Assembly (NCBI GenBank): GCA_964605945.1
Contig: CAZSEK010000001.1
Span: 1-54,211 of the forward strand
Reading direction: 5' to 3'
DNA from: an uncultured Methanosarcinales archaeon
Lineage (GTDB): Archaea > Nanobdellota > Nanobdellia > Woesearchaeales > UBA9642
DNA length: 54,211 bases
Positions 1-54,211 of this stretch are shown here, one piece after another (within the stretch, counting starts at the first letter, position 1; each line of letters begins with the position of its first letter). Made by a program: the position numbers and the translations under genes. The notes under the pieces are model-generated. The model was not told the DNA's origin. It saw only the letters and a list, made by a program, of their open reading frames with translations, and made no database searches.

Positions 1-2
1 TT

Positions 3-164
3 TCTGTCTATAATTTAATTGTTCCTGACCCTCAATTCACAACAGATCAAGTTGATTCTTTAACGTCAGGAGATTTATTTGATCAAAGAGAATGGTGGAA
101 AGAATATAACATTAAATTAACTCCTTTCGACAAAGGTGTTGAGAACATGATAAGGAAGAAGTAA
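3..164 (+). CDS. 3' end of a CDS truncated by the window edge; product unknown
   Basis: Frame 3 is open from the window edge to TAA at 162-164 (...REWWKEYNIKLTPFDKGVENMIRKK*). No diagnostic motif in the 53 visible codons. Confidence 0.3.
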   Translation, partial: SVYNLIVPDPQFTTDQVDSLTSGDLFDQREWWKEYNIKLTPFDKGVENMIRKK

Positions 165-189
165 AGTAACAACATAACAATATCTTTTC

Positions 190-1359
190 TTAAATCAAAA
201 ACTTTCCATACTTTATTAAAGAAGGTTTTGCTTTGAATAATTTTAATGCAAGTTTCTTTGGCTCATCTCGTGATGTTTCGTTGAGGATTTTTATGAGTTT
301 AGGATTATTGAAATCTTTGATTAGTTTATTCCAATCACCGTCGGAGAATTTATTCATTGTATTTCTTAATTTTTTGTGGATTAATAATTCAAGATTTAAT
401 TTATTTAAATTAAATTCGTAATTCTGTTTTTTTGCAATCGATTCTGCAAGGATTTTTGCTGCTTTAAGGTTTGGAATAACTCCTCCTAAAGTTGTTGCTT
501 TAACCTGCAATGCTGAATCACCGACGAGATATACATCCATCTGACTTGTCTTCGATTTCATCTTTTTATGCATCTTAATTTTTTTATATTCAGGAATCAA
601 CGCTGATTCTTTTTGGGAAAAGGATATTTTCTTTTTGAATTTTTTCTCGAGAAGTTTGATGAATTTTTCAAATTCTACATTTATGTTTGCATTTGCGTTC
701 ATTTTTTTCGCAATGCCGATTTCACAGACTCCTTTTTTTAATGGAAGAACCCACGCGAAATTTTTAATGTATGGATAAAAAATGATTTCAGTTTCATCTA
801 TTGAAACTTTTGCTTTTACCCCCAAGTAAAATACTCTTTCTTTGTTATTCCATAATCCTGCGGATTTTGCAACATTGCTTAATGCTCCGTCTGCTCCTAT
901 TAGAATGTCTGCAGATATTTTTTCTGTTTGTTCTTTAGTTCCTGTTTTATGTTTTCTTTTTACCAGAATATTATTATCAAAATCTATTCCTTCAAATCTT
1001 GCATCTGTTATTATCTTGCATCCTTCTTTTTCTGCAAGATGCTTAAGATATTCACTGAATTTTTCTCTATCAACAACAATATCTGATTTTTTAAAATTAA
1101 TTTTTAAGAATTCGTTATTTGGCGCAAGAATTTTTGCTTTTGAAATTTTATTTATTATTATCTTATCTTTCTTTGATTCAGGAATTTTGATTATCTCATT
1201 TATGTTTTCTGTAAATATTCCTGAACATGTTTTTTTAAGATGCGAATGCTCTTCATATATAGTGACATCTAAATTCTTATTGAGCTTTTTTAGATTATAT
1301 CCTGTAAATAATCCTGAAGGACCTGCACCGATAATCACGATTTTTCTTATATCACCCAT
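190..1359 (-). CDS. Geranylgeranyl reductase family FAD-dependent oxidoreductase (archaeal lipid saturation type)
   Basis: 389-aa ORF with N-terminal Rossmann dinucleotide motif IVIIGAGPSGL. GADGALSNVAKSAG motif and length are typical of the GGR family. Confidence 0.75.
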   Translation of the reverse strand: MGDIRKIVIIGAGPSGLFTGYNLKKLNKNLDVTIYEEHSHLKKTCSGIFTENINEIIKIPESKKDKIIINKISKAKILAPNNEFLKINFKKSDIVVDREKFSEYLKHLAEKEGCKIITDARFEGIDFDNNILVKRKHKTGTKEQTEKISADILIGADGALSNVAKSAGLWNNKERVFYLGVKAKVSIDETEIIFYPYIKNFAWVLPLKKGVCEIGIAKKMNANANINVEFEKFIKLLEKKFKKKISFSQKESALIPEYKKIKMHKKMKSKTSQMDVYLVGDSALQVKATTLGGVIPNLKAAKILAESIAKKQNYEFNLNKLNLELLIHKKLRNTMNKFSDGDWNKLIKDFNNPKLIKILNETSRDEPKKLALKLFKAKPSLIKYGKFLI

Positions 1360-1443
1360 ATCGACTTTGAAAAACCATCAAATTTAAATACTTGATGAAA
1401 TTGCTCTCATTTGGGGGTTTTAACTCTATAATAGTAAAGAAAA

Positions 1444-1459
1444 CGAAACCTTTATATAT
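1444..1459 (+). promoter_or_regulatory. BRE/TATA promoter (CGAAACCTTTATATA) for the 1551 gene
   Basis: CGAAA (BRE-like) directly followed by TTTATATA, about 93 nt upstream of the ATG. The same 13-mer CGAAACCTTTATA recurs at 5782-5794. Confidence 0.5.
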
Positions 1460-1550
1460 TAGTTTGTTGTTACTACATAGTTAATAGGGTTAAATTGCCT
1501 TATTGAATTATATTTATAGTCAATAAAAATAGTTTAGGGGGTAAATTAAA

Positions 1551-3089
1551 ATGAATAAGATTATTAAAAACATTACATTACCAGCATTAATTTTAGGAGC
1601 ATTAGTAACATCTGCATATGCAGAACCAACAGTCACTACAAATATTGATCCTAAAGCAAAAACAATAAATGTTAATGCACCAAACGATTTTACAGTCAAT
1701 GTAATTACACCAACAGATTCTACAAAACCAGTTGCAAAAACACCTTTCAAAGCAACAGCACTTGACAAATTAGTCAATCATAATATTGAAAGATTCTCAT
1801 GGGACAGATTTTATGCAGTTAATGATACAATGATTGAAGGAGAAAAATATTTCGGACATAAACAAGTTCTTGATAAAGATACTTGGTTAAGTTCAAGATG
1901 GAATCAGATATTCAATAATTCAAATTATAAATTTGGAAAAGATAATGAAAAAATAAAAGAAGTGGTTGCATTAAATTATAAAATAAATTACGGAGTTAAT
2001 TTGGATACATCTAAAATACAATTTGTTCCCGATATTGAAGATTCTTCAAAAATCAAAGACATAATTTATGATGGAAAAATTAAAGGAAGAAAATTAGTTT
2101 CATCAGGAAAAACAGCAACAACAGAAAACAGACATTTAATAATTCCAGAAAATATGACTATTTATGGACAAAAAGACATGTACAATAGAAAACAAGAAAA
2201 AGAATTAGATATAAAAGTAACAGAACCTGTTCAACCAACACCAGTAACTTCTGGAAAAGGAAAGAAAGATAATGGTAAAAATAAAAATTCAAATAAACCC
2301 TATACAAATCTTGAATTACAATTAATAGGTGGATATGAATCAAATAATAGAAATGAAGAAACTATATTTTCAGACATAAGTTTAAATGATGATGGTTTAA
2401 TGTTAGCAATTCAAGGTTCTGCAGAAGGAAAACATGCTTACATAAAAGCAGGTGCAGAAGGAAATTTCAAAGCAGGAACATTTGATGATAATATTGCTAA
2501 TTTAGGAATTGGAACATATTCCGGTAAAGAATTTTCAGGACAAGCGATTATTGGAGTGAAAATAGGAAATAATATTTATCTTAATCCTAATGTACTTGGA
2601 CAATTAGACCTTGAAAATATTAATATGAATTATAATGGCGCAGTTATTAATGCAAATACTACAACAACAGAAAAAATTGTTGGCCCAGGAATAGGATTAG
2701 GTGTTAGAAGTAATGAATCAAATCCATCTTTTGAATTTGATGTACATGGAAACTTATTATATGGAAACAAAACACAAAAAGACAAATCACCTATACCGGG
2801 ATATGCAGCTCAAACATCTAAATCCAATGAAAAAGGATATTTAGTCGGAAGCAAACTAAAATTCGGAAGATTAGGATTAAATCTAGATTATGAACATATG
2901 ACTAGAGAAGCAAAATCAGGATTTCCATTAAACATAGACCAAAATACATATAGAATCAATGGAACAATTGATTTAAGCAAACATTGGTCTGCATTCGGAG
3001 GATTTGAAAATATCCAACAAAAAATAGATCAAAGAAATATGGAAATAAAAGAAAATAATGTAAAAGCAGGAGTTATATATAAAATTTAA
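1551..3089 (+). CDS. Secreted protein with a C-terminal beta-barrel-like (porin-like) region; function unknown
   Basis: GGGGGT Shine-Dalgarno lies 8 nt upstream. Signal peptide ...LGALVTSAYA/EP. The last ~250 aa are short alternating hydrophobic/polar strands separated by G/N/D/S turns, ending ...NVKAGVIYKI. Confidence 0.55.
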   Translation: MNKIIKNITLPALILGALVTSAYAEPTVTTNIDPKAKTINVNAPNDFTVNVITPTDSTKPVAKTPFKATALDKLVNHNIERFSWDRFYAVNDTMIEGEKYFGHKQVLDKDTWLSSRWNQIFNNSNYKFGKDNEKIKEVVALNYKINYGVNLDTSKIQFVPDIEDSSKIKDIIYDGKIKGRKLVSSGKTATTENRHLIIPENMTIYGQKDMYNRKQEKELDIKVTEPVQPTPVTSGKGKKDNGKNKNSNKPYTNLELQLIGGYESNNRNEETIFSDISLNDDGLMLAIQGSAEGKHAYIKAGAEGNFKAGTFDDNIANLGIGTYSGKEFSGQAIIGVKIGNNIYLNPNVLGQLDLENINMNYNGAVINANTTTTEKIVGPGIGLGVRSNESNPSFEFDVHGNLLYGNKTQKDKSPIPGYAAQTSKSNEKGYLVGSKLKFGRLGLNLDYEHMTREAKSGFPLNIDQNTYRINGTIDLSKHWSAFGGFENIQQKIDQRNMEIKENNVKAGVIYKI

Positions 3090-3115
3090 ATTAAAAAATT
3101 CACAGGTGAACCAAA

Positions 3116-5758
3116 ATGAAAAAAATAATATTATTTGTTTTAATGTTTTTTGCACTCGCATGCATGGTTAGCGCAGCAACTGTAATTATACAGCCAGCTA
3201 ATCCTGTTGCAGGAGATCAATTAGATTGTACAGTTGTAGGAGGAACTTCATCATATTATTATTACTATTGGTTTAGAAATAATGTTTATCAAAGTTCATA
3301 CCAACAACACAACATACCTGCAGGAATAACTCTTGCAGGAGAAACATGGAGATGCGATGTCTACATTCCAGGAAATTATTATGTAGGACAAGCATATGCA
3401 TCAATTTCAGCAGCACCTTTAGCATTAAGCGCAACATGTAACGCAACACCTACAACAGGAGCAGCACCATTGAATGTTTTATTCAGTGCAACAGCATTAG
3501 GTGGTTCAGGAGTTTATACTTACGCATGGAATTTTGATGATGGAACAGCAGGAACAGGAGCAACTAACGCACACACATACACAGTGCCTGCAATATATAA
3601 TTCATTTTTAACAATTATGGATGGAACAGGCGCAAGCGTAGTAGCAAATTGCCCAGCAGTTACAGTCACAAGTGGAACACACACATTAACAGTAGCATTT
3701 TCATACACACCATTAGCACCAGCTGTAAATGAAGTTATAACATTTGACGGATCAGCAAGTGTTGATTCATTAGGACATCCATTGACATATTCATGGAACT
3801 TCGGAGACGGAATAACACAGTCTTCAGGCAATAGTCCAATCATAACACATTCATATATTGCACCAGGAACATATCCTGTAACATTGACTGTTTCAGACGG
3901 ACCTTATGGATTAACAGCATATATAACACACAATGTTGTTGTGACAGGAATTTTGAATATCACAAACATAAATTGTTTTAGAACAGTCATCGAAGGACAG
4001 AATCAGTCATGTCAGATAACAGTAACTACAAACAACTTGCCAGCACAGAATGTAGATGTTGATGTATATTTCCTTGACGGAACACCATTTGCAAGCTGTA
4101 CAACAACACTTGCAGGAGCATGCACTGTTTATAGAACAATGCCGGTTGGTTCAGCAGGAACTTACACTGTTTATGCAACAGCAGTTGCACCAGGATACAT
4201 CAATGATACAGATACATATCCAAGATATACATTTGATGTTTGGGCAAGACAATATGATATAATCAATTTAGCAACATATAATGATTCAGCATTTCATAAT
4301 TTAGATGGAGTATTTTACAGAGGAGAAGCTCTTTACGTAAAATTCCAGGTCTATGATGTTACAAATCATGTTTTTGTGACAGAAGACATTGTTACAGCGG
4401 CATCACTTGTAAGTTTGCCTGGCGGAAGAGCAGATCTTACAGAAATGACATTCAATGACAACTGGTATTATTATAGATTAGACATGATACCATTGACACA
4501 TGCATTCTTGGGAGACAGCAATGTATTTGCATTCGCTTTCAACTTTACAGGACAGACAGGAGGACAAGCACAAGTTAATTTGACAATATTAAATAATGTG
4601 CCAACAATAAGTCCTATTGCAGACATTAATATTAATGTCGGACAAATATATAATTTAGATTTAACACCTTACGGATATGATCTGGAAGACCAGAGAAATC
4701 TTGTATGGACAGTAACAGAAAATTCAGCTTATTTTGATGCACAGATAACAAATTTAGGATATTCAAATCTTGAAGTAACTGGAATTGCAGTTGGCTCAGG
4801 AACATTGACTTTGAGAGCATATGATTTGGATAATGATTATGATGAAATAATTGTTATTGTTAATGTAGGAACATCTGGAAACGGAACATATTATGTATGT
4901 TCAGCAGTTCCAACATCAGGAAATATTCCTTTGGATGTTACATTTACAATAACTCAACTTGGATCAACAAATACTGCATTCACAGTTGGATGGGATTTTG
5001 GAGACGGAACAACAGGAGCAGGAATACAGACAAGACACAGATATACAACAGCAGGAACATATATACCTGCTGCAATAATAACTGATGTAAATAGTGTTCA
5101 AACAATTCTTTGCCCTGCAATAAGAGCATTTTCAGGAAACACAACATTAAATGCAGATGCAGGCGGACCATACAATGGATACATGAATGAGCCTTTAACA
5201 TTTGATGCATCTGGTTCAACAGGAGCAATAATCGCTTATGAATGGAATTTTGGAGACGGTTCTGTTATAAGAACAACAACACCAACATTCGATTATACTT
5301 ATTTCAACAAAATAGGAAGATATACAATAACATTAACTGTTTTTGATGCAAACGGAAACACAGCAACAGACACAACAACAGCACTAATTATAGAAAGAGT
5401 TTATCAAAAACCAGCAGACATAGAAAAAGACACAGAAGGATTGTATATTGGAAGAATTTTGCTTGATGGAATAGATAGAAAAGGAGAAATATTAAGAAGC
5501 GATGACGAATTAACTATTGAAGTAAATATGGAAAATTTTTACAGCTATAAATTAGAAGATGTAAAAATGACTGCAGAAATTTTCGAATTAGGAATCAAGC
5601 AAAAAACATCTGCATTTGATCTAAGAAAAGGACAGGAAGCAACAAAAACATTAACTTTGCCTATCTATGACGCACCAGCAGGAACTTATTATTTGAAAAT
5701 AACAGTAGGCAATGAAGACGTCAAAAGAATCAAATACAGAGAGATCATTGTAAGATAA
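3116..5758 (+). CDS. Large secreted PKD-repeat surface protein
   Basis: Signal peptide MKKIILFVLMFFALACMVSA. Four PKD-domain signatures (WNFDDGT, WNFGDGI, WDFGDGT, WNFGDGS), each followed by H.Y...G.Y. T/G/A/Y-rich and visibly Lys/Glu-poor compared with neighbouring proteins. Confidence 0.85.
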   Translation: MKKIILFVLMFFALACMVSAATVIIQPANPVAGDQLDCTVVGGTSSYYYYYWFRNNVYQSSYQQHNIPAGITLAGETWRCDVYIPGNYYVGQAYASISAAPLALSATCNATPTTGAAPLNVLFSATALGGSGVYTYAWNFDDGTAGTGATNAHTYTVPAIYNSFLTIMDGTGASVVANCPAVTVTSGTHTLTVAFSYTPLAPAVNEVITFDGSASVDSLGHPLTYSWNFGDGITQSSGNSPIITHSYIAPGTYPVTLTVSDGPYGLTAYITHNVVVTGILNITNINCFRTVIEGQNQSCQITVTTNNLPAQNVDVDVYFLDGTPFASCTTTLAGACTVYRTMPVGSAGTYTVYATAVAPGYINDTDTYPRYTFDVWARQYDIINLATYNDSAFHNLDGVFYRGEALYVKFQVYDVTNHVFVTEDIVTAASLVSLPGGRADLTEMTFNDNWYYYRLDMIPLTHAFLGDSNVFAFAFNFTGQTGGQAQVNLTILNNVPTISPIADININVGQIYNLDLTPYGYDLEDQRNLVWTVTENSAYFDAQITNLGYSNLEVTGIAVGSGTLTLRAYDLDNDYDEIIVIVNVGTSGNGTYYVCSAVPTSGNIPLDVTFTITQLGSTNTAFTVGWDFGDGTTGAGIQTRHRYTTAGTYIPAAIITDVNSVQTILCPAIRAFSGNTTLNADAGGPYNGYMNEPLTFDASGSTGAIIAYEWNFGDGSVIRTTTPTFDYTYFNKIGRYTITLTVFDANGNTATDTTTALIIERVYQKPADIEKDTEGLYIGRILLDGIDRKGEILRSDDELTIEVNMENFYSYKLEDVKMTAEIFELGIKQKTSAFDLRKGQEATKTLTLPIYDAPAGTYYLKITVGNEDVKRIKYREIIVR

Positions 5759-5781
5759 ACCACTTAATATATGGTTAAAAC

Positions 5782-5797
5782 CGAAACCTTTATAAAG
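5782..5797 (+). promoter_or_regulatory. BRE/TATA promoter (CGAAACCTTTATAAA) for the S-layer-like gene, implying a ~100-nt leader
   Basis: Same CGAAACCTTTATA core as at 1444. The ATG at 5924 is preceded by a GGGGGT SD, so the transcript carries a long leader. Confidence 0.5.
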
Positions 5798-5826
5798 GAT
5801 AACGCTTTACTCATTTAAAAGTGACA

Positions 5827-5843
5827 AAATCCCAGAGGGATTT
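5827..5843 (+). promoter_or_regulatory. Leader hairpin AAATCCC-AGA-GGGATTT (recurrent CCCAGAGGG motif)
   Basis: Perfect 7-bp stem with an AGA triloop. The CCCAGAGGG core also occurs at 23356-23364 and 53921-53929. Confidence 0.4.
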
Positions 5844-5923
5844 GAGAACAGCGTGAACAAAATCATACTCAAAGAGTATAATACGAGAACAAAAAATTAC
5901 GTTAAATATCGGGGGTAAACAAA

Positions 5924-7186
5924 ATGAAAAATACAATAAAAGCATTTGTATTAGTATTAGTAGCAATGATTGCTATAACTGCATACGCAGCAGCAGTCAA
6001 CTTGAACGTCGAGTATGTTAAAATAAACGGCGAAGAAGTAAGTATAGCAGACGGACATGCAAGAAACTTGCAGGTTGAAAGAGGCGAAGACCTTGACGTC
6101 AAAGTTTGTGTACAAGCATTAGCAGATGTAAAAGATGTACAAATAGAAGCAGATATCTATGGTTATAGATATTCATCCTATGAGTCAACAAAAATTTCTG
6201 ACGAAACATCAACATTCGATCTTGCAGGAAACGACACAACATGTAAAACATTAAAATTAGAAGTTCCTGAAAAAATGGACAAAGATTACTACAAATTAAG
6301 AATCTTAGTTGGAGACAGAGACAGCACAGCATTTTCACAAGATTATGAATTGCATGTAACAGGAATCGCAAGAGATTCAGCAGTTATTATAAAAGATTAT
6401 TCATTCAATCCAGAAGAAGTTATCGCAGGAAGAGCATTCACAGCAATTGTTAAAGTAAAGAATATGGGAAGCGATGATTTAGAAGATTTGAAAATAACAT
6501 TATCAATTCCAGAATTAGGAATAAAAACATCCGAATTCATGACTGAATTAGATGCAGACGAGTCAAAAACATTCGAAGAATTGTTATTAAGAGTTCCAGA
6601 ATGCGCAAAAGCAGGAACATATGATGTAACAATCAAAGTCGAATTTGACGAGTATGAGACAACAGTCACAGAAGGAACAATTGATGTAGTTTCAAGCAAT
6701 ACATGCGGATCAACTTTACCAGCAGGCTCAGACAAAACTGTTATAACAGTTCCTAGCTCACAGGAAGTTGCACAAGGAACAGGTGTTGTTTACCCTATCA
6801 TGATTGGCAACTCAGCAAATGTTGCAAAAACATATACAATAAGTGTTTCAGGTGCATCAGCATGGGCAACTACAAGAATCGACCCATCAGCAGTCATCGT
6901 AGTTCCAGCAGGACAAGCAAAAACAGTTTATTTGTATGTTAGCGCAAATAGTGACGCAGAACTTGGAGACAAAGCATTCACAATAAATGTTGAAACAGGT
7001 TCAGAAGCAAAACAAATTCCAGTTACAGCAAAAATAACAAAAGCAGCAGGAGCAAATTGGGACAATGTTAAAAATGGATTGCAGATTGGTTTGGTTGTTT
7101 TAGTAATCATATTGTTAGTTATCGGATTAATAATCGGATACAACAAAATGAAAGAAAACAAAAACGAACCAGAAACATACTATTAA
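5924..7186 (+). CDS. S-layer-like / CARDB-domain surface protein with a C-terminal membrane anchor
   Basis: Signal peptide (...AITAYAAAV). CARDB-like motif VKVKNMGSDDLEDLKITLS. C-terminal TM helix GLQIGLVVLVIILLVIGLIIGY plus a short tail. Strong promoter and SD. Confidence 0.7.
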   Translation: MKNTIKAFVLVLVAMIAITAYAAAVNLNVEYVKINGEEVSIADGHARNLQVERGEDLDVKVCVQALADVKDVQIEADIYGYRYSSYESTKISDETSTFDLAGNDTTCKTLKLEVPEKMDKDYYKLRILVGDRDSTAFSQDYELHVTGIARDSAVIIKDYSFNPEEVIAGRAFTAIVKVKNMGSDDLEDLKITLSIPELGIKTSEFMTELDADESKTFEELLLRVPECAKAGTYDVTIKVEFDEYETTVTEGTIDVVSSNTCGSTLPAGSDKTVITVPSSQEVAQGTGVVYPIMIGNSANVAKTYTISVSGASAWATTRIDPSAVIVVPAGQAKTVYLYVSANSDAELGDKAFTINVETGSEAKQIPVTAKITKAAGANWDNVKNGLQIGLVVLVIILLVIGLIIGYNKMKENKNEPETYY

Positions 7187-7218
7187 TTTTTTTTATTCTT
7201 TTTTTTTAATTTTTTATT
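7187..7218 (+). terminator. Oligo-T terminator region after the S-layer-like gene
   Basis: Runs of T8, T9 and T6 immediately after the stop codon. Archaeal RNAP terminates at oligo-T tracts. Confidence 0.45.
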
Positions 7219-7229
7219 GGAGAAGAAAA

Positions 7230-7562
7230 ATGGATCCATCAAACGTTTCACTTATGACAGAGATATACACCACCGTAGGTGCAACAGCACTGTTAGGTGC
7301 AATGGCATATGGTGTTGTTGATTACCTAAATCATGCAAAAAAAGCGAAACTTAATTCACATAATGACGAAGATGTTTTTTCAGAGTCAGCAAAACCAAGC
7401 GAACTTGAATTAAAAGTTGAGAGTCTTCCTTATGAAGGTAGACGAGTCACATTAAAAGATATTAAAACAAATAAAACATATATTGTACTTCGTAACTCTG
7501 ATGATGAAATCAGTTTTCAAGAGTATATTGTAAAAACAGAAAAAGTGGGCACACCACGATAA
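7230..7562 (+). CDS. Hypothetical single-pass membrane protein
   Basis: 110-aa ORF with a GGAG SD and one N-terminal TM helix (TTVGATALLGAMAYGVV). Confidence 0.5.
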   Translation: MDPSNVSLMTEIYTTVGATALLGAMAYGVVDYLNHAKKAKLNSHNDEDVFSESAKPSELELKVESLPYEGRRVTLKDIKTNKTYIVLRNSDDEISFQEYIVKTEKVGTPR

Positions 7563-7599
7563 TTAATTTATATCACATTCATTAATGGGGGTAATATTT

Positions 7600-8058
7600 A
7601 TGAGTCTTGATAAAACAGTTCAAAACAATGAATCTCCCTCTAATATTTCTACTCAAAATCATAATAATTCAAGAACAATAGGTCGCCTTATGATGTTAGG
7701 AGCTTCATTAGCATTATTATATTTAGGCACAGCTGTTGGATGCGCACCTAAACCTGCAACAAAAATAAATAAATCATACGAAATAAAAGATCAATTCATA
7801 ACTTCTGCAGGTCTTCATCCCATAGAAAATTTCATATATGTTAATGATAATAAAATAGCCAGCACAGTAACTAATTATGGAAAAAATATGATGCTCATAA
7901 AATATGATGCAAAAGATAAAAATATAATAACCTTGGATTCGATATCTAACGAGATAACGACAATAAATTTTGAAAACTTAACATATTGGACAGTACACTT
8001 AACACCCGATGCAAAATACAATTCACAATCAACAATTCAAACTAAAAAAGGTAACTAA
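7600..8058 (+). CDS. Hypothetical lipobox-type secreted protein
   Basis: The ATG at 7600 lies 8 nt after a GGGGGT SD (the track start 7585 sits inside the SD). The hydrophobic segment ends in the lipobox-like LGTAVGC. Confidence 0.5.
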   Translation: MSLDKTVQNNESPSNISTQNHNNSRTIGRLMMLGASLALLYLGTAVGCAPKPATKINKSYEIKDQFITSAGLHPIENFIYVNDNKIASTVTNYGKNMMLIKYDAKDKNIITLDSISNEITTINFENLTYWTVHLTPDAKYNSQSTIQTKKGN

Positions 8059-8059
8059 A

Positions 8060-10471
8060 ATGAAAGGAAAAACAAATATTAAAGAAGCATTATTCGCAGT
8101 AATATTCATCACATTGTTCTTGATTACAATATATGGTGCATTGGCTGAAATAGAAGTAAATACATACAGCACAAGCAAAGAGTTCTATGTTACATCTGCA
8201 TTTGATAAGCTAAACGTATGCGAATGCTCAACAAAGTTTGATATTATGACAATCACAAACACAGGATCTTATGATACAATATTCACAATTAATACAAATG
8301 AATTAAAAGGAAAAGTCACATTCTCAGAAGTTTCATTCAACATACCTTCACACGAATCAAAAGATATCTTTATCTATTATAACTCACCATGCGCATCAGG
8401 TTCAGAAGAAGCAATATTTACAATCAGCTCAAATTTAGGAGTGCAGAAAGAAATAAAGAAAGAAATAACAACACAAAAATGCCAGAATTTACAGATGTGG
8501 GTCATTGATTACCAAAAAACAGGAAATACAACAAGACCAATTATGCCTTGCTCAGAAGCAAAATATAATGTCGGCATTAAAAACGTAGGAACATACACAG
8601 AAACATATATAATCTCAAACAATTATGATGTAAATACAAAATATTCAGCAAATAAAGTCACATTATTTCCAGAACAGGTATTTGAATTCGATGCATCAAT
8701 TAAATTCGACTGTTCTATCTACGGAGACAAAGAAATAATATTCTCAGCACATTCACAAAACAACAATTTAGAAGCGCAACTATCAACAAAATTAAGCATA
8801 TTAAGAGCATATGAATATTCTGTATTCATAAATAACAATCCAGCAGACACACAAAATGAATTTGCCTGCAACAGAATTTGGATGAAACAGATTCCTGTTA
8901 CAATAACAAATAACGCAGTCTATAAAAATAATTTTACATTTGACACAGAATCTCTTCCAAAATTCGTATCAATAGACGGATTAAATCTTAGTGAAGAGGG
9001 AAAATTCTCACTAAATCCTTCAGAAGCAAAAACATTTTATCTGAATATAGACACACACGAATTCAGAAATGAAGATAAAACATACACATTCAAATTAAAT
9101 TTCATATCAGAGTTAGGAGATATTGAAAAAACAAAAGAAGTTTCATTAAACGTGCTTCCTTGCTATGAACACACAATCTCAATCATAAACAAAACATCAC
9201 AGAACAATGCAAAAGAAATATGCTCAACATATCTTTATACATATTACCTTCTTGTGGAAAACAAAGGAAAATACACAGAAACAATTAGATTGTCTTTAGA
9301 TGGAAATCCTGGTACAGCGTCATTTTCAAAAAACAGAGTCACATTGATGCCTGGTGAAAATGAAACAATAAAATTATCCATATTCGGTCCAGAAACAAAT
9401 TATCTTTATAACATCAAGGCAACCGCAACACTATCTAATGGAATCGAAACAAGCGATAATTTATGGATAAAGGCAAATACAGAATATCAGTGCCACAATG
9501 TAGAAATAAACAACAATAAATTCAGAATAAATTACGATCCTGAAATGCTTACAACAGTCATTGAAAACAAAGGAATTGTTGAAGGCGATTACAAATTAGT
9601 CTGGAAAGAGGATTCAACAAATCTTCTTGACTTAAAAGAATCTTCAATTACACTTGAAGCAGGAGAGAAAAAAGCACTGCATTTCGACATTGATTCTCAA
9701 GACAAAGAAGAAGCAGTATACACAGGCACACTTACAATCCAACATAAAGATTCTGATATGGAATATTCAGAAGACATCAAAGTAACTTTGAAAGACAAAA
9801 CAATGTTAAGAAAAACATTTGAATATTTCATATACGGCACAGTATGCAGACAGTTCAGTTTCTATGAATTGGCTGCAATCATGCTTGTTGTCGCATTAAT
9901 AATATTTTTCCAAATAAAAGGACCTCACTATCCTTATAAATTTTGGAACAGAATCAAAGCAAAGAAAATAATTTTATTAATATTATTGTGCATCTTTTTA
10001 GGCGCATTAATATTCATAATCTTGATTACAGGCTTGCCTAAATCACACAATCAAGTCTATAATTTAACAGAAGATTATACGCAGCTAAGATTTGAGATTC
10101 TTGAAAATGATAAATTCACACTAGATGCATCAAAATTCTTTACAGATCCTGACAATAACACATTAAAATACACAGTATCAGAATCCAAACACATCAAATC
10201 CATAGTTAACGGAAATTCAGTAACCTTCTATCCTGATTATGCATGGTATGGAAATGAATCTATAATCATAACAGCATCAGATAGTTTCGGCGGTTATGCA
10301 GATAGTCCTTCAATAAAATTAATCATAAAACATACACCAGGAATGACAGGATTACAATGGTATAATTCGTATTGTTGGTATGTAAATCTGGGAATATTTT
10401 TGATAATTTTGATCTTGATTTTCTTAATGTTTGTAGTCAAACAAGAAAAAAGAGTCAGGAAAAAGAAATAA
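8060..10471 (+). CDS. Large multi-domain CARDB/S-layer-domain surface protein with TM segments and a cadherin-like module
   Basis: Likely start MKGKTNIKE at 8060, followed by a signal/anchor helix. Four repeats of the CARDB-like motif (ITNTGSYDTIF, IKNVGTYTETY, VENKGKYTETI, IENKGIVEGDY). Three TM helices near the C-terminus flank a cadherin-like segment (FTDPDNNTLKYTV...ITASDSFGG). Confidence 0.7.
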   Translation: MKGKTNIKEALFAVIFITLFLITIYGALAEIEVNTYSTSKEFYVTSAFDKLNVCECSTKFDIMTITNTGSYDTIFTINTNELKGKVTFSEVSFNIPSHESKDIFIYYNSPCASGSEEAIFTISSNLGVQKEIKKEITTQKCQNLQMWVIDYQKTGNTTRPIMPCSEAKYNVGIKNVGTYTETYIISNNYDVNTKYSANKVTLFPEQVFEFDASIKFDCSIYGDKEIIFSAHSQNNNLEAQLSTKLSILRAYEYSVFINNNPADTQNEFACNRIWMKQIPVTITNNAVYKNNFTFDTESLPKFVSIDGLNLSEEGKFSLNPSEAKTFYLNIDTHEFRNEDKTYTFKLNFISELGDIEKTKEVSLNVLPCYEHTISIINKTSQNNAKEICSTYLYTYYLLVENKGKYTETIRLSLDGNPGTASFSKNRVTLMPGENETIKLSIFGPETNYLYNIKATATLSNGIETSDNLWIKANTEYQCHNVEINNNKFRINYDPEMLTTVIENKGIVEGDYKLVWKEDSTNLLDLKESSITLEAGEKKALHFDIDSQDKEEAVYTGTLTIQHKDSDMEYSEDIKVTLKDKTMLRKTFEYFIYGTVCRQFSFYELAAIMLVVALIIFFQIKGPHYPYKFWNRIKAKKIILLILLCIFLGALIFIILITGLPKSHNQVYNLTEDYTQLRFEILENDKFTLDASKFFTDPDNNTLKYTVSESKHIKSIVNGNSVTFYPDYAWYGNESIIITASDSFGGYADSPSIKLIIKHTPGMTGLQWYNSYCWYVNLGIFLIILILIFLMFVVKQEKRVRKKK

Positions 10472-10539
10472 TCACAATACAAATAGTTTTTTAAACTAAT
10501 TCTTTTTTTATTTATTATTATGCTCACTTAGGGGGAAAT

Positions 10540-11661
10540 ATGCTTAAAAGAATATTTACATATACATTATTAACAAGCCTGTTATTGAATACAGGTTGTT
10601 CTACTATACCTATAAAATTTGCATACGAGTTAGAAAACAAAAATCTCCCTAGTTCTCATTCAATTGATGATTTGCTATTAAAATCCAAAGAAGAAAAATT
10701 AAAGCAAGATAAAGAAATAAAAAAAGAACAAAATAATTCTGTGCAAAAGAAATTACGGATCATAATTGATCCCGGACATGGTCCGTATGAAATAAGCGGA
10801 CAATTAGGCGCAAAAAACTATAAGACTAAAACAGATGAATTCTATTTAAATTTAGTTGTGGCAAAAAAACTCACAGATTTATTAAATCAAGATCCTAGAT
10901 TTCAAGTAGATTTGACAAAAGATTCAACAAAATATAATTCTTATTTTGAAACATACATGAATGATCCTAAAGTGAATGCTTTTGTAAATTCCCGATATAA
11001 AATAAAACATGATATTCCTAAACTCAGATCTAGAAAAGGGAAAAAATCAGGAGGAAGGGGATTATCTTATGAGGATTTAACCCCTGTATATATCACAAGA
11101 ATTGCAGGACAAGATAGTGGAGATGTTTTTTTAAGTCTGCATTTCGATGATGTTGATCCTAAAACTAAACAAAAAATAATAAAAAGAAAACTTCCTCCGC
11201 CAAAACCCTCATATTCAATATTAGTAAGTCCTTATTTTGAAAATCAAGCCGATTATGATAATTCTGTATTATTAATGAAATATATTGGGGAAGAATTTTC
11301 TCTACTTTTGCCAAAAAATCCTAGACCGAAAACAGATCAACGTGAAATAAAAATTCTAGAGAAAAAAGGAAAAATTCAAATTCATATGGATTTCAAAGAA
11401 ATAAGTGCATATGGTGGGACTGCTAGAGGAGTTACAGCAACAATAGGAGATAAAAGAATACCTAATAAAATTCCCACTTTATTACTTGAGCAGAATTTTA
11501 TAGACAATGTAGATTTAAACGATGATGCTCTAAATAAATATGCATTAGCAGTAAAAAATGCTTTTGTAAAATATTATGTAGCGCAACTTACTAAACAAAA
11601 ACTACCTATTTATACCCATCTTCCTTTCGCCCATTTAAACAATAATTTTATAAACCCATAA
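10540..11661 (+). CDS. N-acetylmuramoyl-L-alanine amidase-like (Amidase_3 / MurNAc-LAA fold) lipoprotein
   Basis: Lipobox-like LLLNTGC. IIIDPGHGP...DEFYLNLVVAKKL...DVFLSLHFDD matches the Amidase_3 pattern (IDpGHGG ... E ... SiHaNa) and retains the H/E/H zinc-ligand positions. Confidence 0.6.
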   Translation: MLKRIFTYTLLTSLLLNTGCSTIPIKFAYELENKNLPSSHSIDDLLLKSKEEKLKQDKEIKKEQNNSVQKKLRIIIDPGHGPYEISGQLGAKNYKTKTDEFYLNLVVAKKLTDLLNQDPRFQVDLTKDSTKYNSYFETYMNDPKVNAFVNSRYKIKHDIPKLRSRKGKKSGGRGLSYEDLTPVYITRIAGQDSGDVFLSLHFDDVDPKTKQKIIKRKLPPPKPSYSILVSPYFENQADYDNSVLLMKYIGEEFSLLLPKNPRPKTDQREIKILEKKGKIQIHMDFKEISAYGGTARGVTATIGDKRIPNKIPTLLLEQNFIDNVDLNDDALNKYALAVKNAFVKYYVAQLTKQKLPIYTHLPFAHLNNNFINP

Positions 11662-11680
11662 TAATTCTTATTCTATGTGT

Positions 11681-11796
11681 GGGGACGTAGTATAACCTGG
11701 CTAGAATAGACGGCTCCAACTTGGAGCGCTGAGGCGAAAGCCAATGACACTTCTAGCAGTCACCGTCGGATCCGAGTTCAAATCTCGGCGTCCCCA
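11681..11796 (+). tRNA. tRNA-Trp(CCA) with a ~42-nt intron at the canonical 37/38 position
   Basis: Acceptor GGGGACG/CGTCCCC plus A73. Anticodon stem GACGG/CCGTC with loop CU-CCA-A. T arm CCGAG-TTCAAAT-CTCGG. The intron start TTGGAG pairs with CTCCAA of the anticodon loop (BHB-like). The D stem is weak (GU pairs and a mismatch). Confidence 0.75.
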
Positions 11797-11803
11797 TTTA
11801 ATC

Positions 11804-12415
11804 TCATTTTTGTCCAATGGCACAAGTCCATAATTTTCCAACATCTCTTGTCGAAATAACATTTATGCTGTTATCATTGTAAATCTTTCCTATTTTATGC
11901 GGGTGTATCCGATAAACAGTGCCTTTTTCTGTTTCGGCTTTTTCAGAATTTATTTCTTTCAGTCCCATGCCTATGTGTTTGTAATACTTCTTAAGGAATT
12001 CTGTTGTAAACTCGTTTTGAGACCAGCTAAATGTTAGTATTTTACCTTCTGGTTTTGCCAAACATATTTTCTGACGTATAAATTCTTCTCTTTCTTTAGG
12101 TTCAATCGAACCGATTGTGTTGTAAGTTGAATAAACAATATCGAATAGATTATCTTTTAGAACAGTTCTTAATATATCGTCTTGTATAAGAACAACATTA
12201 TCTAAACTGCCTCTTTCTAAGGCCGCGAGTATCATATTTTTACTCTTGTCAATCCCATAAAACTCTATATCTTTAGAATAATATTTACTTGCTAACTTAT
12301 CTAATGGTCTTCCTGCACCGCAGCCAACATCTAGAACTCTTCTAGGATAACTTTCCGCACCACATCGTCTATTCAAATCTTTAATAATATACAAATCAAT
12401 ATACAAATCCAACAT
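11804..12415 (-). CDS. Class I SAM-dependent methyltransferase
   Basis: Motif I VLDVGCGAGRP and post-I/II acidic residues (FYGIDKS, IQDD). GAGGAG SD upstream. Confidence 0.8.
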   Translation of the reverse strand: MLDLYIDLYIIKDLNRRCGAESYPRRVLDVGCGAGRPLDKLASKYYSKDIEFYGIDKSKNMILAALERGSLDNVVLIQDDILRTVLKDNLFDIVYSTYNTIGSIEPKEREEFIRQKICLAKPEGKILTFSWSQNEFTTEFLKKYYKHIGMGLKEINSEKAETEKGTVYRIHPHKIGKIYNDNSINVISTRDVGKLWTCAIGQK

Positions 12416-12445
12416 CTTAAACTCCTCGTCGAATGTTTCTTTTAA

Positions 12446-12514
12446 TTAAGGCAAAGGATTGTTTATTGATTTCATATAACATTCAAAATATTTTTTTGCA
12501 TCGACTGATGTCAT
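12446..12514 (-). CDS. Possible 22-aa micro-ORF (MTSVDAKKYFECYMKSINNPLP)
   Basis: It carries the same 18-nt translation-initiation region (CGAGGTAAATAAAATGAC) as the 12520-13209 gene. No other support. Confidence 0.2.
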   Translation of the reverse strand: MTSVDAKKYFECYMKSINNPLP

Positions 12515-12527
12515 TTTATTTACCTCG
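12510..12527 (-). repeat. 18-nt exact repeat GTCATTTTATTTACCTCG (copy 1; SD + spacer + ATG on the minus strand)
   Basis: Identical to 13205-13222. Confidence 0.8.
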
Positions 12528-13209
12528 GATTATTTCTTAATTCATCTTTTTTCATATGATGCCGTCCATAGATACTTATTTCCTTATTCGCTTCTATTTC
12601 CGCGTTTTCAGCCAATTCATAAATATCTTTAATAAATTTTGAATTTTCTTGGAATCCTATCGATTCCTTCGGTAATTTTGGATTTTCTTTGACAACTCTC
12701 AGCCCAAGCCTTATCGCCCGCCTTTCTAGAGCTTCGCATATTTTTGCAGCCTTTAACGGATTATATTCTGCCTGAAATTGTGGATATTCTTGTTTATACG
12801 CAGTATTTTGCAGGTATTCATGCATATAGCCCAGCACTTCTTTCAGATTGTTTAATTGAAAACTAGTATAGTCTGTATTTATGCCTGCTAAAATGAGTTC
12901 CTGTTCTGAAATTTTAAAATAAGAATCCGAGTTTTCTGGTGTTGGTTTCTGCAACCAATCTTTCGCGCGGGGTTCACACAATCGGGACTTTTCCACACCC
13001 GCTTTCACTTCAAGTATATTTTCTCTGATTTTTTTTATTGTTTCAGCAGAAGGTTTTTTCTGTTCTTCAATCATTCTTCTTATCTTTTTTACTTCATTGT
13101 CAGATACGAAACCATGATAGATTTTTCTTCTTTCTTTTGTTGATCTTTCAATTTCTTTTTCTACTTCCGCGTGCAGTATTTTTCTTTGAAGATCTTCTAA
13201 TGTTGTCAT
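12520..13209 (-). CDS. Hypothetical protein (charged, helical)
   Basis: 229-aa ORF with a GAGGT SD. No recognisable motif. Confidence 0.6.
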   Translation of the reverse strand: MTTLEDLQRKILHAEVEKEIERSTKERRKIYHGFVSDNEVKKIRRMIEEQKKPSAETIKKIRENILEVKAGVEKSRLCEPRAKDWLQKPTPENSDSYFKISEQELILAGINTDYTSFQLNNLKEVLGYMHEYLQNTAYKQEYPQFQAEYNPLKAAKICEALERRAIRLGLRVVKENPKLPKESIGFQENSKFIKDIYELAENAEIEANKEISIYGRHHMKKDELRNNPR

Positions 13210-13222
13210 TTTATTTACCTCG
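13205..13222 (-). repeat. 18-nt exact repeat GTCATTTTATTTACCTCG (copy 2)
   Basis: Identical to 12510-12527. Confidence 0.8.
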
Positions 13223-13231
13223 ATTTAAGTT

Positions 13232-13555
13232 TTATCGTAATTTTCTTTTTATTGATTCGTAATCGATTGAAAAAAAATAATTTTTCATCTTTAAATATAA
13301 AAATTCTTGTGATGCTTTTATAATCCTAGCACCAACTGCTTTAGGTTCTCGGTCTTCACGTTCATATAATTCATGAATACGAGAAAATTCTCCTGGTTTT
13401 ATCAAAAAAAAATTATTGTCGCTTAAGTGATGTGAAACAACTGCTGTACCATCTCCACTCAATCCATAAAAAGATAGCAATAATTCCATCCCTTTTTCTA
13501 ACGAGGGCAATTCTTTTTTCGATAATAGTTCGTATTTTATATTCATGTCTGTCAT
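13232..13555 (-). CDS. Hypothetical protein, paralog of the 13557-13928 product
   Basis: MNIKYELLSKKELPSLEKGMELLLSFYGLSGDGTAVVS aligns with MKIRYNISSQDELKLVEEGMNLLFSSYDLRANGNISVS. A shared (L/I)I..PG motif follows. Confidence 0.6.
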   Translation of the reverse strand: MTDMNIKYELLSKKELPSLEKGMELLLSFYGLSGDGTAVVSHHLSDNNFFLIKPGEFSRIHELYEREDREPKAVGARIIKASQEFLYLKMKNYFFSIDYESIKRKLR

Positions 13556-13556
13556 T

Positions 13557-13928
13557 TTATCTCGCCAAATTTAATCTATTGTAAAAAATTGTATAAGAAT
13601 ATTCGTTAATTTCTAGGAGTAAACGTCCTGGAAATGCGCCCGCTAGAAATTTAGTGCTGGCTGTTCCTTCAGAGTTTGTGTTATTTTTTGATTCAAACAA
13701 ACCCTCAATGTGAGAGTTTTTGTCTCCAGGTTCAACTATTATGAGTTTATTTTCCAGACCAGGTTTTGCTCCAAGCCCATTGAATCTTGAAACAGATATG
13801 TTACCATTCGCTCTTAAATCATAAGAAGAAAATAATAAGTTCATCCCTTCTTCTACTAATTTTAATTCATCTTGCGATGATATATTATATCTTATCTTCA
13901 TAGTCGGATTATTTATTTGTTCATTCAT
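13557..13928 (-). CDS. Hypothetical protein, paralog of the 13232-13555 product
   Basis: GGGGGT SD upstream. Separated by 1 nt from the downstream paralog. Confidence 0.6.
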   Translation of the reverse strand: MNEQINNPTMKIRYNISSQDELKLVEEGMNLLFSSYDLRANGNISVSRFNGLGAKPGLENKLIIVEPGDKNSHIEGLFESKNNTNSEGTASTKFLAGAFPGRLLLEINEYSYTIFYNRLNLAR

Positions 13929-14056
13929 TTTATTTTACCCCCAATCTTTTTTAACTTGTAATAACTATTAAGTAGTTATATAGATATATAAGATTTCGCA
14001 TTGTTTTTTTTATAAAAACGAAATATTTATATACTAATGTTTGGTTATTATAGATT

Positions 14057-15022
14057 ATGCTCAAATCGAAGTTTAATCTAGGGCTTGATGCAAAGGATAT
14101 AGCAATATTAAGGGAACTAGATAAAAATGTAAGAGTATCCTCTATACAGATAGGTAAAAAAACACGTTTAAGCAAGGAAGTTGTCCAGTACAGGATAAAA
14201 AGGCTTGAGGATAATAAAATCATAACAGGATACTGGGCAATAATAAATTCTGCACCCGCATTTGCATATAAAATACTGATAAAAAACAAAAATCTGGCAA
14301 AAGAAAAAAGGCAGGAATTCATTGATTATGTGACAAAGCATAAAAGAGTTTCCTGGTTTGCGAATACAGAAGGAAACTTTGATTATATTATTACTGTTTT
14401 TGCAAAAGATGATGTTGAATTCAGTGATTTCTGCGAAAAACTTTTCAGTTTATATGGCTCTTATTTTCAGGAAAGACATATTTTAAAGACCACAACAGCA
14501 AGCATAACCAATGAAAAATATCTTTACGAAAAAGGGGATTTTTTATATAACTGGAAATTTGAAATTTCAAAAGGAATTGAACCTGATGATGAAACAGAAG
14601 AAAAAATCCTAAGGGAAATTTCCCTGAATTCAAGGGCAAAATTTACTGAAATTGCCGAAAAAGTAAATTTGACACCAGAAGCTGTTGCACATAGATTTAA
14701 AAAAATCATTAAGAAAAAACTAATACTTGGTCTAAAAGTCAGGCTTGATTTTAACAAATTAAATCTTGAATATTATCATTTTTTTATAAGATTGCAGGAC
14801 CAGACAAAAAAGAAAGAACTTATTTCCTATTACACCATGCATCCTGACTGCAATTCCATATTACAGCACATAGGATGTTATGATTTACATCTTGAATTTA
14901 TACTGCCCAAAGATAAAATCCAATGTGTGCTTGATGATTTTATTTCAAAATTCGGAACAGATGTTGCAAGCTATGAATTGCTGCATATAAGAGAAGAGTA
15001 TATATTGAAGGTTTTAAAATAA
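14057..15022 (+). CDS. Tandem (double) Lrp/AsnC-family transcriptional regulator
   Basis: Two HTH_AsnC-like modules (LDAKDIAILRELDKNVRVSSIQIGKKTRLSKEVVQYRIKRLEDNKII and ETEEKILREISLNSRAKFTEIAEKVNLTPEAVAHRFKKII), each followed by a RAM-like segment. TATA ~25 nt upstream. Confidence 0.7.
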   Translation: MLKSKFNLGLDAKDIAILRELDKNVRVSSIQIGKKTRLSKEVVQYRIKRLEDNKIITGYWAIINSAPAFAYKILIKNKNLAKEKRQEFIDYVTKHKRVSWFANTEGNFDYIITVFAKDDVEFSDFCEKLFSLYGSYFQERHILKTTTASITNEKYLYEKGDFLYNWKFEISKGIEPDDETEEKILREISLNSRAKFTEIAEKVNLTPEAVAHRFKKIIKKKLILGLKVRLDFNKLNLEYYHFFIRLQDQTKKKELISYYTMHPDCNSILQHIGCYDLHLEFILPKDKIQCVLDDFISKFGTDVASYELLHIREEYILKVLK

Positions 15023-15033
15023 AAGGAATTAAA

Positions 15034-15735
15034 ATGCCAAAACCAAAATTTAAAAAAAAGGATATAAAGAAACAATCTTTCTGGAAGGAAAATAAGAGAA
15101 TAATTTGGTTTGCAGTAATTCTTTGCCTGTTTTCTGTTGCAATAACATTACTACAGCCTTTGTTTGAACAACTCATCCAAAACAATCCTTCGCTGAATGA
15201 AAATTACAAATTTATTCTTCAGCAGCTTGATGAGCAATCATTCATCTGGCTTTTCATAATTGCATTTATAGGTAGTCTATTGATTTTCCCGCTGGCTGTT
15301 GATTTCTTGTTTGCATTTTATATACTTGCAAATGCCAATCCATATTACACAACAATTGCCTGTTTTTCAGGTGTGGTTTTGGGAAGAATAGTAGATTATT
15401 GGTTCGGATATTTATTTAGTGATATTGTCACAAAAAAAATAATAAAAAAACACATCAAGCAGTTCAGAAAAGATTTTTCAAGATGGGGCATCTCGATGAT
15501 TTTTTTCGGGCATTTTATTCCATTCTTTCCATTAGAACCTTTATCAGCATTTCTTGGATCAATCAAATTTGATTTTTGGAAATTTCTGGCATATACTTGC
15601 TTGGGAAAAATAATAAAACTGCTCCTGCTGATAATGTTTTTCAAATATTTTTTCACATACGGCATAGCACTTATGACATTCAGTTTTACAGATCTGATAA
15701 AAATCATGTTTAACTCCCTGCCGAAACCATTTTAA
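15034..15735 (+). CDS. DedA/VTT (SNARE-associated)-like polytopic membrane protein
   Basis: Multiple TM helices. GRIVDYWFGY...FGHFIPFFPLEPLSAFLGS resembles the DedA/TVP38 signature. Confidence 0.45.
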   Translation: MPKPKFKKKDIKKQSFWKENKRIIWFAVILCLFSVAITLLQPLFEQLIQNNPSLNENYKFILQQLDEQSFIWLFIIAFIGSLLIFPLAVDFLFAFYILANANPYYTTIACFSGVVLGRIVDYWFGYLFSDIVTKKIIKKHIKQFRKDFSRWGISMIFFGHFIPFFPLEPLSAFLGSIKFDFWKFLAYTCLGKIIKLLLLIMFFKYFFTYGIALMTFSFTDLIKIMFNSLPKPF

Positions 15736-15804
15736 AATCAATAAATTTAAATACACGAAGATAAATCATAGAAGAGTAGTTGATACATATTGTGAGGTAA
15801 AAAT

Positions 15805-16371
15805 ATGGATAAACAAATAGAAATAAACAATGATTTAAAACATTACATTCATGAAAAGAAAAAAGCAGAGCCTTTCTGGAAAAAAGTATTCAATTTAAAA
15901 TCAAGGTCAAAAGAGGCTGTTCAGGAAGATATAAAAGAAGACCTAGAAAAGAAAGCAGCAGTAGAAAATGCCCAAATTTCTAAAGAAGACCAAAAAGAAT
16001 TTCAGGAAATGGAATCCAAAATAGAAGAAGTGAATAAAGTCGAGGAAGAAGTCATGGAAAAAATAGAAGTTGAACATGAAAGCTTATTAAGAAAATTCTT
16101 TAAAAAATTAAATTTCTCAAAAAAATCAAAAGCAGATATTTTGGATGAAGAAGAAATAGAAGAATTCGCACAGACACATGAAAAGAAAAAAGATGAGCTG
16201 ATAACAAAAGTTGAAATCTCTGAATTAGATGATGATGAAGTAAAAGAATTTCTTAAAAAAACACACGATTGGCTTCTCGAACTTCCACCAGAAAGACTGG
16301 CTGAAATAAAAGAGACAAAAGAATTTGACACTTATAAAAAATTATTAAAAAAACATAATTTAATCAAATAA
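15805..16371 (+). CDS. Hypothetical acidic Glu/Lys-rich coiled-coil protein
   Basis: 188-aa ORF with GAGGT SD-like upstream sequence. Low-complexity E/K composition. Confidence 0.5.
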   Translation: MDKQIEINNDLKHYIHEKKKAEPFWKKVFNLKSRSKEAVQEDIKEDLEKKAAVENAQISKEDQKEFQEMESKIEEVNKVEEEVMEKIEVEHESLLRKFFKKLNFSKKSKADILDEEEIEEFAQTHEKKKDELITKVEISELDDDEVKEFLKKTHDWLLELPPERLAEIKETKEFDTYKKLLKKHNLIK

Positions 16372-16383
16372 ACGAGGTCTAAA

Positions 16384-16638
16384 ATGCAGGACAAAACACC
16401 AATGTATCTTTTATCAATTCTTGGAATTGTTATCGTAATCGGAGCAATAATAATGCTATTCAGTATAACTAATACCACAACACCACAAATTCAAGGAAAT
16501 GCAGTCTATGAAGACAATCTAATGACTGGAAATGCTGTTTTTGACACATCTGCTCCTAACTTGAATGTCTTCGGAAAAATAATATTCATGACATTCCTTG
16601 TAGGTGTTGTAACATACATGTATTTCAAGGTTGAATAA
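16384..16638 (+). CDS. Small two-TM membrane protein
   Basis: 84-aa ORF with TM helices at both ends. Confidence 0.45.
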   Translation: MQDKTPMYLLSILGIVIVIGAIIMLFSITNTTTPQIQGNAVYEDNLMTGNAVFDTSAPNLNVFGKIIFMTFLVGVVTYMYFKVE

Positions 16639-16678
16639 TAATTTTTTTTATTTCTTATTTTTCTTTAAAATTTTAGAA

Positions 16679-17410
16679 TTATTTCTTCATTTTTTCAATC
16701 AAGAATTTAATATGATGTTTAAAAGAATCTGCAACTTCTTTGCTGTCAATAAGAACTATTACGGGTATATCTGTCCATATAAATAAAACTGTTTTTTTAC
16801 CATATGTTCCAACAGTAACAGGAGCAGAATATTCTTTTGGGATTTTTATGTTTTTGTAAAACAAACCCTCTAAAGGCAATTTCCCCTCACTATAAAGTTG
16901 GATTGTTTTGATTTTTTTCTCTGCTTTTTCTCTTATGTATTTTTTTAAGATGAATTCAGGCAAATATTTATAACTTTCATCTGTACCGCCCCAGGCATAG
17001 ATTTCATGACCTTCTTTAACAATATCATTTAGAGCTGTTTTAAGTCCTTCAGGTCCTTCAAGAACTTCTACAACAGGTTTGTTTAATTTTGGTGTCTGAA
17101 GTTTTTTTAATTCAGGAACTAATTTTTTAATATCTTGTTTTTGTTTTTCTAACAATTTCTCTTTATATTCAACATACTCTATTAATTTATCTGGTGCTCT
17201 CGCTTGAAATATTTTTCTATTGTTTTTCAGGACATAACTTATTATTCCTTTATCTATTAAATGTTCTAATGCATCATAAACGTATGTTCTTGTAATCTTA
17301 GACCTTGATGCAATCTCACTGGCTAAAGAATCTCCATGAATGACTAAATCAAGATAAACATCCACTTCTGAATCAGTCAATCCTAATTGTTTCAATACAT
17401 CTTTGTCCAT
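16679..17410 (-). CDS. TrmB-family transcriptional regulator
   Basis: N-terminal wHTH LGLTDSEVDVYLDLVIHGDSLASEIASRSKITRTYVYDALEHLIDKGIISY. Length and coiled-coil linker are typical of TrmB. Confidence 0.75.
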   Translation of the reverse strand: MDKDVLKQLGLTDSEVDVYLDLVIHGDSLASEIASRSKITRTYVYDALEHLIDKGIISYVLKNNRKIFQARAPDKLIEYVEYKEKLLEKQKQDIKKLVPELKKLQTPKLNKPVVEVLEGPEGLKTALNDIVKEGHEIYAWGGTDESYKYLPEFILKKYIREKAEKKIKTIQLYSEGKLPLEGLFYKNIKIPKEYSAPVTVGTYGKKTVLFIWTDIPVIVLIDSKEVADSFKHHIKFLIEKMKK

Positions 17411-17443
17411 AATATTGGTGAGATAAATGTATTTATAAAGTTA

Positions 17444-17462
17444 TTGTCAGATAACCTGACAA
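17444..17462. promoter_or_regulatory. Perfect palindrome TTGTCAG-ATAAC-CTGACAA between divergent TATA boxes (candidate TrmB operator)
   Basis: 7-5-7 inverted repeat lying between the minus-strand TATA (TTTATAAA, 17432-17439) and the plus-strand TATA (TTTATATA, 17469-17476). Confidence 0.45.
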
Positions 17463-17536
17463 CAAATATTTATATACTTGTTAATATGTTACTATTGTAT
17501 AGTTAGAATGAATAAATCAAATAAGGGAGAAATAAA

Positions 17537-17854
17537 ATGACTGAAAAAAAGAACATAAACATTGAAAATATTAAAGAAATTATATATAACATTAACGATA
17601 AAGGGGTTTTCACAGAAAGTGACAATCTTAATGATAAGCTTCTTGTAACATTTCCATTGCAAAAAACAGGTTTTTTTGTGCAAATGAAATCTGGTAAAGA
17701 TTCAGTCTCGTTAGACAGTATACTAATAGGAAATGAGTTGTTCAGAAGAAATTACAATGAAGGGAACGATATAGATTCAAAAAGCAGGGAAATTCTGTGT
17801 GAAATATATACTCTATGCTTAAAGGCTTACAATGCAGGTAAACAATATAAATGA
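17537..17854 (+). CDS. Hypothetical protein
   Basis: 105-aa ORF with a GGGAGA SD. No motif recognised. Confidence 0.5.
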   Translation: MTEKKNINIENIKEIIYNINDKGVFTESDNLNDKLLVTFPLQKTGFFVQMKSGKDSVSLDSILIGNELFRRNYNEGNDIDSKSREILCEIYTLCLKAYNAGKQYK

Positions 17855-17866
17855 TTGGGGTTAAAA

Positions 17867-18295
17867 ATGACTGATGCAAAAGATTCAGAACACATATGTG
17901 TATATTTAAAACAATTAGAGAGACTTATATCGGCAATTCCAAATATCTCAATCACAGGAAATAAGTATGATGTAATTTACATCAAAATACCTTATATAGA
18001 TATGGGAAGCATTCATGCATTTTTTGATGCCTCTAAAGATAGTCTAGAGTATCTTATTATTTTAGACGAAGAGAGAATGCCACATGAAAACAATCGTGCA
18101 TTTTTTGATGTTTCTGAAGAGAATTTAAAGAAGCTCGGTATTTTAAACAAAAAAGATGAGTTATATGAGATGGATTTTAATCTTCCCAAAATGTGTTGGA
18201 AAAATGAAGCTACTGAAAAGTATTTTTTACTTTTAACAAGGTTAGTTTATGAAGGATACAAAAGGGGAAATCAAAACGAGATGAATAAAAAATGA
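17867..18295 (+). CDS. Hypothetical protein
   Basis: The ATG at 17867 follows a GGGGTT SD (the track start 17855 overlaps the SD). Confidence 0.5.
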   Translation: MTDAKDSEHICVYLKQLERLISAIPNISITGNKYDVIYIKIPYIDMGSIHAFFDASKDSLEYLIILDEERMPHENNRAFFDVSEENLKKLGILNKKDELYEMDFNLPKMCWKNEATEKYFLLLTRLVYEGYKRGNQNEMNKK

Positions 18296-18588
18296 CAGAA
18301 GATACTGATAAAACTTTAGAGTGTAAAGTAAATAATATCACAGGAAAGAAGAAGATGATTGGAGGCTTAATTTCTGCAGGATATGGTATGACACTCGGAG
18401 TTGCAACAAGACTTACTTGCGGTAAAAATGCTTACGCACTTTGTGGTGGAGCTTTACTTGCCGGATGGTTAATTTCAAGTAATAGAAAAGGAAAGCCCAC
18501 TGAATATCTAATAAATATTGCAAGTTCTGAAGGATGTTATTATGCCGGGGTTTTTGCAACAGAATATGCTTTAAATTTAATGAAATAA
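18292..18588 (+). CDS. Small Gly-rich two-TM membrane protein
   Basis: ATGA overlap with the upstream gene. Helices GGLISAGYGMTLGVA and LCGGALLAGWLI. Confidence 0.5.
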   Translation: MTEDTDKTLECKVNNITGKKKMIGGLISAGYGMTLGVATRLTCGKNAYALCGGALLAGWLISSNRKGKPTEYLINIASSEGCYYAGVFATEYALNLMK

Positions 18589-18626
18589 TCCAAAAACAAA
18601 CAAAAATAAAGTGAGATGATTAAAAA

Positions 18627-18767
18627 ATGACAAGCTTAACAAAAATAATTGCAACGGCAGGGATTGTTGGATGTTTCGGATTAGTTGGGTGTGGAGAGAG
18701 AAAATCTTTCGTTTCTAAATGGAAACTAACGTCTACAACATCAGTTTCCAAATGGAAACCCATATAA
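18627..18767 (+). CDS. Possible 46-aa lipobox-type micro-protein
   Basis: MTSLTKIIATAGIVGCFGLVGCGE... Not in the ORF track because it is under 60 aa. Hydrophobic N-terminus with LVGC. Confidence 0.25.
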   Translation: MTSLTKIIATAGIVGCFGLVGCGERKSFVSKWKLTSTTSVSKWKPI

Positions 18768-18786
18768 GAATCATTACTCTAAAGAA

Positions 18787-19983
18787 TTATTTCCCCGAAT
18801 GTATCTCAACAACATCTAAATGCTTTAATTCGTGGTCTCTGCTGACAGGCATTTTCTTTTTGACATCAATTGCTTTAATGAAGTTCTGCCCAAAATCAGT
18901 ATGAAGCTTGAATGCAAAATCAAGTGCTGTTGTTTTAGGAGGCATTAAAAAACAATCAGGAAGTGTTCTTCCATATTGATCTGTTAATTTATTAACTCCT
19001 CCTGGAAATATTGCGATATAATGCAATAAATCAAAAACAGCGGCATTAATTGTTTCTTGCACGCCCGTCGAACCATACTTATTAATAACATTTTCTTTAA
19101 TAAAATTCAAAGCTGTTTTCTGCTTGTCATTTAATTTTCCCTCTATGAATTCAAAATCTTTTTCACCAGGAACATATTTTATTAATTCATGTTTTAATGC
19201 TTCTTTAAATGCTAATTCTGATTCTGCTGAACAGGGAATTATAATAAGTTCAGGAAATAATTTTTTTATTCTTTCATAATTTTCAGGTGCTGTTCTTAAA
19301 TCCATTTTGTTTGCTGCAATTATCATGGGTTTTGTTATTTTCCTCAATGCTTTTGCGATATTCATCAAATCATCATCTGTCCATGAAGCAGGTTTTTCTT
19401 TGTTGATATTTAATTTTTTTATAACATCCTCAACCATTTCTTCTGTTACTTTAAGACCAGATAATTGTTTTCCTAATGCCTTACATACATCAGAATGCTC
19501 CTGCTGAATTTGTCTTGCAAATCTTTCCCAGCCTTTGTTTATTATTCCTAAATACCAATAATCAATCTCTTCTTCCAAAAATTTAATATCATTTATAGGA
19601 TCATAATTTCCTAATTCAATCGGCTCTCCTCGTTCATTAGTTGAGCCTGCAAAATCAACAACATGAATCAATGCATCTGCCTGCCTTAAATCATCCAATA
19701 ACTGATTTCCTAAACCTTTTCCTTCGTGCGCTCCTGGAACTAATCCTGCAACATCCAAAACATCAACAGGAACAAATCTTTTGTGATTTATGCAGAATCC
19801 TTCTCTTGGATTGCATTGTGTATTAAAGAACGTGTCAACGCAGTCTATTTTAACAAATCCAATTCCATGATTTGGCTTGATTGTTGCGAACGGATAGTTT
19901 GCTATTAATATGTCTGCTAAAGTGAGAGCTTTAAAGAATGTAGATTTTCCTGTGTTGGCCTTGCCAACGACGCCTATAAGCAT
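18787..19983 (-). CDS. Obg-like P-loop GTPase/ATPase (YchF/Ygr210 subfamily) with a C-terminal TGS-like domain
   Basis: G1 motif GVVGKANTGKSTFF, followed by ANYPFATIKPNHG and DVAGLVPGA (G3). AANKMD is the G4 motif. C-terminal ...HELKHLDVVEI is TGS-like. Confidence 0.85.
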   Translation of the reverse strand: MLIGVVGKANTGKSTFFKALTLADILIANYPFATIKPNHGIGFVKIDCVDTFFNTQCNPREGFCINHKRFVPVDVLDVAGLVPGAHEGKGLGNQLLDDLRQADALIHVVDFAGSTNERGEPIELGNYDPINDIKFLEEEIDYWYLGIINKGWERFARQIQQEHSDVCKALGKQLSGLKVTEEMVEDVIKKLNINKEKPASWTDDDLMNIAKALRKITKPMIIAANKMDLRTAPENYERIKKLFPELIIIPCSAESELAFKEALKHELIKYVPGEKDFEFIEGKLNDKQKTALNFIKENVINKYGSTGVQETINAAVFDLLHYIAIFPGGVNKLTDQYGRTLPDCFLMPPKTTALDFAFKLHTDFGQNFIKAIDVKKKMPVSRDHELKHLDVVEIHSGK

Positions 19984-20004
19984 TTTATTTCACTCCGTAT
20001 TTTA

Positions 20005-20454
20005 TTAGTTCTGATTTATTTTTTCTTTTAATTTGAGATACATTTTTTTTGTAAATTCTATGATTTTTTCTGCATATTCTTTATCAAGAATGGTTCCGTA
20101 ATATAACATTCCATTTCTAAAAAATCTCAGCTGGTCTGCAAATTGCACATCTTTCTCATCAAATCCAATTATTCGCATATATGATACTTCAGCTTCATGC
20201 GCTCCCTGCCCAGAAGCATTATATCCTTCCAGAAGCATTTTTGCCCTTATTAATTCAAGCAATATATCGTAACATGATTTTATAAAATCATTAGCATTAT
20301 CGTTATTTAATTTTATTTTCTGTATTTTTTCCAATAAATTCTTATGGCTATTTTCCGCTTCTTTAATCAAAAATTCTGCTCTTGATTTATCTATGCTTTG
20401 CTTCTTAACAATTCTTTCATTAACAAATTCTCCAAATTGTTTTATTGGTCTCAT
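20005..20454 (-). CDS. HEPN-domain protein (toxin partner of the MNT)
   Basis: 149 aa, helical. LRFFRNGMLYYG resembles the HEPN (PF05168-type) R-N...Y motif. ATGA overlap with the upstream NTase gene. Confidence 0.6.
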   Translation of the reverse strand: MRPIKQFGEFVNERIVKKQSIDKSRAEFLIKEAENSHKNLLEKIQKIKLNNDNANDFIKSCYDILLELIRAKMLLEGYNASGQGAHEAEVSYMRIIGFDEKDVQFADQLRFFRNGMLYYGTILDKEYAEKIIEFTKKMYLKLKEKINQN

Positions 20455-20999
20455 AATTCAATACTCCCAGTAAGTATGATTCCATTGCATAAATTTTCTT
20501 TCAGATTTTTATGTATGCTTTTGAAATCATTATAAAAGTTAAGGTTAATTTTTCTTTCTAAATATGTTTCATAAGTTGCTAAATCAAATAATTTATCCTT
20601 TCTGCCTATCACTGCAATATCTATGTCTGAATTCATTATATCTTCGCCTCGCGAATAACTTCCGAATAAAATTATAGTTGCTCCGGCAAACTCTTTTTCT
20701 AAAAAATCCGCTAATCCTGACTCATAAAGCTGCTTTAAATTATCAATATACTTTAATTGCATTATCTTGTGATTTTCTCTGTTTAATTCAATCGCCCATC
20801 TTCTTGACTCTTTATCCTGTTGAATATTTATTATGTTTTCCTTTTCTAAATAAGGTAATGCTTTCATTACTGCTGGCTGTGTGACTTCTAAAAAATTTGC
20901 AATCTGTCTTTGATTTAATGATGAACCTGCCTTTACAAATAGCAGTCTTAAAATTTCCTGCTGAAGATTTGTTAACTTAAGTTTATATATATTTACCAT
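20451..20999 (-). CDS. wHTH-fused minimal nucleotidyltransferase (MNT)
   Basis: ILFGSYSRGEDIMNSDIDIAV is the GS-x(n)-D-x-D NTase signature. N-terminal MarR-like wHTH. Own BRE/TATA ~25 nt upstream. Confidence 0.8.
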   Translation of the reverse strand: MVNIYKLKLTNLQQEILRLLFVKAGSSLNQRQIANFLEVTQPAVMKALPYLEKENIINIQQDKESRRWAIELNRENHKIMQLKYIDNLKQLYESGLADFLEKEFAGATIILFGSYSRGEDIMNSDIDIAVIGRKDKLFDLATYETYLERKINLNFYNDFKSIHKNLKENLCNGIILTGSIEL

Positions 21000-21038
21000 A
21001 ATTAATAGATATTTACTTGGGTTTATATATTTTTCGAT

Positions 21039-21092
21039 TTATAGTGCTGAAAAAACAACTACATTTGCTTTTCCTACGACACCGATTAACAT
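21039..21092 (-). pseudogene. Fossil 5' end (promoter plus first 10 codons) of an Obg-like GTPase gene
   Basis: It encodes MLIGVVGKAN then diverges to a stop after 17 aa. The 10 aa are identical to the start of the 18787-19983 gene. 21/30 nt are identical and all 9 differences are synonymous. TTTATAAA lies 22-29 nt upstream on the minus strand (21114-21121). Confidence 0.55.
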
Positions 21093-21302
21093 ATTCTTGA
21101 GAATTGAATAGGGTTTATAAATGTTATTTTGATATAGTGGAAGACAAAAGTAATTCATAATTATTTATTTTGTCTTCCAATATTTTAGAATGCGATTCAA
21201 TAATATAATTATGTCACATTCTAATAACTCAAAAACAATAAACTATTAAAACACTTGATTATTTATATGAAGATGACGCACGAACACGCACATAAAGAAA
21301 AT

Positions 21303-22328
21303 ATGACAACAAAACAAAGATTTGAATTAGTTGCAAGAAACACACAAGAAATAATAACAGAAGAAGAATTAAAAAAATTAATTGAAGAGAAGAAACATCC
21401 TTCTATATATCTTGGAACTTCTGTCACAGGCAGACCACACATAGGATATTTTGCGTGGGTTCAGAAATTAGCTGATTGTTTAAAAGCAGGATTTAAAGTC
21501 AAAGTTTTATTGGCAGACATTCACGGTGCATTAGATAATACTCCTTGGGAATTATTAGAAAAAAGATACAAATATTATGCAATTGTAATACCCGCAATGA
21601 TTGAAGCAATGGGAGGAGACCTGGAACATTTTGAAATAGTCAAAGGTTCTGATTTTCAGCTTGAAAAAAAATACGTTCTTGATATTTTAAAAATGTCAAC
21701 ATTTACATCTGTAAATGACTGCACAAGAGCAGCATCTGAAGTTGTAAAGATGGGTGATAATCCAAAACTTTCTGGTCTTATCTATCCAATAATGCAAGCT
21801 GTTGATGAGGAATATCTTAATGTTGATGTACAGCTGGGTGCAATAGACCAAAGAAAGATTCTTGTATTTGCTCGTGAATTCTTGCCTCAAATAGGTTATG
21901 CAAAAAGAATAGAATTAATGATTCCGTTCATAAGAGGATTAACACAAGAAGGAAAAATGTCAAGTTCGAATAAATCATCTAAAATAGATTTATTAGATGA
22001 TGAAAAAATAATAAAAGACAAACTAAAAAATGCTTACTGCCCAGAAGGAGATCCTGAAAATGGAGTCCTTGAATTTGCAGAAACAGTAATAATGACTCAA
22101 AAAGAAGACAAAGGAGAGGAATTCATAATTGAAAGACCAGAAAAATGGGGTGGAAATTTAATTTTCAAAACAAAAGAAGAGCTTCATGATGCATTCACAT
22201 CAAAACAACTTCATCCAATGGACTTAAAAACAGGACTGGCAAAAGAAATCAATATTCTTCTAGAACCAATAAGAAAAAAATTCCATGGAAAAGAGCATAT
22301 TATTAAGGATGCTTACGGAGATAGCTAA
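21303..22328 (+). CDS. tyrS: Tyrosyl-tRNA synthetase, archaeal type
   Basis: HIGH-type motif (GRPHIGY) and KMSKS-type motif (GKMSSS). From memory it is collinear with M. jannaschii TyrRS starting at MTTKQRFELVARNTQEIITEEEL, so the 16 codons upstream in the track ORF are probably not translated. Confidence 0.9.
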   Translation: MTTKQRFELVARNTQEIITEEELKKLIEEKKHPSIYLGTSVTGRPHIGYFAWVQKLADCLKAGFKVKVLLADIHGALDNTPWELLEKRYKYYAIVIPAMIEAMGGDLEHFEIVKGSDFQLEKKYVLDILKMSTFTSVNDCTRAASEVVKMGDNPKLSGLIYPIMQAVDEEYLNVDVQLGAIDQRKILVFAREFLPQIGYAKRIELMIPFIRGLTQEGKMSSSNKSSKIDLLDDEKIIKDKLKNAYCPEGDPENGVLEFAETVIMTQKEDKGEEFIIERPEKWGGNLIFKTKEELHDAFTSKQLHPMDLKTGLAKEINILLEPIRKKFHGKEHIIKDAYGDS

Positions 22329-22358
22329 ATTTAAAAACCTCCCCCATATTCTAAATAT

Positions 22359-23291
22359 ATGAATGAATTTAATGAATTTTTCACAAACAAAGAAGAATTA
22401 ATATCCGAAGAAAAATATAAGGAAATAGTTAATTCTCTCAAACCAAAAGAAGAGTTAGATGAAGATATAACCGAATCAAAAATAGCATTAAAACTTAAAA
22501 AACTCGTCGATGATTCTATTAAGAAAAGAATTGAAAATACAGATGAAGTAGGAATATTATTTTCAGGAGGATTAGACAGCAGTTATATTGCTGCAATGTG
22601 CAAAAAATTAAAAGTAAATTTCAGCTGTTATTGTGTTGGATTTCAAGATGGACAATTTAAAATGCCTGAAGACATAATCCATGCAAAAGAAGTTGCCAAA
22701 TTTCTAAAATTAAAAGAAGATGAATTCAAATTCAAGATATTTGATCTGAAAGAATCAGAAGCAATAATATCAAAAACAGTCAAAATATTAAATTCTTCGA
22801 AATATAATAAAATCACTGCGTTAAATAATGTTGTTAACGTAGGAGTTGGAGCAGTAGTTGTGGCTGGTTACGAAATATCAGCTCATCAACCAATTTTCTT
22901 TTCAGGTCTTGGCTCTGAAGAATTATTTGCAGGTTATGACAGGCATAAGAAAAACCCGACAAATGAAGAATGTTTTTCAGGATTATTGAATATGTATCAA
23001 AGAGATCTATTAAGGGATGCAGTAATTTCAAATGCACTAAAATTTGAATTCAGAACTCCCTTCCTAGATAAGGAATTAATAAAATATTCATTAGCTATTC
23101 CAATTAAATTCAAAGTTAATGATACAAGCTCTAAATTAATCATGAGAAAAGCAGCATTTTCAGAATTGGATAAATTCTCAGAAAGACCAAAAAAAGCAGC
23201 ACAATACGGAAGCTGTTTCGACAGGGCAATTGCCAAACTTGCAAAAAAGAACGGCTTTGAATTCAAGAAGGAGTATTTAGCGTCAATATAA
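22359..23291 (+). CDS. Asparagine synthetase-like PP-loop ATP pyrophosphatase (synthetase domain only)
   Basis: GILFSGGLDSSYIA is the AsnB SGGLDSS motif. At 310 aa there is no Ntn glutaminase domain. Leaderless-type TATA sits ~25 nt upstream. Confidence 0.65.
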   Translation: MNEFNEFFTNKEELISEEKYKEIVNSLKPKEELDEDITESKIALKLKKLVDDSIKKRIENTDEVGILFSGGLDSSYIAAMCKKLKVNFSCYCVGFQDGQFKMPEDIIHAKEVAKFLKLKEDEFKFKIFDLKESEAIISKTVKILNSSKYNKITALNNVVNVGVGAVVVAGYEISAHQPIFFSGLGSEELFAGYDRHKKNPTNEECFSGLLNMYQRDLLRDAVISNALKFEFRTPFLDKELIKYSLAIPIKFKVNDTSSKLIMRKAAFSELDKFSERPKKAAQYGSCFDRAIAKLAKKNGFEFKKEYLASI

Positions 23292-23292
23292 T

Positions 23293-23442
23293 AAAACACC
23301 GCAGCCTTTCGCTCATTCGATTATTTAGTTTATACAGCAATTCATCTTGCAATTACCCAGAGGGTTGCAGGAACGCAGTGACTGTATTCTTGCTGTATTA
23401 ATCTTTTATTAGAATATCGCTCACTTAGGGCGGCGGTGTTTT
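23293..23442 (+). ncRNA. Candidate structured RNA / riboregulatory leader (three nested helices)
   Basis: P1 is AAAACACCGCAGCC (23293-23306) paired with GGCGGCGGTGTTTT (23429-23442), 13/14 bp and GC-rich in an AT-rich genome. P2 is ATACAGCAA/TTGCTGTAT (9 bp). P3 is CTTGCAA/TTGCAGG, closing a loop that contains CCCAGAGGG. The P1 3' arm abuts the ATG at 23443. Confidence 0.35.
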
Positions 23443-23727
23443 ATGCGAAATCTTTATAAATATCTAACATATAATACGACTATGGCAAATGAAAACAAAT
23501 GGAATTATATGATTGCGCTCGGATGTATTGTTGGAATTGTTTTTATGACTTATTTTGTTTTGAACAATGCAAACACAGCAGTTGCATCAAATTCTGACAC
23601 AGCAGGGCAAGTATATAGTGCAACAGATGCAAATACAGATACAACTTTACCAACTACAGGACTTCAAGTATCACATCCTGATACAGACGCATCAAAAACA
23701 TATGCTTATTTAGACAGCACACGATAA
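23443..23727 (+). CDS. Small membrane-anchored Thr/Asp/Ala-rich protein
   Basis: 94-aa ORF with one TM helix (YMIALGCIVGIVFMTYFVL) and a low-complexity extracellular tail. Confidence 0.4.
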   Translation: MRNLYKYLTYNTTMANENKWNYMIALGCIVGIVFMTYFVLNNANTAVASNSDTAGQVYSATDANTDTTLPTTGLQVSHPDTDASKTYAYLDSTR

Positions 23728-23768
23728 TAAATTATTCTAATAACCTTTAAAAACAACCCATATATTCT

Positions 23769-24989
23769 ATGATTATGCACTGGAACCAGAAATACAAGCC
23801 AAAGAAAACAGAGGAAATATTTGGACAGGAAATTGCAATTACAAACATAAAAAAACACATCAAATTTCACAGCAAAACAAAAAAAGCACTTCTTCTTTAT
23901 GGCCCTACAGGCACAGGAAAAACATCGGCAATACACGCTCTTGTAAATGAGCTTGATTTGGAATTAATCGAAGTCAATGCATCTGATGCAAGAAATTCTG
24001 AAGCACTTGAACAAAAAATAATGCCTGCAATAAAACAGCATTCGCTGTTCGGCAAAGGAAAACTCATACTTATAGATGAAATAGACGGGCTTGCAGGAAG
24101 AGAAGACAGGGGAGGAGTTGCAACAATTGTAAAATTAATTGAAAACAGCAGTTTCCCCATTATACTTACAGCAAATGACCCTTGGGAACAGAAATTCAAT
24201 GCAATACGGCAAAAATCTATAATGATTGAATTCAAAGCAGTTTCATTTTTAGCAACAGTCTCTCTGCTTAAAGAAATAATTGAAAAAGAAAACATCAAAA
24301 TAGATGAAGATGCTTTGAATTATCTTGCAAGAGGTGCGAGTGGAGATGCAAGAGCAGCAATAACTGATTTGCAGAATGTTTCTTCAACAAAACTAAAAAA
24401 TAAACAAAGCATAAACAAAGAAGATGTTACTAATACTTCAGACAGAGAAAAAGAAGATACAATAATAAATGCATTATTAAAAGTTTTCAAAACAACCAAT
24501 CCCGATATAGCACTTCAGGCATATAACAACATAGATGAAGATATTAACAAGATTTTTTTATGGCTTGATGAAAATCTTCCAAAAGAATATACAAAAATAG
24601 AGGATCTCGCAAATGCATATGAAAATATGTCTTTGGCTGATGTTTATTTCGGAAGAATAAGAAGATGGCAGTACTATAGATATTATGTATATATTTATCA
24701 ACTCCTAAGCGCAGGAATTGCACTATCCAAAAAAGAGAAAAATCCTAATTTCATACAATACGGACCAACTCAAAGAATATTAAAAATATGGATGGCAAAC
24801 CAGAAAAATGCAAAAAGAAAAGACATTGCAAAAAAACTTGCTCCACAACTTCACACATCTGCAAAACAAACTTTCAAAAACATGTCTTATTTTAAAGTTC
24901 TTGCAAAACACGGAGATAAAAAATTCATTGATGCATTCACAAAAGAATTTGATCTGGATAAAGAAGAGCTGGAAGCATTAAAAAGATAG
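23769..24989 (+). CDS. rfcL: Replication factor C large subunit
   Basis: WNQKYKPK..EIFGQE N-terminus. Walker A LLLYGPTGTGKTS. NASDARN. Walker B LILIDEIDGL. ILTANDPWE. Confidence 0.85.
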   Translation: MIMHWNQKYKPKKTEEIFGQEIAITNIKKHIKFHSKTKKALLLYGPTGTGKTSAIHALVNELDLELIEVNASDARNSEALEQKIMPAIKQHSLFGKGKLILIDEIDGLAGREDRGGVATIVKLIENSSFPIILTANDPWEQKFNAIRQKSIMIEFKAVSFLATVSLLKEIIEKENIKIDEDALNYLARGASGDARAAITDLQNVSSTKLKNKQSINKEDVTNTSDREKEDTIINALLKVFKTTNPDIALQAYNNIDEDINKIFLWLDENLPKEYTKIEDLANAYENMSLADVYFGRIRRWQYYRYYVYIYQLLSAGIALSKKEKNPNFIQYGPTQRILKIWMANQKNAKRKDIAKKLAPQLHTSAKQTFKNMSYFKVLAKHGDKKFIDAFTKEFDLDKEELEALKR

Positions 24990-25025
24990 ACATAAAGTTT
25001 ATAAATTCTTATATTCTATTTTATT

Positions 25026-26828
25026 ATGGAGCGAATATTGATTATTGATTTTGGGGGGCAATATGCACATCTTATTGCAAACAGACTTAGAAGATTGAAT
25101 GTTCTGGCAGACATAATTTACAATGAAGATTTAATTAAAGAAATAAAATCATCAAATAATATCAAAGGAATAATATTTTCAGGAGGCCCGTCAAGTGTTT
25201 ATGAAAAAGACTCTCCTAATATTTCTAGAAAAGTTTTTGATTTGAACATACCTATATTAGGAATATGTTATGGTCATCAATTAATAACTCATAAATTAAA
25301 AGGCACTGTAAAAAAAAGCAAAGTTAAGGAATATGGAGTAACAACAATTGATATAGAAAATAAAAAGAGCAAGTTGTTTAAAGGATTAAACAAGAAAGAA
25401 ACAGTTTGGATGAGCCATGGAGATTCTACCAATACTCTGCCTGAAGGTTTCAACATCATTGCAAAATCAAAAGACTGCCCAATAGCAGCGATGGAAAACA
25501 AGGAAAAACAAATCTATGGAATACAATTCCACCCCGAAGTAACCCACACAATTCATGGAATGAAAATTCTTGAAAATTTTGCAATCAATATATGTAAATG
25601 TAAAAAAGAATGGAATCCTAATAATTATTTTAATGAAATATCGAAAAAAATATCAAAACAAACAAAAAATAAGAAAGTCTTCCTTCTTGTAAGTGGAGGA
25701 GTTGATTCTATTGTTTTATTCACTTTATTAAATAAGATTTTAGGGAAAAAAAGAGTTTTTGGATTACATATTGATACAGGGTTTATGAGAAAAAACGAAA
25801 GTGCAGATATAATAAAAACTCTTTGCGACTTAAAATTAGACAACCTAAGTATTGTTGATGCATCAAAAGAATTTTTTAAGGCATTGGAAGGTGTTGTTGA
25901 ACCTGAAGAAAAAAGAAAAATCATAGGAAACCTCTTTCTGAATGTTGTGGATAACTATTCAAAGAAATTATTGTCGTCTAAAGAGTGGTTAGTTGCTCAA
26001 GGAACAATCTATCCTGACACTATAGAAAGTAAAGGAACAAAAAATGCAGATTTGATAAAAACACACCATAATAGAGTCCCTATAATGCAAGAATTAATAA
26101 AAAAAGGAAAAGTAATAGAGCCTTTGGCACATCTCTACAAAGACGAAGTTAGGGTGTTGGGTAAAAATTTAGGTTTACCTAACTCAATAATTCAAAGACA
26201 TCCTTTTCCAGGTCCAGGACTTGCAGTCAGAATTTTATGCAACGATAAAAAAACAGATGATGTTTCTAAATTGAATAAAAAAATAAAATTGTTTTTAAAA
26301 AACAAAAAATCAGGGGATATTTTTGCTCTTCCTATAAAAAGTGTCGGTGTCCAAGGAGACAGCAGAACATACAAACATCCCGCTGTCGTTGTTGAATGGT
26401 CTGATTGGGATGCACTTGAAAACCTATCAACAAAATTAACAAATACAATTCCAGAAATAAACAGAGTTTTGCTTTTGATAAAAAGAAAAGGCAAGGAAGA
26501 ACCTATTTTATTGAAAAAAACATTGACAAAAGAACGAGTAGAAATATTAAAAGATGCTGATTTTAAAGTGAATGAAATTATGAAACAAACAAACGTGTAT
26601 GATGAAGTCTGGCAAATGCCTATTGTCCTTATCCCAATATCATTTACAGGTGGGGAAAGTATTATTTTAAGGCCTGTTAACAGCCAAGAAGCAATGACTG
26701 CAAATTTCAGCAGACTTCCGAAACAAATAATAATAAAAGTAACCGATAAACTTTTGAAATCAAAAAACATAGATTCTGTTTTTTATGATATCACAAATAA
26801 ACCTCCTGCAACAATAGAGTGGGAGTAA
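25026..26828 (+). CDS. guaA: GMP synthase (glutamine-hydrolysing), fused GATase + ATP-PPase, long form
   Basis: GATase triad region GICYGHQL...QFHPEV. PP-loop LVSGGVDS. GVQGDSRTY. C-terminal KPPATIEWE. Confidence 0.9.
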   Translation: MERILIIDFGGQYAHLIANRLRRLNVLADIIYNEDLIKEIKSSNNIKGIIFSGGPSSVYEKDSPNISRKVFDLNIPILGICYGHQLITHKLKGTVKKSKVKEYGVTTIDIENKKSKLFKGLNKKETVWMSHGDSTNTLPEGFNIIAKSKDCPIAAMENKEKQIYGIQFHPEVTHTIHGMKILENFAINICKCKKEWNPNNYFNEISKKISKQTKNKKVFLLVSGGVDSIVLFTLLNKILGKKRVFGLHIDTGFMRKNESADIIKTLCDLKLDNLSIVDASKEFFKALEGVVEPEEKRKIIGNLFLNVVDNYSKKLLSSKEWLVAQGTIYPDTIESKGTKNADLIKTHHNRVPIMQELIKKGKVIEPLAHLYKDEVRVLGKNLGLPNSIIQRHPFPGPGLAVRILCNDKKTDDVSKLNKKIKLFLKNKKSGDIFALPIKSVGVQGDSRTYKHPAVVVEWSDWDALENLSTKLTNTIPEINRVLLLIKRKGKEEPILLKKTLTKERVEILKDADFKVNEIMKQTNVYDEVWQMPIVLIPISFTGGESIILRPVNSQEAMTANFSRLPKQIIIKVTDKLLKSKNIDSVFYDITNKPPATIEWE

Positions 26829-26989
26829 TTAAAATAAATTCTTTAAGAATTTTACAACATACGAATCTATTTTTAACTCTGCAGCCATAAATTGAATTAT
26901 CTAAGAAACGCAGATTATAAATTTTTTGGAATATCTACAAAAGACAAAACATTTTTAAATAGTTGATTAATTCAAATCATTGTATTAAT

Positions 26990-27174
26990 GGGTCGGTAGC
27001 TCAGCCTGGAAGGGAAATTCAACCTATGGATGAAAGTCCTTGGGTAAGAGAGCGCTACGCTGAAGTGTTTGTGAAGCAAACGTCAAGTAAGCTTCGCTTA
27101 CTGCGAACCGTAGATGTCATGGATTCAAAAGAGATTTTGAAATTTCAAATCTCCTGAAAGTTCCATCCGACCCA
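26990..27174 (+). tRNA. tRNA-Phe(GAA) apparently interrupted by three introns (D loop, anticodon loop, T loop)
   Basis: Acceptor GGGTCGG/CCGACCC plus A73. D stem GCTC(26999-27002)/GAGC(27050-27053). Anticodon stem CTACG/CGTAG with CU-GAA-G. T stem ATGGA/TCCAT. The three loops hold ~47, ~49 and 38 nt instead of 8-11, 7 and 7. TATA ~30 nt upstream, oligo-T downstream. Confidence 0.7.
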
Positions 27175-27236
27175 TTTTTATTTTTTCTAATGAAATTGTT
27201 ATTTTTTTAAATAATTTAGAAGTTTATTCTTATTTA

Positions 27237-29513
27237 TTATGCCGCAACACCTAATGTTCCCCCGCCTAAAATTACTCCTGCAATCATATTAAAGACAAGA
27301 GTTACAATCAATGCTATAATCACATAAAGAACAGTGCTTGCAATCAAATTATTTCCAAGCATATATCTTTCATTCATCGGATCTGAGCCATTCTGTATTC
27401 CGTTGACTAATATTGTAAGAATGAAAACAATTTGGACAACATATATTCCTACAATCAATTGAAAATAGAAACTCGGGATTCCTACTCCGAAAAAATCCGC
27501 TCCGAATCCTCCCATGCCTGATGCTCCTCCCAAGCTTCCCCCGCCTGCTGTTGCAGCATCCATATTTTTCATCTGGTCAGAAAGATTGCCCAATATTGTT
27601 GTAATCATAGATGTAATGCCCATGACAATTCCTGCAATTGCTGGTGTCAAGAAACTTATCTGGGATTTCATACTGCTTATTGTATCTGCCATAAGATCTT
27701 TCAATCTTTCGTCCACTCTATGAATTTGCTTGATGTATTCTGAAACATTAATTAATGCCTGTGATGCAACCAAAGGTCCTTTTTTACTTGACTCAATAAG
27801 AACTTTCATCGAACTTTCTATAAGGTTGCTTGGATAATATATTATTGCCCCCTGTTTTGAATCAAATATTGCCTCTTCGACATTCATACCTAATTTAGTT
27901 ATATTAATGCTGACTAATTCAAAAAATTTCCCTGATGTTGTTCCTTCCATTATCCCAGAAACTTTTGAAAATGCAATTTCTGCGGGAAGCCCGTCTCCTA
28001 ATCTATTTCCTAGCTGAAATAATGCAGATGCAAATTCCTGCTCTAATTTTTTTGACTGCGTCCTTATTTTCATGACATTTTTTGAACGTAATTTATAATA
28101 ACTTCCTATGCCAAGCCCAAAACTTAAAGGAATAAAAAGACTTAATATTGCCGCACCTAAACCAAACGGCCCCAGCGTATCACCTGTTTGGTCATTAACA
28201 TATCTGTATCCGATAAGGTAAAATTTTGCATCTTTGTCAATCATTGTATTAATTGCTTTTATCTCTCCCTGATTTGTAATAATAACATCGAATTTAGGTG
28301 CAACCATATGAAACAACAAAGGACTTATACCTATCATAAAAAGAATTATGAAAATAAAAAACGCAATTATTACGGGAGGAAATTTCAGTTCAAACTCACC
28401 TATTTTCAAAATAGTATTTTTGTGTTTTTTCATCTCAGGATTATTTTCAGATATGTCTGACTCTCCATATCCTGTCGGACGGCTGCTAAGTATTACTTTC
28501 CCAAGATAATATACACCTATAGGAAGGGCAACATTATATAATGAAAAAATGTGATACCATTTTACTTCACTCATAAAACTTACTACGAGAGGAAGGATTA
28601 CAAGACCCAATATAGGCAGAACAATACCAAGCATATTCAGCATAGTAAGCGGACTTTGCAGGTCATGCGCATAATGAAGCATTTTTTCATAAGTTTCATC
28701 AAGTATAACTTTCAATGATTTTTCAAGACTATCAAGTCTTCTTGATTCTGATCCTTCATATAATGATGATTCAATAAGATGAACACTCTCAATAAATTCC
28801 ATATTGTATTTTTTCCATCCTTCCAGATATGCATCTAATGATTCTTTCACAGAAGAATATTTTTCTGTCTCTACATTCCACATTATTTTCTTTAAATCCA
28901 ATGATAATGGTGGAGGAAGATGTTCTGCAGCAAAATCTATTGCATTTTCAAGGTTGCTTGTATGTCTCATATAGGTGACCATATAAAAAACACAAAGAAC
29001 CATCTGATTGCTTGCTTTCATACGCCAGTTATTTGCTATAAATTCTGGCAGTTTGCCTAAAGGAATAATAATTATTCCTCCCATCACTAAAGAAAATAAT
29101 ATAAAAAACATTTCTGCTCCTGTTTCTCCGTTTGGATCAAAAATAACAGGCAGGACAAAACTTAAGAAAGCAACAACTACAACTAATGTTAAAGGTGCAA
29201 GGAAAGAAAAGCTTTTAACTCCTGTCGGTGTTACATTTATGTGGCATGTCTCTATTGCTTCCTGTATTTTTTCTGCTTCTTTCTTGTCAGGAGCTATCTT
29301 AAATATTTTTTCAGAAAAATTGCACGCTTTTTCGTAGAAATTCAGCTGTTTGGGAATCCATTGCTTTCTGAATTCCTGATACTGCCTTGAATGTGTCTTA
29401 TCTGCATCTGTATTAGAATTCTTATAATTCTCGAATTCGGATTTTATCTTATCCTTGTATTTCTTCTCAAATTCTTCCAATTCCTTATTAGTTACTCCTT
29501 TTAACAATCTCAA
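27237..29513 (-). CDS. Polytopic membrane platform protein of a type IV pilus/archaellum-like system (FlaJ/TadC/PilC-like)
   Basis: 758 aa with many TM helices. Sits directly downstream of the FlaI-like ATPase. Has T2SSF-like soluble segments and a Gly-rich stretch AATAGGGSLGGASGMGGFGADFFG. Confidence 0.5.
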   Translation of the reverse strand: MRLLKGVTNKELEEFEKKYKDKIKSEFENYKNSNTDADKTHSRQYQEFRKQWIPKQLNFYEKACNFSEKIFKIAPDKKEAEKIQEAIETCHINVTPTGVKSFSFLAPLTLVVVVAFLSFVLPVIFDPNGETGAEMFFILFSLVMGGIIIIPLGKLPEFIANNWRMKASNQMVLCVFYMVTYMRHTSNLENAIDFAAEHLPPPLSLDLKKIMWNVETEKYSSVKESLDAYLEGWKKYNMEFIESVHLIESSLYEGSESRRLDSLEKSLKVILDETYEKMLHYAHDLQSPLTMLNMLGIVLPILGLVILPLVVSFMSEVKWYHIFSLYNVALPIGVYYLGKVILSSRPTGYGESDISENNPEMKKHKNTILKIGEFELKFPPVIIAFFIFIILFMIGISPLLFHMVAPKFDVIITNQGEIKAINTMIDKDAKFYLIGYRYVNDQTGDTLGPFGLGAAILSLFIPLSFGLGIGSYYKLRSKNVMKIRTQSKKLEQEFASALFQLGNRLGDGLPAEIAFSKVSGIMEGTTSGKFFELVSINITKLGMNVEEAIFDSKQGAIIYYPSNLIESSMKVLIESSKKGPLVASQALINVSEYIKQIHRVDERLKDLMADTISSMKSQISFLTPAIAGIVMGITSMITTILGNLSDQMKNMDAATAGGGSLGGASGMGGFGADFFGVGIPSFYFQLIVGIYVVQIVFILTILVNGIQNGSDPMNERYMLGNNLIASTVLYVIIALIVTLVFNMIAGVILGGGTLGVAA

Positions 29514-29583
29514 CCTCTTTAAATTTTTACAATTAAAATTTTACAATTGAATTTAAAAATAAATAATAAACCAACATTGTATT

Positions 29584-31899
29584 TTATTTCTCTTTTCTTG
29601 CCTTCATTTTCTTGTCGAAATTTCTCGCTGCTTTTTTCAGCCAGTCATTCCATTCAAAAAATATTCTTTTGCTGTCCATTACACCAACTTCTTGTTTGAC
29701 TTTATCAGATATTTTATGAAAATGATCGTTTGCTTCGACAACAAATCTTGCTTCAAGCAATTCATAATTATTCATCTGTTTTGCTAAATTTACTAATGTT
29801 TCATAATTTTTCGCTCTCAGCATTATATTATCCCAAACAGCATCCCAATTGCCTGACCATTCTTTTACATTTTCTGCAATTGCTTTTATTATATCTGAAT
29901 CCTGATTCATCAAATCTTCACTAAATTCGAGCGCATCTGTTTTTGAATTGTATTTCATCAAATCAACAAATCCTTTTTCTCTTAATGGGTCATCTTCCCA
30001 TTTTTTCCTGACTTCTGTTATTTGAGTAACTCGTCTCCATTTGTGCAGGCCGTCTGCAGATTTTATGGGATTTGCAACTATTATTATGTCGGTTGCCTTG
30101 AATGAAGTTTTAGGAACACCTAAATCATTTACAACTCTATCATAAACTCCATATGGACTGTCGCCGTGTATTGTCCCTGCAACAACATTAGCCAATGCCC
30201 CGACTCTCATTGCTTCATACAATGATTTTGCTTCAGTGCTTCTTACCTCTCCTACAAACAAAGATGAATCTCCTAATCTTAATGTTGTCCTTATTCCTTC
30301 TTCTGCAGAAACCTCGCTTGATGTTTTAGAAAGAGCTGAACTTACTTTCATCTGCTGGATATTATATCCTAATTTTCTCAATGATTCTGACGGCAGTTCT
30401 AAAGTGTCTTCTATTGTTATCATCCTGTATTTTCTCATAACTTCGACCATGATTGCACCAAGAAGAGAAGATTTACCTGCGCTTCTTGTACCTGCAACAA
30501 GCATTGTTCTCGAGCCGTCTATTAAAAAAGAAATCAATCCTGCAGCCTGAGCATTTATCATTCCTTGTTTCATAAATAATGCAAGTGTCCATGGCTTGTC
30601 TCTGTGTCTTCTGAATGCATATGCAATTCCAGTAGGATTTAATGGAGGAGAAATAACTCCCACTCTTGCATTTGCTGTTCCTGGAATTAAAATTTCAGTA
30701 TCTAATATTGGATTTGCTTCGTCAAGAGGTCTTCCTGACAACATTCTTAATTTTGACGCCCAGGATTCTGCATCCCTTATTGACGGGATGAGATTTGTCC
30801 TGCAATAATCATAATCCTGATGCACGAGGAAAATTGGAATCTGCCCCATTGGGCTGTTTATTGTTATATCCTGTATTTTTTCATCCTCTAAAAGAACTTC
30901 AATTATTCCAAAACCAACAGTATATCTTACAAGCATTTTAGCAAGCTGTTCTATTTCGTGATGTTTTAATTTTACATTTTTATACTCTGCAAGTTCTTCT
31001 ATTAAATCTCTTCCTACATTCATAAAAACTTCCCTCATTCTTGCAGGGTCGACAAATTCCTGTTTTTCAGGCTGATGTTCTGACATTATTTTTCTTGCCA
31101 TGTCAAGAATTTCATATTTTTCTTCAGAAAGCTTGAATTCAGGAGGAATTATATGATAAAGATTTTGAACATTATGCTGAAGCTTGAATATTGTAACATC
31201 AGAATCCTTTACAGAATAACTATCCATCTCTTCTCCGTTTCTAGGATATGTTGCCATTATTTTTGTAAACATGAAATCAGGCTTGATATTTGGCGTGAAA
31301 ATTCTCCTGTATATTGCCCTGTCCCCTAACTTTATTCCTGACAGATAAGTTTGCGCAATTTGAATTAATTTTGTCGAATCAAGAAGTTTTACAACATACA
31401 TTATTATCTGTATGTATCTGTCGTACATCAAAGAATAATCATCATCAACAGATTTGTCCAATTCTATTTTTTCTCGTCTTAAAATTCTTTTTAGCTCAAC
31501 ATACGCACCAATTGGATCTTTTTTCAAAGTATTAAAAAGTATTTGCTGTATCTCTGAATATTTTTTTGATGCTTCATTGATAAGCTGAGGATTTTGCTGA
31601 TTAACTGTTAAAGATGCGTAATTAAATACGTTTTTTTGCTTTATCAGATGAGAATAAACTTTTGCAACATCAACAAGAAGTCTTGTTTGATGATAATCAT
31701 ACTCATAATCTCGTTTTTGTATAAAAACAATCTTTGTTATATTTTTATTGGCCATTAATTTTTCAATAGTGTCGGCCATGCATGTTTCAGAATCTTCCAA
31801 AGAAGGAACTTCAAATGCTTTTTCATAGTCCACTCTAAGAATATTGTCCTCGCCTTCTCTTGTAATCTCATAAGAAGAGTTCTGATTATTAAAAAGCAT
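29584..31899 (-). CDS. Type II/IV secretion family ATPase (FlaI/PilB/VirB11-like) with a long N-terminal extension
   Basis: Walker A AGTRSAGKSSLL. Asp box/Walker B MITIEDTLEL. His box GTIHGDSPYGVYDRV. At 771 aa it is longer than my recollection of typical FlaI (~550 aa). Confidence 0.8.
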   Translation of the reverse strand: MLFNNQNSSYEITREGEDNILRVDYEKAFEVPSLEDSETCMADTIEKLMANKNITKIVFIQKRDYEYDYHQTRLLVDVAKVYSHLIKQKNVFNYASLTVNQQNPQLINEASKKYSEIQQILFNTLKKDPIGAYVELKRILRREKIELDKSVDDDYSLMYDRYIQIIMYVVKLLDSTKLIQIAQTYLSGIKLGDRAIYRRIFTPNIKPDFMFTKIMATYPRNGEEMDSYSVKDSDVTIFKLQHNVQNLYHIIPPEFKLSEEKYEILDMARKIMSEHQPEKQEFVDPARMREVFMNVGRDLIEELAEYKNVKLKHHEIEQLAKMLVRYTVGFGIIEVLLEDEKIQDITINSPMGQIPIFLVHQDYDYCRTNLIPSIRDAESWASKLRMLSGRPLDEANPILDTEILIPGTANARVGVISPPLNPTGIAYAFRRHRDKPWTLALFMKQGMINAQAAGLISFLIDGSRTMLVAGTRSAGKSSLLGAIMVEVMRKYRMITIEDTLELPSESLRKLGYNIQQMKVSSALSKTSSEVSAEEGIRTTLRLGDSSLFVGEVRSTEAKSLYEAMRVGALANVVAGTIHGDSPYGVYDRVVNDLGVPKTSFKATDIIIVANPIKSADGLHKWRRVTQITEVRKKWEDDPLREKGFVDLMKYNSKTDALEFSEDLMNQDSDIIKAIAENVKEWSGNWDAVWDNIMLRAKNYETLVNLAKQMNNYELLEARFVVEANDHFHKISDKVKQEVGVMDSKRIFFEWNDWLKKAARNFDKKMKARKEK

Positions 31900-32040
31900 T
31901 CATTACTCACCCTTTTGGTATCAATACCATTATTCTTATACATTATTTGAATTTTTATATATAAAGTTTACTACTTTCTATTCAGATAGTATGATTAAAT
32001 TAACACAAAACTTTATATATTTGTTAATAATAGGGCTAAT

Positions 32041-32529
32041 ATGCCTGAAACAAACCAAGAAAACATCGGGAATGCAGAGCAGAAAATATTCAATCCTTCT
32101 GTAAATCAGCCTGAAGAACAAAAAGATCCTTTTACTGTTCTTGCAAGCGCAATATCTGATCTTGACAGAAGATTAAGAATATTAGAAGAAAGGTACACTA
32201 ATTTAAGGCAAAAAATGCAGCTGACTGACCAAAACCTTCTTGAATCAGAAAGAAGTTTCATGAAAGAAGTCAGGACAGGCAATGAAGACATAGTTGGTCT
32301 TAAAAGAGATGTTAATGATTTTTCTGAAAAAATAGTTATGTTTGCAGATGAAATGGGCTCTACGGCAAAGAAAAAAGACTTGAAAATAATAGAAAAATAT
32401 TTTGAATTATGGACCCCGGGCAATTTTGTTACAAGAAACGAATTAAGAGAATTCTTAAAGCTAAAAAAGAAAGATATTGAATCAGAAAGCGAAGAAGATG
32501 AAGAAAGCTCATCTGATTCAGAAGAATAA
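32041..32529 (+). CDS. Hypothetical coiled-coil protein with an acidic Ser/Glu tail
   Basis: 162-aa ORF. TATA (CTTTATATAT) ~25 nt upstream. Ends ESEEDEESSSDSEE. Confidence 0.5.
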   Translation: MPETNQENIGNAEQKIFNPSVNQPEEQKDPFTVLASAISDLDRRLRILEERYTNLRQKMQLTDQNLLESERSFMKEVRTGNEDIVGLKRDVNDFSEKIVMFADEMGSTAKKKDLKIIEKYFELWTPGNFVTRNELREFLKLKKKDIESESEEDEESSSDSEE

Positions 32530-32606
32530 ATTTTGAAAATATTTCTGTTTTCTTCATTTAAAAATAGCACTAAATCTTTATAAAAGATGAAATATTTCTT
32601 AATAAT

Positions 32607-33668
32607 ATGTTAGAAACAATGCTTTGGGGGAATCCTATAAAAGAGTATCTTGTTGCATGTATAATTGTGGCTTTCTTTTTTGCAATAGGATATTTAATTT
32701 CCATGCTAGTTGTTAAAGGTTTAAAAAAAATCGCTTCAAAAACCAAAACCACACTAGATGATATTTTGATAAATTTATTTAAAAAACCCTTTGTTTTTAC
32801 AATGTTTATTTTTGGTTTTTATTTGGCTTCACTATATGTTGGCTTTGGAATGAGGGGAAAAGAAATTCTTTCAAATATTTTGGAAATAATGATTATTATA
32901 AATATAATCTGGATTGTAATCAAACTTATTGATGCAATAATCGACCACTATCTTATGCCTTATGCTGCAAAAACAGAAACAGATATTGATAATCAGCTTA
33001 TTCCATTTGTAAGAAATTTAGTTAAAATAATTATTATAATAATAGGAGCGATAGTTTTAATAAAACGTTTTGGTTATGATGTTACATCATTGGTTGCAGG
33101 TGTTGGTATAGGGGGTTTGGCTCTTGCGCTTGCAGCACAATCTATGTTAAGCAACTTCTTTGGTGGTGTTGCAATTTTAACAGACAAGCCTTTCAAAATC
33201 AACGACAGAATTAAAGTAGATGATAAATATGAAGGATTTGTAAGACAGATAGGAATGCGTTCCACATCAATAGAAACACTGAACAGCACAATTGTAACAA
33301 TTCCTAATTCTGTAATCGCATCAAGTTTTGTTGAAAACATAACGCAGGAAAAAGCAAGAAAAATTCTTGTTAATCTTGGCCTGACTTATGATACTCCAAC
33401 TAAAAAAATCGAAGAGGCAATAAAATTAGTAAAAGAAACATTAGACGAAAACAAATATGTTGTCCATGACAATAAAAACTGCCCTAAATTAGTCTCATTC
33501 ACAGAATTCAAGGATTTTTCACTAAATATTCTTGTAATTTATTTCATAAAAGATGTTGATAATTTATTGACTGCAAAAACAGAGATAAATCTTGCAATAA
33601 AACATAAATTCGAGAAAGCAGGAATAGAATTTGCATTCCCTACACAAACTGTTTATGTTAAGAAGTAA
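32607..33668 (+). CDS. mscS: Small-conductance mechanosensitive channel (MscS family)
   Basis: Four N-terminal TM helices, followed by LSNFFGGVAILTDKPFKINDRIKV (MscS pore-helix/beta-domain signature). Confidence 0.8.
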   Translation: MLETMLWGNPIKEYLVACIIVAFFFAIGYLISMLVVKGLKKIASKTKTTLDDILINLFKKPFVFTMFIFGFYLASLYVGFGMRGKEILSNILEIMIIINIIWIVIKLIDAIIDHYLMPYAAKTETDIDNQLIPFVRNLVKIIIIIIGAIVLIKRFGYDVTSLVAGVGIGGLALALAAQSMLSNFFGGVAILTDKPFKINDRIKVDDKYEGFVRQIGMRSTSIETLNSTIVTIPNSVIASSFVENITQEKARKILVNLGLTYDTPTKKIEEAIKLVKETLDENKYVVHDNKNCPKLVSFTEFKDFSLNILVIYFIKDVDNLLTAKTEINLAIKHKFEKAGIEFAFPTQTVYVKK

Positions 33669-33711
33669 TAATTATGTCTGCACTTTTTTCTCATCCACTT
33701 TAAAATAATAA

Positions 33712-33727
33712 CAAACCTTTATATATG
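33712..33727 (+). promoter_or_regulatory. BRE/TATA promoter (AACAAACCTTTATATA), ~250 nt upstream of ppsA
   Basis: Shares the ACCTTTATA core with the promoters at 1444 and 5782. Confidence 0.4.
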
Positions 33728-33788
33728 TTTATGCTTGAATCCTGTTAGTTGTTAGATTTTTTAGAGTATGTTAGAAATATCACGATAA

Positions 33789-33949
33789 AATCCTGGGGAA
33801 AAGAGGTGAGAAATTCTTTTTTCTAGGATTTATTTTAATAATTAAAAACAATTAAAAGTTCGGACCACTTTATGTGGTCCTTGAGTACTTTTTATTAAAT
33901 GTTTGAAATTCAAAGAATTTCAAATCCACGGAAAAATAAAGTTTTTCCT
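33789..33949 (+). promoter_or_regulatory. Four consecutive hairpins in the ppsA upstream region (structured leader or small RNA)
   Basis: AAATCCTGG/CTAGGATTT (33789-33832). GGACCAC-TTTAT-GTGGTCC (33863-33881). TTGAAATTC-AAA-GAATTTCAA (33904-33924). GGAAAAA-TAAAG-TTTTTCC (33931-33949). Confidence 0.4.
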
Positions 33950-33979
33950 ATGTTTTTGTAAAAATTTAGAGGTATTAAA

Positions 33980-36406
33980 ATGGATAAATCAAAAGATTTC
34001 ATTGTATGGTTCAAAGATTTAAAAATAGAGGATGTTCCTCAGGTCGGAGGAAAAAATGCATCTTTGGGAGAGATGTATGTTAATTTAACAAACAAAGGGG
34101 TTAGAATTCCAAACGGATTTGCTGTGACAGCTTATGCATACAGATATTTTCTTGAAAAAGCAGGCATCAAAGACAGGATAAGACAAATTCTTTCTGATTT
34201 GAATACAAAAAATATGGACAACCTCGCAGACAGAGGAGAAAAAGTCAGAAATACTATTCTGAAAGCTGAATTTCCCGAAGAATTAAAATCAGCAATAGTT
34301 GCAGCATACAAAGAGTTGTGTAAATTTTATAAAAGAAAAAAAGACGATGTTGATGTTGCTGTAAGAAGTTCTGCAACAGCAGAAGACCTTCCGGATGCAA
34401 GCTTTGCAGGCCAGCAGGAAACATATCTCAACATAAAGGGAGATTATAATATTTTGGAAGCATGCAAGAAATGTTTTGCATCATTATTCACAAACAGGGC
34501 AATATCATACAGAGTTGACAAACACTTTGATCATTTCTCTATTGCACTGAGCATCGGCGTCCAGAAAATGGTCCGTTCTGATTTGGCATGTTCAGGAGTT
34601 ATGTTTTCCATAGATACAGAATCAGGATTCAAGGATGTTGTACTTATCAACGGCGCATACGGCCTTGGAGAAAATGTCGTGCAAGGAGCAGTTAATCCTG
34701 ATGAATATTATGTTTTCAAACCAACACTAATAAAGGGCTTCAAGCCAATTCTTTCAAAAAAATTAGGATCAAAAGAGCTCAAAATGGTCTATTCCCACGA
34801 GGGAAACAAACCGACAAAAAACATAAATGTTCCGCAGGCAGAACGGGAGAAATTTGTCCTGACAGACAACGAAACTCTGGCTCTGGCCAAATGGGCATGT
34901 ATTATTGAAGATCATTATTCTGCAAAAGCAGGCCACATAAAACCAATGGATATGGAATGGGCAAAAGACGGACAGACAGGAGAGCTTTTTATTGTCCAAG
35001 CAAGACCTGAAACAGTTGCAAGCCAGAAAAACAGAAATGTTATAGAGACATTTGTACTGAAACAAAAAGGAAAAATCCTTATTGAAGGAAAATCTGTCGG
35101 AGAAAAAATCGGTGCAGGACAAGTAAACATAATCAAAAACGTCCATGATATTGGAAAATTCAAAAAAGGACAGGTCCTTATAACAGAGATGACTGACCCT
35201 GATTGGGAGCCGATAATGAAGATGGCTTCTGCAATTGTAACAAACAGAGGAGGAAGAACATGCCATGCAGCAATTGTTTCAAGAGAGCTCGGCATACCTT
35301 GTGTTGTCGGAACAATAAACGGCATTGAAAAAATAAAAACAGGAAAAAAAGTCACTGTAAGCTGTGCTCAGGGAGATAAAGGATTTGTATATGAAGGCAT
35401 CCTAAAATATGAAGTTCAAAAAATAGATCTTAAGGGAATGCCAAAAACAAAAACAAAAATAATGATGAATGTCGGAAATCCTGAAGAAGTATTTGACTTA
35501 AGCTTTCTGCCTAATGATGGAGTAGGACTTGCAAGAGAGGAGTTCATAGTCATGTCTTATATTAAAGCGCATCCTTTAGCGCTTTTGCATTACAAGACTT
35601 TGAGTGCAGAAGAAAAAGAAGATATAAACAAACTAACTGTCGGATACGACGAGAAACACAAACCTGATTTTTTTGTTGATAGGCTTGCGCAGGGTGTCGG
35701 AATGATAGCCGCAGCATTTTATCCGAAAGATGTTATTTTAAGATTTTCAGATTTCAAATCAAATGAATATGCAAATCTTGTTGGAGGAAAGAAATTCGAG
35801 CCAAAAGAAGACAATCCAATGATAGGATGGAGAGGCGCATCAAGATATTACTCAGAATATGCAGAAGGATTTGCACTTGAATGCAAGGCAATAAAAAAAG
35901 TCAGGGAAGAGTTTGGTCTTACCAACCTGAAACTTATGATTCCTTTCTGCAGAACTGTTGAAGAAGGAAAGAAATGCCTTGCAGAGATGAAGAAAAACAA
36001 ATTGGAAAAAGGAAAGAACGGATTGCAGGTTTATGTAATGTGCGAAATTCCTGCCAATGTTATTTTATGCGACCAGTTCTCTGAAATATTTGATGGATTT
36101 TCAATCGGTTCGAATGATTTGACGCAATTGACATTAGGTCTTGATAGAGATTCTGAAATTGTTGCGCACATCTATGATGAAAGAAATGACGCAGTAAAAC
36201 GATTAATCAAGAAAGTCATTGAAGACTGCAAGAAATATCACAGAAAAATAGGAATCTGCGGACAGGCACCTTCAGATTATCCTGATTTTGCACAATTCCT
36301 TGTCGAATGTGGTATTGACAGCATCTCATTGAATCCTGATACAGTCGTTAAAACAACACTCGCGATTGCAGCACAAGAAAAGAAACTCGGGATAAAGCCT
36401 GAATAA
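33980..36406 (+). CDS. ppsA: Phosphoenolpyruvate synthase (pyruvate, water dikinase)
   Basis: 808 aa. VGGKNASLGEM ATP-grasp N-terminus. Phosphohistidine motif GGRTCHAAIVSRELGIPCVVG. C-terminal PEP-utilising TIM-barrel motifs (GSNDLTQ). Confidence 0.92.
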   Translation: MDKSKDFIVWFKDLKIEDVPQVGGKNASLGEMYVNLTNKGVRIPNGFAVTAYAYRYFLEKAGIKDRIRQILSDLNTKNMDNLADRGEKVRNTILKAEFPEELKSAIVAAYKELCKFYKRKKDDVDVAVRSSATAEDLPDASFAGQQETYLNIKGDYNILEACKKCFASLFTNRAISYRVDKHFDHFSIALSIGVQKMVRSDLACSGVMFSIDTESGFKDVVLINGAYGLGENVVQGAVNPDEYYVFKPTLIKGFKPILSKKLGSKELKMVYSHEGNKPTKNINVPQAEREKFVLTDNETLALAKWACIIEDHYSAKAGHIKPMDMEWAKDGQTGELFIVQARPETVASQKNRNVIETFVLKQKGKILIEGKSVGEKIGAGQVNIIKNVHDIGKFKKGQVLITEMTDPDWEPIMKMASAIVTNRGGRTCHAAIVSRELGIPCVVGTINGIEKIKTGKKVTVSCAQGDKGFVYEGILKYEVQKIDLKGMPKTKTKIMMNVGNPEEVFDLSFLPNDGVGLAREEFIVMSYIKAHPLALLHYKTLSAEEKEDINKLTVGYDEKHKPDFFVDRLAQGVGMIAAAFYPKDVILRFSDFKSNEYANLVGGKKFEPKEDNPMIGWRGASRYYSEYAEGFALECKAIKKVREEFGLTNLKLMIPFCRTVEEGKKCLAEMKKNKLEKGKNGLQVYVMCEIPANVILCDQFSEIFDGFSIGSNDLTQLTLGLDRDSEIVAHIYDERNDAVKRLIKKVIEDCKKYHRKIGICGQAPSDYPDFAQFLVECGIDSISLNPDTVVKTTLAIAAQEKKLGIKPE

Positions 36407-36420
36407 ATTTTTTTATTCTT
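36407..36420. terminator. Shared oligo-T/oligo-A terminator between convergent genes
   Basis: A T7 tract lies between the ppsA stop (36404-36406) and the stop of the minus-strand gene (36421-36423). Confidence 0.35.
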
Positions 36421-36924
36421 TTAATCCAACACTATTGGAAAATAAACTGTAGTATAATCTTCATAAGAATAACATATTGCTTTTTGTGACGAGTCGTATG
36501 TCACATCACTCAAGGACATTTTAAAATCTGTTAATCCTATGCGTATTTTATTTCCATACCTCAATATTGTGTGCTTATTTATGTTTTTGTCAAATGATAA
36601 CTCTGGGAAAGAAGGCATATTAAAATTAGCATAAATATAAGATTTATTAATTTGTTTTTTTAAAAACCCATAATTTTTAACAGTCAGTTCATTAAATGCG
36701 CTATCAAAAAAAATTTTTGCACATTCATGTTTTTTGGCTAATAAATATATCTTATTTGATGCTCGAGCAAAAAATCCCCCTTCAATATCTTTTTCCTCTT
36801 TGAATATTGAAGATGTAACTGCATAAATAGTCGCTGTTCCGCATTTTGCATCAAGCAAGTCTGCAATAATTTTTTCATCTATGTGATCATTTTTTACATA
36901 TTGAGATATATCCATAAACTTCAA
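36421..36924 (-). CDS. Hypothetical protein
   Basis: 167-aa ORF with no recognisable motif. Confidence 0.5.
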   Translation of the reverse strand: MKFMDISQYVKNDHIDEKIIADLLDAKCGTATIYAVTSSIFKEEKDIEGGFFARASNKIYLLAKKHECAKIFFDSAFNELTVKNYGFLKKQINKSYIYANFNMPSFPELSFDKNINKHTILRYGNKIRIGLTDFKMSLSDVTYDSSQKAICYSYEDYTTVYFPIVLD

Positions 36925-36984
36925 TAATTTAGTAATATTTATATACTATTCCTTATTTTTAACACACATATAGGGTGTATATCT

Positions 36985-37725
36985 ATGTTTCAAGAATTTG
37001 GATTAAGTTATTATGAGGATAAAGCGCTGGATGTAATAATTAGAGAAAGATTGACTGTCAAAGATATAATCAAAAAAACAAATATTCCTCCTGGAAAAAT
37101 ATATAGTGTATTAAAATCACTCTCTAAAAGAGGGATAATTTTTGAATCCAAAGAAAGACCTAAAAAATTCTATGTTGAAAATCCTACTAAAATAATATCT
37201 TCTTTAATAGAACATAAACAAAATACTGATGAAGAAATAATCTCACGAGTCAGAACACTCGTCAGCACACTGCCAAAAAAAAATAACACAGAATATTTCT
37301 TTAGAATAGGAACAATGCCAGAAGAAAATAAAGAAATACAATTAAAAGTATTCACAGATGCAAAAAAAGAAATTTGCCAGATATTAAATTCTAAACACAA
37401 ACCGAATATGAATCGTAAGGTTAAAGATGAATGGGAAGATGCAATAAAAAACGCAATAAACAGAGGTGTAAAATTCCGTGCAATATATTACAAAAATACC
37501 CCAATTCCTCACACATTAGAAACGTTACCGAAAGATAAATTTCAAATAAGAAAAACCATTCAGGATATGCCTAGAATAGACATCATAGATAATAAGAAAA
37601 TTATGATTAAAATAGTGTATGGTGATCCTTTGATGTTCGGTGGAATTATATTTATAGAAAATGAAAAATTAGCAAAAAATCTTAAAGCAATCTTTGAAGA
37701 TATGTGGAAACATTCAGAAAAATAA
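36985..37725 (+). CDS. TrmB-family transcriptional regulator
   Basis: FGLSYYEDKALDVIIRERLTVKDIIKKTNIPPGKIYSVLKSLSKRGII wHTH, collinear with the 16679-17410 protein. Confidence 0.7.
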   Translation: MFQEFGLSYYEDKALDVIIRERLTVKDIIKKTNIPPGKIYSVLKSLSKRGIIFESKERPKKFYVENPTKIISSLIEHKQNTDEEIISRVRTLVSTLPKKNNTEYFFRIGTMPEENKEIQLKVFTDAKKEICQILNSKHKPNMNRKVKDEWEDAIKNAINRGVKFRAIYYKNTPIPHTLETLPKDKFQIRKTIQDMPRIDIIDNKKIMIKIVYGDPLMFGGIIFIENEKLAKNLKAIFEDMWKHSEK

Positions 37726-37812
37726 GAGAAAATACAAACTTTTTTAAATTATTGTTTTTTCCTTTTATTATTGATGAATATTTATCAATATACAAATATA
37801 TAAGGTGATAAA

Positions 37813-37965
37813 ATGGCAGTTGAATTCAGCGAATTTAAAGGAAATAAAATATTGGTCTTAAAAAAGACACCAGAAGACACATATCCGTTCAGCTTCGGAA
37901 AAGCAAAAGCAAAAATGATTGTAGAAAACTTCGAAGAAATAAAGAAGTTTGCTGAAGAGGAATAA
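37813..37965 (+). CDS. Unlisted 50-aa ORF (MAVEFSEFKGNKILVLKKTPEDTYPFSFGKAKAKMIVENFEEIKKFAEEE)
   Basis: AGGTGA SD lies 5 nt upstream of the ATG, and the composition is balanced and non-repetitive. It competes with a low-complexity antisense track ORF (37785-38024). Confidence 0.45.
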   Translation: MAVEFSEFKGNKILVLKKTPEDTYPFSFGKAKAKMIVENFEEIKKFAEEE

Positions 37966-38034
37966 ATTATTTTTTCTATTTGATTTTTTCTTCTAAACAA
38001 CAAAATATTTAAACCCTGTTCCAAAATAATCTAT

Positions 38035-38865
38035 ATGCAAAAAATAGAGGACACAGATAAATTAAGGGATATTGCAAAAACATCAAGAAAAGACGTTATT
38101 AAGATGGTCTATAATGCACAGTCAGGCCATCCTGGTGGTTCATTATCAGCGACAGAGATAATGACTGTACTTTTCTTCAATGTGATGAATCATTCTCCTG
38201 AAAATCCAAAAGATGAAAACAGGGACAGATTTATTTTAAGCAAAGGACATTGCACACCAATATATTATTCTATTCTTGCAAGAGCAGGATATTTTGATGT
38301 TTCAGAGCTTGCAACATTCAGAAAAATAAATTCAAGACTGCAAGGACATCCTGCAAAAACAAAACTTGATTTTGTAGAAAGTAGCACAGGAAGTTTAGGA
38401 CAAGGACTGTCTATTGCATCTGGATTTGCGTTTGCATTAAGATTAAACAAGAATTTTGCAAAAATATATTGCTTATGTGGTGATGGAGAGCTTGATGAAG
38501 GACAGATATGGGAATCATTGATGACAATCAAGCAATATGGTCTGAATAATTTAATAATTATTATTGATAACAACACATTGCAAATTGATGGATGCAATAA
38601 AGATGTGAAAAATATTGAACCCTTAAAAGAAAAATTTCTCGCATTCAATTATGAAGTTTTGGAAGTTGACGGGCATGATATTGAAAAATTGATTTCAACA
38701 TTCAACGAAGCAAAGCAAAAATCAAATAGTGGAAAAAATGTAATCATTCTCGCTCACACAATCAAAGGAAAAGGAGTTTCATACATGGAAAATAAATGCG
38801 AATGGCATGGCAAACCTCCTAAAAAAGAAGAATATGAAATCGCAATGAAAGAGCTGGAAGAATAG
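38035..38865 (+). CDS. tkt: Transketolase, N-terminal (TPP-binding) subunit
   Basis: SGHPGGSLS, LSKGHC and GDGELDEGQIWE motifs. 276 aa. Confidence 0.9.
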   Translation: MQKIEDTDKLRDIAKTSRKDVIKMVYNAQSGHPGGSLSATEIMTVLFFNVMNHSPENPKDENRDRFILSKGHCTPIYYSILARAGYFDVSELATFRKINSRLQGHPAKTKLDFVESSTGSLGQGLSIASGFAFALRLNKNFAKIYCLCGDGELDEGQIWESLMTIKQYGLNNLIIIIDNNTLQIDGCNKDVKNIEPLKEKFLAFNYEVLEVDGHDIEKLISTFNEAKQKSNSGKNVIILAHTIKGKGVSYMENKCEWHGKPPKKEEYEIAMKELEE

Positions 38866-38866
38866 A

Positions 38867-39994
38867 ATGGAAAAAATATCAACTCGTGATGGATATGGAA
38901 AAGCATTAGTGGAATTAGAAGATGAGAATGTTGTAGTTCTTGCTGCAGATTTAGCAGATTCATGCAGAGTAAATCCATTCAAAGAAAAACATCCAGATAG
39001 ATTTATCCAAGTTGGAATATCAGAACAAGATATGTTTAGCATGGCAAATGGACTTGCATTAGAAGGAAAAATTCCTTTTGCAAACACATTCGCTGTTTTC
39101 TGCTGCAGATGTTATGATCAAATAAGAGTTGCGTGCTATAATAAAGCAAATATAAAAATAATAGGGCATCATTCAGGACTTACTGTTGGACAAGATGGCG
39201 CAACACATCAGGCATTAGAAGATATTTCTTTATTCAGGTCAATGCCAAACATGAATGTTATTGTTCCTTGTGATGCAGAAGAAGCAAAAAAAGCAACTCA
39301 GGAAATCGCAAAATCAAAAGAAGCATATTATTTAAGACTTTCAAGAGAACCTGTTTCTGCAATAACCGACAGCTCATCTGAATTTAAAATTGGAAAAGCA
39401 AATATTTTGAAAGAAGGAAGAGATGTTTTGATTGTTGCATGTGGAATCATGGTCGAAGAATCATTAAAAGCAGCCCAAATGCTAGAACAAAGAGGAATAT
39501 CTGCAGCAGTCATGAATATGCACACAATAAAACCGATAGATAAAGAAGCATTAATAAAATATGCAGAAAAAACAAAAGCAGTTGTAACAGCAGAAGAACA
39601 TTCTGTTTATGGTGGATTGGGAAGTGCTGTTTGCGAAGTTCTTTCATTATCAAAAATTCCTATTAAAATATTAGGAATCAAAGACACATTTGGAGAATCA
39701 GGAAAATCAGCTGAACTTCTCGAGAAATATGGACTTACATCAGAAGATATTATTGAATACTGCACAGACATAATGAAATTCAAAGAAAAACAAATCACAT
39801 CAAACCAAAAATGCGATGATGGAATCCATTGTGGTGAAAATGAAGAGAGAAAACAAGAATCTATTCAAGCCCAAAAAACACGTGATTTTAAAGATCCCCG
39901 AAATAGAATAATGAAGATGAGTGACCATCAAAAAAAACAAGTTGATGATGTTCTATACAAGATGTTTGGCGGAAGAAGGAATCCTAAACCATAA
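38867..39994 (+). CDS. tkt: Transketolase, C-terminal (pyrimidine-binding) subunit with a ~65-aa C-terminal tail
   Basis: STRDGYGKAL..., GISEQDM and GQDGATHQALEDI motifs. Extra tail ...SNQKCDDGIHCGENEE...GGRRNPKP. Confidence 0.9.
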   Translation: MEKISTRDGYGKALVELEDENVVVLAADLADSCRVNPFKEKHPDRFIQVGISEQDMFSMANGLALEGKIPFANTFAVFCCRCYDQIRVACYNKANIKIIGHHSGLTVGQDGATHQALEDISLFRSMPNMNVIVPCDAEEAKKATQEIAKSKEAYYLRLSREPVSAITDSSSEFKIGKANILKEGRDVLIVACGIMVEESLKAAQMLEQRGISAAVMNMHTIKPIDKEALIKYAEKTKAVVTAEEHSVYGGLGSAVCEVLSLSKIPIKILGIKDTFGESGKSAELLEKYGLTSEDIIEYCTDIMKFKEKQITSNQKCDDGIHCGENEERKQESIQAQKTRDFKDPRNRIMKMSDHQKKQVDDVLYKMFGGRRNPKP

Positions 39995-40061
39995 TCTGTC
40001 AAGAACACTTTGTTCAGCAATCAGTAAGGCTTATAAATTCTAGACGTTTCCTGTTTAATTC

Positions 40062-40691
40062 ATGGTATTGGATAACTTATTAAATTTTAAAAAAAGCGAA
40101 ATAATAAGAGCAATTAAATATATTAAAATTTCTGCAAGCATATTTGGAAAAATAATCGAATATTATCCTCAAGCCTTAGCAAAAAAAAATTATGAATGCA
40201 TAGAAGCGAAAAGCATTCTCGATATAAATATAGATTATTTAAAATCAAGAGGAATAAATTCTTTAGTGATAGACTGGGAAGACACTTTGGCAGATGCAAA
40301 ATCTGCTGAATTTTATTCATGTGAGATAAAACAATTTTTATTTGATTTAAAAAATAAACGCGGTTTTAAAATCTCCATCCACACAAACAACTATAAACTA
40401 AGAGATAAAATAACTAAAATGTGTGATTGCTCTGTTGTTAATGGCCCTTATTTCAAACCAGGTCCTAACGGATATGGTGTAGCGCTTGAAACAAATCAAT
40501 CAGTATGCAAAAAAACAGCATCCATAGGAGATTCGCGTTTATTTGATGGAGTAGGAACAAACATGCTCGGAATGCAATACATACATGTTCCGCATCTGTC
40601 TCATCTAAAAAAAGGAGAATGGTTACAAAGATTATTTAGATATGTTGACAGAAAACTTTATTATAATTGTTACGAGAAACAAAATAAATAA
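40062..40691 (+). CDS. HAD-IIIA superfamily phosphatase (YqeG/GEP4-like)
   Basis: Motif I-like LVIDWEDTLAD and motif IV-like IGDSRLFDGVGTNMLGM. Confidence 0.5.
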   Translation: MVLDNLLNFKKSEIIRAIKYIKISASIFGKIIEYYPQALAKKNYECIEAKSILDINIDYLKSRGINSLVIDWEDTLADAKSAEFYSCEIKQFLFDLKNKRGFKISIHTNNYKLRDKITKMCDCSVVNGPYFKPGPNGYGVALETNQSVCKKTASIGDSRLFDGVGTNMLGMQYIHVPHLSHLKKGEWLQRLFRYVDRKLYYNCYEKQNK

Positions 40692-40724
40692 AAAACTATT
40701 CTAATTTTTTAATTCTTAAAAATT

Positions 40725-41147
40725 TTATTCTAATTTTCTTATCCTTTTCTTATGCCTTTCATCGTGGCTGAAATCTGTTGTCAAGAATTTCTTTACAATT
40801 TTAATTGCTTTTTTTGATTTCACAAAATCAGAGCCCAAACACAAGACATTTGCAGCATTGTGAAGTCTTGACATTTCGGCCATTTTTTCATCATTGCACA
40901 AAGCTGCTCTTATTCCTTTTATTTTATTTGCTGCAATACTCATCCCAAGACCAGAACCGCAGATAAGAATTCCTTTTGATTTGAATTTTAAAACATCTTT
41001 GCATACTTTTTTTGCATAATCAGGATAATCGACTTTTATTTTATCTGAAAATGGACCTACATCTATTAATGAGAAATGCTCTTTGATTTCTTGTTTTAAT
41101 TTGACTCCTCGATGATCTGATGCTATAAATCCTTCAATGTGTTTCAT
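40725..41147 (-). CDS. rpiB: Ribose-5-phosphate isomerase B
   Basis: 140 aa. ASDHRGVKLK and GILICGSGLGMSIAANK (RpiB/LacAB signature). Confidence 0.9.
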   Translation of the reverse strand: MKHIEGFIASDHRGVKLKQEIKEHFSLIDVGPFSDKIKVDYPDYAKKVCKDVLKFKSKGILICGSGLGMSIAANKIKGIRAALCNDEKMAEMSRLHNAANVLCLGSDFVKSKKAIKIVKKFLTTDFSHDERHKKRIRKLE

Positions 41148-41249
41148 GTTGTTCCTCCTTGATACTTTATTGAGTTTTGAATTAATATTTAAAGTTTATT
41201 GTTTGTATTTAAGCACAAAATTAATAAACAAAAACAATAAGATTGATTC

Positions 41250-41888
41250 ATGGCAAGAATTTCAGCATCAATACTGAGTTATTTCTTTGACGCAAAGAAG
41301 AATAAAGAATCTGATGATGTCATGGTTAAAAAGATCAATGATGCTCTTGACAAAAAAAGAACAGATTATGATATTCTGCATTTAGATATAATGGACGGCA
41401 AATTTGTCGAAGCAAAAACATTTACAGCATCACAAATCAGGAAAATAAAATGCATCCACAAGAAAGAAGCGCATTTCATGGTTTATGATTACAAGAAATA
41501 TCTTCACGATTTCTTTCCTTTAGCAAACATGTTCATATTCCATAATGAAGTTCTTAAAAATGATTTTCAAAAAACAATTGAAGAGATTAAAAAAGACCAC
41601 AAATTCGTCGGCATTTCAATAAATCCAGATACCCACATAGATGAAATAAAACATCTTGATAAAATAGATTTAGTTCTTATAATGTCTGTCTGGCCAGGAA
41701 AGCCAGGGCAGGTTTTCTTGGAAAATGCAGTTACTAAAATTAAAAAATTAAAAGATCTCAGGGACAAAAGAAAATTAAAATTCATGATAGAAGTTGACGG
41801 TGGGATAAATGACTTGAATGCAAAAAAATGCCTTGATGCAGGCGCAGATATTCTTGTAATTGGAAGTTATTTCTTTCGAGGATATTAA
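41250..41888 (+). CDS. rpe: Ribulose-phosphate 3-epimerase
   Basis: SILS..., HLDIMDGKFV, NPDT, MSVWPGKPGQ.F, VDGGIN and GADILVIGS motifs in canonical order. Confidence 0.8.
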   Translation: MARISASILSYFFDAKKNKESDDVMVKKINDALDKKRTDYDILHLDIMDGKFVEAKTFTASQIRKIKCIHKKEAHFMVYDYKKYLHDFFPLANMFIFHNEVLKNDFQKTIEEIKKDHKFVGISINPDTHIDEIKHLDKIDLVLIMSVWPGKPGQVFLENAVTKIKKLKDLRDKRKLKFMIEVDGGINDLNAKKCLDAGADILVIGSYFFRGY

Positions 41889-42439
41889 TTAATGTATCCT
41901 GGGGATGTAATAATTAAAGGATTTGAATTCGTAGTTTCCCATGCTGAAATTATGTCCTGATATTGTTCTGAATCAGGAATTGCCAATTTTAATCTTGGTT
42001 CAACTAATTTTTTTGGTTGTCCTGTTTCATAATCAACTATTCTTGCATCTATACTTATTTTACATAGTATTGCAGATAATGAAAATGCAAAGTTATTTTT
42101 AAAAAGAATATTTCTTATTTGTCTATCTAGATCTGTTTCACCATTAAATTCGCCAAAAAAATATTTAGATGTGTGTTTATTTTCTTCACCCACATTATAC
42201 GCGTCGTTTGCTCGAGAATTTCTAATTAAAGTTTGAGGTTTAAATGCATATAAACTTCCATCTATTTGTTTAATATAATTCTTTTTTGGAAGCACTTTAA
42301 AAGCCCCTCTAAATGAAATATCTGCATTTGCAAGCATTTGCGCAAGTTTAGAAAAATCATAAACAGGTATTCCTGGATGAGACTCTAATGCGCCAATTAT
42401 GGCATCTATTTGCGATGGATTCATATTTGTTTGCTTCAT
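41885..42439 (-). CDS. Hypothetical protein
   Basis: The ATG at 42439 (MKQTNMNPSQ...) lies ~25 nt downstream of a TTTATAAA box. The track N-terminal extension overlaps that TATA. Confidence 0.45.
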   Translation of the reverse strand: MKQTNMNPSQIDAIIGALESHPGIPVYDFSKLAQMLANADISFRGAFKVLPKKNYIKQIDGSLYAFKPQTLIRNSRANDAYNVGEENKHTSKYFFGEFNGETDLDRQIRNILFKNNFAFSLSAILCKISIDARIVDYETGQPKKLVEPRLKLAIPDSEQYQDIISAWETTNSNPLIITSPGYIN

Positions 42440-42516
42440 AAATATAAGAAAGAATAGGATTTTATAAATATTACTATTTACCAATAGAAATTTATTTAAT
42501 TGTTCTTTTAAGTTAT

Positions 42517-43326
42517 TTATCTTTTCCTCTTATGTCCTATATGCTTCTCAGAAATAAAATAGAAATATATTCTGTTGAATGAAAACAAAAGATAGACAAC
42601 AATTAAAGTAATTACATTAAACACAGGCACAAAAGAATCATAGTTTTCAATTATGTAGTTTCCAAATATTATCCCTATTATAAAATACAACAATACATAT
42701 GCAATAAGCATAATAAAACTGAAAAAAAACAAGCCCAGATATGATGTTGAAAACATGTGCTTGAAGGATTTTTTTAGATTGACTGAAAACTCATGTCCTA
42801 AAATAAATGCAGAGTGCATAAAATTATGTAGTGCATAAAGCATCAGCAAGATTATAGAGATTAACACACCCGCAACAAGTCCTATCCATATGCTTTTGTT
42901 TATCAAAAATACTGAAATCACATTTAATAATATAAATATCATAAAGAAAAAAAGGAATAAAAACAGATTAATCATGAAAAATTCTTTCAGTTTTGAAAAA
43001 TCATGCTTATGCTTAACTGAAAATTTCTTTATACTTCCTAAAATTATAAGATTAAAAAATGAATATGCCAAAACAACCAAGACAACATAAACTATAAAAA
43101 GCAAAACTATGCTTATCATTAGCATTGTACTTTGCTGTATTTGAGTAGCTAAAGAGTCTGCTCCAGGGATAATTAAATCAGTCAAATAATTGAATAATAT
43201 AAATACACCCAAGAAACCTAAATCAAGTAAAAACATCCATAAGAACTGTTTTGGATTTTTCTTTATGGCAACTAATGCCCTATTCCAAAGACTATCTTTC
43301 ATTTTCTTGTGTATTTTCTTGATCAT
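42517..43326 (-). CDS. Polytopic membrane protein, unknown function
   Basis: 269 aa with about 6 hydrophobic helices. Confidence 0.55.
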   Translation of the reverse strand: MIKKIHKKMKDSLWNRALVAIKKNPKQFLWMFLLDLGFLGVFILFNYLTDLIIPGADSLATQIQQSTMLMISIVLLFIVYVVLVVLAYSFFNLIILGSIKKFSVKHKHDFSKLKEFFMINLFLFLFFFMIFILLNVISVFLINKSIWIGLVAGVLISIILLMLYALHNFMHSAFILGHEFSVNLKKSFKHMFSTSYLGLFFFSFIMLIAYVLLYFIIGIIFGNYIIENYDSFVPVFNVITLIVVYLLFSFNRIYFYFISEKHIGHKRKR

Positions 43327-43591
43327 AGTTATTATTATTTTAATGAGTTTTTAAATATTGCGAAAATCTCGTGGATTTTCAAAATATTTTCGAATGTTGC
43401 ATAACGAAATTTGAACAAAGTGACAATTAAATGAGAAAATATTACGAATAAATCCGATAATTGTTTCAATCACAGTTAGAATTTTCATAAAATATATAAA
43501 TAAACCTCTGATATTTGAATTCAGGGGTTGATAATACACCATATGTTGTTATTATCATCAATATTATTTATAAAATATGAGGTGGTCAGAA

Positions 43592-44587
43592 ATGGCTGAA
43601 GGGAAAAAACATAAAAGTGAACCTAAAGAGTATATGGAACATAAAACGCACAAAAAACACAAGACAACACAAACATTGGTTTGGGTCTTTGGAGCTGTCG
43701 CTCTTGCTGCAATAATATTATTGATTATTTCTATATTTACACATGGATTTTCAGGCGCATCAGGAAAAGTAATTTCAGAAGAAGAAGCAAAAGCTAAAAC
43801 ACTGACTTACATAAATACGTTATTACAAGGCCAGGCAGAAGCGACTGTTGATTCAATAACTGACAGAGGAGACCTTTATGCAATAAAATTAAATGTAGGT
43901 GGAAGAGAGTATGATTCTTATATAACAAAAGACGGATCATTATTATTCCCAAGCGCAATTGATATGACTGCAACACCAGAAACACCTGCAGAACCAGAAC
44001 CTCAGGAAATGCCTAAGACAGACAAACCAACAGTACAATTATTTGTAATGTCAGAATGTCCATACGGAGTACAGGCAGAAGAAGCATTTTTCCCTGTAAT
44101 AAAAGCATTAGCAGGTCAAATTAATTTTGAACTTCATTTCATAGCAAATGATAACGGAGACGGAACTTTCCAAAGTCTTCACGGACAAAAAGAAGTTGAT
44201 GAAAATATAAGACAAGTATGTGCAATGAAGTATTATCCAAATGCATACATTGACTATATCTCCTGCCAGAATCAAAATTTCAACTCAGGAAAAGACATCT
44301 CAACAACATGGGAAGAATGCATAGCAACAGCAAAACTTGATTTAACAACAATCAAAACATGCGCTGAAGGAACAGAAGGAAAAGAATTATTCATAGAAAA
44401 CATCAAATTAGCAGAAGAAAAAGGAGTTGGCGGAAGTCCAACAATGTACATAAACGATGTTTCATACAACAGCGCAAGAACAGCAGCAGCATTCCAACAA
44501 ACAGTTTGTGGTGCATTCAACACAGCACCAACTTCGTGCGATACAGTGATTGACACAACAACAACAGCACCATCAGGTAGCTGTTAA
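43592..44587 (+). CDS. Membrane-anchored, Cys-rich thioredoxin-fold (DsbA-like) protein with a CPYG motif
   Basis: N-terminal TM anchor. FVMSECPYGVQAEE sits where a CxxC would be. GGSPTMYIND is DsbA-like. Ten further Cys residues. The start at 43592 is favoured by TATA spacing (alternative 43577). Confidence 0.5.
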   Translation: MAEGKKHKSEPKEYMEHKTHKKHKTTQTLVWVFGAVALAAIILLIISIFTHGFSGASGKVISEEEAKAKTLTYINTLLQGQAEATVDSITDRGDLYAIKLNVGGREYDSYITKDGSLLFPSAIDMTATPETPAEPEPQEMPKTDKPTVQLFVMSECPYGVQAEEAFFPVIKALAGQINFELHFIANDNGDGTFQSLHGQKEVDENIRQVCAMKYYPNAYIDYISCQNQNFNSGKDISTTWEECIATAKLDLTTIKTCAEGTEGKELFIENIKLAEEKGVGGSPTMYINDVSYNSARTAAAFQQTVCGAFNTAPTSCDTVIDTTTTAPSGSC

Positions 44588-44630
44588 ATTTTTTATTATT
44601 TTTATTTTCTTTTTATTTGAGGGATAAATC

Positions 44631-45590
44631 ATGATATGCATAATAGCGTTAATCGTCTTTGGAATATTAGGGATATTCTCTCTAAAATACAGGATAATTG
44701 CAAAAGAAGCACTAGATTGCACATTCAAAAAACTCACATTAAGAAAATGCGATACTGGTCTTGATACTAGATTAAAATCGCAGATAACAGGAAAATTCTT
44801 AAGATTCTGGCCTGCATTAGGAAGAGCAGTCTATAAATATTTTGAAGTTTTCTCGTGGATATTTTTAATACTGACACTATTGACATTATTTTTCATGGGG
44901 CAAGGAATGTATAATTATGCAGTTTATGGAAACTGCAATGGACCACAAGGTGGATTCTGCATATATGATCCATTAGGAACAAACCAACCTCATGATACTT
45001 CAGCAACAGGAGGACAATGTTCATTGCCTCCTTCAGTTCAAGTAAATAAAACATTAACTCCTCCACCATTAAGAGAATCTCCTTATTTAGGAAATGAGAA
45101 TTCAAAAGTCATAATTATTGAATTCGGATGCTATGAATGTGAATATACAAAGAAAGCAGAACCAACTGTTAAAAAAATACTTGAAAAATACAGCGACAGA
45201 ATAAAGTATGTTTACAAAGATTTCCCTCTTTCAGCAGAGCATATAAATGCAATAAGAGCATCAGAAGCAGCATACTGCGCAAATGATCAGGAAAAATACG
45301 GGGAATACAGAGAATATTTATTTGCAAACCAGCAAAGATTATTATCAGAAGATTTGATTGGATATGCTATTGAATTAAACTTAGATAAAAATACATTCAA
45401 ATCATGTTTAGATTCTGAAAAATACAAAACAGTTGTTTCACAGAATTATGACGATGGTCTTGCATCAGGAATCACTGTAACTCCAACATTCTTTATAAAC
45501 AACCAAGTAATAAAAGGAGCAGAGGATTTCTCAGAATTCGATAAAGCAATCAGGAAAGAACTTAATATTCCTTGGTGGCAATTCTGGTAA
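44631..45590 (+). CDS. Membrane-anchored DsbA-family thiol:disulfide oxidoreductase
   Basis: Two N-terminal TM helices, then a Trx-fold domain with EFGCYECEY (CxxC) and VTPTFFINNQVIKGA. Confidence 0.7.
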   Translation: MICIIALIVFGILGIFSLKYRIIAKEALDCTFKKLTLRKCDTGLDTRLKSQITGKFLRFWPALGRAVYKYFEVFSWIFLILTLLTLFFMGQGMYNYAVYGNCNGPQGGFCIYDPLGTNQPHDTSATGGQCSLPPSVQVNKTLTPPPLRESPYLGNENSKVIIIEFGCYECEYTKKAEPTVKKILEKYSDRIKYVYKDFPLSAEHINAIRASEAAYCANDQEKYGEYREYLFANQQRLLSEDLIGYAIELNLDKNTFKSCLDSEKYKTVVSQNYDDGLASGITVTPTFFINNQVIKGAEDFSEFDKAIRKELNIPWWQFW

Positions 45591-45677
45591 AAAAGATTCT
45601 TGAACAGCATAGACGCAAATTCTGTAACATCACAACCTTTAAATATATCCATATCAGAAACTAATTTGGTGGGTGAA

Positions 45678-48329
45678 ATGGAACATAACGAAGAGCACAT
45701 AAAATCTGAAATTAAGAAGGTTATTGATGATTTCAGGGAAAATTATAAATTTCATAAAGAACATTCTGAAGCCAATACTGAAACAAGATTGGTTGAACCT
45801 TTATTTAAAGCTCTTGGATGGAATGAAAAAGACTGGACAAAACAAGAGCAAATTCATAGAGGACAAAAACAGGGCAGAGCAGATTATATTTTTAAAATAA
45901 ATGAGAGAATTGTTTTTGTTTTAGAAGTTAAAAAAGTCGGCATACCTTTAGAGAAAGAAGCCAATATACAGGTTATTTCTTATGCTTTATCAAAAAGAAT
46001 TCCTTTTGCAATTTCAACGAATTTTGAAAGATTGAATATATTTTGTGTAGAGCAGGAAGATGCGTTAAATAATAAATTTAGAGTTTTTACAGAGCCAGAA
46101 AATTATTTGACTAATTTAAACGATTTATTGTTTTTATCAAAACAAAGTTTTGAAGAGAATTTAATTTTGAAAAAAGCAGAATCTGAAGGCAGATTAAAGA
46201 GGAGAGTTTCTATTGATAAAACATTGCTTGATGACTTAATGAATGTTAGAAAATTGATTGCTAACGACATAGAAAAAAATTATTCTGAAAAATACGCTTC
46301 CAATGAAAAAGATGAAATTGTACAAAGAATTATTGATAGATTAATTTTTATAAGAAGATGCGAAGATACAGGAATCAATCCTGATAATATTATGTTAGAA
46401 GAATTAAACAGACTGCCTGATAATAGAGTTTATGGACGATTAAAAGATATATTCCAAAAATACGACGATGTTTATAACAGTGGATTGTTTGCAATTGCAA
46501 AAGATAATGACTGCGATATAATAAAAATTGATGGCACAATAATAAAAAAATTATTGTCGCATCTTTATCAATCAAAAGACGGCACATATATTTATGATTT
46601 TGATTGGATTGACGCAGATGTTTTAGGTCAAGTCTATGAGCAATATTTAGGAATAATTTTAGCACAGACAAAATCTGGAAAATCAAAATTAAAAGAAGGG
46701 CAGGCGCACAGAAAAGAGCAGGGAATTTACTATACTCCAACATATATTGTTGATTATATTGTAAAAAATACTGTTGGAGAGCTTATTAAAGAAAGAAAAG
46801 ATATGAAGAATATAAAGATATTAGATCCTGCTTGTGGTTCTGGCTCATTTTTGATTAAAGCATTTGATTATATGAATGATGCGTTAACTAATACTGATTC
46901 TGTGAAACAGCACAGACTAGATTCTCAAGGAGCTTATTCTATAAAAACAGAAATATTAAAGAATAATATTTATGGCGTTGATTTGGATAATAAAGCAGTT
47001 GAAATAACTAAATTGAATTTATTGTTAAAAGCTGCTGAAAAAAATAGAAAATTACCTGATGAATTAGATAAACACGTAAGACACGGAAACTCTTTAATTG
47101 ATGATTCTTCTATTGCTGGTCTAGATGCGTTCAAATGGACTGATGAATTTGAAGAAGGAAGCTTTGATGTTGTTATTGGGAATCCACCTTACATTAGAAA
47201 TACGGAGTTGTCGAAAACCGATAAGTCTTTTTTTAATCAAAATTATGTCGGAGCACATAAACAATATGATATTTTAGTTTTGTTTTTTGAGAGAGGCATA
47301 AAATTATTAAAAAATGAAGGATATCTCGGTTTTATCACATCTAATAAATTTATGGCTAGTGATTATGGTGAAAAATTAAGAGAGCTCATTCTTAAAAATT
47401 GTAAAATTATTTCTTTGATTGATGTTTCTAATTTAAAAATATTCAAAGACGCTTCTACTTATCCAGTTATTGCTATTTTTCAAAAAATCAATAATAAAAC
47501 ACAAAGAGATAATAATATCATCTCCTTTCACAAAATAGAAGACTTAAACAAATTATCCTCTAATAAGCAAATAATTAAAATAAAACAATCTAAGTTTAGC
47601 GAAGAAAAAGACAATAAACTTATAGAAAATAAAGGCGGCACGAGAAACGAGATAACTAAAAATATCGAACAAGGAAGCAAAAAATTAAAAGAGTTGTTTC
47701 TTTGTCAAAGAGGTTCGCCAAAAAATAAAATAAAAATTATTGAAAAAAGAACAGAAAATTCCGTGCCTTGCATAATGTCAAGAGATGTAGGCAGATACTC
47801 TATAAAAATATCTAAAAATAATTTTATCACATCTAATCTTCAAAAAAAGATTTTCAATTCAGAGAAGATATTGATGCCACGTACTGTTTTGAGTCTAAAA
47901 GCATCATTAGATGAGGGCTGTAATTTTATAATGGATAGAATATATTTTCTTATCCCCAAAGAAAATGTAAAGGTTAATCTTAAATTAGTAACAGGAATTT
48001 TGAATTCCAAACTGATTGATTTTTATTATAAGTTAAATTTCGGAAGTACACATGTTGGAGGAGGATATCTGGATTTAAGAGGTACGCAAATAGTCGAAAT
48101 TCCTATAAAAATAACTACAGAATTACAGCAAAAACCTCTTATAAAATTAGTCGATAAAATGCTTTCTTTAAACAAACAATTAAATTCTTTCAATGGTAAA
48201 AAAACAGCAGAAACTGCGAAATTAGAGGAAGAAATAAAGGCAACAGATTACGAGATAGACCAACTCGTCTATGAATTATACTCAATAACTAAAGAAGAAC
48301 AGAAGATTATTGAAGAGAGTTTGAAATGA
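45678..48329 (+). CDS. Type IIG restriction-modification enzyme (PD-(D/E)xK nuclease + gamma-class N6-adenine MTase + TRD)
   Basis: HsdR_N-like nuclease core LGW...GRADYIF...VFVLEVKK. MTase motifs GIYYTPTYIV, ILDPACGSGSFLI (I) and VIGNPPYI (IV). TaqI-like TRD GILNSKLIDFYY. GGTGA SD and TATA favour the ATG at 45678 over the TTG at 45600. Confidence 0.8.
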   Translation: MEHNEEHIKSEIKKVIDDFRENYKFHKEHSEANTETRLVEPLFKALGWNEKDWTKQEQIHRGQKQGRADYIFKINERIVFVLEVKKVGIPLEKEANIQVISYALSKRIPFAISTNFERLNIFCVEQEDALNNKFRVFTEPENYLTNLNDLLFLSKQSFEENLILKKAESEGRLKRRVSIDKTLLDDLMNVRKLIANDIEKNYSEKYASNEKDEIVQRIIDRLIFIRRCEDTGINPDNIMLEELNRLPDNRVYGRLKDIFQKYDDVYNSGLFAIAKDNDCDIIKIDGTIIKKLLSHLYQSKDGTYIYDFDWIDADVLGQVYEQYLGIILAQTKSGKSKLKEGQAHRKEQGIYYTPTYIVDYIVKNTVGELIKERKDMKNIKILDPACGSGSFLIKAFDYMNDALTNTDSVKQHRLDSQGAYSIKTEILKNNIYGVDLDNKAVEITKLNLLLKAAEKNRKLPDELDKHVRHGNSLIDDSSIAGLDAFKWTDEFEEGSFDVVIGNPPYIRNTELSKTDKSFFNQNYVGAHKQYDILVLFFERGIKLLKNEGYLGFITSNKFMASDYGEKLRELILKNCKIISLIDVSNLKIFKDASTYPVIAIFQKINNKTQRDNNIISFHKIEDLNKLSSNKQIIKIKQSKFSEEKDNKLIENKGGTRNEITKNIEQGSKKLKELFLCQRGSPKNKIKIIEKRTENSVPCIMSRDVGRYSIKISKNNFITSNLQKKIFNSEKILMPRTVLSLKASLDEGCNFIMDRIYFLIPKENVKVNLKLVTGILNSKLIDFYYKLNFGSTHVGGGYLDLRGTQIVEIPIKITTELQQKPLIKLVDKMLSLNKQLNSFNGKKTAETAKLEEEIKATDYEIDQLVYELYSITKEEQKIIEESLK

Positions 48330-49060
48330 AATCTGAAACATTGATTTATGGTACAGAATTGTTAATTATGTTAGATGAAATTGGAAAAGAGATTTCACTT
48401 CCTGAATTTGAGGAGAAAAGTAAGATAAAAGGAGACGAACTAAAAGAATTATTAAGATATCTTCAAGGAAAGGAGTATCTACGCTATAAATTAGGGTTAT
48501 TTATTAATGATTCAAAAATTTCAGACTCGACTATTGAGTTGTTACCGAAGGGAATGGAAGTAGTTTTAGGAAAAAGAGATTATTTTACTGAAGGAGAAAA
48601 AGTTGTTGAGAAAAAAGATAAAATAAAAGTAATTTTTGACAGCAATATTTATGATTTAATTGCAGATGGGAGCTTAAATATTAATTTGCTTTCTGAAAAA
48701 AAAGAAGATTTTGAATTTTATATAACCCATGTTCAAATAGATGAAATTAATGAATGTCCTAACGAAGATAAAAGAGCAAGATTACTCTTATTCATGACTA
48801 AATTATCCCCGATAGTTATTCCTACCGAATCATATATTTTAGGTAAATCAAGATTGGGTGAAGCTAGATTAGGAGATACAAAAACACTTGAAGAAATAAG
48901 AAAAGAAAATTCGGAACATAACGAAGATGCATTAATTGGAGAAACTGCAATTAAAAATAATCTAATTTTAGTAACAGAAGATAGTCAGTTAAAAAATAAA
49001 GTAAACTCGCTTAAAGGAAAAGCAATAAGTGTAGAAGAGTTTAAGGAGAGTTTAAAATGA
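48326..49060 (+). CDS. wHTH + PIN-like domain protein
   Basis: ATGA overlap with the RM gene. The C-terminal half has acidic PIN-like positions VIFDSNIYD ... VQIDEINE ... DALIGETA ... LVTEDSQL. Confidence 0.5.
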   Translation: MKSETLIYGTELLIMLDEIGKEISLPEFEEKSKIKGDELKELLRYLQGKEYLRYKLGLFINDSKISDSTIELLPKGMEVVLGKRDYFTEGEKVVEKKDKIKVIFDSNIYDLIADGSLNINLLSEKKEDFEFYITHVQIDEINECPNEDKRARLLLFMTKLSPIVIPTESYILGKSRLGEARLGDTKTLEEIRKENSEHNEDALIGETAIKNNLILVTEDSQLKNKVNSLKGKAISVEEFKESLK

Positions 49061-50217
49061 CCAGAACAAAACCAATTGCTGTAAATGTTGAACCATCTGT
49101 CTTGAAATGGCTGATTGAAAGTTCAGGATGGACAGAGGAAGAGATATCGAAGCGTCTAAAAACAAGCACTCAGAATATTAAAAATATGAAATTAGGAGAG
49201 AAGAAGCCATCTTTTAGACAATTGGAAGAATTAGCTATTATATTTAAAAGACCTGTTGCATCATTTCTATTATCAAAACCTTTGGCAGAAAAACCAAAAC
49301 CAAAAGATTACAGGATGCTTCCTGATAAAACAAATAAATTTGACAAAAAAACTATTTTTATAATGAGACATGCAAGAAGATTGCAAGAGTTAAGTAAGGA
49401 ACTATCCAGAAATGTTGATTATGAAACAAAATCGAAAATAGAAAAAATCAAAATTTCAGACAATGCAGAAATAATTGCGTCTAAATTTAGAGAGAAATTC
49501 AATTTAACTGAAGAAAAACAAAGAAAATTCAAAACACCTTATGAGTTATTTAACTATTTAAGAGATATTCTTGAAGATAAGAATATTTATTTATTCCAAT
49601 TTTCAATGCCTGTTGAAGATGCGCGAGGATTTGTCTTTGTAGATGAATCACCAAATATAATTGTAGTAAACACAAAAGACAATATTGAAGCAAGAATATT
49701 CTCATTGATGCATGAATTTGCACACATCCTTCTAGGAGAATCAGTAATTGATTTGCCAGATGCAACTCATACATTTAAAGATGATGTAGAGAAGTGGTGT
49801 AATGAATTTGCATCAGCATTCTTGCTACCTAAAGGCTTAGCAAAATCCGCTTTTGAAATAAATAAATTAAATCTTACACAAAAAGAAACTCTCAGATATT
49901 TATCCAATAGATATAAAGTTAGTAAAGCTATGCTTCTCCTAAATATGCTTAAATTAAAATATATTGAAAGAACAGATTATGAAGCTATATTGGCGAGGTT
50001 CAAAAAAGAAGAAATCAAACCTAAAAAAGAAGTTGAAAAAGGAACTGGTGGAGGAATACCTTCTGAAATAAGATGTCTTTCTGAAGTTGGAAATAAATTT
50101 GTTTCTCTAGTCGCCAATAACTATGATAGAGAGCATATAACATATACAGACGCATTAAATTATCTATCTATAAAATCAAAGAGTTTTGACAAGGTACTTT
50201 CGAAGGCGAAAAAATGA
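49057..50217 (+). CDS. XRE-HTH fused ImmA/IrrE-family zinc metallopeptidase (COG2856)
   Basis: ATGA overlap. N-terminal HTH (EEISKRLKTSTQNIKNMKLGEKKPSFRQLEELA). HEFAHILLGE HExxH motif. Confidence 0.8.
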   Translation: MTRTKPIAVNVEPSVLKWLIESSGWTEEEISKRLKTSTQNIKNMKLGEKKPSFRQLEELAIIFKRPVASFLLSKPLAEKPKPKDYRMLPDKTNKFDKKTIFIMRHARRLQELSKELSRNVDYETKSKIEKIKISDNAEIIASKFREKFNLTEEKQRKFKTPYELFNYLRDILEDKNIYLFQFSMPVEDARGFVFVDESPNIIVVNTKDNIEARIFSLMHEFAHILLGESVIDLPDATHTFKDDVEKWCNEFASAFLLPKGLAKSAFEINKLNLTQKETLRYLSNRYKVSKAMLLLNMLKLKYIERTDYEAILARFKKEEIKPKKEVEKGTGGGIPSEIRCLSEVGNKFVSLVANNYDREHITYTDALNYLSIKSKSFDKVLSKAKK

Positions 50218-50705
50218 CTGATAACGTTTACATCATAGATACTTCTTCTTTAGTGAAGTTAAATAGAAATAACCCAATCGATGTATTTCCAAGTATCTGG
50301 GAGAAACTTAAGTTTTTAGTAGATAATAATCGGCTCATAGCACCAAGAGAAGTTTTAAGTGAAATAAAACAAAATGATGATGTGCTTAGCAAATGGGCAA
50401 AAAATCAAAAGAAGATGTTCAAAGAGCCAACACAAAAGCAAATTGAAATAGTACAAGAAATATTGAAAGATTTTCCTGCATTGATTGATACTGAACGAAA
50501 GTTTGATGCTGATCCTTGGGTTATAGCTCTCGCTATTGAATTATCCTTAAGTTCACAACAAACACTATTTACTATTAAAAGAATTGTTGTAACAGAAGAA
50601 AAACTTAGAGAAAATAGGGTCAGAATACCTTTTGTCTGCAATAAAAAATCAATAGAAGCAATAGATGTGGTTGAATTATTCCGAGCAGAAGGATGGAAAT
50701 TTTAG
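50214..50705 (+). CDS. DUF4411-like PIN-fold nuclease
   Basis: ATGA overlap. YIIDTSSL..., FPSIWEKL, DDVLSKW, DADPWVIALA, IVVTEE and RIPFVC match my recollection of the DUF4411 consensus, the usual partner of COG2856 proteins. Confidence 0.65.
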   Translation: MTDNVYIIDTSSLVKLNRNNPIDVFPSIWEKLKFLVDNNRLIAPREVLSEIKQNDDVLSKWAKNQKKMFKEPTQKQIEIVQEILKDFPALIDTERKFDADPWVIALAIELSLSSQQTLFTIKRIVVTEEKLRENRVRIPFVCNKKSIEAIDVVELFRAEGWKF

Positions 50706-50814
50706 AGTTATAAAGAAAACAGCCAAATTCTTAATAGCTGACACATAATGTCGTAGGTTAAAAAATAATTCTTATTTTCATAAACATTTTAAATACATCA
50801 ATTCTAACTAACTT

Positions 50815-52026
50815 ATGAACATAACTAAGTTAAGAGAGGATTTTGAAATTCTGCATAAACGAATAAATAACAGACCAATTATTTATTTAGACAATGCGTG
50901 CATGTCATTAAAACCAAAGCAAGTCATAAATAAGATGAATGAATATTACAAAGAATATCCTGCATGCGCAGGCAGAAGCCATCACAAGCTAGGAAAAAAA
51001 GCAACAGAAGAATACAACAATGCAAGAAAAGAAATTAAAAAATTCATCAATGCAGGCTCAGAGCATGAAATCATATTTACAAAAAATACAACAGAAGGAA
51101 TAAACCTTGTTGCAAAATCATTTCCATTCCAGAAAAACGACATAATTATCTCGACAGGAAAAGAACATAATTCTAACTTAGTTCCATGGTTGCAATTAGC
51201 AAAAGAAAAACAAGTTAAACACAATATAATTTCAACAGACAATGGATTTAATTTAGAAGAATTTGAATCAATACTTAAGCAGCAGAATTGTGAAAATATT
51301 CTTGTATCTATGGTCCATACAAGCAACATGGACGGAACAAGCATCCCTGCAAAAGAAATAATAAAAATTGCGCATGAAAATGAAGCATTAGTTTTACTGG
51401 ATGCTGCGCAATCTGTTCCTCATAAAAAAATTGATGTTAAAAAATTAAATGCAGATTTTATTGCATTCTCAGGACATAAAATGCTTGGACCTACAGGAAC
51501 AGGAATTCTGTATGGAAAAGCAGAGCTGTTAAAAAAATTAGCTCCGTTCATGACAGGAGGTGACACAGTAAAAGACACAACATATACAACAATCGAATAT
51601 GAAGATATCCCTGAAAAATTTGAAGCAGGCCTGCAAAATTATGCAAATTTCATCGGTTTAGGAGAAGCTGTAAAATATCTGGGAAAATACATAGATGATA
51701 TAGAGGAGCATGAAATAAAACTAAACAAGATTGCAACAAATGGGCTTAAAGATCATGTAAATATAATAGGACCGCAAGACCCTAAATTAAGATCAGGAAT
51801 ATTCAGTTTTAATGCAAAAAACAAAATGGATTTCCATGAAATTGCATTGCTTTTAGACGAGACAAACAACATCATGATAAGGTCAGGCGCTCATTGCGTG
51901 CATTCATGGTTTAACGCACACAATATGAACGGAAGTGCAAGAGCATCATTCTATCTGTACAACACAGAAGATGAAGCAAAGCATTTTGCTGAAAAAACAA
52001 AAGAATTATTGAAGATGAAGAAGTAA
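50815..52026 (+). CDS. sufS: Cysteine desulfurase (class V aminotransferase, SufS/Csd type)
   Basis: PLP-lysine motif FSGHKMLGPTGTG and catalytic Cys motif IRSGAHCVH. 403 aa. Confidence 0.85.
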   Translation: MNITKLREDFEILHKRINNRPIIYLDNACMSLKPKQVINKMNEYYKEYPACAGRSHHKLGKKATEEYNNARKEIKKFINAGSEHEIIFTKNTTEGINLVAKSFPFQKNDIIISTGKEHNSNLVPWLQLAKEKQVKHNIISTDNGFNLEEFESILKQQNCENILVSMVHTSNMDGTSIPAKEIIKIAHENEALVLLDAAQSVPHKKIDVKKLNADFIAFSGHKMLGPTGTGILYGKAELLKKLAPFMTGGDTVKDTTYTTIEYEDIPEKFEAGLQNYANFIGLGEAVKYLGKYIDDIEEHEIKLNKIATNGLKDHVNIIGPQDPKLRSGIFSFNAKNKMDFHEIALLLDETNNIMIRSGAHCVHSWFNAHNMNGSARASFYLYNTEDEAKHFAEKTKELLKMKK

Positions 52027-52063
52027 ATAATTATTGAGGATGAAATAAATATCTCTATTCAAG

Positions 52064-52396
52064 TTAAAGTCTATAATCTGGCAGACAATCTGCATAAAGT
52101 CCGTCAAAGACTCCTGCCCTTTCTTCATTCATCTTTGCATAAAAATCAGATAATCTTTTGTATTGTTTCTCGATAGAAATTATTTTTGAAAGACATATAA
52201 GTGTTGATAGAACACTCTCAATCATATTAGGTGAAGGATGTGAATTATTAATTACATCATTTACCAATTTATCCAAATATCTTCTGTTTTTTGAGAAAAA
52301 AGCTACTTCTTCTAAGGTCGGATATTCAATCTCATCATCCATTCGGATATAGAGCATAAATATATTAAGATAACTGATTTTATAAAGTTTGCTCAC
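52064..52396 (-). CDS. Hypothetical protein (start uncertain)
   Basis: GTG start overlapping the ksgA stop (GTGA). Alternative ATG at MDDEIEYP. Confidence 0.4.
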   Translation of the reverse strand: MSKLYKISYLNIFMLYIRMDDEIEYPTLEEVAFFSKNRRYLDKLVNDVINNSHPSPNMIESVLSTLICLSKIISIEKQYKRLSDFYAKMNEERAGVFDGLYADCLPDYRL

Positions 52397-53145
52397 AGAG
52401 GGACTTTTTTCAGAAAATAATCTAATTCAGAGAATTCCTTATTATCCAATTCAAATAACTTTTTGGCGAATAATTCTTTATCCCCCATAAATTTTTTTAA
52501 TTCGTTCTTTGTTTTGTTTTTAATTATCGAAATCAGCGCATTCTTAAGTTTTTTATCGTCAAGAAATATTATTTCTTTGTAGATTGAATCTGTTTTTTTT
52601 GGTTTGAGAGAAATAACCGCGCTGTCAACTCTCGGATGAGGGAAGAATGAATGTGGTTTGACTGTTTTTAGAAGCTTTATTTCATACAATTCATTTGCAA
52701 TTATTCCTGTTCTATTTTTTGATTTTTGTTTTTCATCTGTCAAAAGATAAGCAAAATCCTTCCCTATCGTCAGGACGCATAAATCAAAATCTATCTTGAA
52801 TAGTTTTCTGAATAAAGGTTCTGAAATGTTATATGGAATGTTTGAAATAATTTTATTAAATTTGTATTCTTGTTTTATAGTTTCAAATTCATCAAGAACA
52901 TTCCCGTGAATTAATTTTAAATAACGATATTTATTTTGAGGATCAAGATTAATCTCTCTATCATCTATATCTATACCGATAACTGCACAGTGTTTTGCAA
53001 GTGCTTTTGTTAAAATACTTTTGCCATAGCCTATTTCAAGAACAACATCCTTATTCGTCAATTCAGATGATTTTACCATGAATTTAATTAACTCTTTATC
53101 AATCATATAATGTTGTCCTGTCTTGTCTAGATTGTGGTTGTCCAT
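52393..53145 (-). CDS. ksgA: 16S rRNA (adenine-N6,N6)-dimethyltransferase KsgA/Dim1
   Basis: GQHYMIDKELI, VLEIGYGKSILT (motif I) and ISNIPYNISEP (motif IV). The conserved domain starts at M62 of the track ORF (ATG at 53145). Confidence 0.8.
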   Translation of the reverse strand: MDNHNLDKTGQHYMIDKELIKFMVKSSELTNKDVVLEIGYGKSILTKALAKHCAVIGIDIDDREINLDPQNKYRYLKLIHGNVLDEFETIKQEYKFNKIISNIPYNISEPLFRKLFKIDFDLCVLTIGKDFAYLLTDEKQKSKNRTGIIANELYEIKLLKTVKPHSFFPHPRVDSAVISLKPKKTDSIYKEIIFLDDKKLKNALISIIKNKTKNELKKFMGDKELFAKKLFELDNKEFSELDYFLKKVPL

Positions 53146-53245
53146 GAAGAGATAAAATAACACCCAAATATAAAGATTACCAATAAATTCAAAAAAGAAA
53201 TAAAAATTTAGTAAAATTAATAAACAAGTGGCCCAGCATATTTTT

Positions 53246-53761
53246 ATGGAATTTGGTCTAATTTTTATAATATCACAAATAGCAATGTTTATTGCAATGT
53301 TCTTCGACTTTTTAAGTATGCAGTTCAAAAAACGCGAATATTTATTTCTATGTCTGATAATTTCGGCTAGTCTTATCAGCGCGCATTATTTCTTATTAAA
53401 CAAAATTGCTGCAGGAGTAATAGTAAGTATTTCTGTTTTAAGATTCATTACATGCTATTTTACGACTAACAAAAAATTCTTGTATTTATTTATATTATTG
53501 AATAGCATAGCTTTATTTTTTACATATAAATCACCTTATGATTTAATTATATATGTGGGGGTTAATATATTTGTTATCGGTAACTTTCAAAAGAATGATA
53601 AACGCATGAGAAAAATAATGATGCTAGGAACAGCAATAGCAGCAATATATAATGCAATCATATTCTCGCCTATGGGGGTTATTGCAGAAACATCATTCCT
53701 AATTAGCCATATTATTGGATATTATAGGCATCATATTAGAGAGAAAGGAAATAAAAAATAA
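53246..53761 (+). CDS. Polytopic membrane protein (possibly YgjV-like)
   Basis: About 5 TM helices. ATG at 53246 (alternative GTG at 53228). Confidence 0.45.
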   Translation: MEFGLIFIISQIAMFIAMFFDFLSMQFKKREYLFLCLIISASLISAHYFLLNKIAAGVIVSISVLRFITCYFTTNKKFLYLFILLNSIALFFTYKSPYDLIIYVGVNIFVIGNFQKNDKRMRKIMMLGTAIAAIYNAIIFSPMGVIAETSFLISHIIGYYRHHIREKGNKK

Positions 53762-53843
53762 AATTATAAAACCTGGTGCTTTTAAATTTAAAAATAATCT
53801 AAATCTTTTTAAATGCCCTTATTTTTCTATTCAATGTATGTGT

Positions 53844-53974
53844 GGCGGCCGTGATGTAGCCAGGTAGCATAGAGGACTGTGGCTTTTTAAGCAGACATCC
53901 TTTAGGGTGAGTTCAAATATCCCAGAGGGATACAACAAATTCCTCAGGATTTGAAAGTCTCACCGGCCGCTCCA
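53844..53974 (+). tRNA. tRNA-His(GUG) with two introns (anticodon loop ~14 nt, T loop ~40 nt), encoded G-1 and CCA
   Basis: G-1 (53844). Acceptor GCGGCCG/CGGCCGC, then U73 and CCA. D arm ATGT-AGCCAGGTA-GCAT. Anticodon stem GAGGA/TCCTT with CU-GUG-G. T stem GTGAG/CTCAC encloses 47 nt (TTCAAA ... T). TATA (TTTTTAAAT) ~30 nt upstream. Confidence 0.65.
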
Positions 53975-54063
53975 TTTTTATTATTCTAATTTTAAAAACA
54001 AATTTTAACTACTTTTGAATTAAAAAAAGAAAGATTTAAATATGCTCTGATGGTTCTTAAATC

Positions 54064-54211
54064 ATGAGAAAAGGAAAAACCATTGAAACCATTGTTAATT
54101 CATCTAGTATTAAATCTAAACTTAAACTACATTTTAGTTCAAGATATGACCCTGAAGATATAACTAAATATACAGAAAGACTTTTAAAAAAAGATAAATC
54201 TATTGAAAAAA
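54064..54211 (+). CDS. 5' end of a CDS truncated by the window edge; product unknown
   Basis: ATG at 54064, ~25 nt downstream of GATTTAAATAT. Open to the window end (MRKGKTIETIVNSSSIKSKLKLHFSSRYDPEDITKYTERLLKKDK...). Confidence 0.3.
   Translation, partial: MRKGKTIETIVNSSSIKSKLKLHFSSRYDPEDITKYTERLLKKDKSIEK

Follow-up and report, generated by a model that had tools for sequence, protein, structure and literature searches.

In Thermoproteales, tRNA genes carry up to three BHB introns per gene and introns have been transposed between tRNA genes (review PMC4033280, citing Sugahara 2008 and Fujishima 2010). ARMAN-2 (Ca. Micrarchaeum) possesses disrupted tRNA genes with introns at position 59/60, which are cut by a three-unit epsilon2 EndA (PMC3239211, PMC3488258). 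Kaneta et al. 2018 (PMC5829648) reported that homotetramer-type (single-subunit) EndAs of DPANN archaea go together with more tRNA gene disruption, found incomplete predicted tRNA sets in DPANN genomes including that of a Woesearchaeota, and expected 'unidentified disrupted tRNA genes'.

We describe here a tRNA-Phe(GAA) gene in a window, that is, the whole stretch of 54,211 nucleotides that was analysed, on contig C1 of a Woesearchaeales (DPANN) genome. Positions 26990-27174 are very probably (roughly 0.9) a functional, single-copy gene with three introns, the transcript of which would be processed by a single EndA and by RtcB. A precursor of at least 185 nt would be transcribed, with interruptions at 19/20 in the D-loop, 37/38 in the anticodon loop and 59/60 in the T-loop, in which the four cloverleaf stems could still form. 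The single EndA, presumably a homotetramer, would cut at 27009/27010, 27047/27048, 27065/27066, 27107/27108, 27129/27130 and 27160/27161, and RtcB would ligate the four exons to give a tRNA of 74 nt, to which CCA would be added afterwards.

The gene resembles those of Thermoproteales in having as many as three introns, non-canonical positions and BHB junctions, in being missed by tRNA finders, and in that similar introns are found in different tRNAs of one genome (the family 'CCCAGAGGG' occurs here in tRNA-His, tRNA-Ser and tRNA-Leu, and in the tRNA-Phe of the same-genus genome G004). Unlike Thermoproteales, Woesearchaeales are a DPANN group from a mesophilic groundwater habitat, the genome encodes a single EndA of about 200 aa with neither a beta subunit nor the Crenarchaea-specific loop, and the two non-canonical introns of tRNA-Phe are strict rather than relaxed. 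Membership of DPANN, T-loop 59/60 introns including the strict hBHBh' form, and a large share of disrupted tRNA genes are common to this genome and ARMAN-2, whereas the ARMAN-2 EndA is a 395-aa three-unit protomer with an ASL loop (K161) and the enzyme found here has 207 aa, one unit and no such insert. Among the ARMAN-2 examples in PMC3239211 there is no gene that combines D-loop, anticodon and T-loop introns.

The tRNA-Phe gene is a concrete instance of the hidden disrupted genes that PMC5829648 expected in DPANN archaea with a single-subunit EndA. That study ties disruption to the L3 loop (N. equitans/ARMAN-2-type, around the catalytic His), whereas the present EndA shows a 6-residue gap relative to NEQ205 and has the M. 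jannaschii length. A study of hidden D-arm introns (bioRxiv 10.64898/2026.10.13.758758) likewise describes introns that are missed by annotators, were gained repeatedly, have canonical BHB motifs and are detected by comparison with compact relatives; it differs in concerning another superphylum and in finding no general copying between tRNAs, whereas 59/60 families common to several tRNAs occur here. A eukaryotic tRNA gene with the same distribution of introns over three arms is served by the heterotetrameric Sen complex and has no evolutionary link to the present one.

Archaeal tRNA genes with several introns (three at most), DPANN introns at 59/60 and hidden introns of the D-arm have thus all been documented before (PMC4033280, PMC3239211, bioRxiv 10.64898/2026.10.13.758758), and the tRNA-Phe gene is a well-supported new example without a new mechanism. 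Its added value is modest and consists of a heavy intron load beside a plain single-subunit EndA and of a clean presence/absence series among sister species. Intron-rich tRNA sets with non-canonical introns are currently associated with EndAs that are heterotetrameric, built of three units or equipped with extra loops; in the present genome, many 59/60 introns and a D-loop intron occur beside a plain single-subunit EndA, apparently because the introns keep the strict motif. Moreover, the 'missing' tRNAs (Phe and about half of the set) would be present but interrupted, so that conclusions on metabolism or dependency that build on missing tRNAs of DPANN genomes would be wrong. The sister-species series, together with intron families that cross tRNA genes, forms a usable data set on archaeal tRNA intron gain.

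Structure of the tRNA-Phe gene and its orthologs

The host genome comprises 1.12 Mb in 105 contigs with 30% G+C and is ~98% complete. Proteins closely related to its EndA all come from MAGs labelled Woesearchaeota, Nanoarchaeota or Nanoarchaeia, and the window DNA of this tiny groundwater archaeon was matched in groundwater metagenomes (DNA runs), whereas the locus was found in no RNA run. A second tRNA-Phe gene or a beta subunit could sit in the missing ~2% of this 105-contig genome. The positions of the gene, its parts and its neighbours are given in Table 1.

Table 1. Positions of the tRNA-Phe gene, its stems, exons, introns and splice helices, and of other features mentioned in the text
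Feature	Positions	Strand	Remarks
Fused GMP synthase, left neighbour	25026-26828		
TATA-box-like A/T-rich element TTTTTAAATA, putative archaeal promoter	26942-26951	+	~40 nt upstream of the mature 5' end; read from sequence
64-aa ORF	26963-27157		TTG start; from the ORF list; overlaps the tRNA-Phe gene
tRNA-Phe(GAA) gene	26990-27174	+	three introns
Acceptor stem GGGTCGG / CCGACCC	26990-26996 / 27167-27173	+	followed by A73 at 27174
D stem GCTC / GAGC	26999-27002 / 27050-27053	+	
Anticodon stem CTACG / CGTAG	27055-27059 / 27109-27113	+	C-T-GAA-G at 27060-27065
T stem ATGGA / TCCAT	27119-27123 / 27162-27166	+	
Exon 1: acceptor 5' strand, U8-A9, D-stem 5' strand, AGCCTGG to G19	26990-27009	+	identical to the 5' part in G002 and G010; collinear with intron-less orthologs
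Intron 1, 38 nt, D-loop between G19 and G20	27010-27047	+	strict BHB; absent from the 11 same-genus orthologs examined
Intron 1, central helix GCCT / GGGT	27004-27007 / 27042-27045	+	4/4 pairs; bulges GG/A and AA/G
Intron 1, intron helix AGGGA / TCCTT	27011-27015 / 27037-27041	+	5 bp
Exon 2: G20-A21, D-stem 3' strand, G26, anticodon-stem 5' strand, C32 U33 GAA G37	27048-27065	+	matches orthologs
Intron 2, 42 nt, canonical 37/38	27066-27107	+	two internal hairpins; central BHB helix weakened
Exon 3: C38, anticodon-stem 3' strand, variable loop ATGTC, ATGGA, TTCAAA to position 59	27108-27129	+	identical to G002
Intron 3, 31 nt, T-loop 59/60	27130-27160	+	strict BHB; among the same-genus orthologs examined, an insert here only in G004
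Intron 3, central helix TTCA / TGAA	27124-27127 / 27155-27158	+	4/4 pairs; bulges AA/A and AG/T
Exon 4: U60, TCCAT, acceptor CCGACCC, A73	27161-27174	+	CCA not encoded
Oligo-T tract TTTTTATTTTTT, likely archaeal transcription termination signal	27175-27186	+	function suggested by sequence
Right neighbour	27237-29513	-	no Pfam match
Intron of tRNA-His, family 'CCCAGAGGG'	53918-53957		
EndA gene, 207-aa ORF	G000 C17:5264-5887	-	

The sequence-only reading had proposed a tRNA-Phe gene with three introns, two of them at non-canonical positions, and the orthologs, the BHB geometry and the finding of no other tRNA-Phe gene support it. The four cloverleaf stems that it named are all in place, as are the three hairpins within the inserts (GTTTG-TGAAG-CAAAC, GTAAGC-TTC-GCTTAC and GAGATTT...AAATCTC), and its inserts, put at ~35-38 nt in the D-loop, ~42 nt after G37 and 27130-27160 in the T-loop, are exactly 38, 42 and 31 nt long. 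An element comparable to the putative promoter, TATTTAAAT, was found by alignment at a similar distance upstream of the same-genus tRNA-Phe orthologs.

The spliced sequence (26990-27009 + 27048-27065 + 27108-27129 + 27161-27174) is a 74-mer with a canonical cloverleaf; ARAGORN calls it tRNA-Phe(gaa), and it is collinear with the orthologs that have no intron. It has 64/74 bases in common with an intron-less ortholog, the differences in the acceptor and T stems keeping pairing. G20, G34-A35-A36 and A73, the classical PheRS identity elements, are all contained in it. The T stem has A53-U61 in place of the near-universal G53-C61.

Orthologs were collected by BLAST of 40 related genomes followed by alignment of the tRNA-Phe genes, and 11 of the same genus were examined. 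Four (G003, G005, G007 and G009) have no intron and are 74 nt long; they read GGGACGATAGCTCAGCCTGGGAGAGCGCTACGCTGAAGCCGTAGATGTCCTGAGTTCAAATCTCAGTCGTCCCA, with acceptor positions slightly variable among the four, and those of G003 and G009 score 64.5-64.7 bits with RF00005. G002, G010 and G008 carry only a 37/38 intron homologous to that of the window, with 76-85% identity over the stretch from exon 2 to exon 3 including the intron, while G006, G011 and G012 carry other short introns at 37/38 only. G004 combines a 37/38 intron, counted as a further homologous one, with a 40-nt insert after TTCAAA (59/60). Inserts in D-loop, 37/38 and T-loop together were found among the same-genus genomes only in the window genome.

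The exons of G002 are identical to those of the window, and its BLAST pieces abut exactly at 27009/27048 and 27129/27161. Together with the intron-less orthologs this identifies the inserts as 27010-27047, 27066-27107 and 27130-27160 and fixes all six boundaries; a shift of any boundary by one base yields a mature sequence that differs from the orthologs. Apparent homologs of the D-loop intron in eight relatives, where BLAST pieces reach 12-15 nt into it, proved to be ordinary tRNA-Lys(TTT) genes, in which the D-loop/D-stem sequence CCTGGTAGAGCAAT resembles CCTGGAAGGGAAAT by chance.

As markers of species order, the 600-aa GMP synthase gave no match at E<=1e-50 in 12 same-genus genomes, and the EndA identities among species (72-85%) are too flat. 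Because no reliable species order was obtained from either, the polarity of gain and loss is taken from parsimony only, by which the introns of the D-loop and T-loop appear to have been gained later in this lineage.

The D-loop site was further searched with the pattern GCTCAGYYTGG-N(20-50)-GAGAGC-N6-CTGAAG, which matched 7/401 Woesearchaeales genomes (4/257 genera) and 34 metagenome contigs, roughly 25 of which are clearly tRNA-Phe genes. The inserts at 19/20 of tRNA-Phe are 21-45 nt long and mostly unrelated in sequence, and nearly all are built of a stem-loop, then GGGY, then AA directly before G20. A strict motif, with a 4/4 central helix and an intron helix of at least 3 bp, usually 5-10 bp, is formed by 17/20 distinct introns. 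Judged by this comparison, the keeping of one motif by unrelated D-loop introns is covariation-type support for the motif, and the D-loop intron is a recurrent feature of the tRNA-Phe of this lineage, not a one-off. Two of the metagenome genes, L150 and L162, also have three inserts.

It had been predicted that automatic annotation would miss the gene, and both ARAGORN and Rfam/Infernal were blind to the locus. ARAGORN did not see it with intron mode on or off, and without intron mode called no tRNA anywhere in the window. Rfam/Infernal missed it in three settings: at the gathering threshold, at E<=10 over 26700-27500, and in a whole-genome RF00005 search. The Rfam model finds the tRNA-Phe genes with no or one intron but misses the two-intron gene of G004 and the three-intron gene of the window. 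No other curated RNA family (group I/II intron, C/D-box guide RNA or mobile element) matched above the Rfam threshold, and nothing relevant appeared at E<=10 over 26700-27500.

The search for another tRNA-Phe gene that had been proposed as a check found none in the 98%-complete assembly by ARAGORN, RF00005 or BLAST. When the mature sequence and the anticodon arm were compared with the assembly by BLAST, no other Phe gene was returned, the matches of the mature sequence being only the four exon pieces of the locus and a common 5' 20-mer of tRNA-Lys(TTT). A gene on C78 that ARAGORN called tRNA-Phe(aaa) after removal of its T-intron is a mis-called Ser isoacceptor, which agrees with the tRNA-Ser genes in its acceptor stem, D-arm and long variable arm.

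Splice motifs and splicing enzymes

BHB motifs were evaluated with four exon nucleotides paired to intron nucleotides n-5 to n-2 and with the bulges (X-1, X, i1) and (i(n-1), i(n), Y). The anticodon-intron pair rule underlies the register used. Analysis of the D-loop and T-loop junctions, where failure to form the motif had been named as a possible objection, revealed a strict 3-4-3 motif at both. This motif consists of two 3-nt bulges and a 4-bp central helix with flanking helices (PMC3239211). In the D-loop intron the outer helix is the D stem, after an A14/A21 mismatch, and in shuffled D-introns a 4-bp central helix together with an intron helix of at least 5 bp arose at the observed junctions in 7.5e-5 of trials. 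In the T-loop intron the intron helix is the 7-bp GAGATTT / AAATCTC with one extra C, and the outer helix is the 5-bp T stem.

The relaxed motif of the gene is at the canonical 37/38 position and not at the two non-canonical ones. Only 2/4 central-helix pairs form there (C32-G27105 and A35-U27102), and two hairpins stand in place of the intron helix, GTTTG/CAAAC beside the 5' bulge and GTAAGC/GCTTAC beside the central helix. In the same register, the counterparts have 3/4 pairs in G002, G010, G004, G008 and G006 and 4/4 in G012. Comparison of GTAAGC/GCTTAC with GAATGC/GCATTC of G002, G010 and G008 showed two compensatory double changes. An alternative division of the 37/38 insert into two introns by way of the TGAAG repeat (27061-27065 and 27072-27076) was rejected, as the motif fails to form and the repeat is absent in relatives; an RNAalifold consensus of this intron was also discarded, as it pairs A36 and G37, which is incompatible with cleavage after G37. 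The 2/4 pairing at 37/38, the extra nucleotide in the flanking helix of the T-intron and the A53-U61 pair are points against the reading as a functional gene.

The 185-nt strand has an MFE of -61.9 kcal/mol (z = -3.8 vs 200 shuffles), and in its unconstrained MFE fold all four cloverleaf stems persist together with the T-loop motif. A fold with both the D-loop and T-loop BHBs lies only 0.1 kcal/mol above the MFE.

The EndA contains one N-terminal (PF02778) and one catalytic domain (PF01974), with the Tyr/His/Lys triad conserved (FRVY, DH, STKK). Its best PDB match is the N. equitans catalytic subunit 3IEY_A (8.8e-39), and the match to M. jannaschii 1A79 (4.5e-33) extends over residues 38-207 with indels of 1-2 residues only; the catalytic domain shows no indel relative to the M. 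jannaschii enzyme and the NEQ-loop region is of equal length. In the pairwise sequence alignment with 3IEY_A, gaps of 2 and 4 residues are placed exactly at the Lys-rich loop of N. equitans EndA, which comprises NEQ205 residues 90-98 (PMC3488258), and the ARMAN-2 EndA has a 2-residue insert holding K161 relative to the enzyme found here. An N-terminal extension of ~35 aa, rich in Lys/Glu, is absent from the M. jannaschii enzyme; as a speculation, it is a candidate for extra RNA contacts. The RtcB ligase gene (PF01139) is located on C28.

The sequence-only reading had taken an alpha2beta2 or ARMAN-type epsilon2 endonuclease to be implied and had proposed to identify the EndA type. The genome instead revealed one gene, for a 207-aa EndA that lacks the known specificity loops, and a beta subunit was not found; to judge from its sequence the enzyme is of the single-subunit kind resembling the M. 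jannaschii homotetramer type, neither alpha2beta2 nor epsilon2. The 20 relatives checked likewise each have one EndA of about 200 aa of this type. Archaeal EndA acts independently of the position of the intron. Since the D-loop and T-loop introns form strict motifs, a broad-specificity enzyme is not required for these two. EndAs of strict specificity recognise the BHB motif itself (PMC3239211).

Alternative explanations of the locus

Homotetramer-type enzymes are reported to need the strict motif (PMC3239211), from which the 37/38 intron departs in having a relaxed motif with two hairpins instead of one flanking helix. The three introns might accordingly be real but processed by a broad-specificity EndA, heteromeric or modified, with a second subunit or specificity element that has diverged too far for sequence search. 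The Lys/Glu-rich N-terminal extension would fit such an enzyme, as would the literature, which ties intron-rich tRNA sets to enzymes of this kind and notes more tRNA disruption where the homotetramer-type EndA of DPANN archaea has an extra loop (PMC5829648). We nevertheless consider it unlikely, because a six-frame search of the genome gave one PF01974 match at E<=1, each of the 20/20 relatives checked has exactly one strong match, and unfiltered phmmer (--max) over 3917 ORFs revealed no EndA paralog or beta subunit. The N. equitans beta subunit matches the genome's EndA at 7.7e-17, so that a similar beta subunit would have been seen, and there is no insertion where the known specificity loops sit.

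It is far less probable still that the locus is a decaying pseudogene, in which three insertions disabled an old tRNA-Phe gene while tRNA-Phe comes from an unassembled copy or from a host. DPANN archaea are often host-dependent, the assembly is in 105 contigs, standard tRNA finders reject the locus and its 37/38 motif is degraded, all of which would suit this explanation. However, exons 100% identical to those of G002 show no decay, the BHB motifs around two of the inserts are precise and strict, the 98%-complete genome yielded no other tRNA-Phe, and the at least 11 other tRNA genes with inserts of the same kind would all have to be pseudogenes; archaea are not known to import tRNA from a host. 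An assembly artefact or chimera, or a true gene in the 64-aa ORF, could be suspected given that the source is a metagenome-assembled genome and that the ORF is present in a mechanical ORF list, but both can be practically discounted. The locus (26850-27330) shows 0 differences from Logan contigs of three groundwater metagenome runs from two studies, assembled independently, one of which spans the whole gene; the agreement of three independent assemblies argues that the locus is not an artefact. The ORF has no Pfam match and 38-111 nt of it are missing from the orthologous loci, in agreement with the earlier suspicion that the ORF call was spurious. The locus is thus best read as a functional tRNA-Phe gene with three introns.

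Intron families and other interrupted tRNA genes

About 18-22 tRNAs are detectable in the genome by ARAGORN and RF00005, and about half of the set is seemingly lacking. The genome was scanned for T stems around TTCRAN + insert + N in which the insert pairs by its 3' end to TTCR; this gave 11 good candidate genes, so that at least 11 tRNA genes carry 59/60 introns. When these inserts were excised, ARAGORN recovered about nine otherwise undetected genes, namely His, Ser(TGA), Glu(CTC), Leu(TAA), Gly(TCC), Ser(GCT), Ser(GGA), Ala(TGC) and another Ser-like gene. By this comparison the D-loop and T-loop introns of tRNA-Phe belong to a larger population of such introns in the genome.

Intron sequences were compared by z vs shuffles, with the BHB-constrained 3' ends excluded. 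The family 'CCCAGAGGG', of 40-42 nt, includes introns of tRNA-His in the window, Ser(GCT), Leu on C10 and the tRNA-Phe of G004 (z 5.6-10.7), whereas the T-loop intron of the window tRNA-Phe falls with those of Leu(TAA) and Ser(GGA) in the family 'GAGATTTT...AAATCTC' (z 3.8-5.5). No further copies of the tRNA-Phe introns themselves were found elsewhere in the genome. Since the tRNA-Phe genes of the window and of G004 hold different 59/60 families, independent insertions are favoured, as in Thermoproteales (PMC4033280).

The 3' ends of the introns are complementary to the loops in which they reside, TGAA+AG to the TTCA of the T-loop at 59/60 and GGGY+AA to the RCCU of the D-loop at 19/20. We tentatively raise the idea, itself rather doubtful at present, that Woesearchaeales harbor families of small mobile BHB introns that spread among tRNA genes by targeting invariant loop sequences; with the complement of the loop carried in the intron 3' end, landing would complete a strict motif cut by a plain homotetramer-type EndA. 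If so, sister species that differ by the presence or absence of an intron, such as G002 and the window genome with their identical exons, would be a natural system for tRNA intron gain. The tRNA-Leu(TAA) gene on C10 also carries three BHB introns, located roughly at 9/10, 37/38 and 59/60.

T-loop introns and a shared intron family

Analysis of the tRNA genes of the Woesearchaeales genome holding the window (G000) revealed a T-loop intron at position 59/60 in at least 11 of them, and the genes beyond the window were located on contigs C5, C10, C14, C18 (two genes), C37, C49 and C78. The introns end at the 3' side with TGAA or CGAA followed by two nucleotides, and this end pairs with the T-loop TTCR. 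Following excision of the inserts, Ser, Glu, Leu, Gly and Ala genes previously unseen by all finders were regained. The 59/60 inserts, by hiding tRNA genes from the finders, account for the low count of about 20 detectable tRNAs in this 98%-complete genome. The tRNA-His(GTG) gene of the window, whose intron reads TATCCCAGAGGGATAC...TTTGAAAG, was likewise called by ARAGORN only when the 40-nt insert was taken out; since the regained call is 90 nt long, a second, short insert at 37/38 probably remains inside it.

One family of 40-42-nt introns, carrying a CCCAGAGGG mini-hairpin, was found at 59/60 of several tRNA genes, including the tRNA-Phe of the sister species G004 (sequence L023), with alignment z-scores against shuffles of 5.6-10.7, the 3' ends constrained by the bulge-helix-bulge (BHB) motif being excluded. 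This likeness between intron sequences suggests that introns were copied between tRNA genes.

Features of the window and of other G000 contigs, with the intron family member of G004
Feature	Location	Strand	Detail
tRNA-Trp(CCA)	window 11680-11797	+	42-nt intron near anticodon
Fused GMP synthase, 600 aa	window 25026-26828	+	GATase + NAD_synthase-like + GMP_synt_C
tRNA-Phe T stem	window 27119-27123 / 27162-27166	+	closing pair A53-U61
tRNA-His(GTG)	window 53844-53974		40-nt 59/60 intron at 53918-53957; CCCAGAGGG family
tRNA-Ser(GCT)	C18	-	CCCAGAGGG family
tRNA-Leu	C10	+	CCCAGAGGG family
tRNA-Phe (L023)	G004		59/60 intron; CCCAGAGGG family
tRNA-Leu(TAA)	C10:23365-23556	+	three BHB introns (about 9/10, 37/38, 59/60)
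tRNA-Ala(TGC)	C49 near 6631	-	D-loop +33 nt, beginning ATATCATGAAAG
tRNA-Arg(TCT)	C70 near 3701	+	D-loop +43 nt, beginning ATACTTTGAAAG
RtcB ligase	C28:3456-6203	-	Pfam match within single 975-aa open frame

Other interrupted or enlarged tRNA genes and the tRNA-Phe T stem

The three BHB introns of tRNA-Leu(TAA) indicate that tRNA-Phe is not the sole triple-intron gene of G000. Two environmental tRNA-Phe genes on metagenome contigs, L150 (Ga0099828_10000694) and L162 (Ga0209541_10001550), apparently carry three inserts each: one in the D-loop, one at 37/38 and one in either the T arm or the variable region. The register of their D-loop junctions differs from that of the Woesearchaeal tRNA-Phe genes. 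No clean 3-4-3 motif could be placed on the enlarged D-loop of tRNA-Ala(TGC) or of tRNA-Arg(TCT). ARAGORN sees tRNA-Trp(CCA) in intron mode only, and its RF00005 score is 40.9 bits.

The T stem of the window tRNA-Phe is not closed by the near-universal G53-C61 pair. Its A53-U61 closure is also found in the tRNA-Phe of the same-genus genomes G002, G010 and G004, and in that of a separate metagenome clade, where the T arm reads CGGGA-TTCAAAT-TCCCG.

GMP synthase and RtcB genes

None of the genus's 12 other genomes gave a match to the fused GMP synthase at E<=1e-50; the enzyme may be split or far more divergent in the rest of the genus, or may have been acquired in G000. In the RtcB gene, Pfam positions 1-50 and 48-426 were matched about 1.4 kb apart in one frame, pointing to some 480 inserted aa that may represent an intein.

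Follow-up and report, generated by a model that had tools for sequence, protein, structure and literature searches.

A predicted modular defense island in a DPANN archaeon joins a Type IIG restriction enzyme to a wHTH-PIN protein and a RosmerTA-like cassette

We analyzed a block of four overlapping genes in a 54,211-nt stretch of archaeal DNA (the window). Comparison across genomes resolves it, at the level of gene content and domain assignment, into three separable modules: a Type IIG restriction-modification (RM) enzyme, a wHTH-PIN protein, and a RosmerTA-like cassette. The modules have repeatedly been assembled at restriction-enzyme loci. Our preferred reading, with a probability of about 0.5, is a modular, layered defense island in which the wHTH-PIN protein would act as an RM-coupled backup effector beside an autonomous cassette. 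The features on which the analysis rests are as follows.

45638-45648, + strand: TATA-box-like element TTTAAATATAT, about 30-40 nt 5' of the gene 1 ATG, read from the sequence
45668-45676, + strand: putative Shine-Dalgarno-like GGTGGGTGA, directly 5' of the gene 1 start
45678-48329, + strand: gene 1, single-chain Type IIG RM enzyme, 883 aa (Pfam, PADLOC, motifs)
48326-48586, + strand: gene 2 N-terminal wHTH, residues 1-87, of the RM-linked "N-domain" family; its start overlaps the gene 1 stop
48620-49060, + strand: gene 2 C-terminal VapC-like PIN domain, residues ~99-244 (AF2, Foldseek, alignment)
49057-50217, + strand: gene 3, XRE-type HTH (16-67) and ImmA/IrrE (M78) zinc metallopeptidase (173-294) (Pfam, PADLOC, NCBIfam, PHROG)
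50214-50705, + strand: gene 4, DUF4411 (PIN-like, VapC clade), predicted toxin nuclease (Pfam DUF4411 2.5e-29, full length)
50706-50767, + strand: non-coding tail of ~62 nt marking the right end of the cassette, kept in the window, L082, L084, L093, and L095

Open reading frames and junctions are exactly as an earlier, sequence-only reading had given them: four co-oriented genes (45678-48329, 48326-49060, 49057-50217, and 50214-50705, all on the + strand) encoding products of 883 (from the ATG), 244, 386, and 163 aa, with ATGA overlaps at 48326 (...GAGAGTTTGAAATGA), 49057 (...GAGAGTTTAAAATGA), and 50214 (...GCGAAAAAATGA). Because the N-termini at these starts (MKSETL, M(T/A)RTKPIAVN, and MTDNVYIIDTSS) are kept in homologs, we consider the three ATGA start codons genuine. 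In a crude gene call of the whole window, 4-nt overlaps occur in 5/33 co-oriented adjacent pairs, three of which belong to the block, and ATGA overlaps in 2/30 pairs outside it; the overlap density of the block exceeds the local background. A gap of 87 nt separates gene 1 from the preceding gene, and the TATA-box-like element is a candidate promoter for the operon, with internal promoters also possible. Elsewhere in the window, another toxin-antitoxin (TA)-like pair is coupled by ATGA.

Gene 1 encodes a complete MmeI/Eco57I-like enzyme, predicted both to methylate and to cut DNA. It matches Pfam models Eco57I (9.6e-46), N6_Mtase (5.5e-27), MmeI_Mtase, TaqI_C (8.2e-15), and HSDR_N_2 (2e-07), as well as PADLOC REase_MTase_IIG (2.4e-105). 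All of the motifs proposed earlier (PD-(D/E)xK, NPPY methylase, and TaqI-like target-recognition domain) could be located: an N-terminal PD-(D/E)xK nuclease (D69...E83-x-K85), a gamma-class N6-adenine methyltransferase (motif I DPACGSG at 383-389, NPPY at 502-505), and a TaqI_C-type target-recognition domain (residues 702-810). The protein ends ...IIEESLK at its stop codon.

For gene 2, the predicted structure bears out the proposed wHTH followed by a PIN-like acidic tetrad. The AF2 model of the N-domain has wHTH topology (H-H-H-beta-hairpin, pLDDT 86-92), and its profile gives weak matches to TFE and MarR. The PIN domain is modeled at a pLDDT of mostly 86-95, and Foldseek against the PDB returns PAE2754, VapC2, and Shigella VapC with probability 1.00 and TM up to 0.67. 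Four acidic residues (D105, E140, D201, and D219) are invariant in an alignment of 30 sequences, with a spacing that fits the VapC pattern, D7/E42/D98/E119. We are confident that the modeled domain has a VapC-like PIN fold. Since more distant wHTH-PIN relatives, whose N-terminal wHTH is of another kind, are found apart from RM genes (for example, between top6B and top6A), and stand-alone PIN homologs in Bacteroidota are solitary genes, the PIN moiety needs no RM partner.

Assignment of genes 3 and 4 as an XRE-HExxH ImmA/IrrE protein and a DUF4411 protein was confirmed by Pfam (Peptidase_M78 4.2e-16 and HTH_3 3.4e-4 for gene 3) and by an HEFAH motif in gene 3 (residues 219-223, nt 49711-49725). 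Gene 3 also matches PADLOC RmrA (2e-19) across nearly its full length, PHROG 2439 (4e-51), and the NCBIfam spr1629 repressor/antitoxin model (9.4e-18, under that model's cutoff), and is predicted to be a RosmerTA RmrA-like antitoxin/regulator. Residues D9, E46/E50, D100, E128/E129, and D151 of gene 4 are invariant in 27 homologs. DUF4411.1 has been classed as a predicted toxin of HTH+DUF955 systems (PMC5499597), and the earlier proposal that ImmA/IrrE-DUF4411 pairs are predicted TA/defense modules agrees with Matelska 2017 (PMC5499597) and with RosmerTA. PADLOC recognizes genes 1 and 3 of the block; gene 2 has no match, and gene 4 has none among the RmrT toxin models.

The N-domain family is small, comprising 14 clusters at 50% identity in 1.84 billion proteins, and it has no hit among PADLOC, Pfam, or NCBIfam models. 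At 15 of 23 evaluable distinct N-domain loci, the gene abuts a Type IIG or hsdS gene that is intact; three of the 23 have no RM gene, with L077 clearly RM-free. At six distinct loci, the window included, a wHTH-PIN gene starts on the ATGA overlapping a Type IIG end that reads ...IIE(E/D/R)SL(K/R) at its stop. The wHTH-PIN genes at the five loci outside the window are 70-86% identical to gene 2, but their Type IIG partners are just 39-65% identical to gene 1. Even a decayed Type IIG C-terminus is found in the overlapping frame, at two wHTH-PIN copies (L061 and L075) and one short variant (L067).

This short variant consists of 190-aa proteins in which the first 87 aa are shared (65-80% identity) and the C-terminus is different. 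They start directly at the end of hsdS in nine distinct loci, mostly with an ATGA overlapping ...VLKESFEK at the stop (~1 nt apart at L065), and hsdR is also present in each of the six loci with long enough contigs. By Foldseek, the paralog's N-domain resembles PadR/MarR/ArsR-type wHTH proteins; it is followed by a long disordered Q/N-rich linker and a helical domain with a conserved hydrophobic C-terminal tail. The C-terminal partner of the N-domain is swapped by context, with a PIN domain at Type IIG enzymes and the linker and helical domain at Type I systems. The conserved unit is an RM specificity gene plus a wHTH protein, a pair the earlier reading did not single out. In sister loci, the gene after the Type IIG gene encodes a SIR2_2 protein (32.7 bits, above the gathering cutoff), a 2-TM protein, or a 179-aa protein without a recognizable fold. 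This slot may take other abortive-infection-type effectors, and an effector role for the 179-aa protein is guesswork.

Across genomes, copies of the ImmA-DUF4411 pair share 83-94% identity where the adjoining Type IIG genes share only 33-44%. The pair has fixed boundaries. Its 62-nt tail is conserved at the loci given above although genes further downstream differ; the tail has no Rfam match and only a weak predicted structure. A leader of ~33 nt is found in 3/5 contexts outside the window and is absent in the window. The pair occurs without any RM enzyme beside an S-layer gene, inside a viral tail module, and on 5/5 bacterial plasmids examined. Close, co-oriented copies terminate an RM operon on its 3' side in four of five independent DPANN contexts (the window, L084, L087/L096, and L093), a small sample from related lineages, and a diverged pair lies inside the Type I locus L062 beside the short wHTH variant. 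Together, these data point to an autonomous, horizontally mobile RosmerTA-like cassette that has repeatedly capped RM operons in DPANN archaea.

The block lies between two upstream DsbA/thioredoxin-like membrane proteins (GILT/Thioredoxin_4; Thioredoxin_4 + DSBA) and a downstream SufS/IscS-type class-V aminotransferase (1.6e-112) followed by KsgA, confirming the housekeeping-type flanks that had raised the question of an insertion. In a relative with equal GILT-DsbA...Aminotran_5-RrnaAD flanks, six unrelated genes take its place; by this synteny, the four-gene block is an insertion, and the interval it fills between the conserved dsbA-like and sufS genes is variable. The histories of the genes are discordant, with best outside identities of 94% (gene 4), ~90% (gene 3), 86% (gene 2), 65% (gene 1), and 69% (the DsbA gene on the flank). 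Several of the compared islands are flanked by IS240 transposases and an integrase.

These comparisons bear on whether the block is one obligate, integrated system, with restriction backed up by one or both PIN-fold nucleases once the ImmA protease has licensed them, the model first proposed and one we now regard as highly improbable. Three consecutive ATGA overlaps behind one promoter-like element would fit it, as would the recurrence, among DPANN archaea, of ImmA-DUF4411 immediately after RM + effector pairs and its place next to the short wHTH variant in L062. However, the exact four-gene set was found in the window only, ImmA and DUF4411 are absent from 6/6 other distinct loci with a close gene 2 homolog (the sequence downstream being 1.7 kb or longer in each), such pairs operate elsewhere as two-gene RosmerTA units and also occur without RM, and identities are strongly discordant between modules. 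Gene-context data thus largely refute an obligate four-gene system. The cassette's position at RM operon 3' ends and the L062 arrangement support layered defense, but not as a fixed unit.

A less likely alternative is pure juxtaposition, with three independent, selfish or defensive modules (an RM enzyme, a solo wHTH-PIN toxin/defense gene, and a RosmerTA-like TA pair) piled up in a defense-island hot spot; gene 2 would be an autonomous "embedded" gene, and the overlaps would reflect compaction and co-transfer with no crosstalk. In RM, BREX, and Hma loci, embedded genes typically form systems of their own (10.1101/2024.01.29.577857), every module here also occurs without the others, the dsbA-sufS slot is variable, mobile-element genes flank several islands, and a second ATGA-coupled TA-like pair exists in the window. 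Yet ATGA overlaps are uncommon in the rest of the window, and the N-domain sits almost only on the stop codon of a specificity-bearing RM gene, in two RM types, a PrrC-like junction tighter than usual island co-localization; it carries different C-terminal modules by RM type and keeps the junction even where the RM gene has decayed. Less plausible still, and in our view improbable, is that the wHTH proteins are controller-like or BrxR-like transcriptional regulators, with the gene 2 PIN as an addiction/post-segregational-killing element stabilizing the RM gene. The N-domain is a DNA-binding PadR/MarR/ArsR-type wHTH, the short variant is laid out like a PadR regulator (wHTH plus C-terminal helical domain), and TA antitoxins commonly act additionally as DNA-binding autoregulators. 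But gene 2 lies downstream rather than upstream of the RM gene, from which it is translated, a Type IIG enzyme combines both activities in a single chain and so lacks separate R and M genes needing timed control, the short variant's Q/N-rich linker and hydrophobic tail are atypical of PadR regulators, and a search for operator-like repeats near the operon start found none.

In the layered-island reading that we prefer, the three modules would be joined here as one translationally coupled operon in a DPANN (Woese-/Pacearchaeota-like) archaeon. The wHTH part may use the RM enzyme or DNA to tether or silence the effector, a guard-type coupling that we infer, though strict adjacency could come from co-mobility alone; were restriction to fail or be inhibited, the PIN nuclease would be released, cleave RNA, and arrest the cell, a PrrC-like backup. 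The HTH-ImmA/IrrE protein would separately repress or neutralize the DUF4411 PIN-like toxin until an infection or stress signal triggered the peptidase, presumably through HTH self-cleavage, and freed the toxin.

Known systems offer precedents. Genes embedded in RM loci are usually defense genes (10.1101/2024.01.29.577857), PrrC is embedded between hsdS and hsdR (PMC12707154), and Type I RM systems with a coupled PIN gene have been described (PMC5499597). As with PrrC/EcoprrI and RloC, the wHTH gene directly follows the specificity gene in the RM operon (hsdM-hsdS-X-hsdR in Type I order); as with PrrC/EcoprrI, the wHTH protein is attached almost exclusively to RM loci, and by analogy the wHTH-PIN protein is a plausible latent RNA-nuclease backup when restriction is inhibited. 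However, there is no sequence or domain relation: PrrC is an ABC-ATPase plus anticodon nuclease in a Type IC RM locus, whereas gene 2 is a wHTH plus VapC-like PIN partnered with a single-chain Type IIG enzyme. Small nuclease, SIR2, and membrane-protein genes nested in or appended to RM loci, with cargo differing between related loci, likewise recall embedded defense genes (Payne et al. 2024; PADLOC PDC/HEC), but that guilt-by-embedding survey covered Type I RM, BREX, DISARM, and Hma rather than Type IIG, gene 2 and the short variant match no PADLOC v2 model, and in the present family a common N-terminal domain stays with the RM specificity gene and the effector domain varies.

Gene 1 shares the single-chain nuclease-methyltransferase-TRD architecture and motifs of MmeI/Eco57I-type enzymes, but plasmid relatives have a second, stand-alone methyltransferase and the archaeal enzymes a coupled downstream effector gene; in the bacterial plasmid control, the second methyltransferase was present and the overlapped effector absent in 5/5. 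Gene 2 ends in the VapC PIN fold of VapBC type II TA systems, with its four conserved acidic residues, but has a fused N-terminal wHTH in place of a separate VapB gene and is translationally coupled to an RM gene. Genes 3 and 4 resemble RosmerTA (RmrT/RmrA), and likewise the three-component TA HTH-DUF955(COG2856)+DUF4411.1 described by Matelska et al. 2017, in that a fused HTH and ImmA/IrrE Zn-peptidase, antitoxin-like, precedes a toxin gene that overlaps it; toxins of the PIN-like kind are a recognized partner class. Gene 4 differs in having no hit among the PADLOC RmrT toxin models, and the archaeal cassette is highly conserved, carries a fixed 62-nt tail, and in DPANN repeatedly closes RM operons at their 3' end, an arrangement seen in 0/5 bacterial plasmid copies.

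Read directly from the sequence, the block consists of four co-oriented genes, and both the ORFs and the ATGA stop/start overlaps that had been proposed for all three of their junctions were confirmed. The start codons are genuine, because the N-termini are conserved among homologs. The features are as follows:

45638-45648, upstream of gene 1: TATA-like TTTAAATATAT, candidate promoter element
45668-45676, upstream of gene 1: SD-like GGTGGGTGA
45678-48329, + strand: gene 1, Type IIG restriction-modification (RM) enzyme
48326-49060, + strand: gene 2, wHTH-PIN protein
49057-50217, + strand: gene 3, HTH-ImmA/IrrE protein
50214-50705, + strand: gene 4, DUF4411 protein

By a crude gene call, 4-nt overlaps occur at 5 of the 33 co-oriented neighbour pairs in the window; three of those five lie in the block, so three consecutive overlaps are unusual even in this compact, ~30% GC genome. 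The first two junctions (48312-48329 and 49043-49060) are near-identical over 15 nt (GAGAGTTTGAAATGA and GAGAGTTTAAAATGA), since the Type IIG enzyme and the wHTH-PIN protein both end in ...ESLK-stop; this likeness could be a coincidence, a need of translational re-initiation or a short homology for module joining. A scan with a sigma-70 model, which is not applicable to an archaeon, returned fewer promoter-like sites than shuffles did, terminator-like sites in an intrinsic-terminator scan were within chance, and an Rfam scan of the block and its conserved 3' tail gave no match.

All four domain assignments of the sequence-only reading were borne out by Pfam, PADLOC and AlphaFold2/Foldseek. Gene 1 matches the Pfam families Eco57I (9.6e-46), N6_Mtase (5.5e-27), MmeI_Mtase, TaqI_C (8.2e-15) and HSDR_N_2 (2e-07), and REase_MTase_IIG in PADLOC (2.4e-105). 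The same polypeptide carries an N-terminal PD-(D/E)xK endonuclease (HSDR_N_2 above the gathering cutoff; D69...E83-V-K85), gamma-class N6-adenine methyltransferase motifs (motif I, DPACGSG, 383-389; motif IV, NPPY, 502-505) and its own C-terminal target-recognition domain (TaqI_C, residues 702-810), and no hsdS-like gene lies within the block. Gene 1 thus encodes a complete Type IIG enzyme in one chain, with activity predicted from these motifs. Five relatives of the enzyme on bacterial plasmids (L104-L108; 25-30% identity) are each paired with a second methyltransferase encoded separately, and none has a small gene coupled to it; this layout of two genes is Eco57I-like and absent from the archaeal loci. 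The plasmid enzymes are ~1000 aa long and annotated 'N-6 DNA methylase', and the second methyltransferase (~540 aa) is convergent or co-oriented. At L096 (456-3719), precomputed Pfam matches place an extra GDSL-lipase-like domain at the N-terminus of a 1087-aa Type IIG enzyme.

Gene 2 has no significant family match in Pfam, PADLOC or NCBIfam (the Pfam match to PIN is marginal, 0.02), and a direct search of its sequence against the PDB found none; its fold came from structure prediction. The AlphaFold2 model, built on a 30-sequence alignment, is confident (mean pLDDT 84.5) and has two domains, a winged helix-turn-helix (wHTH) at residues 1-87, hereafter the N-domain, and a PIN alpha/beta/alpha fold at residues ~99-244, for which Foldseek returned VapC/PIN crystal structures at probability 1.00. 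The four active-site acids of PIN (D105, E140, D201 and D219) are invariant across 30 homologs, and the PIN fold suspected for this product was confirmed. Matches to Cas4 (PREFRAN) were far under cutoff (7.8e-05 in PADLOC, 2.9e-04 in NCBIfam) and covered the linker between the domains and the beginning of a domain that the model shows to be PIN, and Cas4 was rejected. Nor is gene 2 filed as VapBC, because it has no separate VapB: it is preceded by the Type IIG enzyme, and its N-terminal wHTH is fused. Close homologs are 70-86% identical. More distant wHTH-PIN proteins (~220 aa) have a different N-terminal wHTH and were found both inside a Type I RM locus and, RM-free, between top6B and top6A, while stand-alone PIN homologs (141-146 aa, Bacteroidota) are solitary genes. 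As its wHTH is RM-linked and its PIN homologs are found more widely, gene 2 looks like a recent fusion of the two. In the topoisomerase VI case (L055, 6264-10739), the distant wHTH-PIN gene is inserted together with an MNT (NTP_transf_2)/138-aa pair, and this arrangement recurs on many contigs.

Loci of gene 2 and its N-domain were collected by exact look-up, a GTDB genome scan and a metagenome scan that used only the N-terminal domain, annotated by tblastn and de-duplicated at 97% nucleotide identity, giving 26 distinct loci. In five of these besides the window, a wHTH-PIN gene starts on an ATGA overlap with the Type IIG end ...IIE(E/D/R)SL(K/R)-stop, and the Type IIG genes concerned are just 39-65% identical to gene 1; at L061 and L075 a decayed Type IIG C-terminus can still be read in the frame that overlaps the wHTH-PIN gene. 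The first 87 residues of gene 2 also begin ~190-aa proteins (65-80% identity over this stretch), which continue with a disordered, Q/N-rich linker and then a helical domain whose hydrophobic tail is conserved. This short variant has no significant Pfam, PADLOC or NCBIfam family and begins right where a Type I hsdS ends at nine distinct loci, in eight by an overlapping ATGA on ...VLKESFEK-stop and at L065 ~1 nt apart; hsdR lies downstream on the opposite strand in six of the nine, the remaining contigs ending too early. Two additional loci have hsdS 0.4-0.6 kb upstream, the short variant at L067 comes after a Type IIG remnant, and at three loci no RM gene was seen. Overall, 15 of 23 evaluable distinct N-domain loci abut an intact Type IIG gene or hsdS, and three more retain a Type IIG remnant. 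The family is very small and lineage-restricted, with only 14 clusters when HMMER was run over all 1.84 billion representative proteins and no match to its alignment in a scan of viral contigs. L077 (3597-5936) is the only clear RM-free case of the short variant; a CDC48-like ATPase comes after it, and the genes before it encode a membrane protein of 152 aa and a protein of 289 aa whose N-terminus (MLDTNILV...) is PIN-like. At L052 (1625-4276), a Type I RM locus with the short variant is part of a larger defence island, in which its neighbours are GmrSD (Type IV restriction) and MazG-like genes.

Gene 3 joins an XRE-HTH to an M78 ImmA/IrrE peptidase with HEFAH present (Peptidase_M78, 4.2e-16) and matches PADLOC's RmrA, the RosmerTA antitoxin (2e-19, residues 13-308 of 386), while gene 4 is DUF4411 over its full length (Pfam, 2.5e-29) and matches none of the RmrT toxin models of PADLOC v2; the pair is thus Rosmer-like and not a catalogued subtype. 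The PIN-like DUF4411 family is the predicted toxin of HTH+DUF955 systems (Matelska et al.; PMC5499597), and PIN-like proteins are a partner class predicted for RosmerTA-type antitoxins (PMC10440598). DUF4411 lies directly downstream of a fused HTH-DUF955 gene in the window and likewise in all 12 other contexts examined. Homologs of gene 4 are many (64-94% identity), and the contexts of five of them are listed here.

Gene order around the ImmA-DUF4411 cassette (L062 and L095 kept out)
L084-86: Type IIG (1027 aa), 152-aa 2-TM protein, ImmA, DUF4411
L087-92: IS240 and Type IIG remnant, 179-aa protein, ImmA, DUF4411, DUF2779
L096-98: Type IIG (1010-1087 aa), SIR2_2 protein, ImmA, DUF4411, DUF2779
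L093-94: hsdM, hsdS, hsdR, ImmA, DUF4411
L082-83: S-layer gene, ImmA, DUF4411, without RM

At L062 a diverged pair lies reversed within a Type I locus beside the short wHTH variant, and L095 is a 1.8-kb contig with little besides the pair. The cassettes in the list are 83-94% identical to the window copy, whereas identity is 33-44% for the Type IIG enzymes beside them. In DNA alignments the left end is fixed: similarity begins at the ImmA ATG or ~33 nt upstream, the leader (L084 5808-5840, L093 4811-4843, L096 4786-4818) starting right where the preceding RM or effector gene has its stop codon. It is near-identical between L084 and L093 and absent in the window, where the ImmA start overlaps the gene 2 stop. 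On the right, similarity ends ~62 nt past the DUF4411 stop (window, L082, L084, L093 and L095), and beyond it the downstream genes differ wherever sequence continues. This conserved non-coding tail (window 50706-50767; L082 7493-7555; L084 7493-7555; L093 6493-6555) folds only weakly in the consensus prediction and may be a terminator, a recombination site or the cassette end. The contexts and the sequence discordance together mark ImmA-DUF4411 as a two-gene module of the RosmerTA kind that is autonomous and mobile.

Counting the window, the cassette stands at an RM operon end in four of five independent DPANN contexts, a small sample in which such placement is nonetheless far commoner than chance. 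L087 and L096 share a DUF2779 flank and differ in their Type IIG-X cargo. The recurrence of a near-identical cassette may reflect function, an insertion preference with operon ends as landing sites, or a role of the cassette as an anchor beside which RM cargo is exchanged. The tie of genes 3-4 to RM that the sequence-only reading had drawn is not general: the cassette is RM-free at L082-83, and outside DPANN it stands as a unit by itself, capping an RM operon in none of five bacterial plasmid copies and being present in a virus. A viral-contig scan with the DUF4411 alignment found one such locus, L109, and a scan with gene 3 gave no match. In L109 (4490-6209; IMG/VR, tailed virus), the pair (52-54% identity) is carried as a moron between tape-measure-like and Dit-like tail genes.

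Depending on the locus, the position directly after the Type IIG gene (overlap or 1 nt) is taken by a PIN, SIR2, 2-TM or 179-aa protein. Of these, PIN, SIR2 and small membrane proteins belong to the classical effector types of abortive infection. The SIR2_2 protein of L096-98 is above the Pfam cutoff; the 152-aa and 179-aa proteins have no significant Pfam, PADLOC or NCBIfam family, and the latter had no match in the PDB by sequence. Its RNVFAH motif (Rx4H, HEPN-like) is unsupported as an assignment. An adaptor domain common to all these proteins was rejected, as BLAST showed no similarity between the N-domain and the 152-aa or 179-aa protein, and tblastn found no N-domain in the SIR2-carrying loci.

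The block is flanked on one side by two DsbA/thioredoxin-like genes and on the other by a class-V aminotransferase (SufS type), then KsgA. The view that it is an insertion between housekeeping genes held up in a synteny check through the DsbA ortholog, the flank genes having no match among loci L001-L109: a relative with the same GILT-DsbA ... Aminotran_5-RrnaAD flanks has six unrelated genes in the interval, so the block fills a variable slot. For the flanking DsbA gene, identity to the best ortholog is just 69%, and genes 2-4 are closer to copies elsewhere than this housekeeping flank is, indicating horizontal transfer. Direct and inverted repeats and att-like sites at the block ends were AT-rich chance matches only, and the window holds no tRNA genes. 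In other genomes, IS240-family transposases adjoin RM-effector islands (L005 8469-9371; L054 15191-15892; L084 1047-1748; L087 2607-3818), at L087 apparently having destroyed the Type IIG gene, of which a 170-aa TaqI_C fragment is left; L001 has a tyrosine integrase beside its island (1166-2398). The window holds a second ATGA-overlapped pair (20005-20999, - strand), in which a MarR-type wHTH fused to an NTP_transf_2 (MNT) nucleotidyltransferase (20451-20999) is partnered by a 148-aa product without Pfam match (20005-20454); it is probably an MNT/HEPN-type toxin-antitoxin (TA) or defence pair.

The block thus comprises three separable modules set in a variable slot. The junction between RM and wHTH is conserved, domains are swapped on the wHTH scaffold, and a mobile ImmA-DUF4411 cassette recurrently caps RM operons. 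An obligate, integrated four-gene system, as proposed from the unbroken coupling, is less likely: at six other loci the sequence runs on for 1.7 kb or more beyond wHTH-PIN, and neither ImmA nor DUF4411 is among the genes there, which are AAA ATPase, WYL protein, IS240 transposase or PD-(D/E)XK genes. Within the modular arrangement, the wHTH-PIN protein would be tied functionally to the RM enzyme as a backup effector, and ImmA would control the DUF4411 toxin proteolytically, as has been proposed for HTH-DUF955 systems (PMC5499597) and RosmerTA (PMC10440598). The strongest competing explanation is that independent modules are simply co-mobile, with which the cassette's autonomy is consistent; the near-constant wHTH junction on diverged RM enzymes would favour a functional tie. 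A regulatory role of the wHTH, which Foldseek groups with PadR/MarR/ArsR-type wHTH proteins, is less likely: a controller (C) protein is a small XRE-type HTH encoded upstream of the R gene, which it regulates through C-boxes, whereas gene 2 lies downstream and joins its wHTH to a nuclease, and a search for operator-like repeats found none.

A bolder reading, which we regard as possible and rather doubtful, is that in DPANN the wHTH is an adaptor, co-translated with the RM specificity module (Type IIG or HsdS), that docks interchangeable suicide effectors (the PIN RNase or the hydrophobic-tailed helical domain). As an adaptor, the DNA-binding wHTH could serve to lure DNA-mimic anti-restriction proteins or to sense that RM has failed, and SIR2, 2-TM and ImmA-DUF4411 would add more plug-in layers at this end of the operon. 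EcoprrI is guarded by PrrC, and PARIS senses Ocr; were the adaptor reading true, RM enzymes would be routinely guarded in a PrrC/PARIS-like manner by a new, much simpler protein family. The RM enzyme and wHTH-PIN form a directly testable two-gene system of ~3.4 kb.

DPANN archaeal defence is poorly charted; a census found RM and CRISPR under-represented and compact candidate systems enriched (PMC12988326). The present locus stacks its layers compactly: to a single-chain RM enzyme it adds an effector that is translationally coupled and exchangeable, and a mobile toxin cassette that is putatively protease-gated. Like the PrrC guard, which has the position hsdM-hsdS-X-hsdR and near-exclusive RM linkage (PMC12707154; 10.1101/2024.01.29.577857), N-domain genes are appended to or embedded in the RM operon next to the specificity gene and share that position and linkage. 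Unlike PrrC/RloC, gene 2 has no ABC-ATPase N-domain or anticodon-nuclease C-domain (Pfam, PADLOC, NCBIfam); it is no member of that family, and the likeness would be one of function only, by analogy. If the wHTH tethers effectors to RM, this would be a second, independent and very small case of PrrC-type guarding, extended to Type IIG. Genes 3-4 resemble RosmerTA in the antitoxin but not in the toxin, and resemble the DUF4411.1 three-component TA in having DUF4411 directly behind a fused HTH-DUF955 gene (Matelska 2017). That survey reported PIN genes coupled to Type I RM and explicitly none with type II systems (PMC5499597), and embedded defence genes in RM loci are a known theme (Payne 2024; 10.1101/2024.01.29.577857). 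PADLOC v2 recognises only the Type IIG enzyme and RmrA among these proteins. Against the known theme of PrrC, PIN-Type I RM coupling, embedded defence genes and RosmerTA, what is new here is an RM-tracking wHTH family with exchangeable C-termini, the coupling of wHTH proteins and other effectors to Type IIG enzymes, and a cassette that caps RM operons in DPANN.
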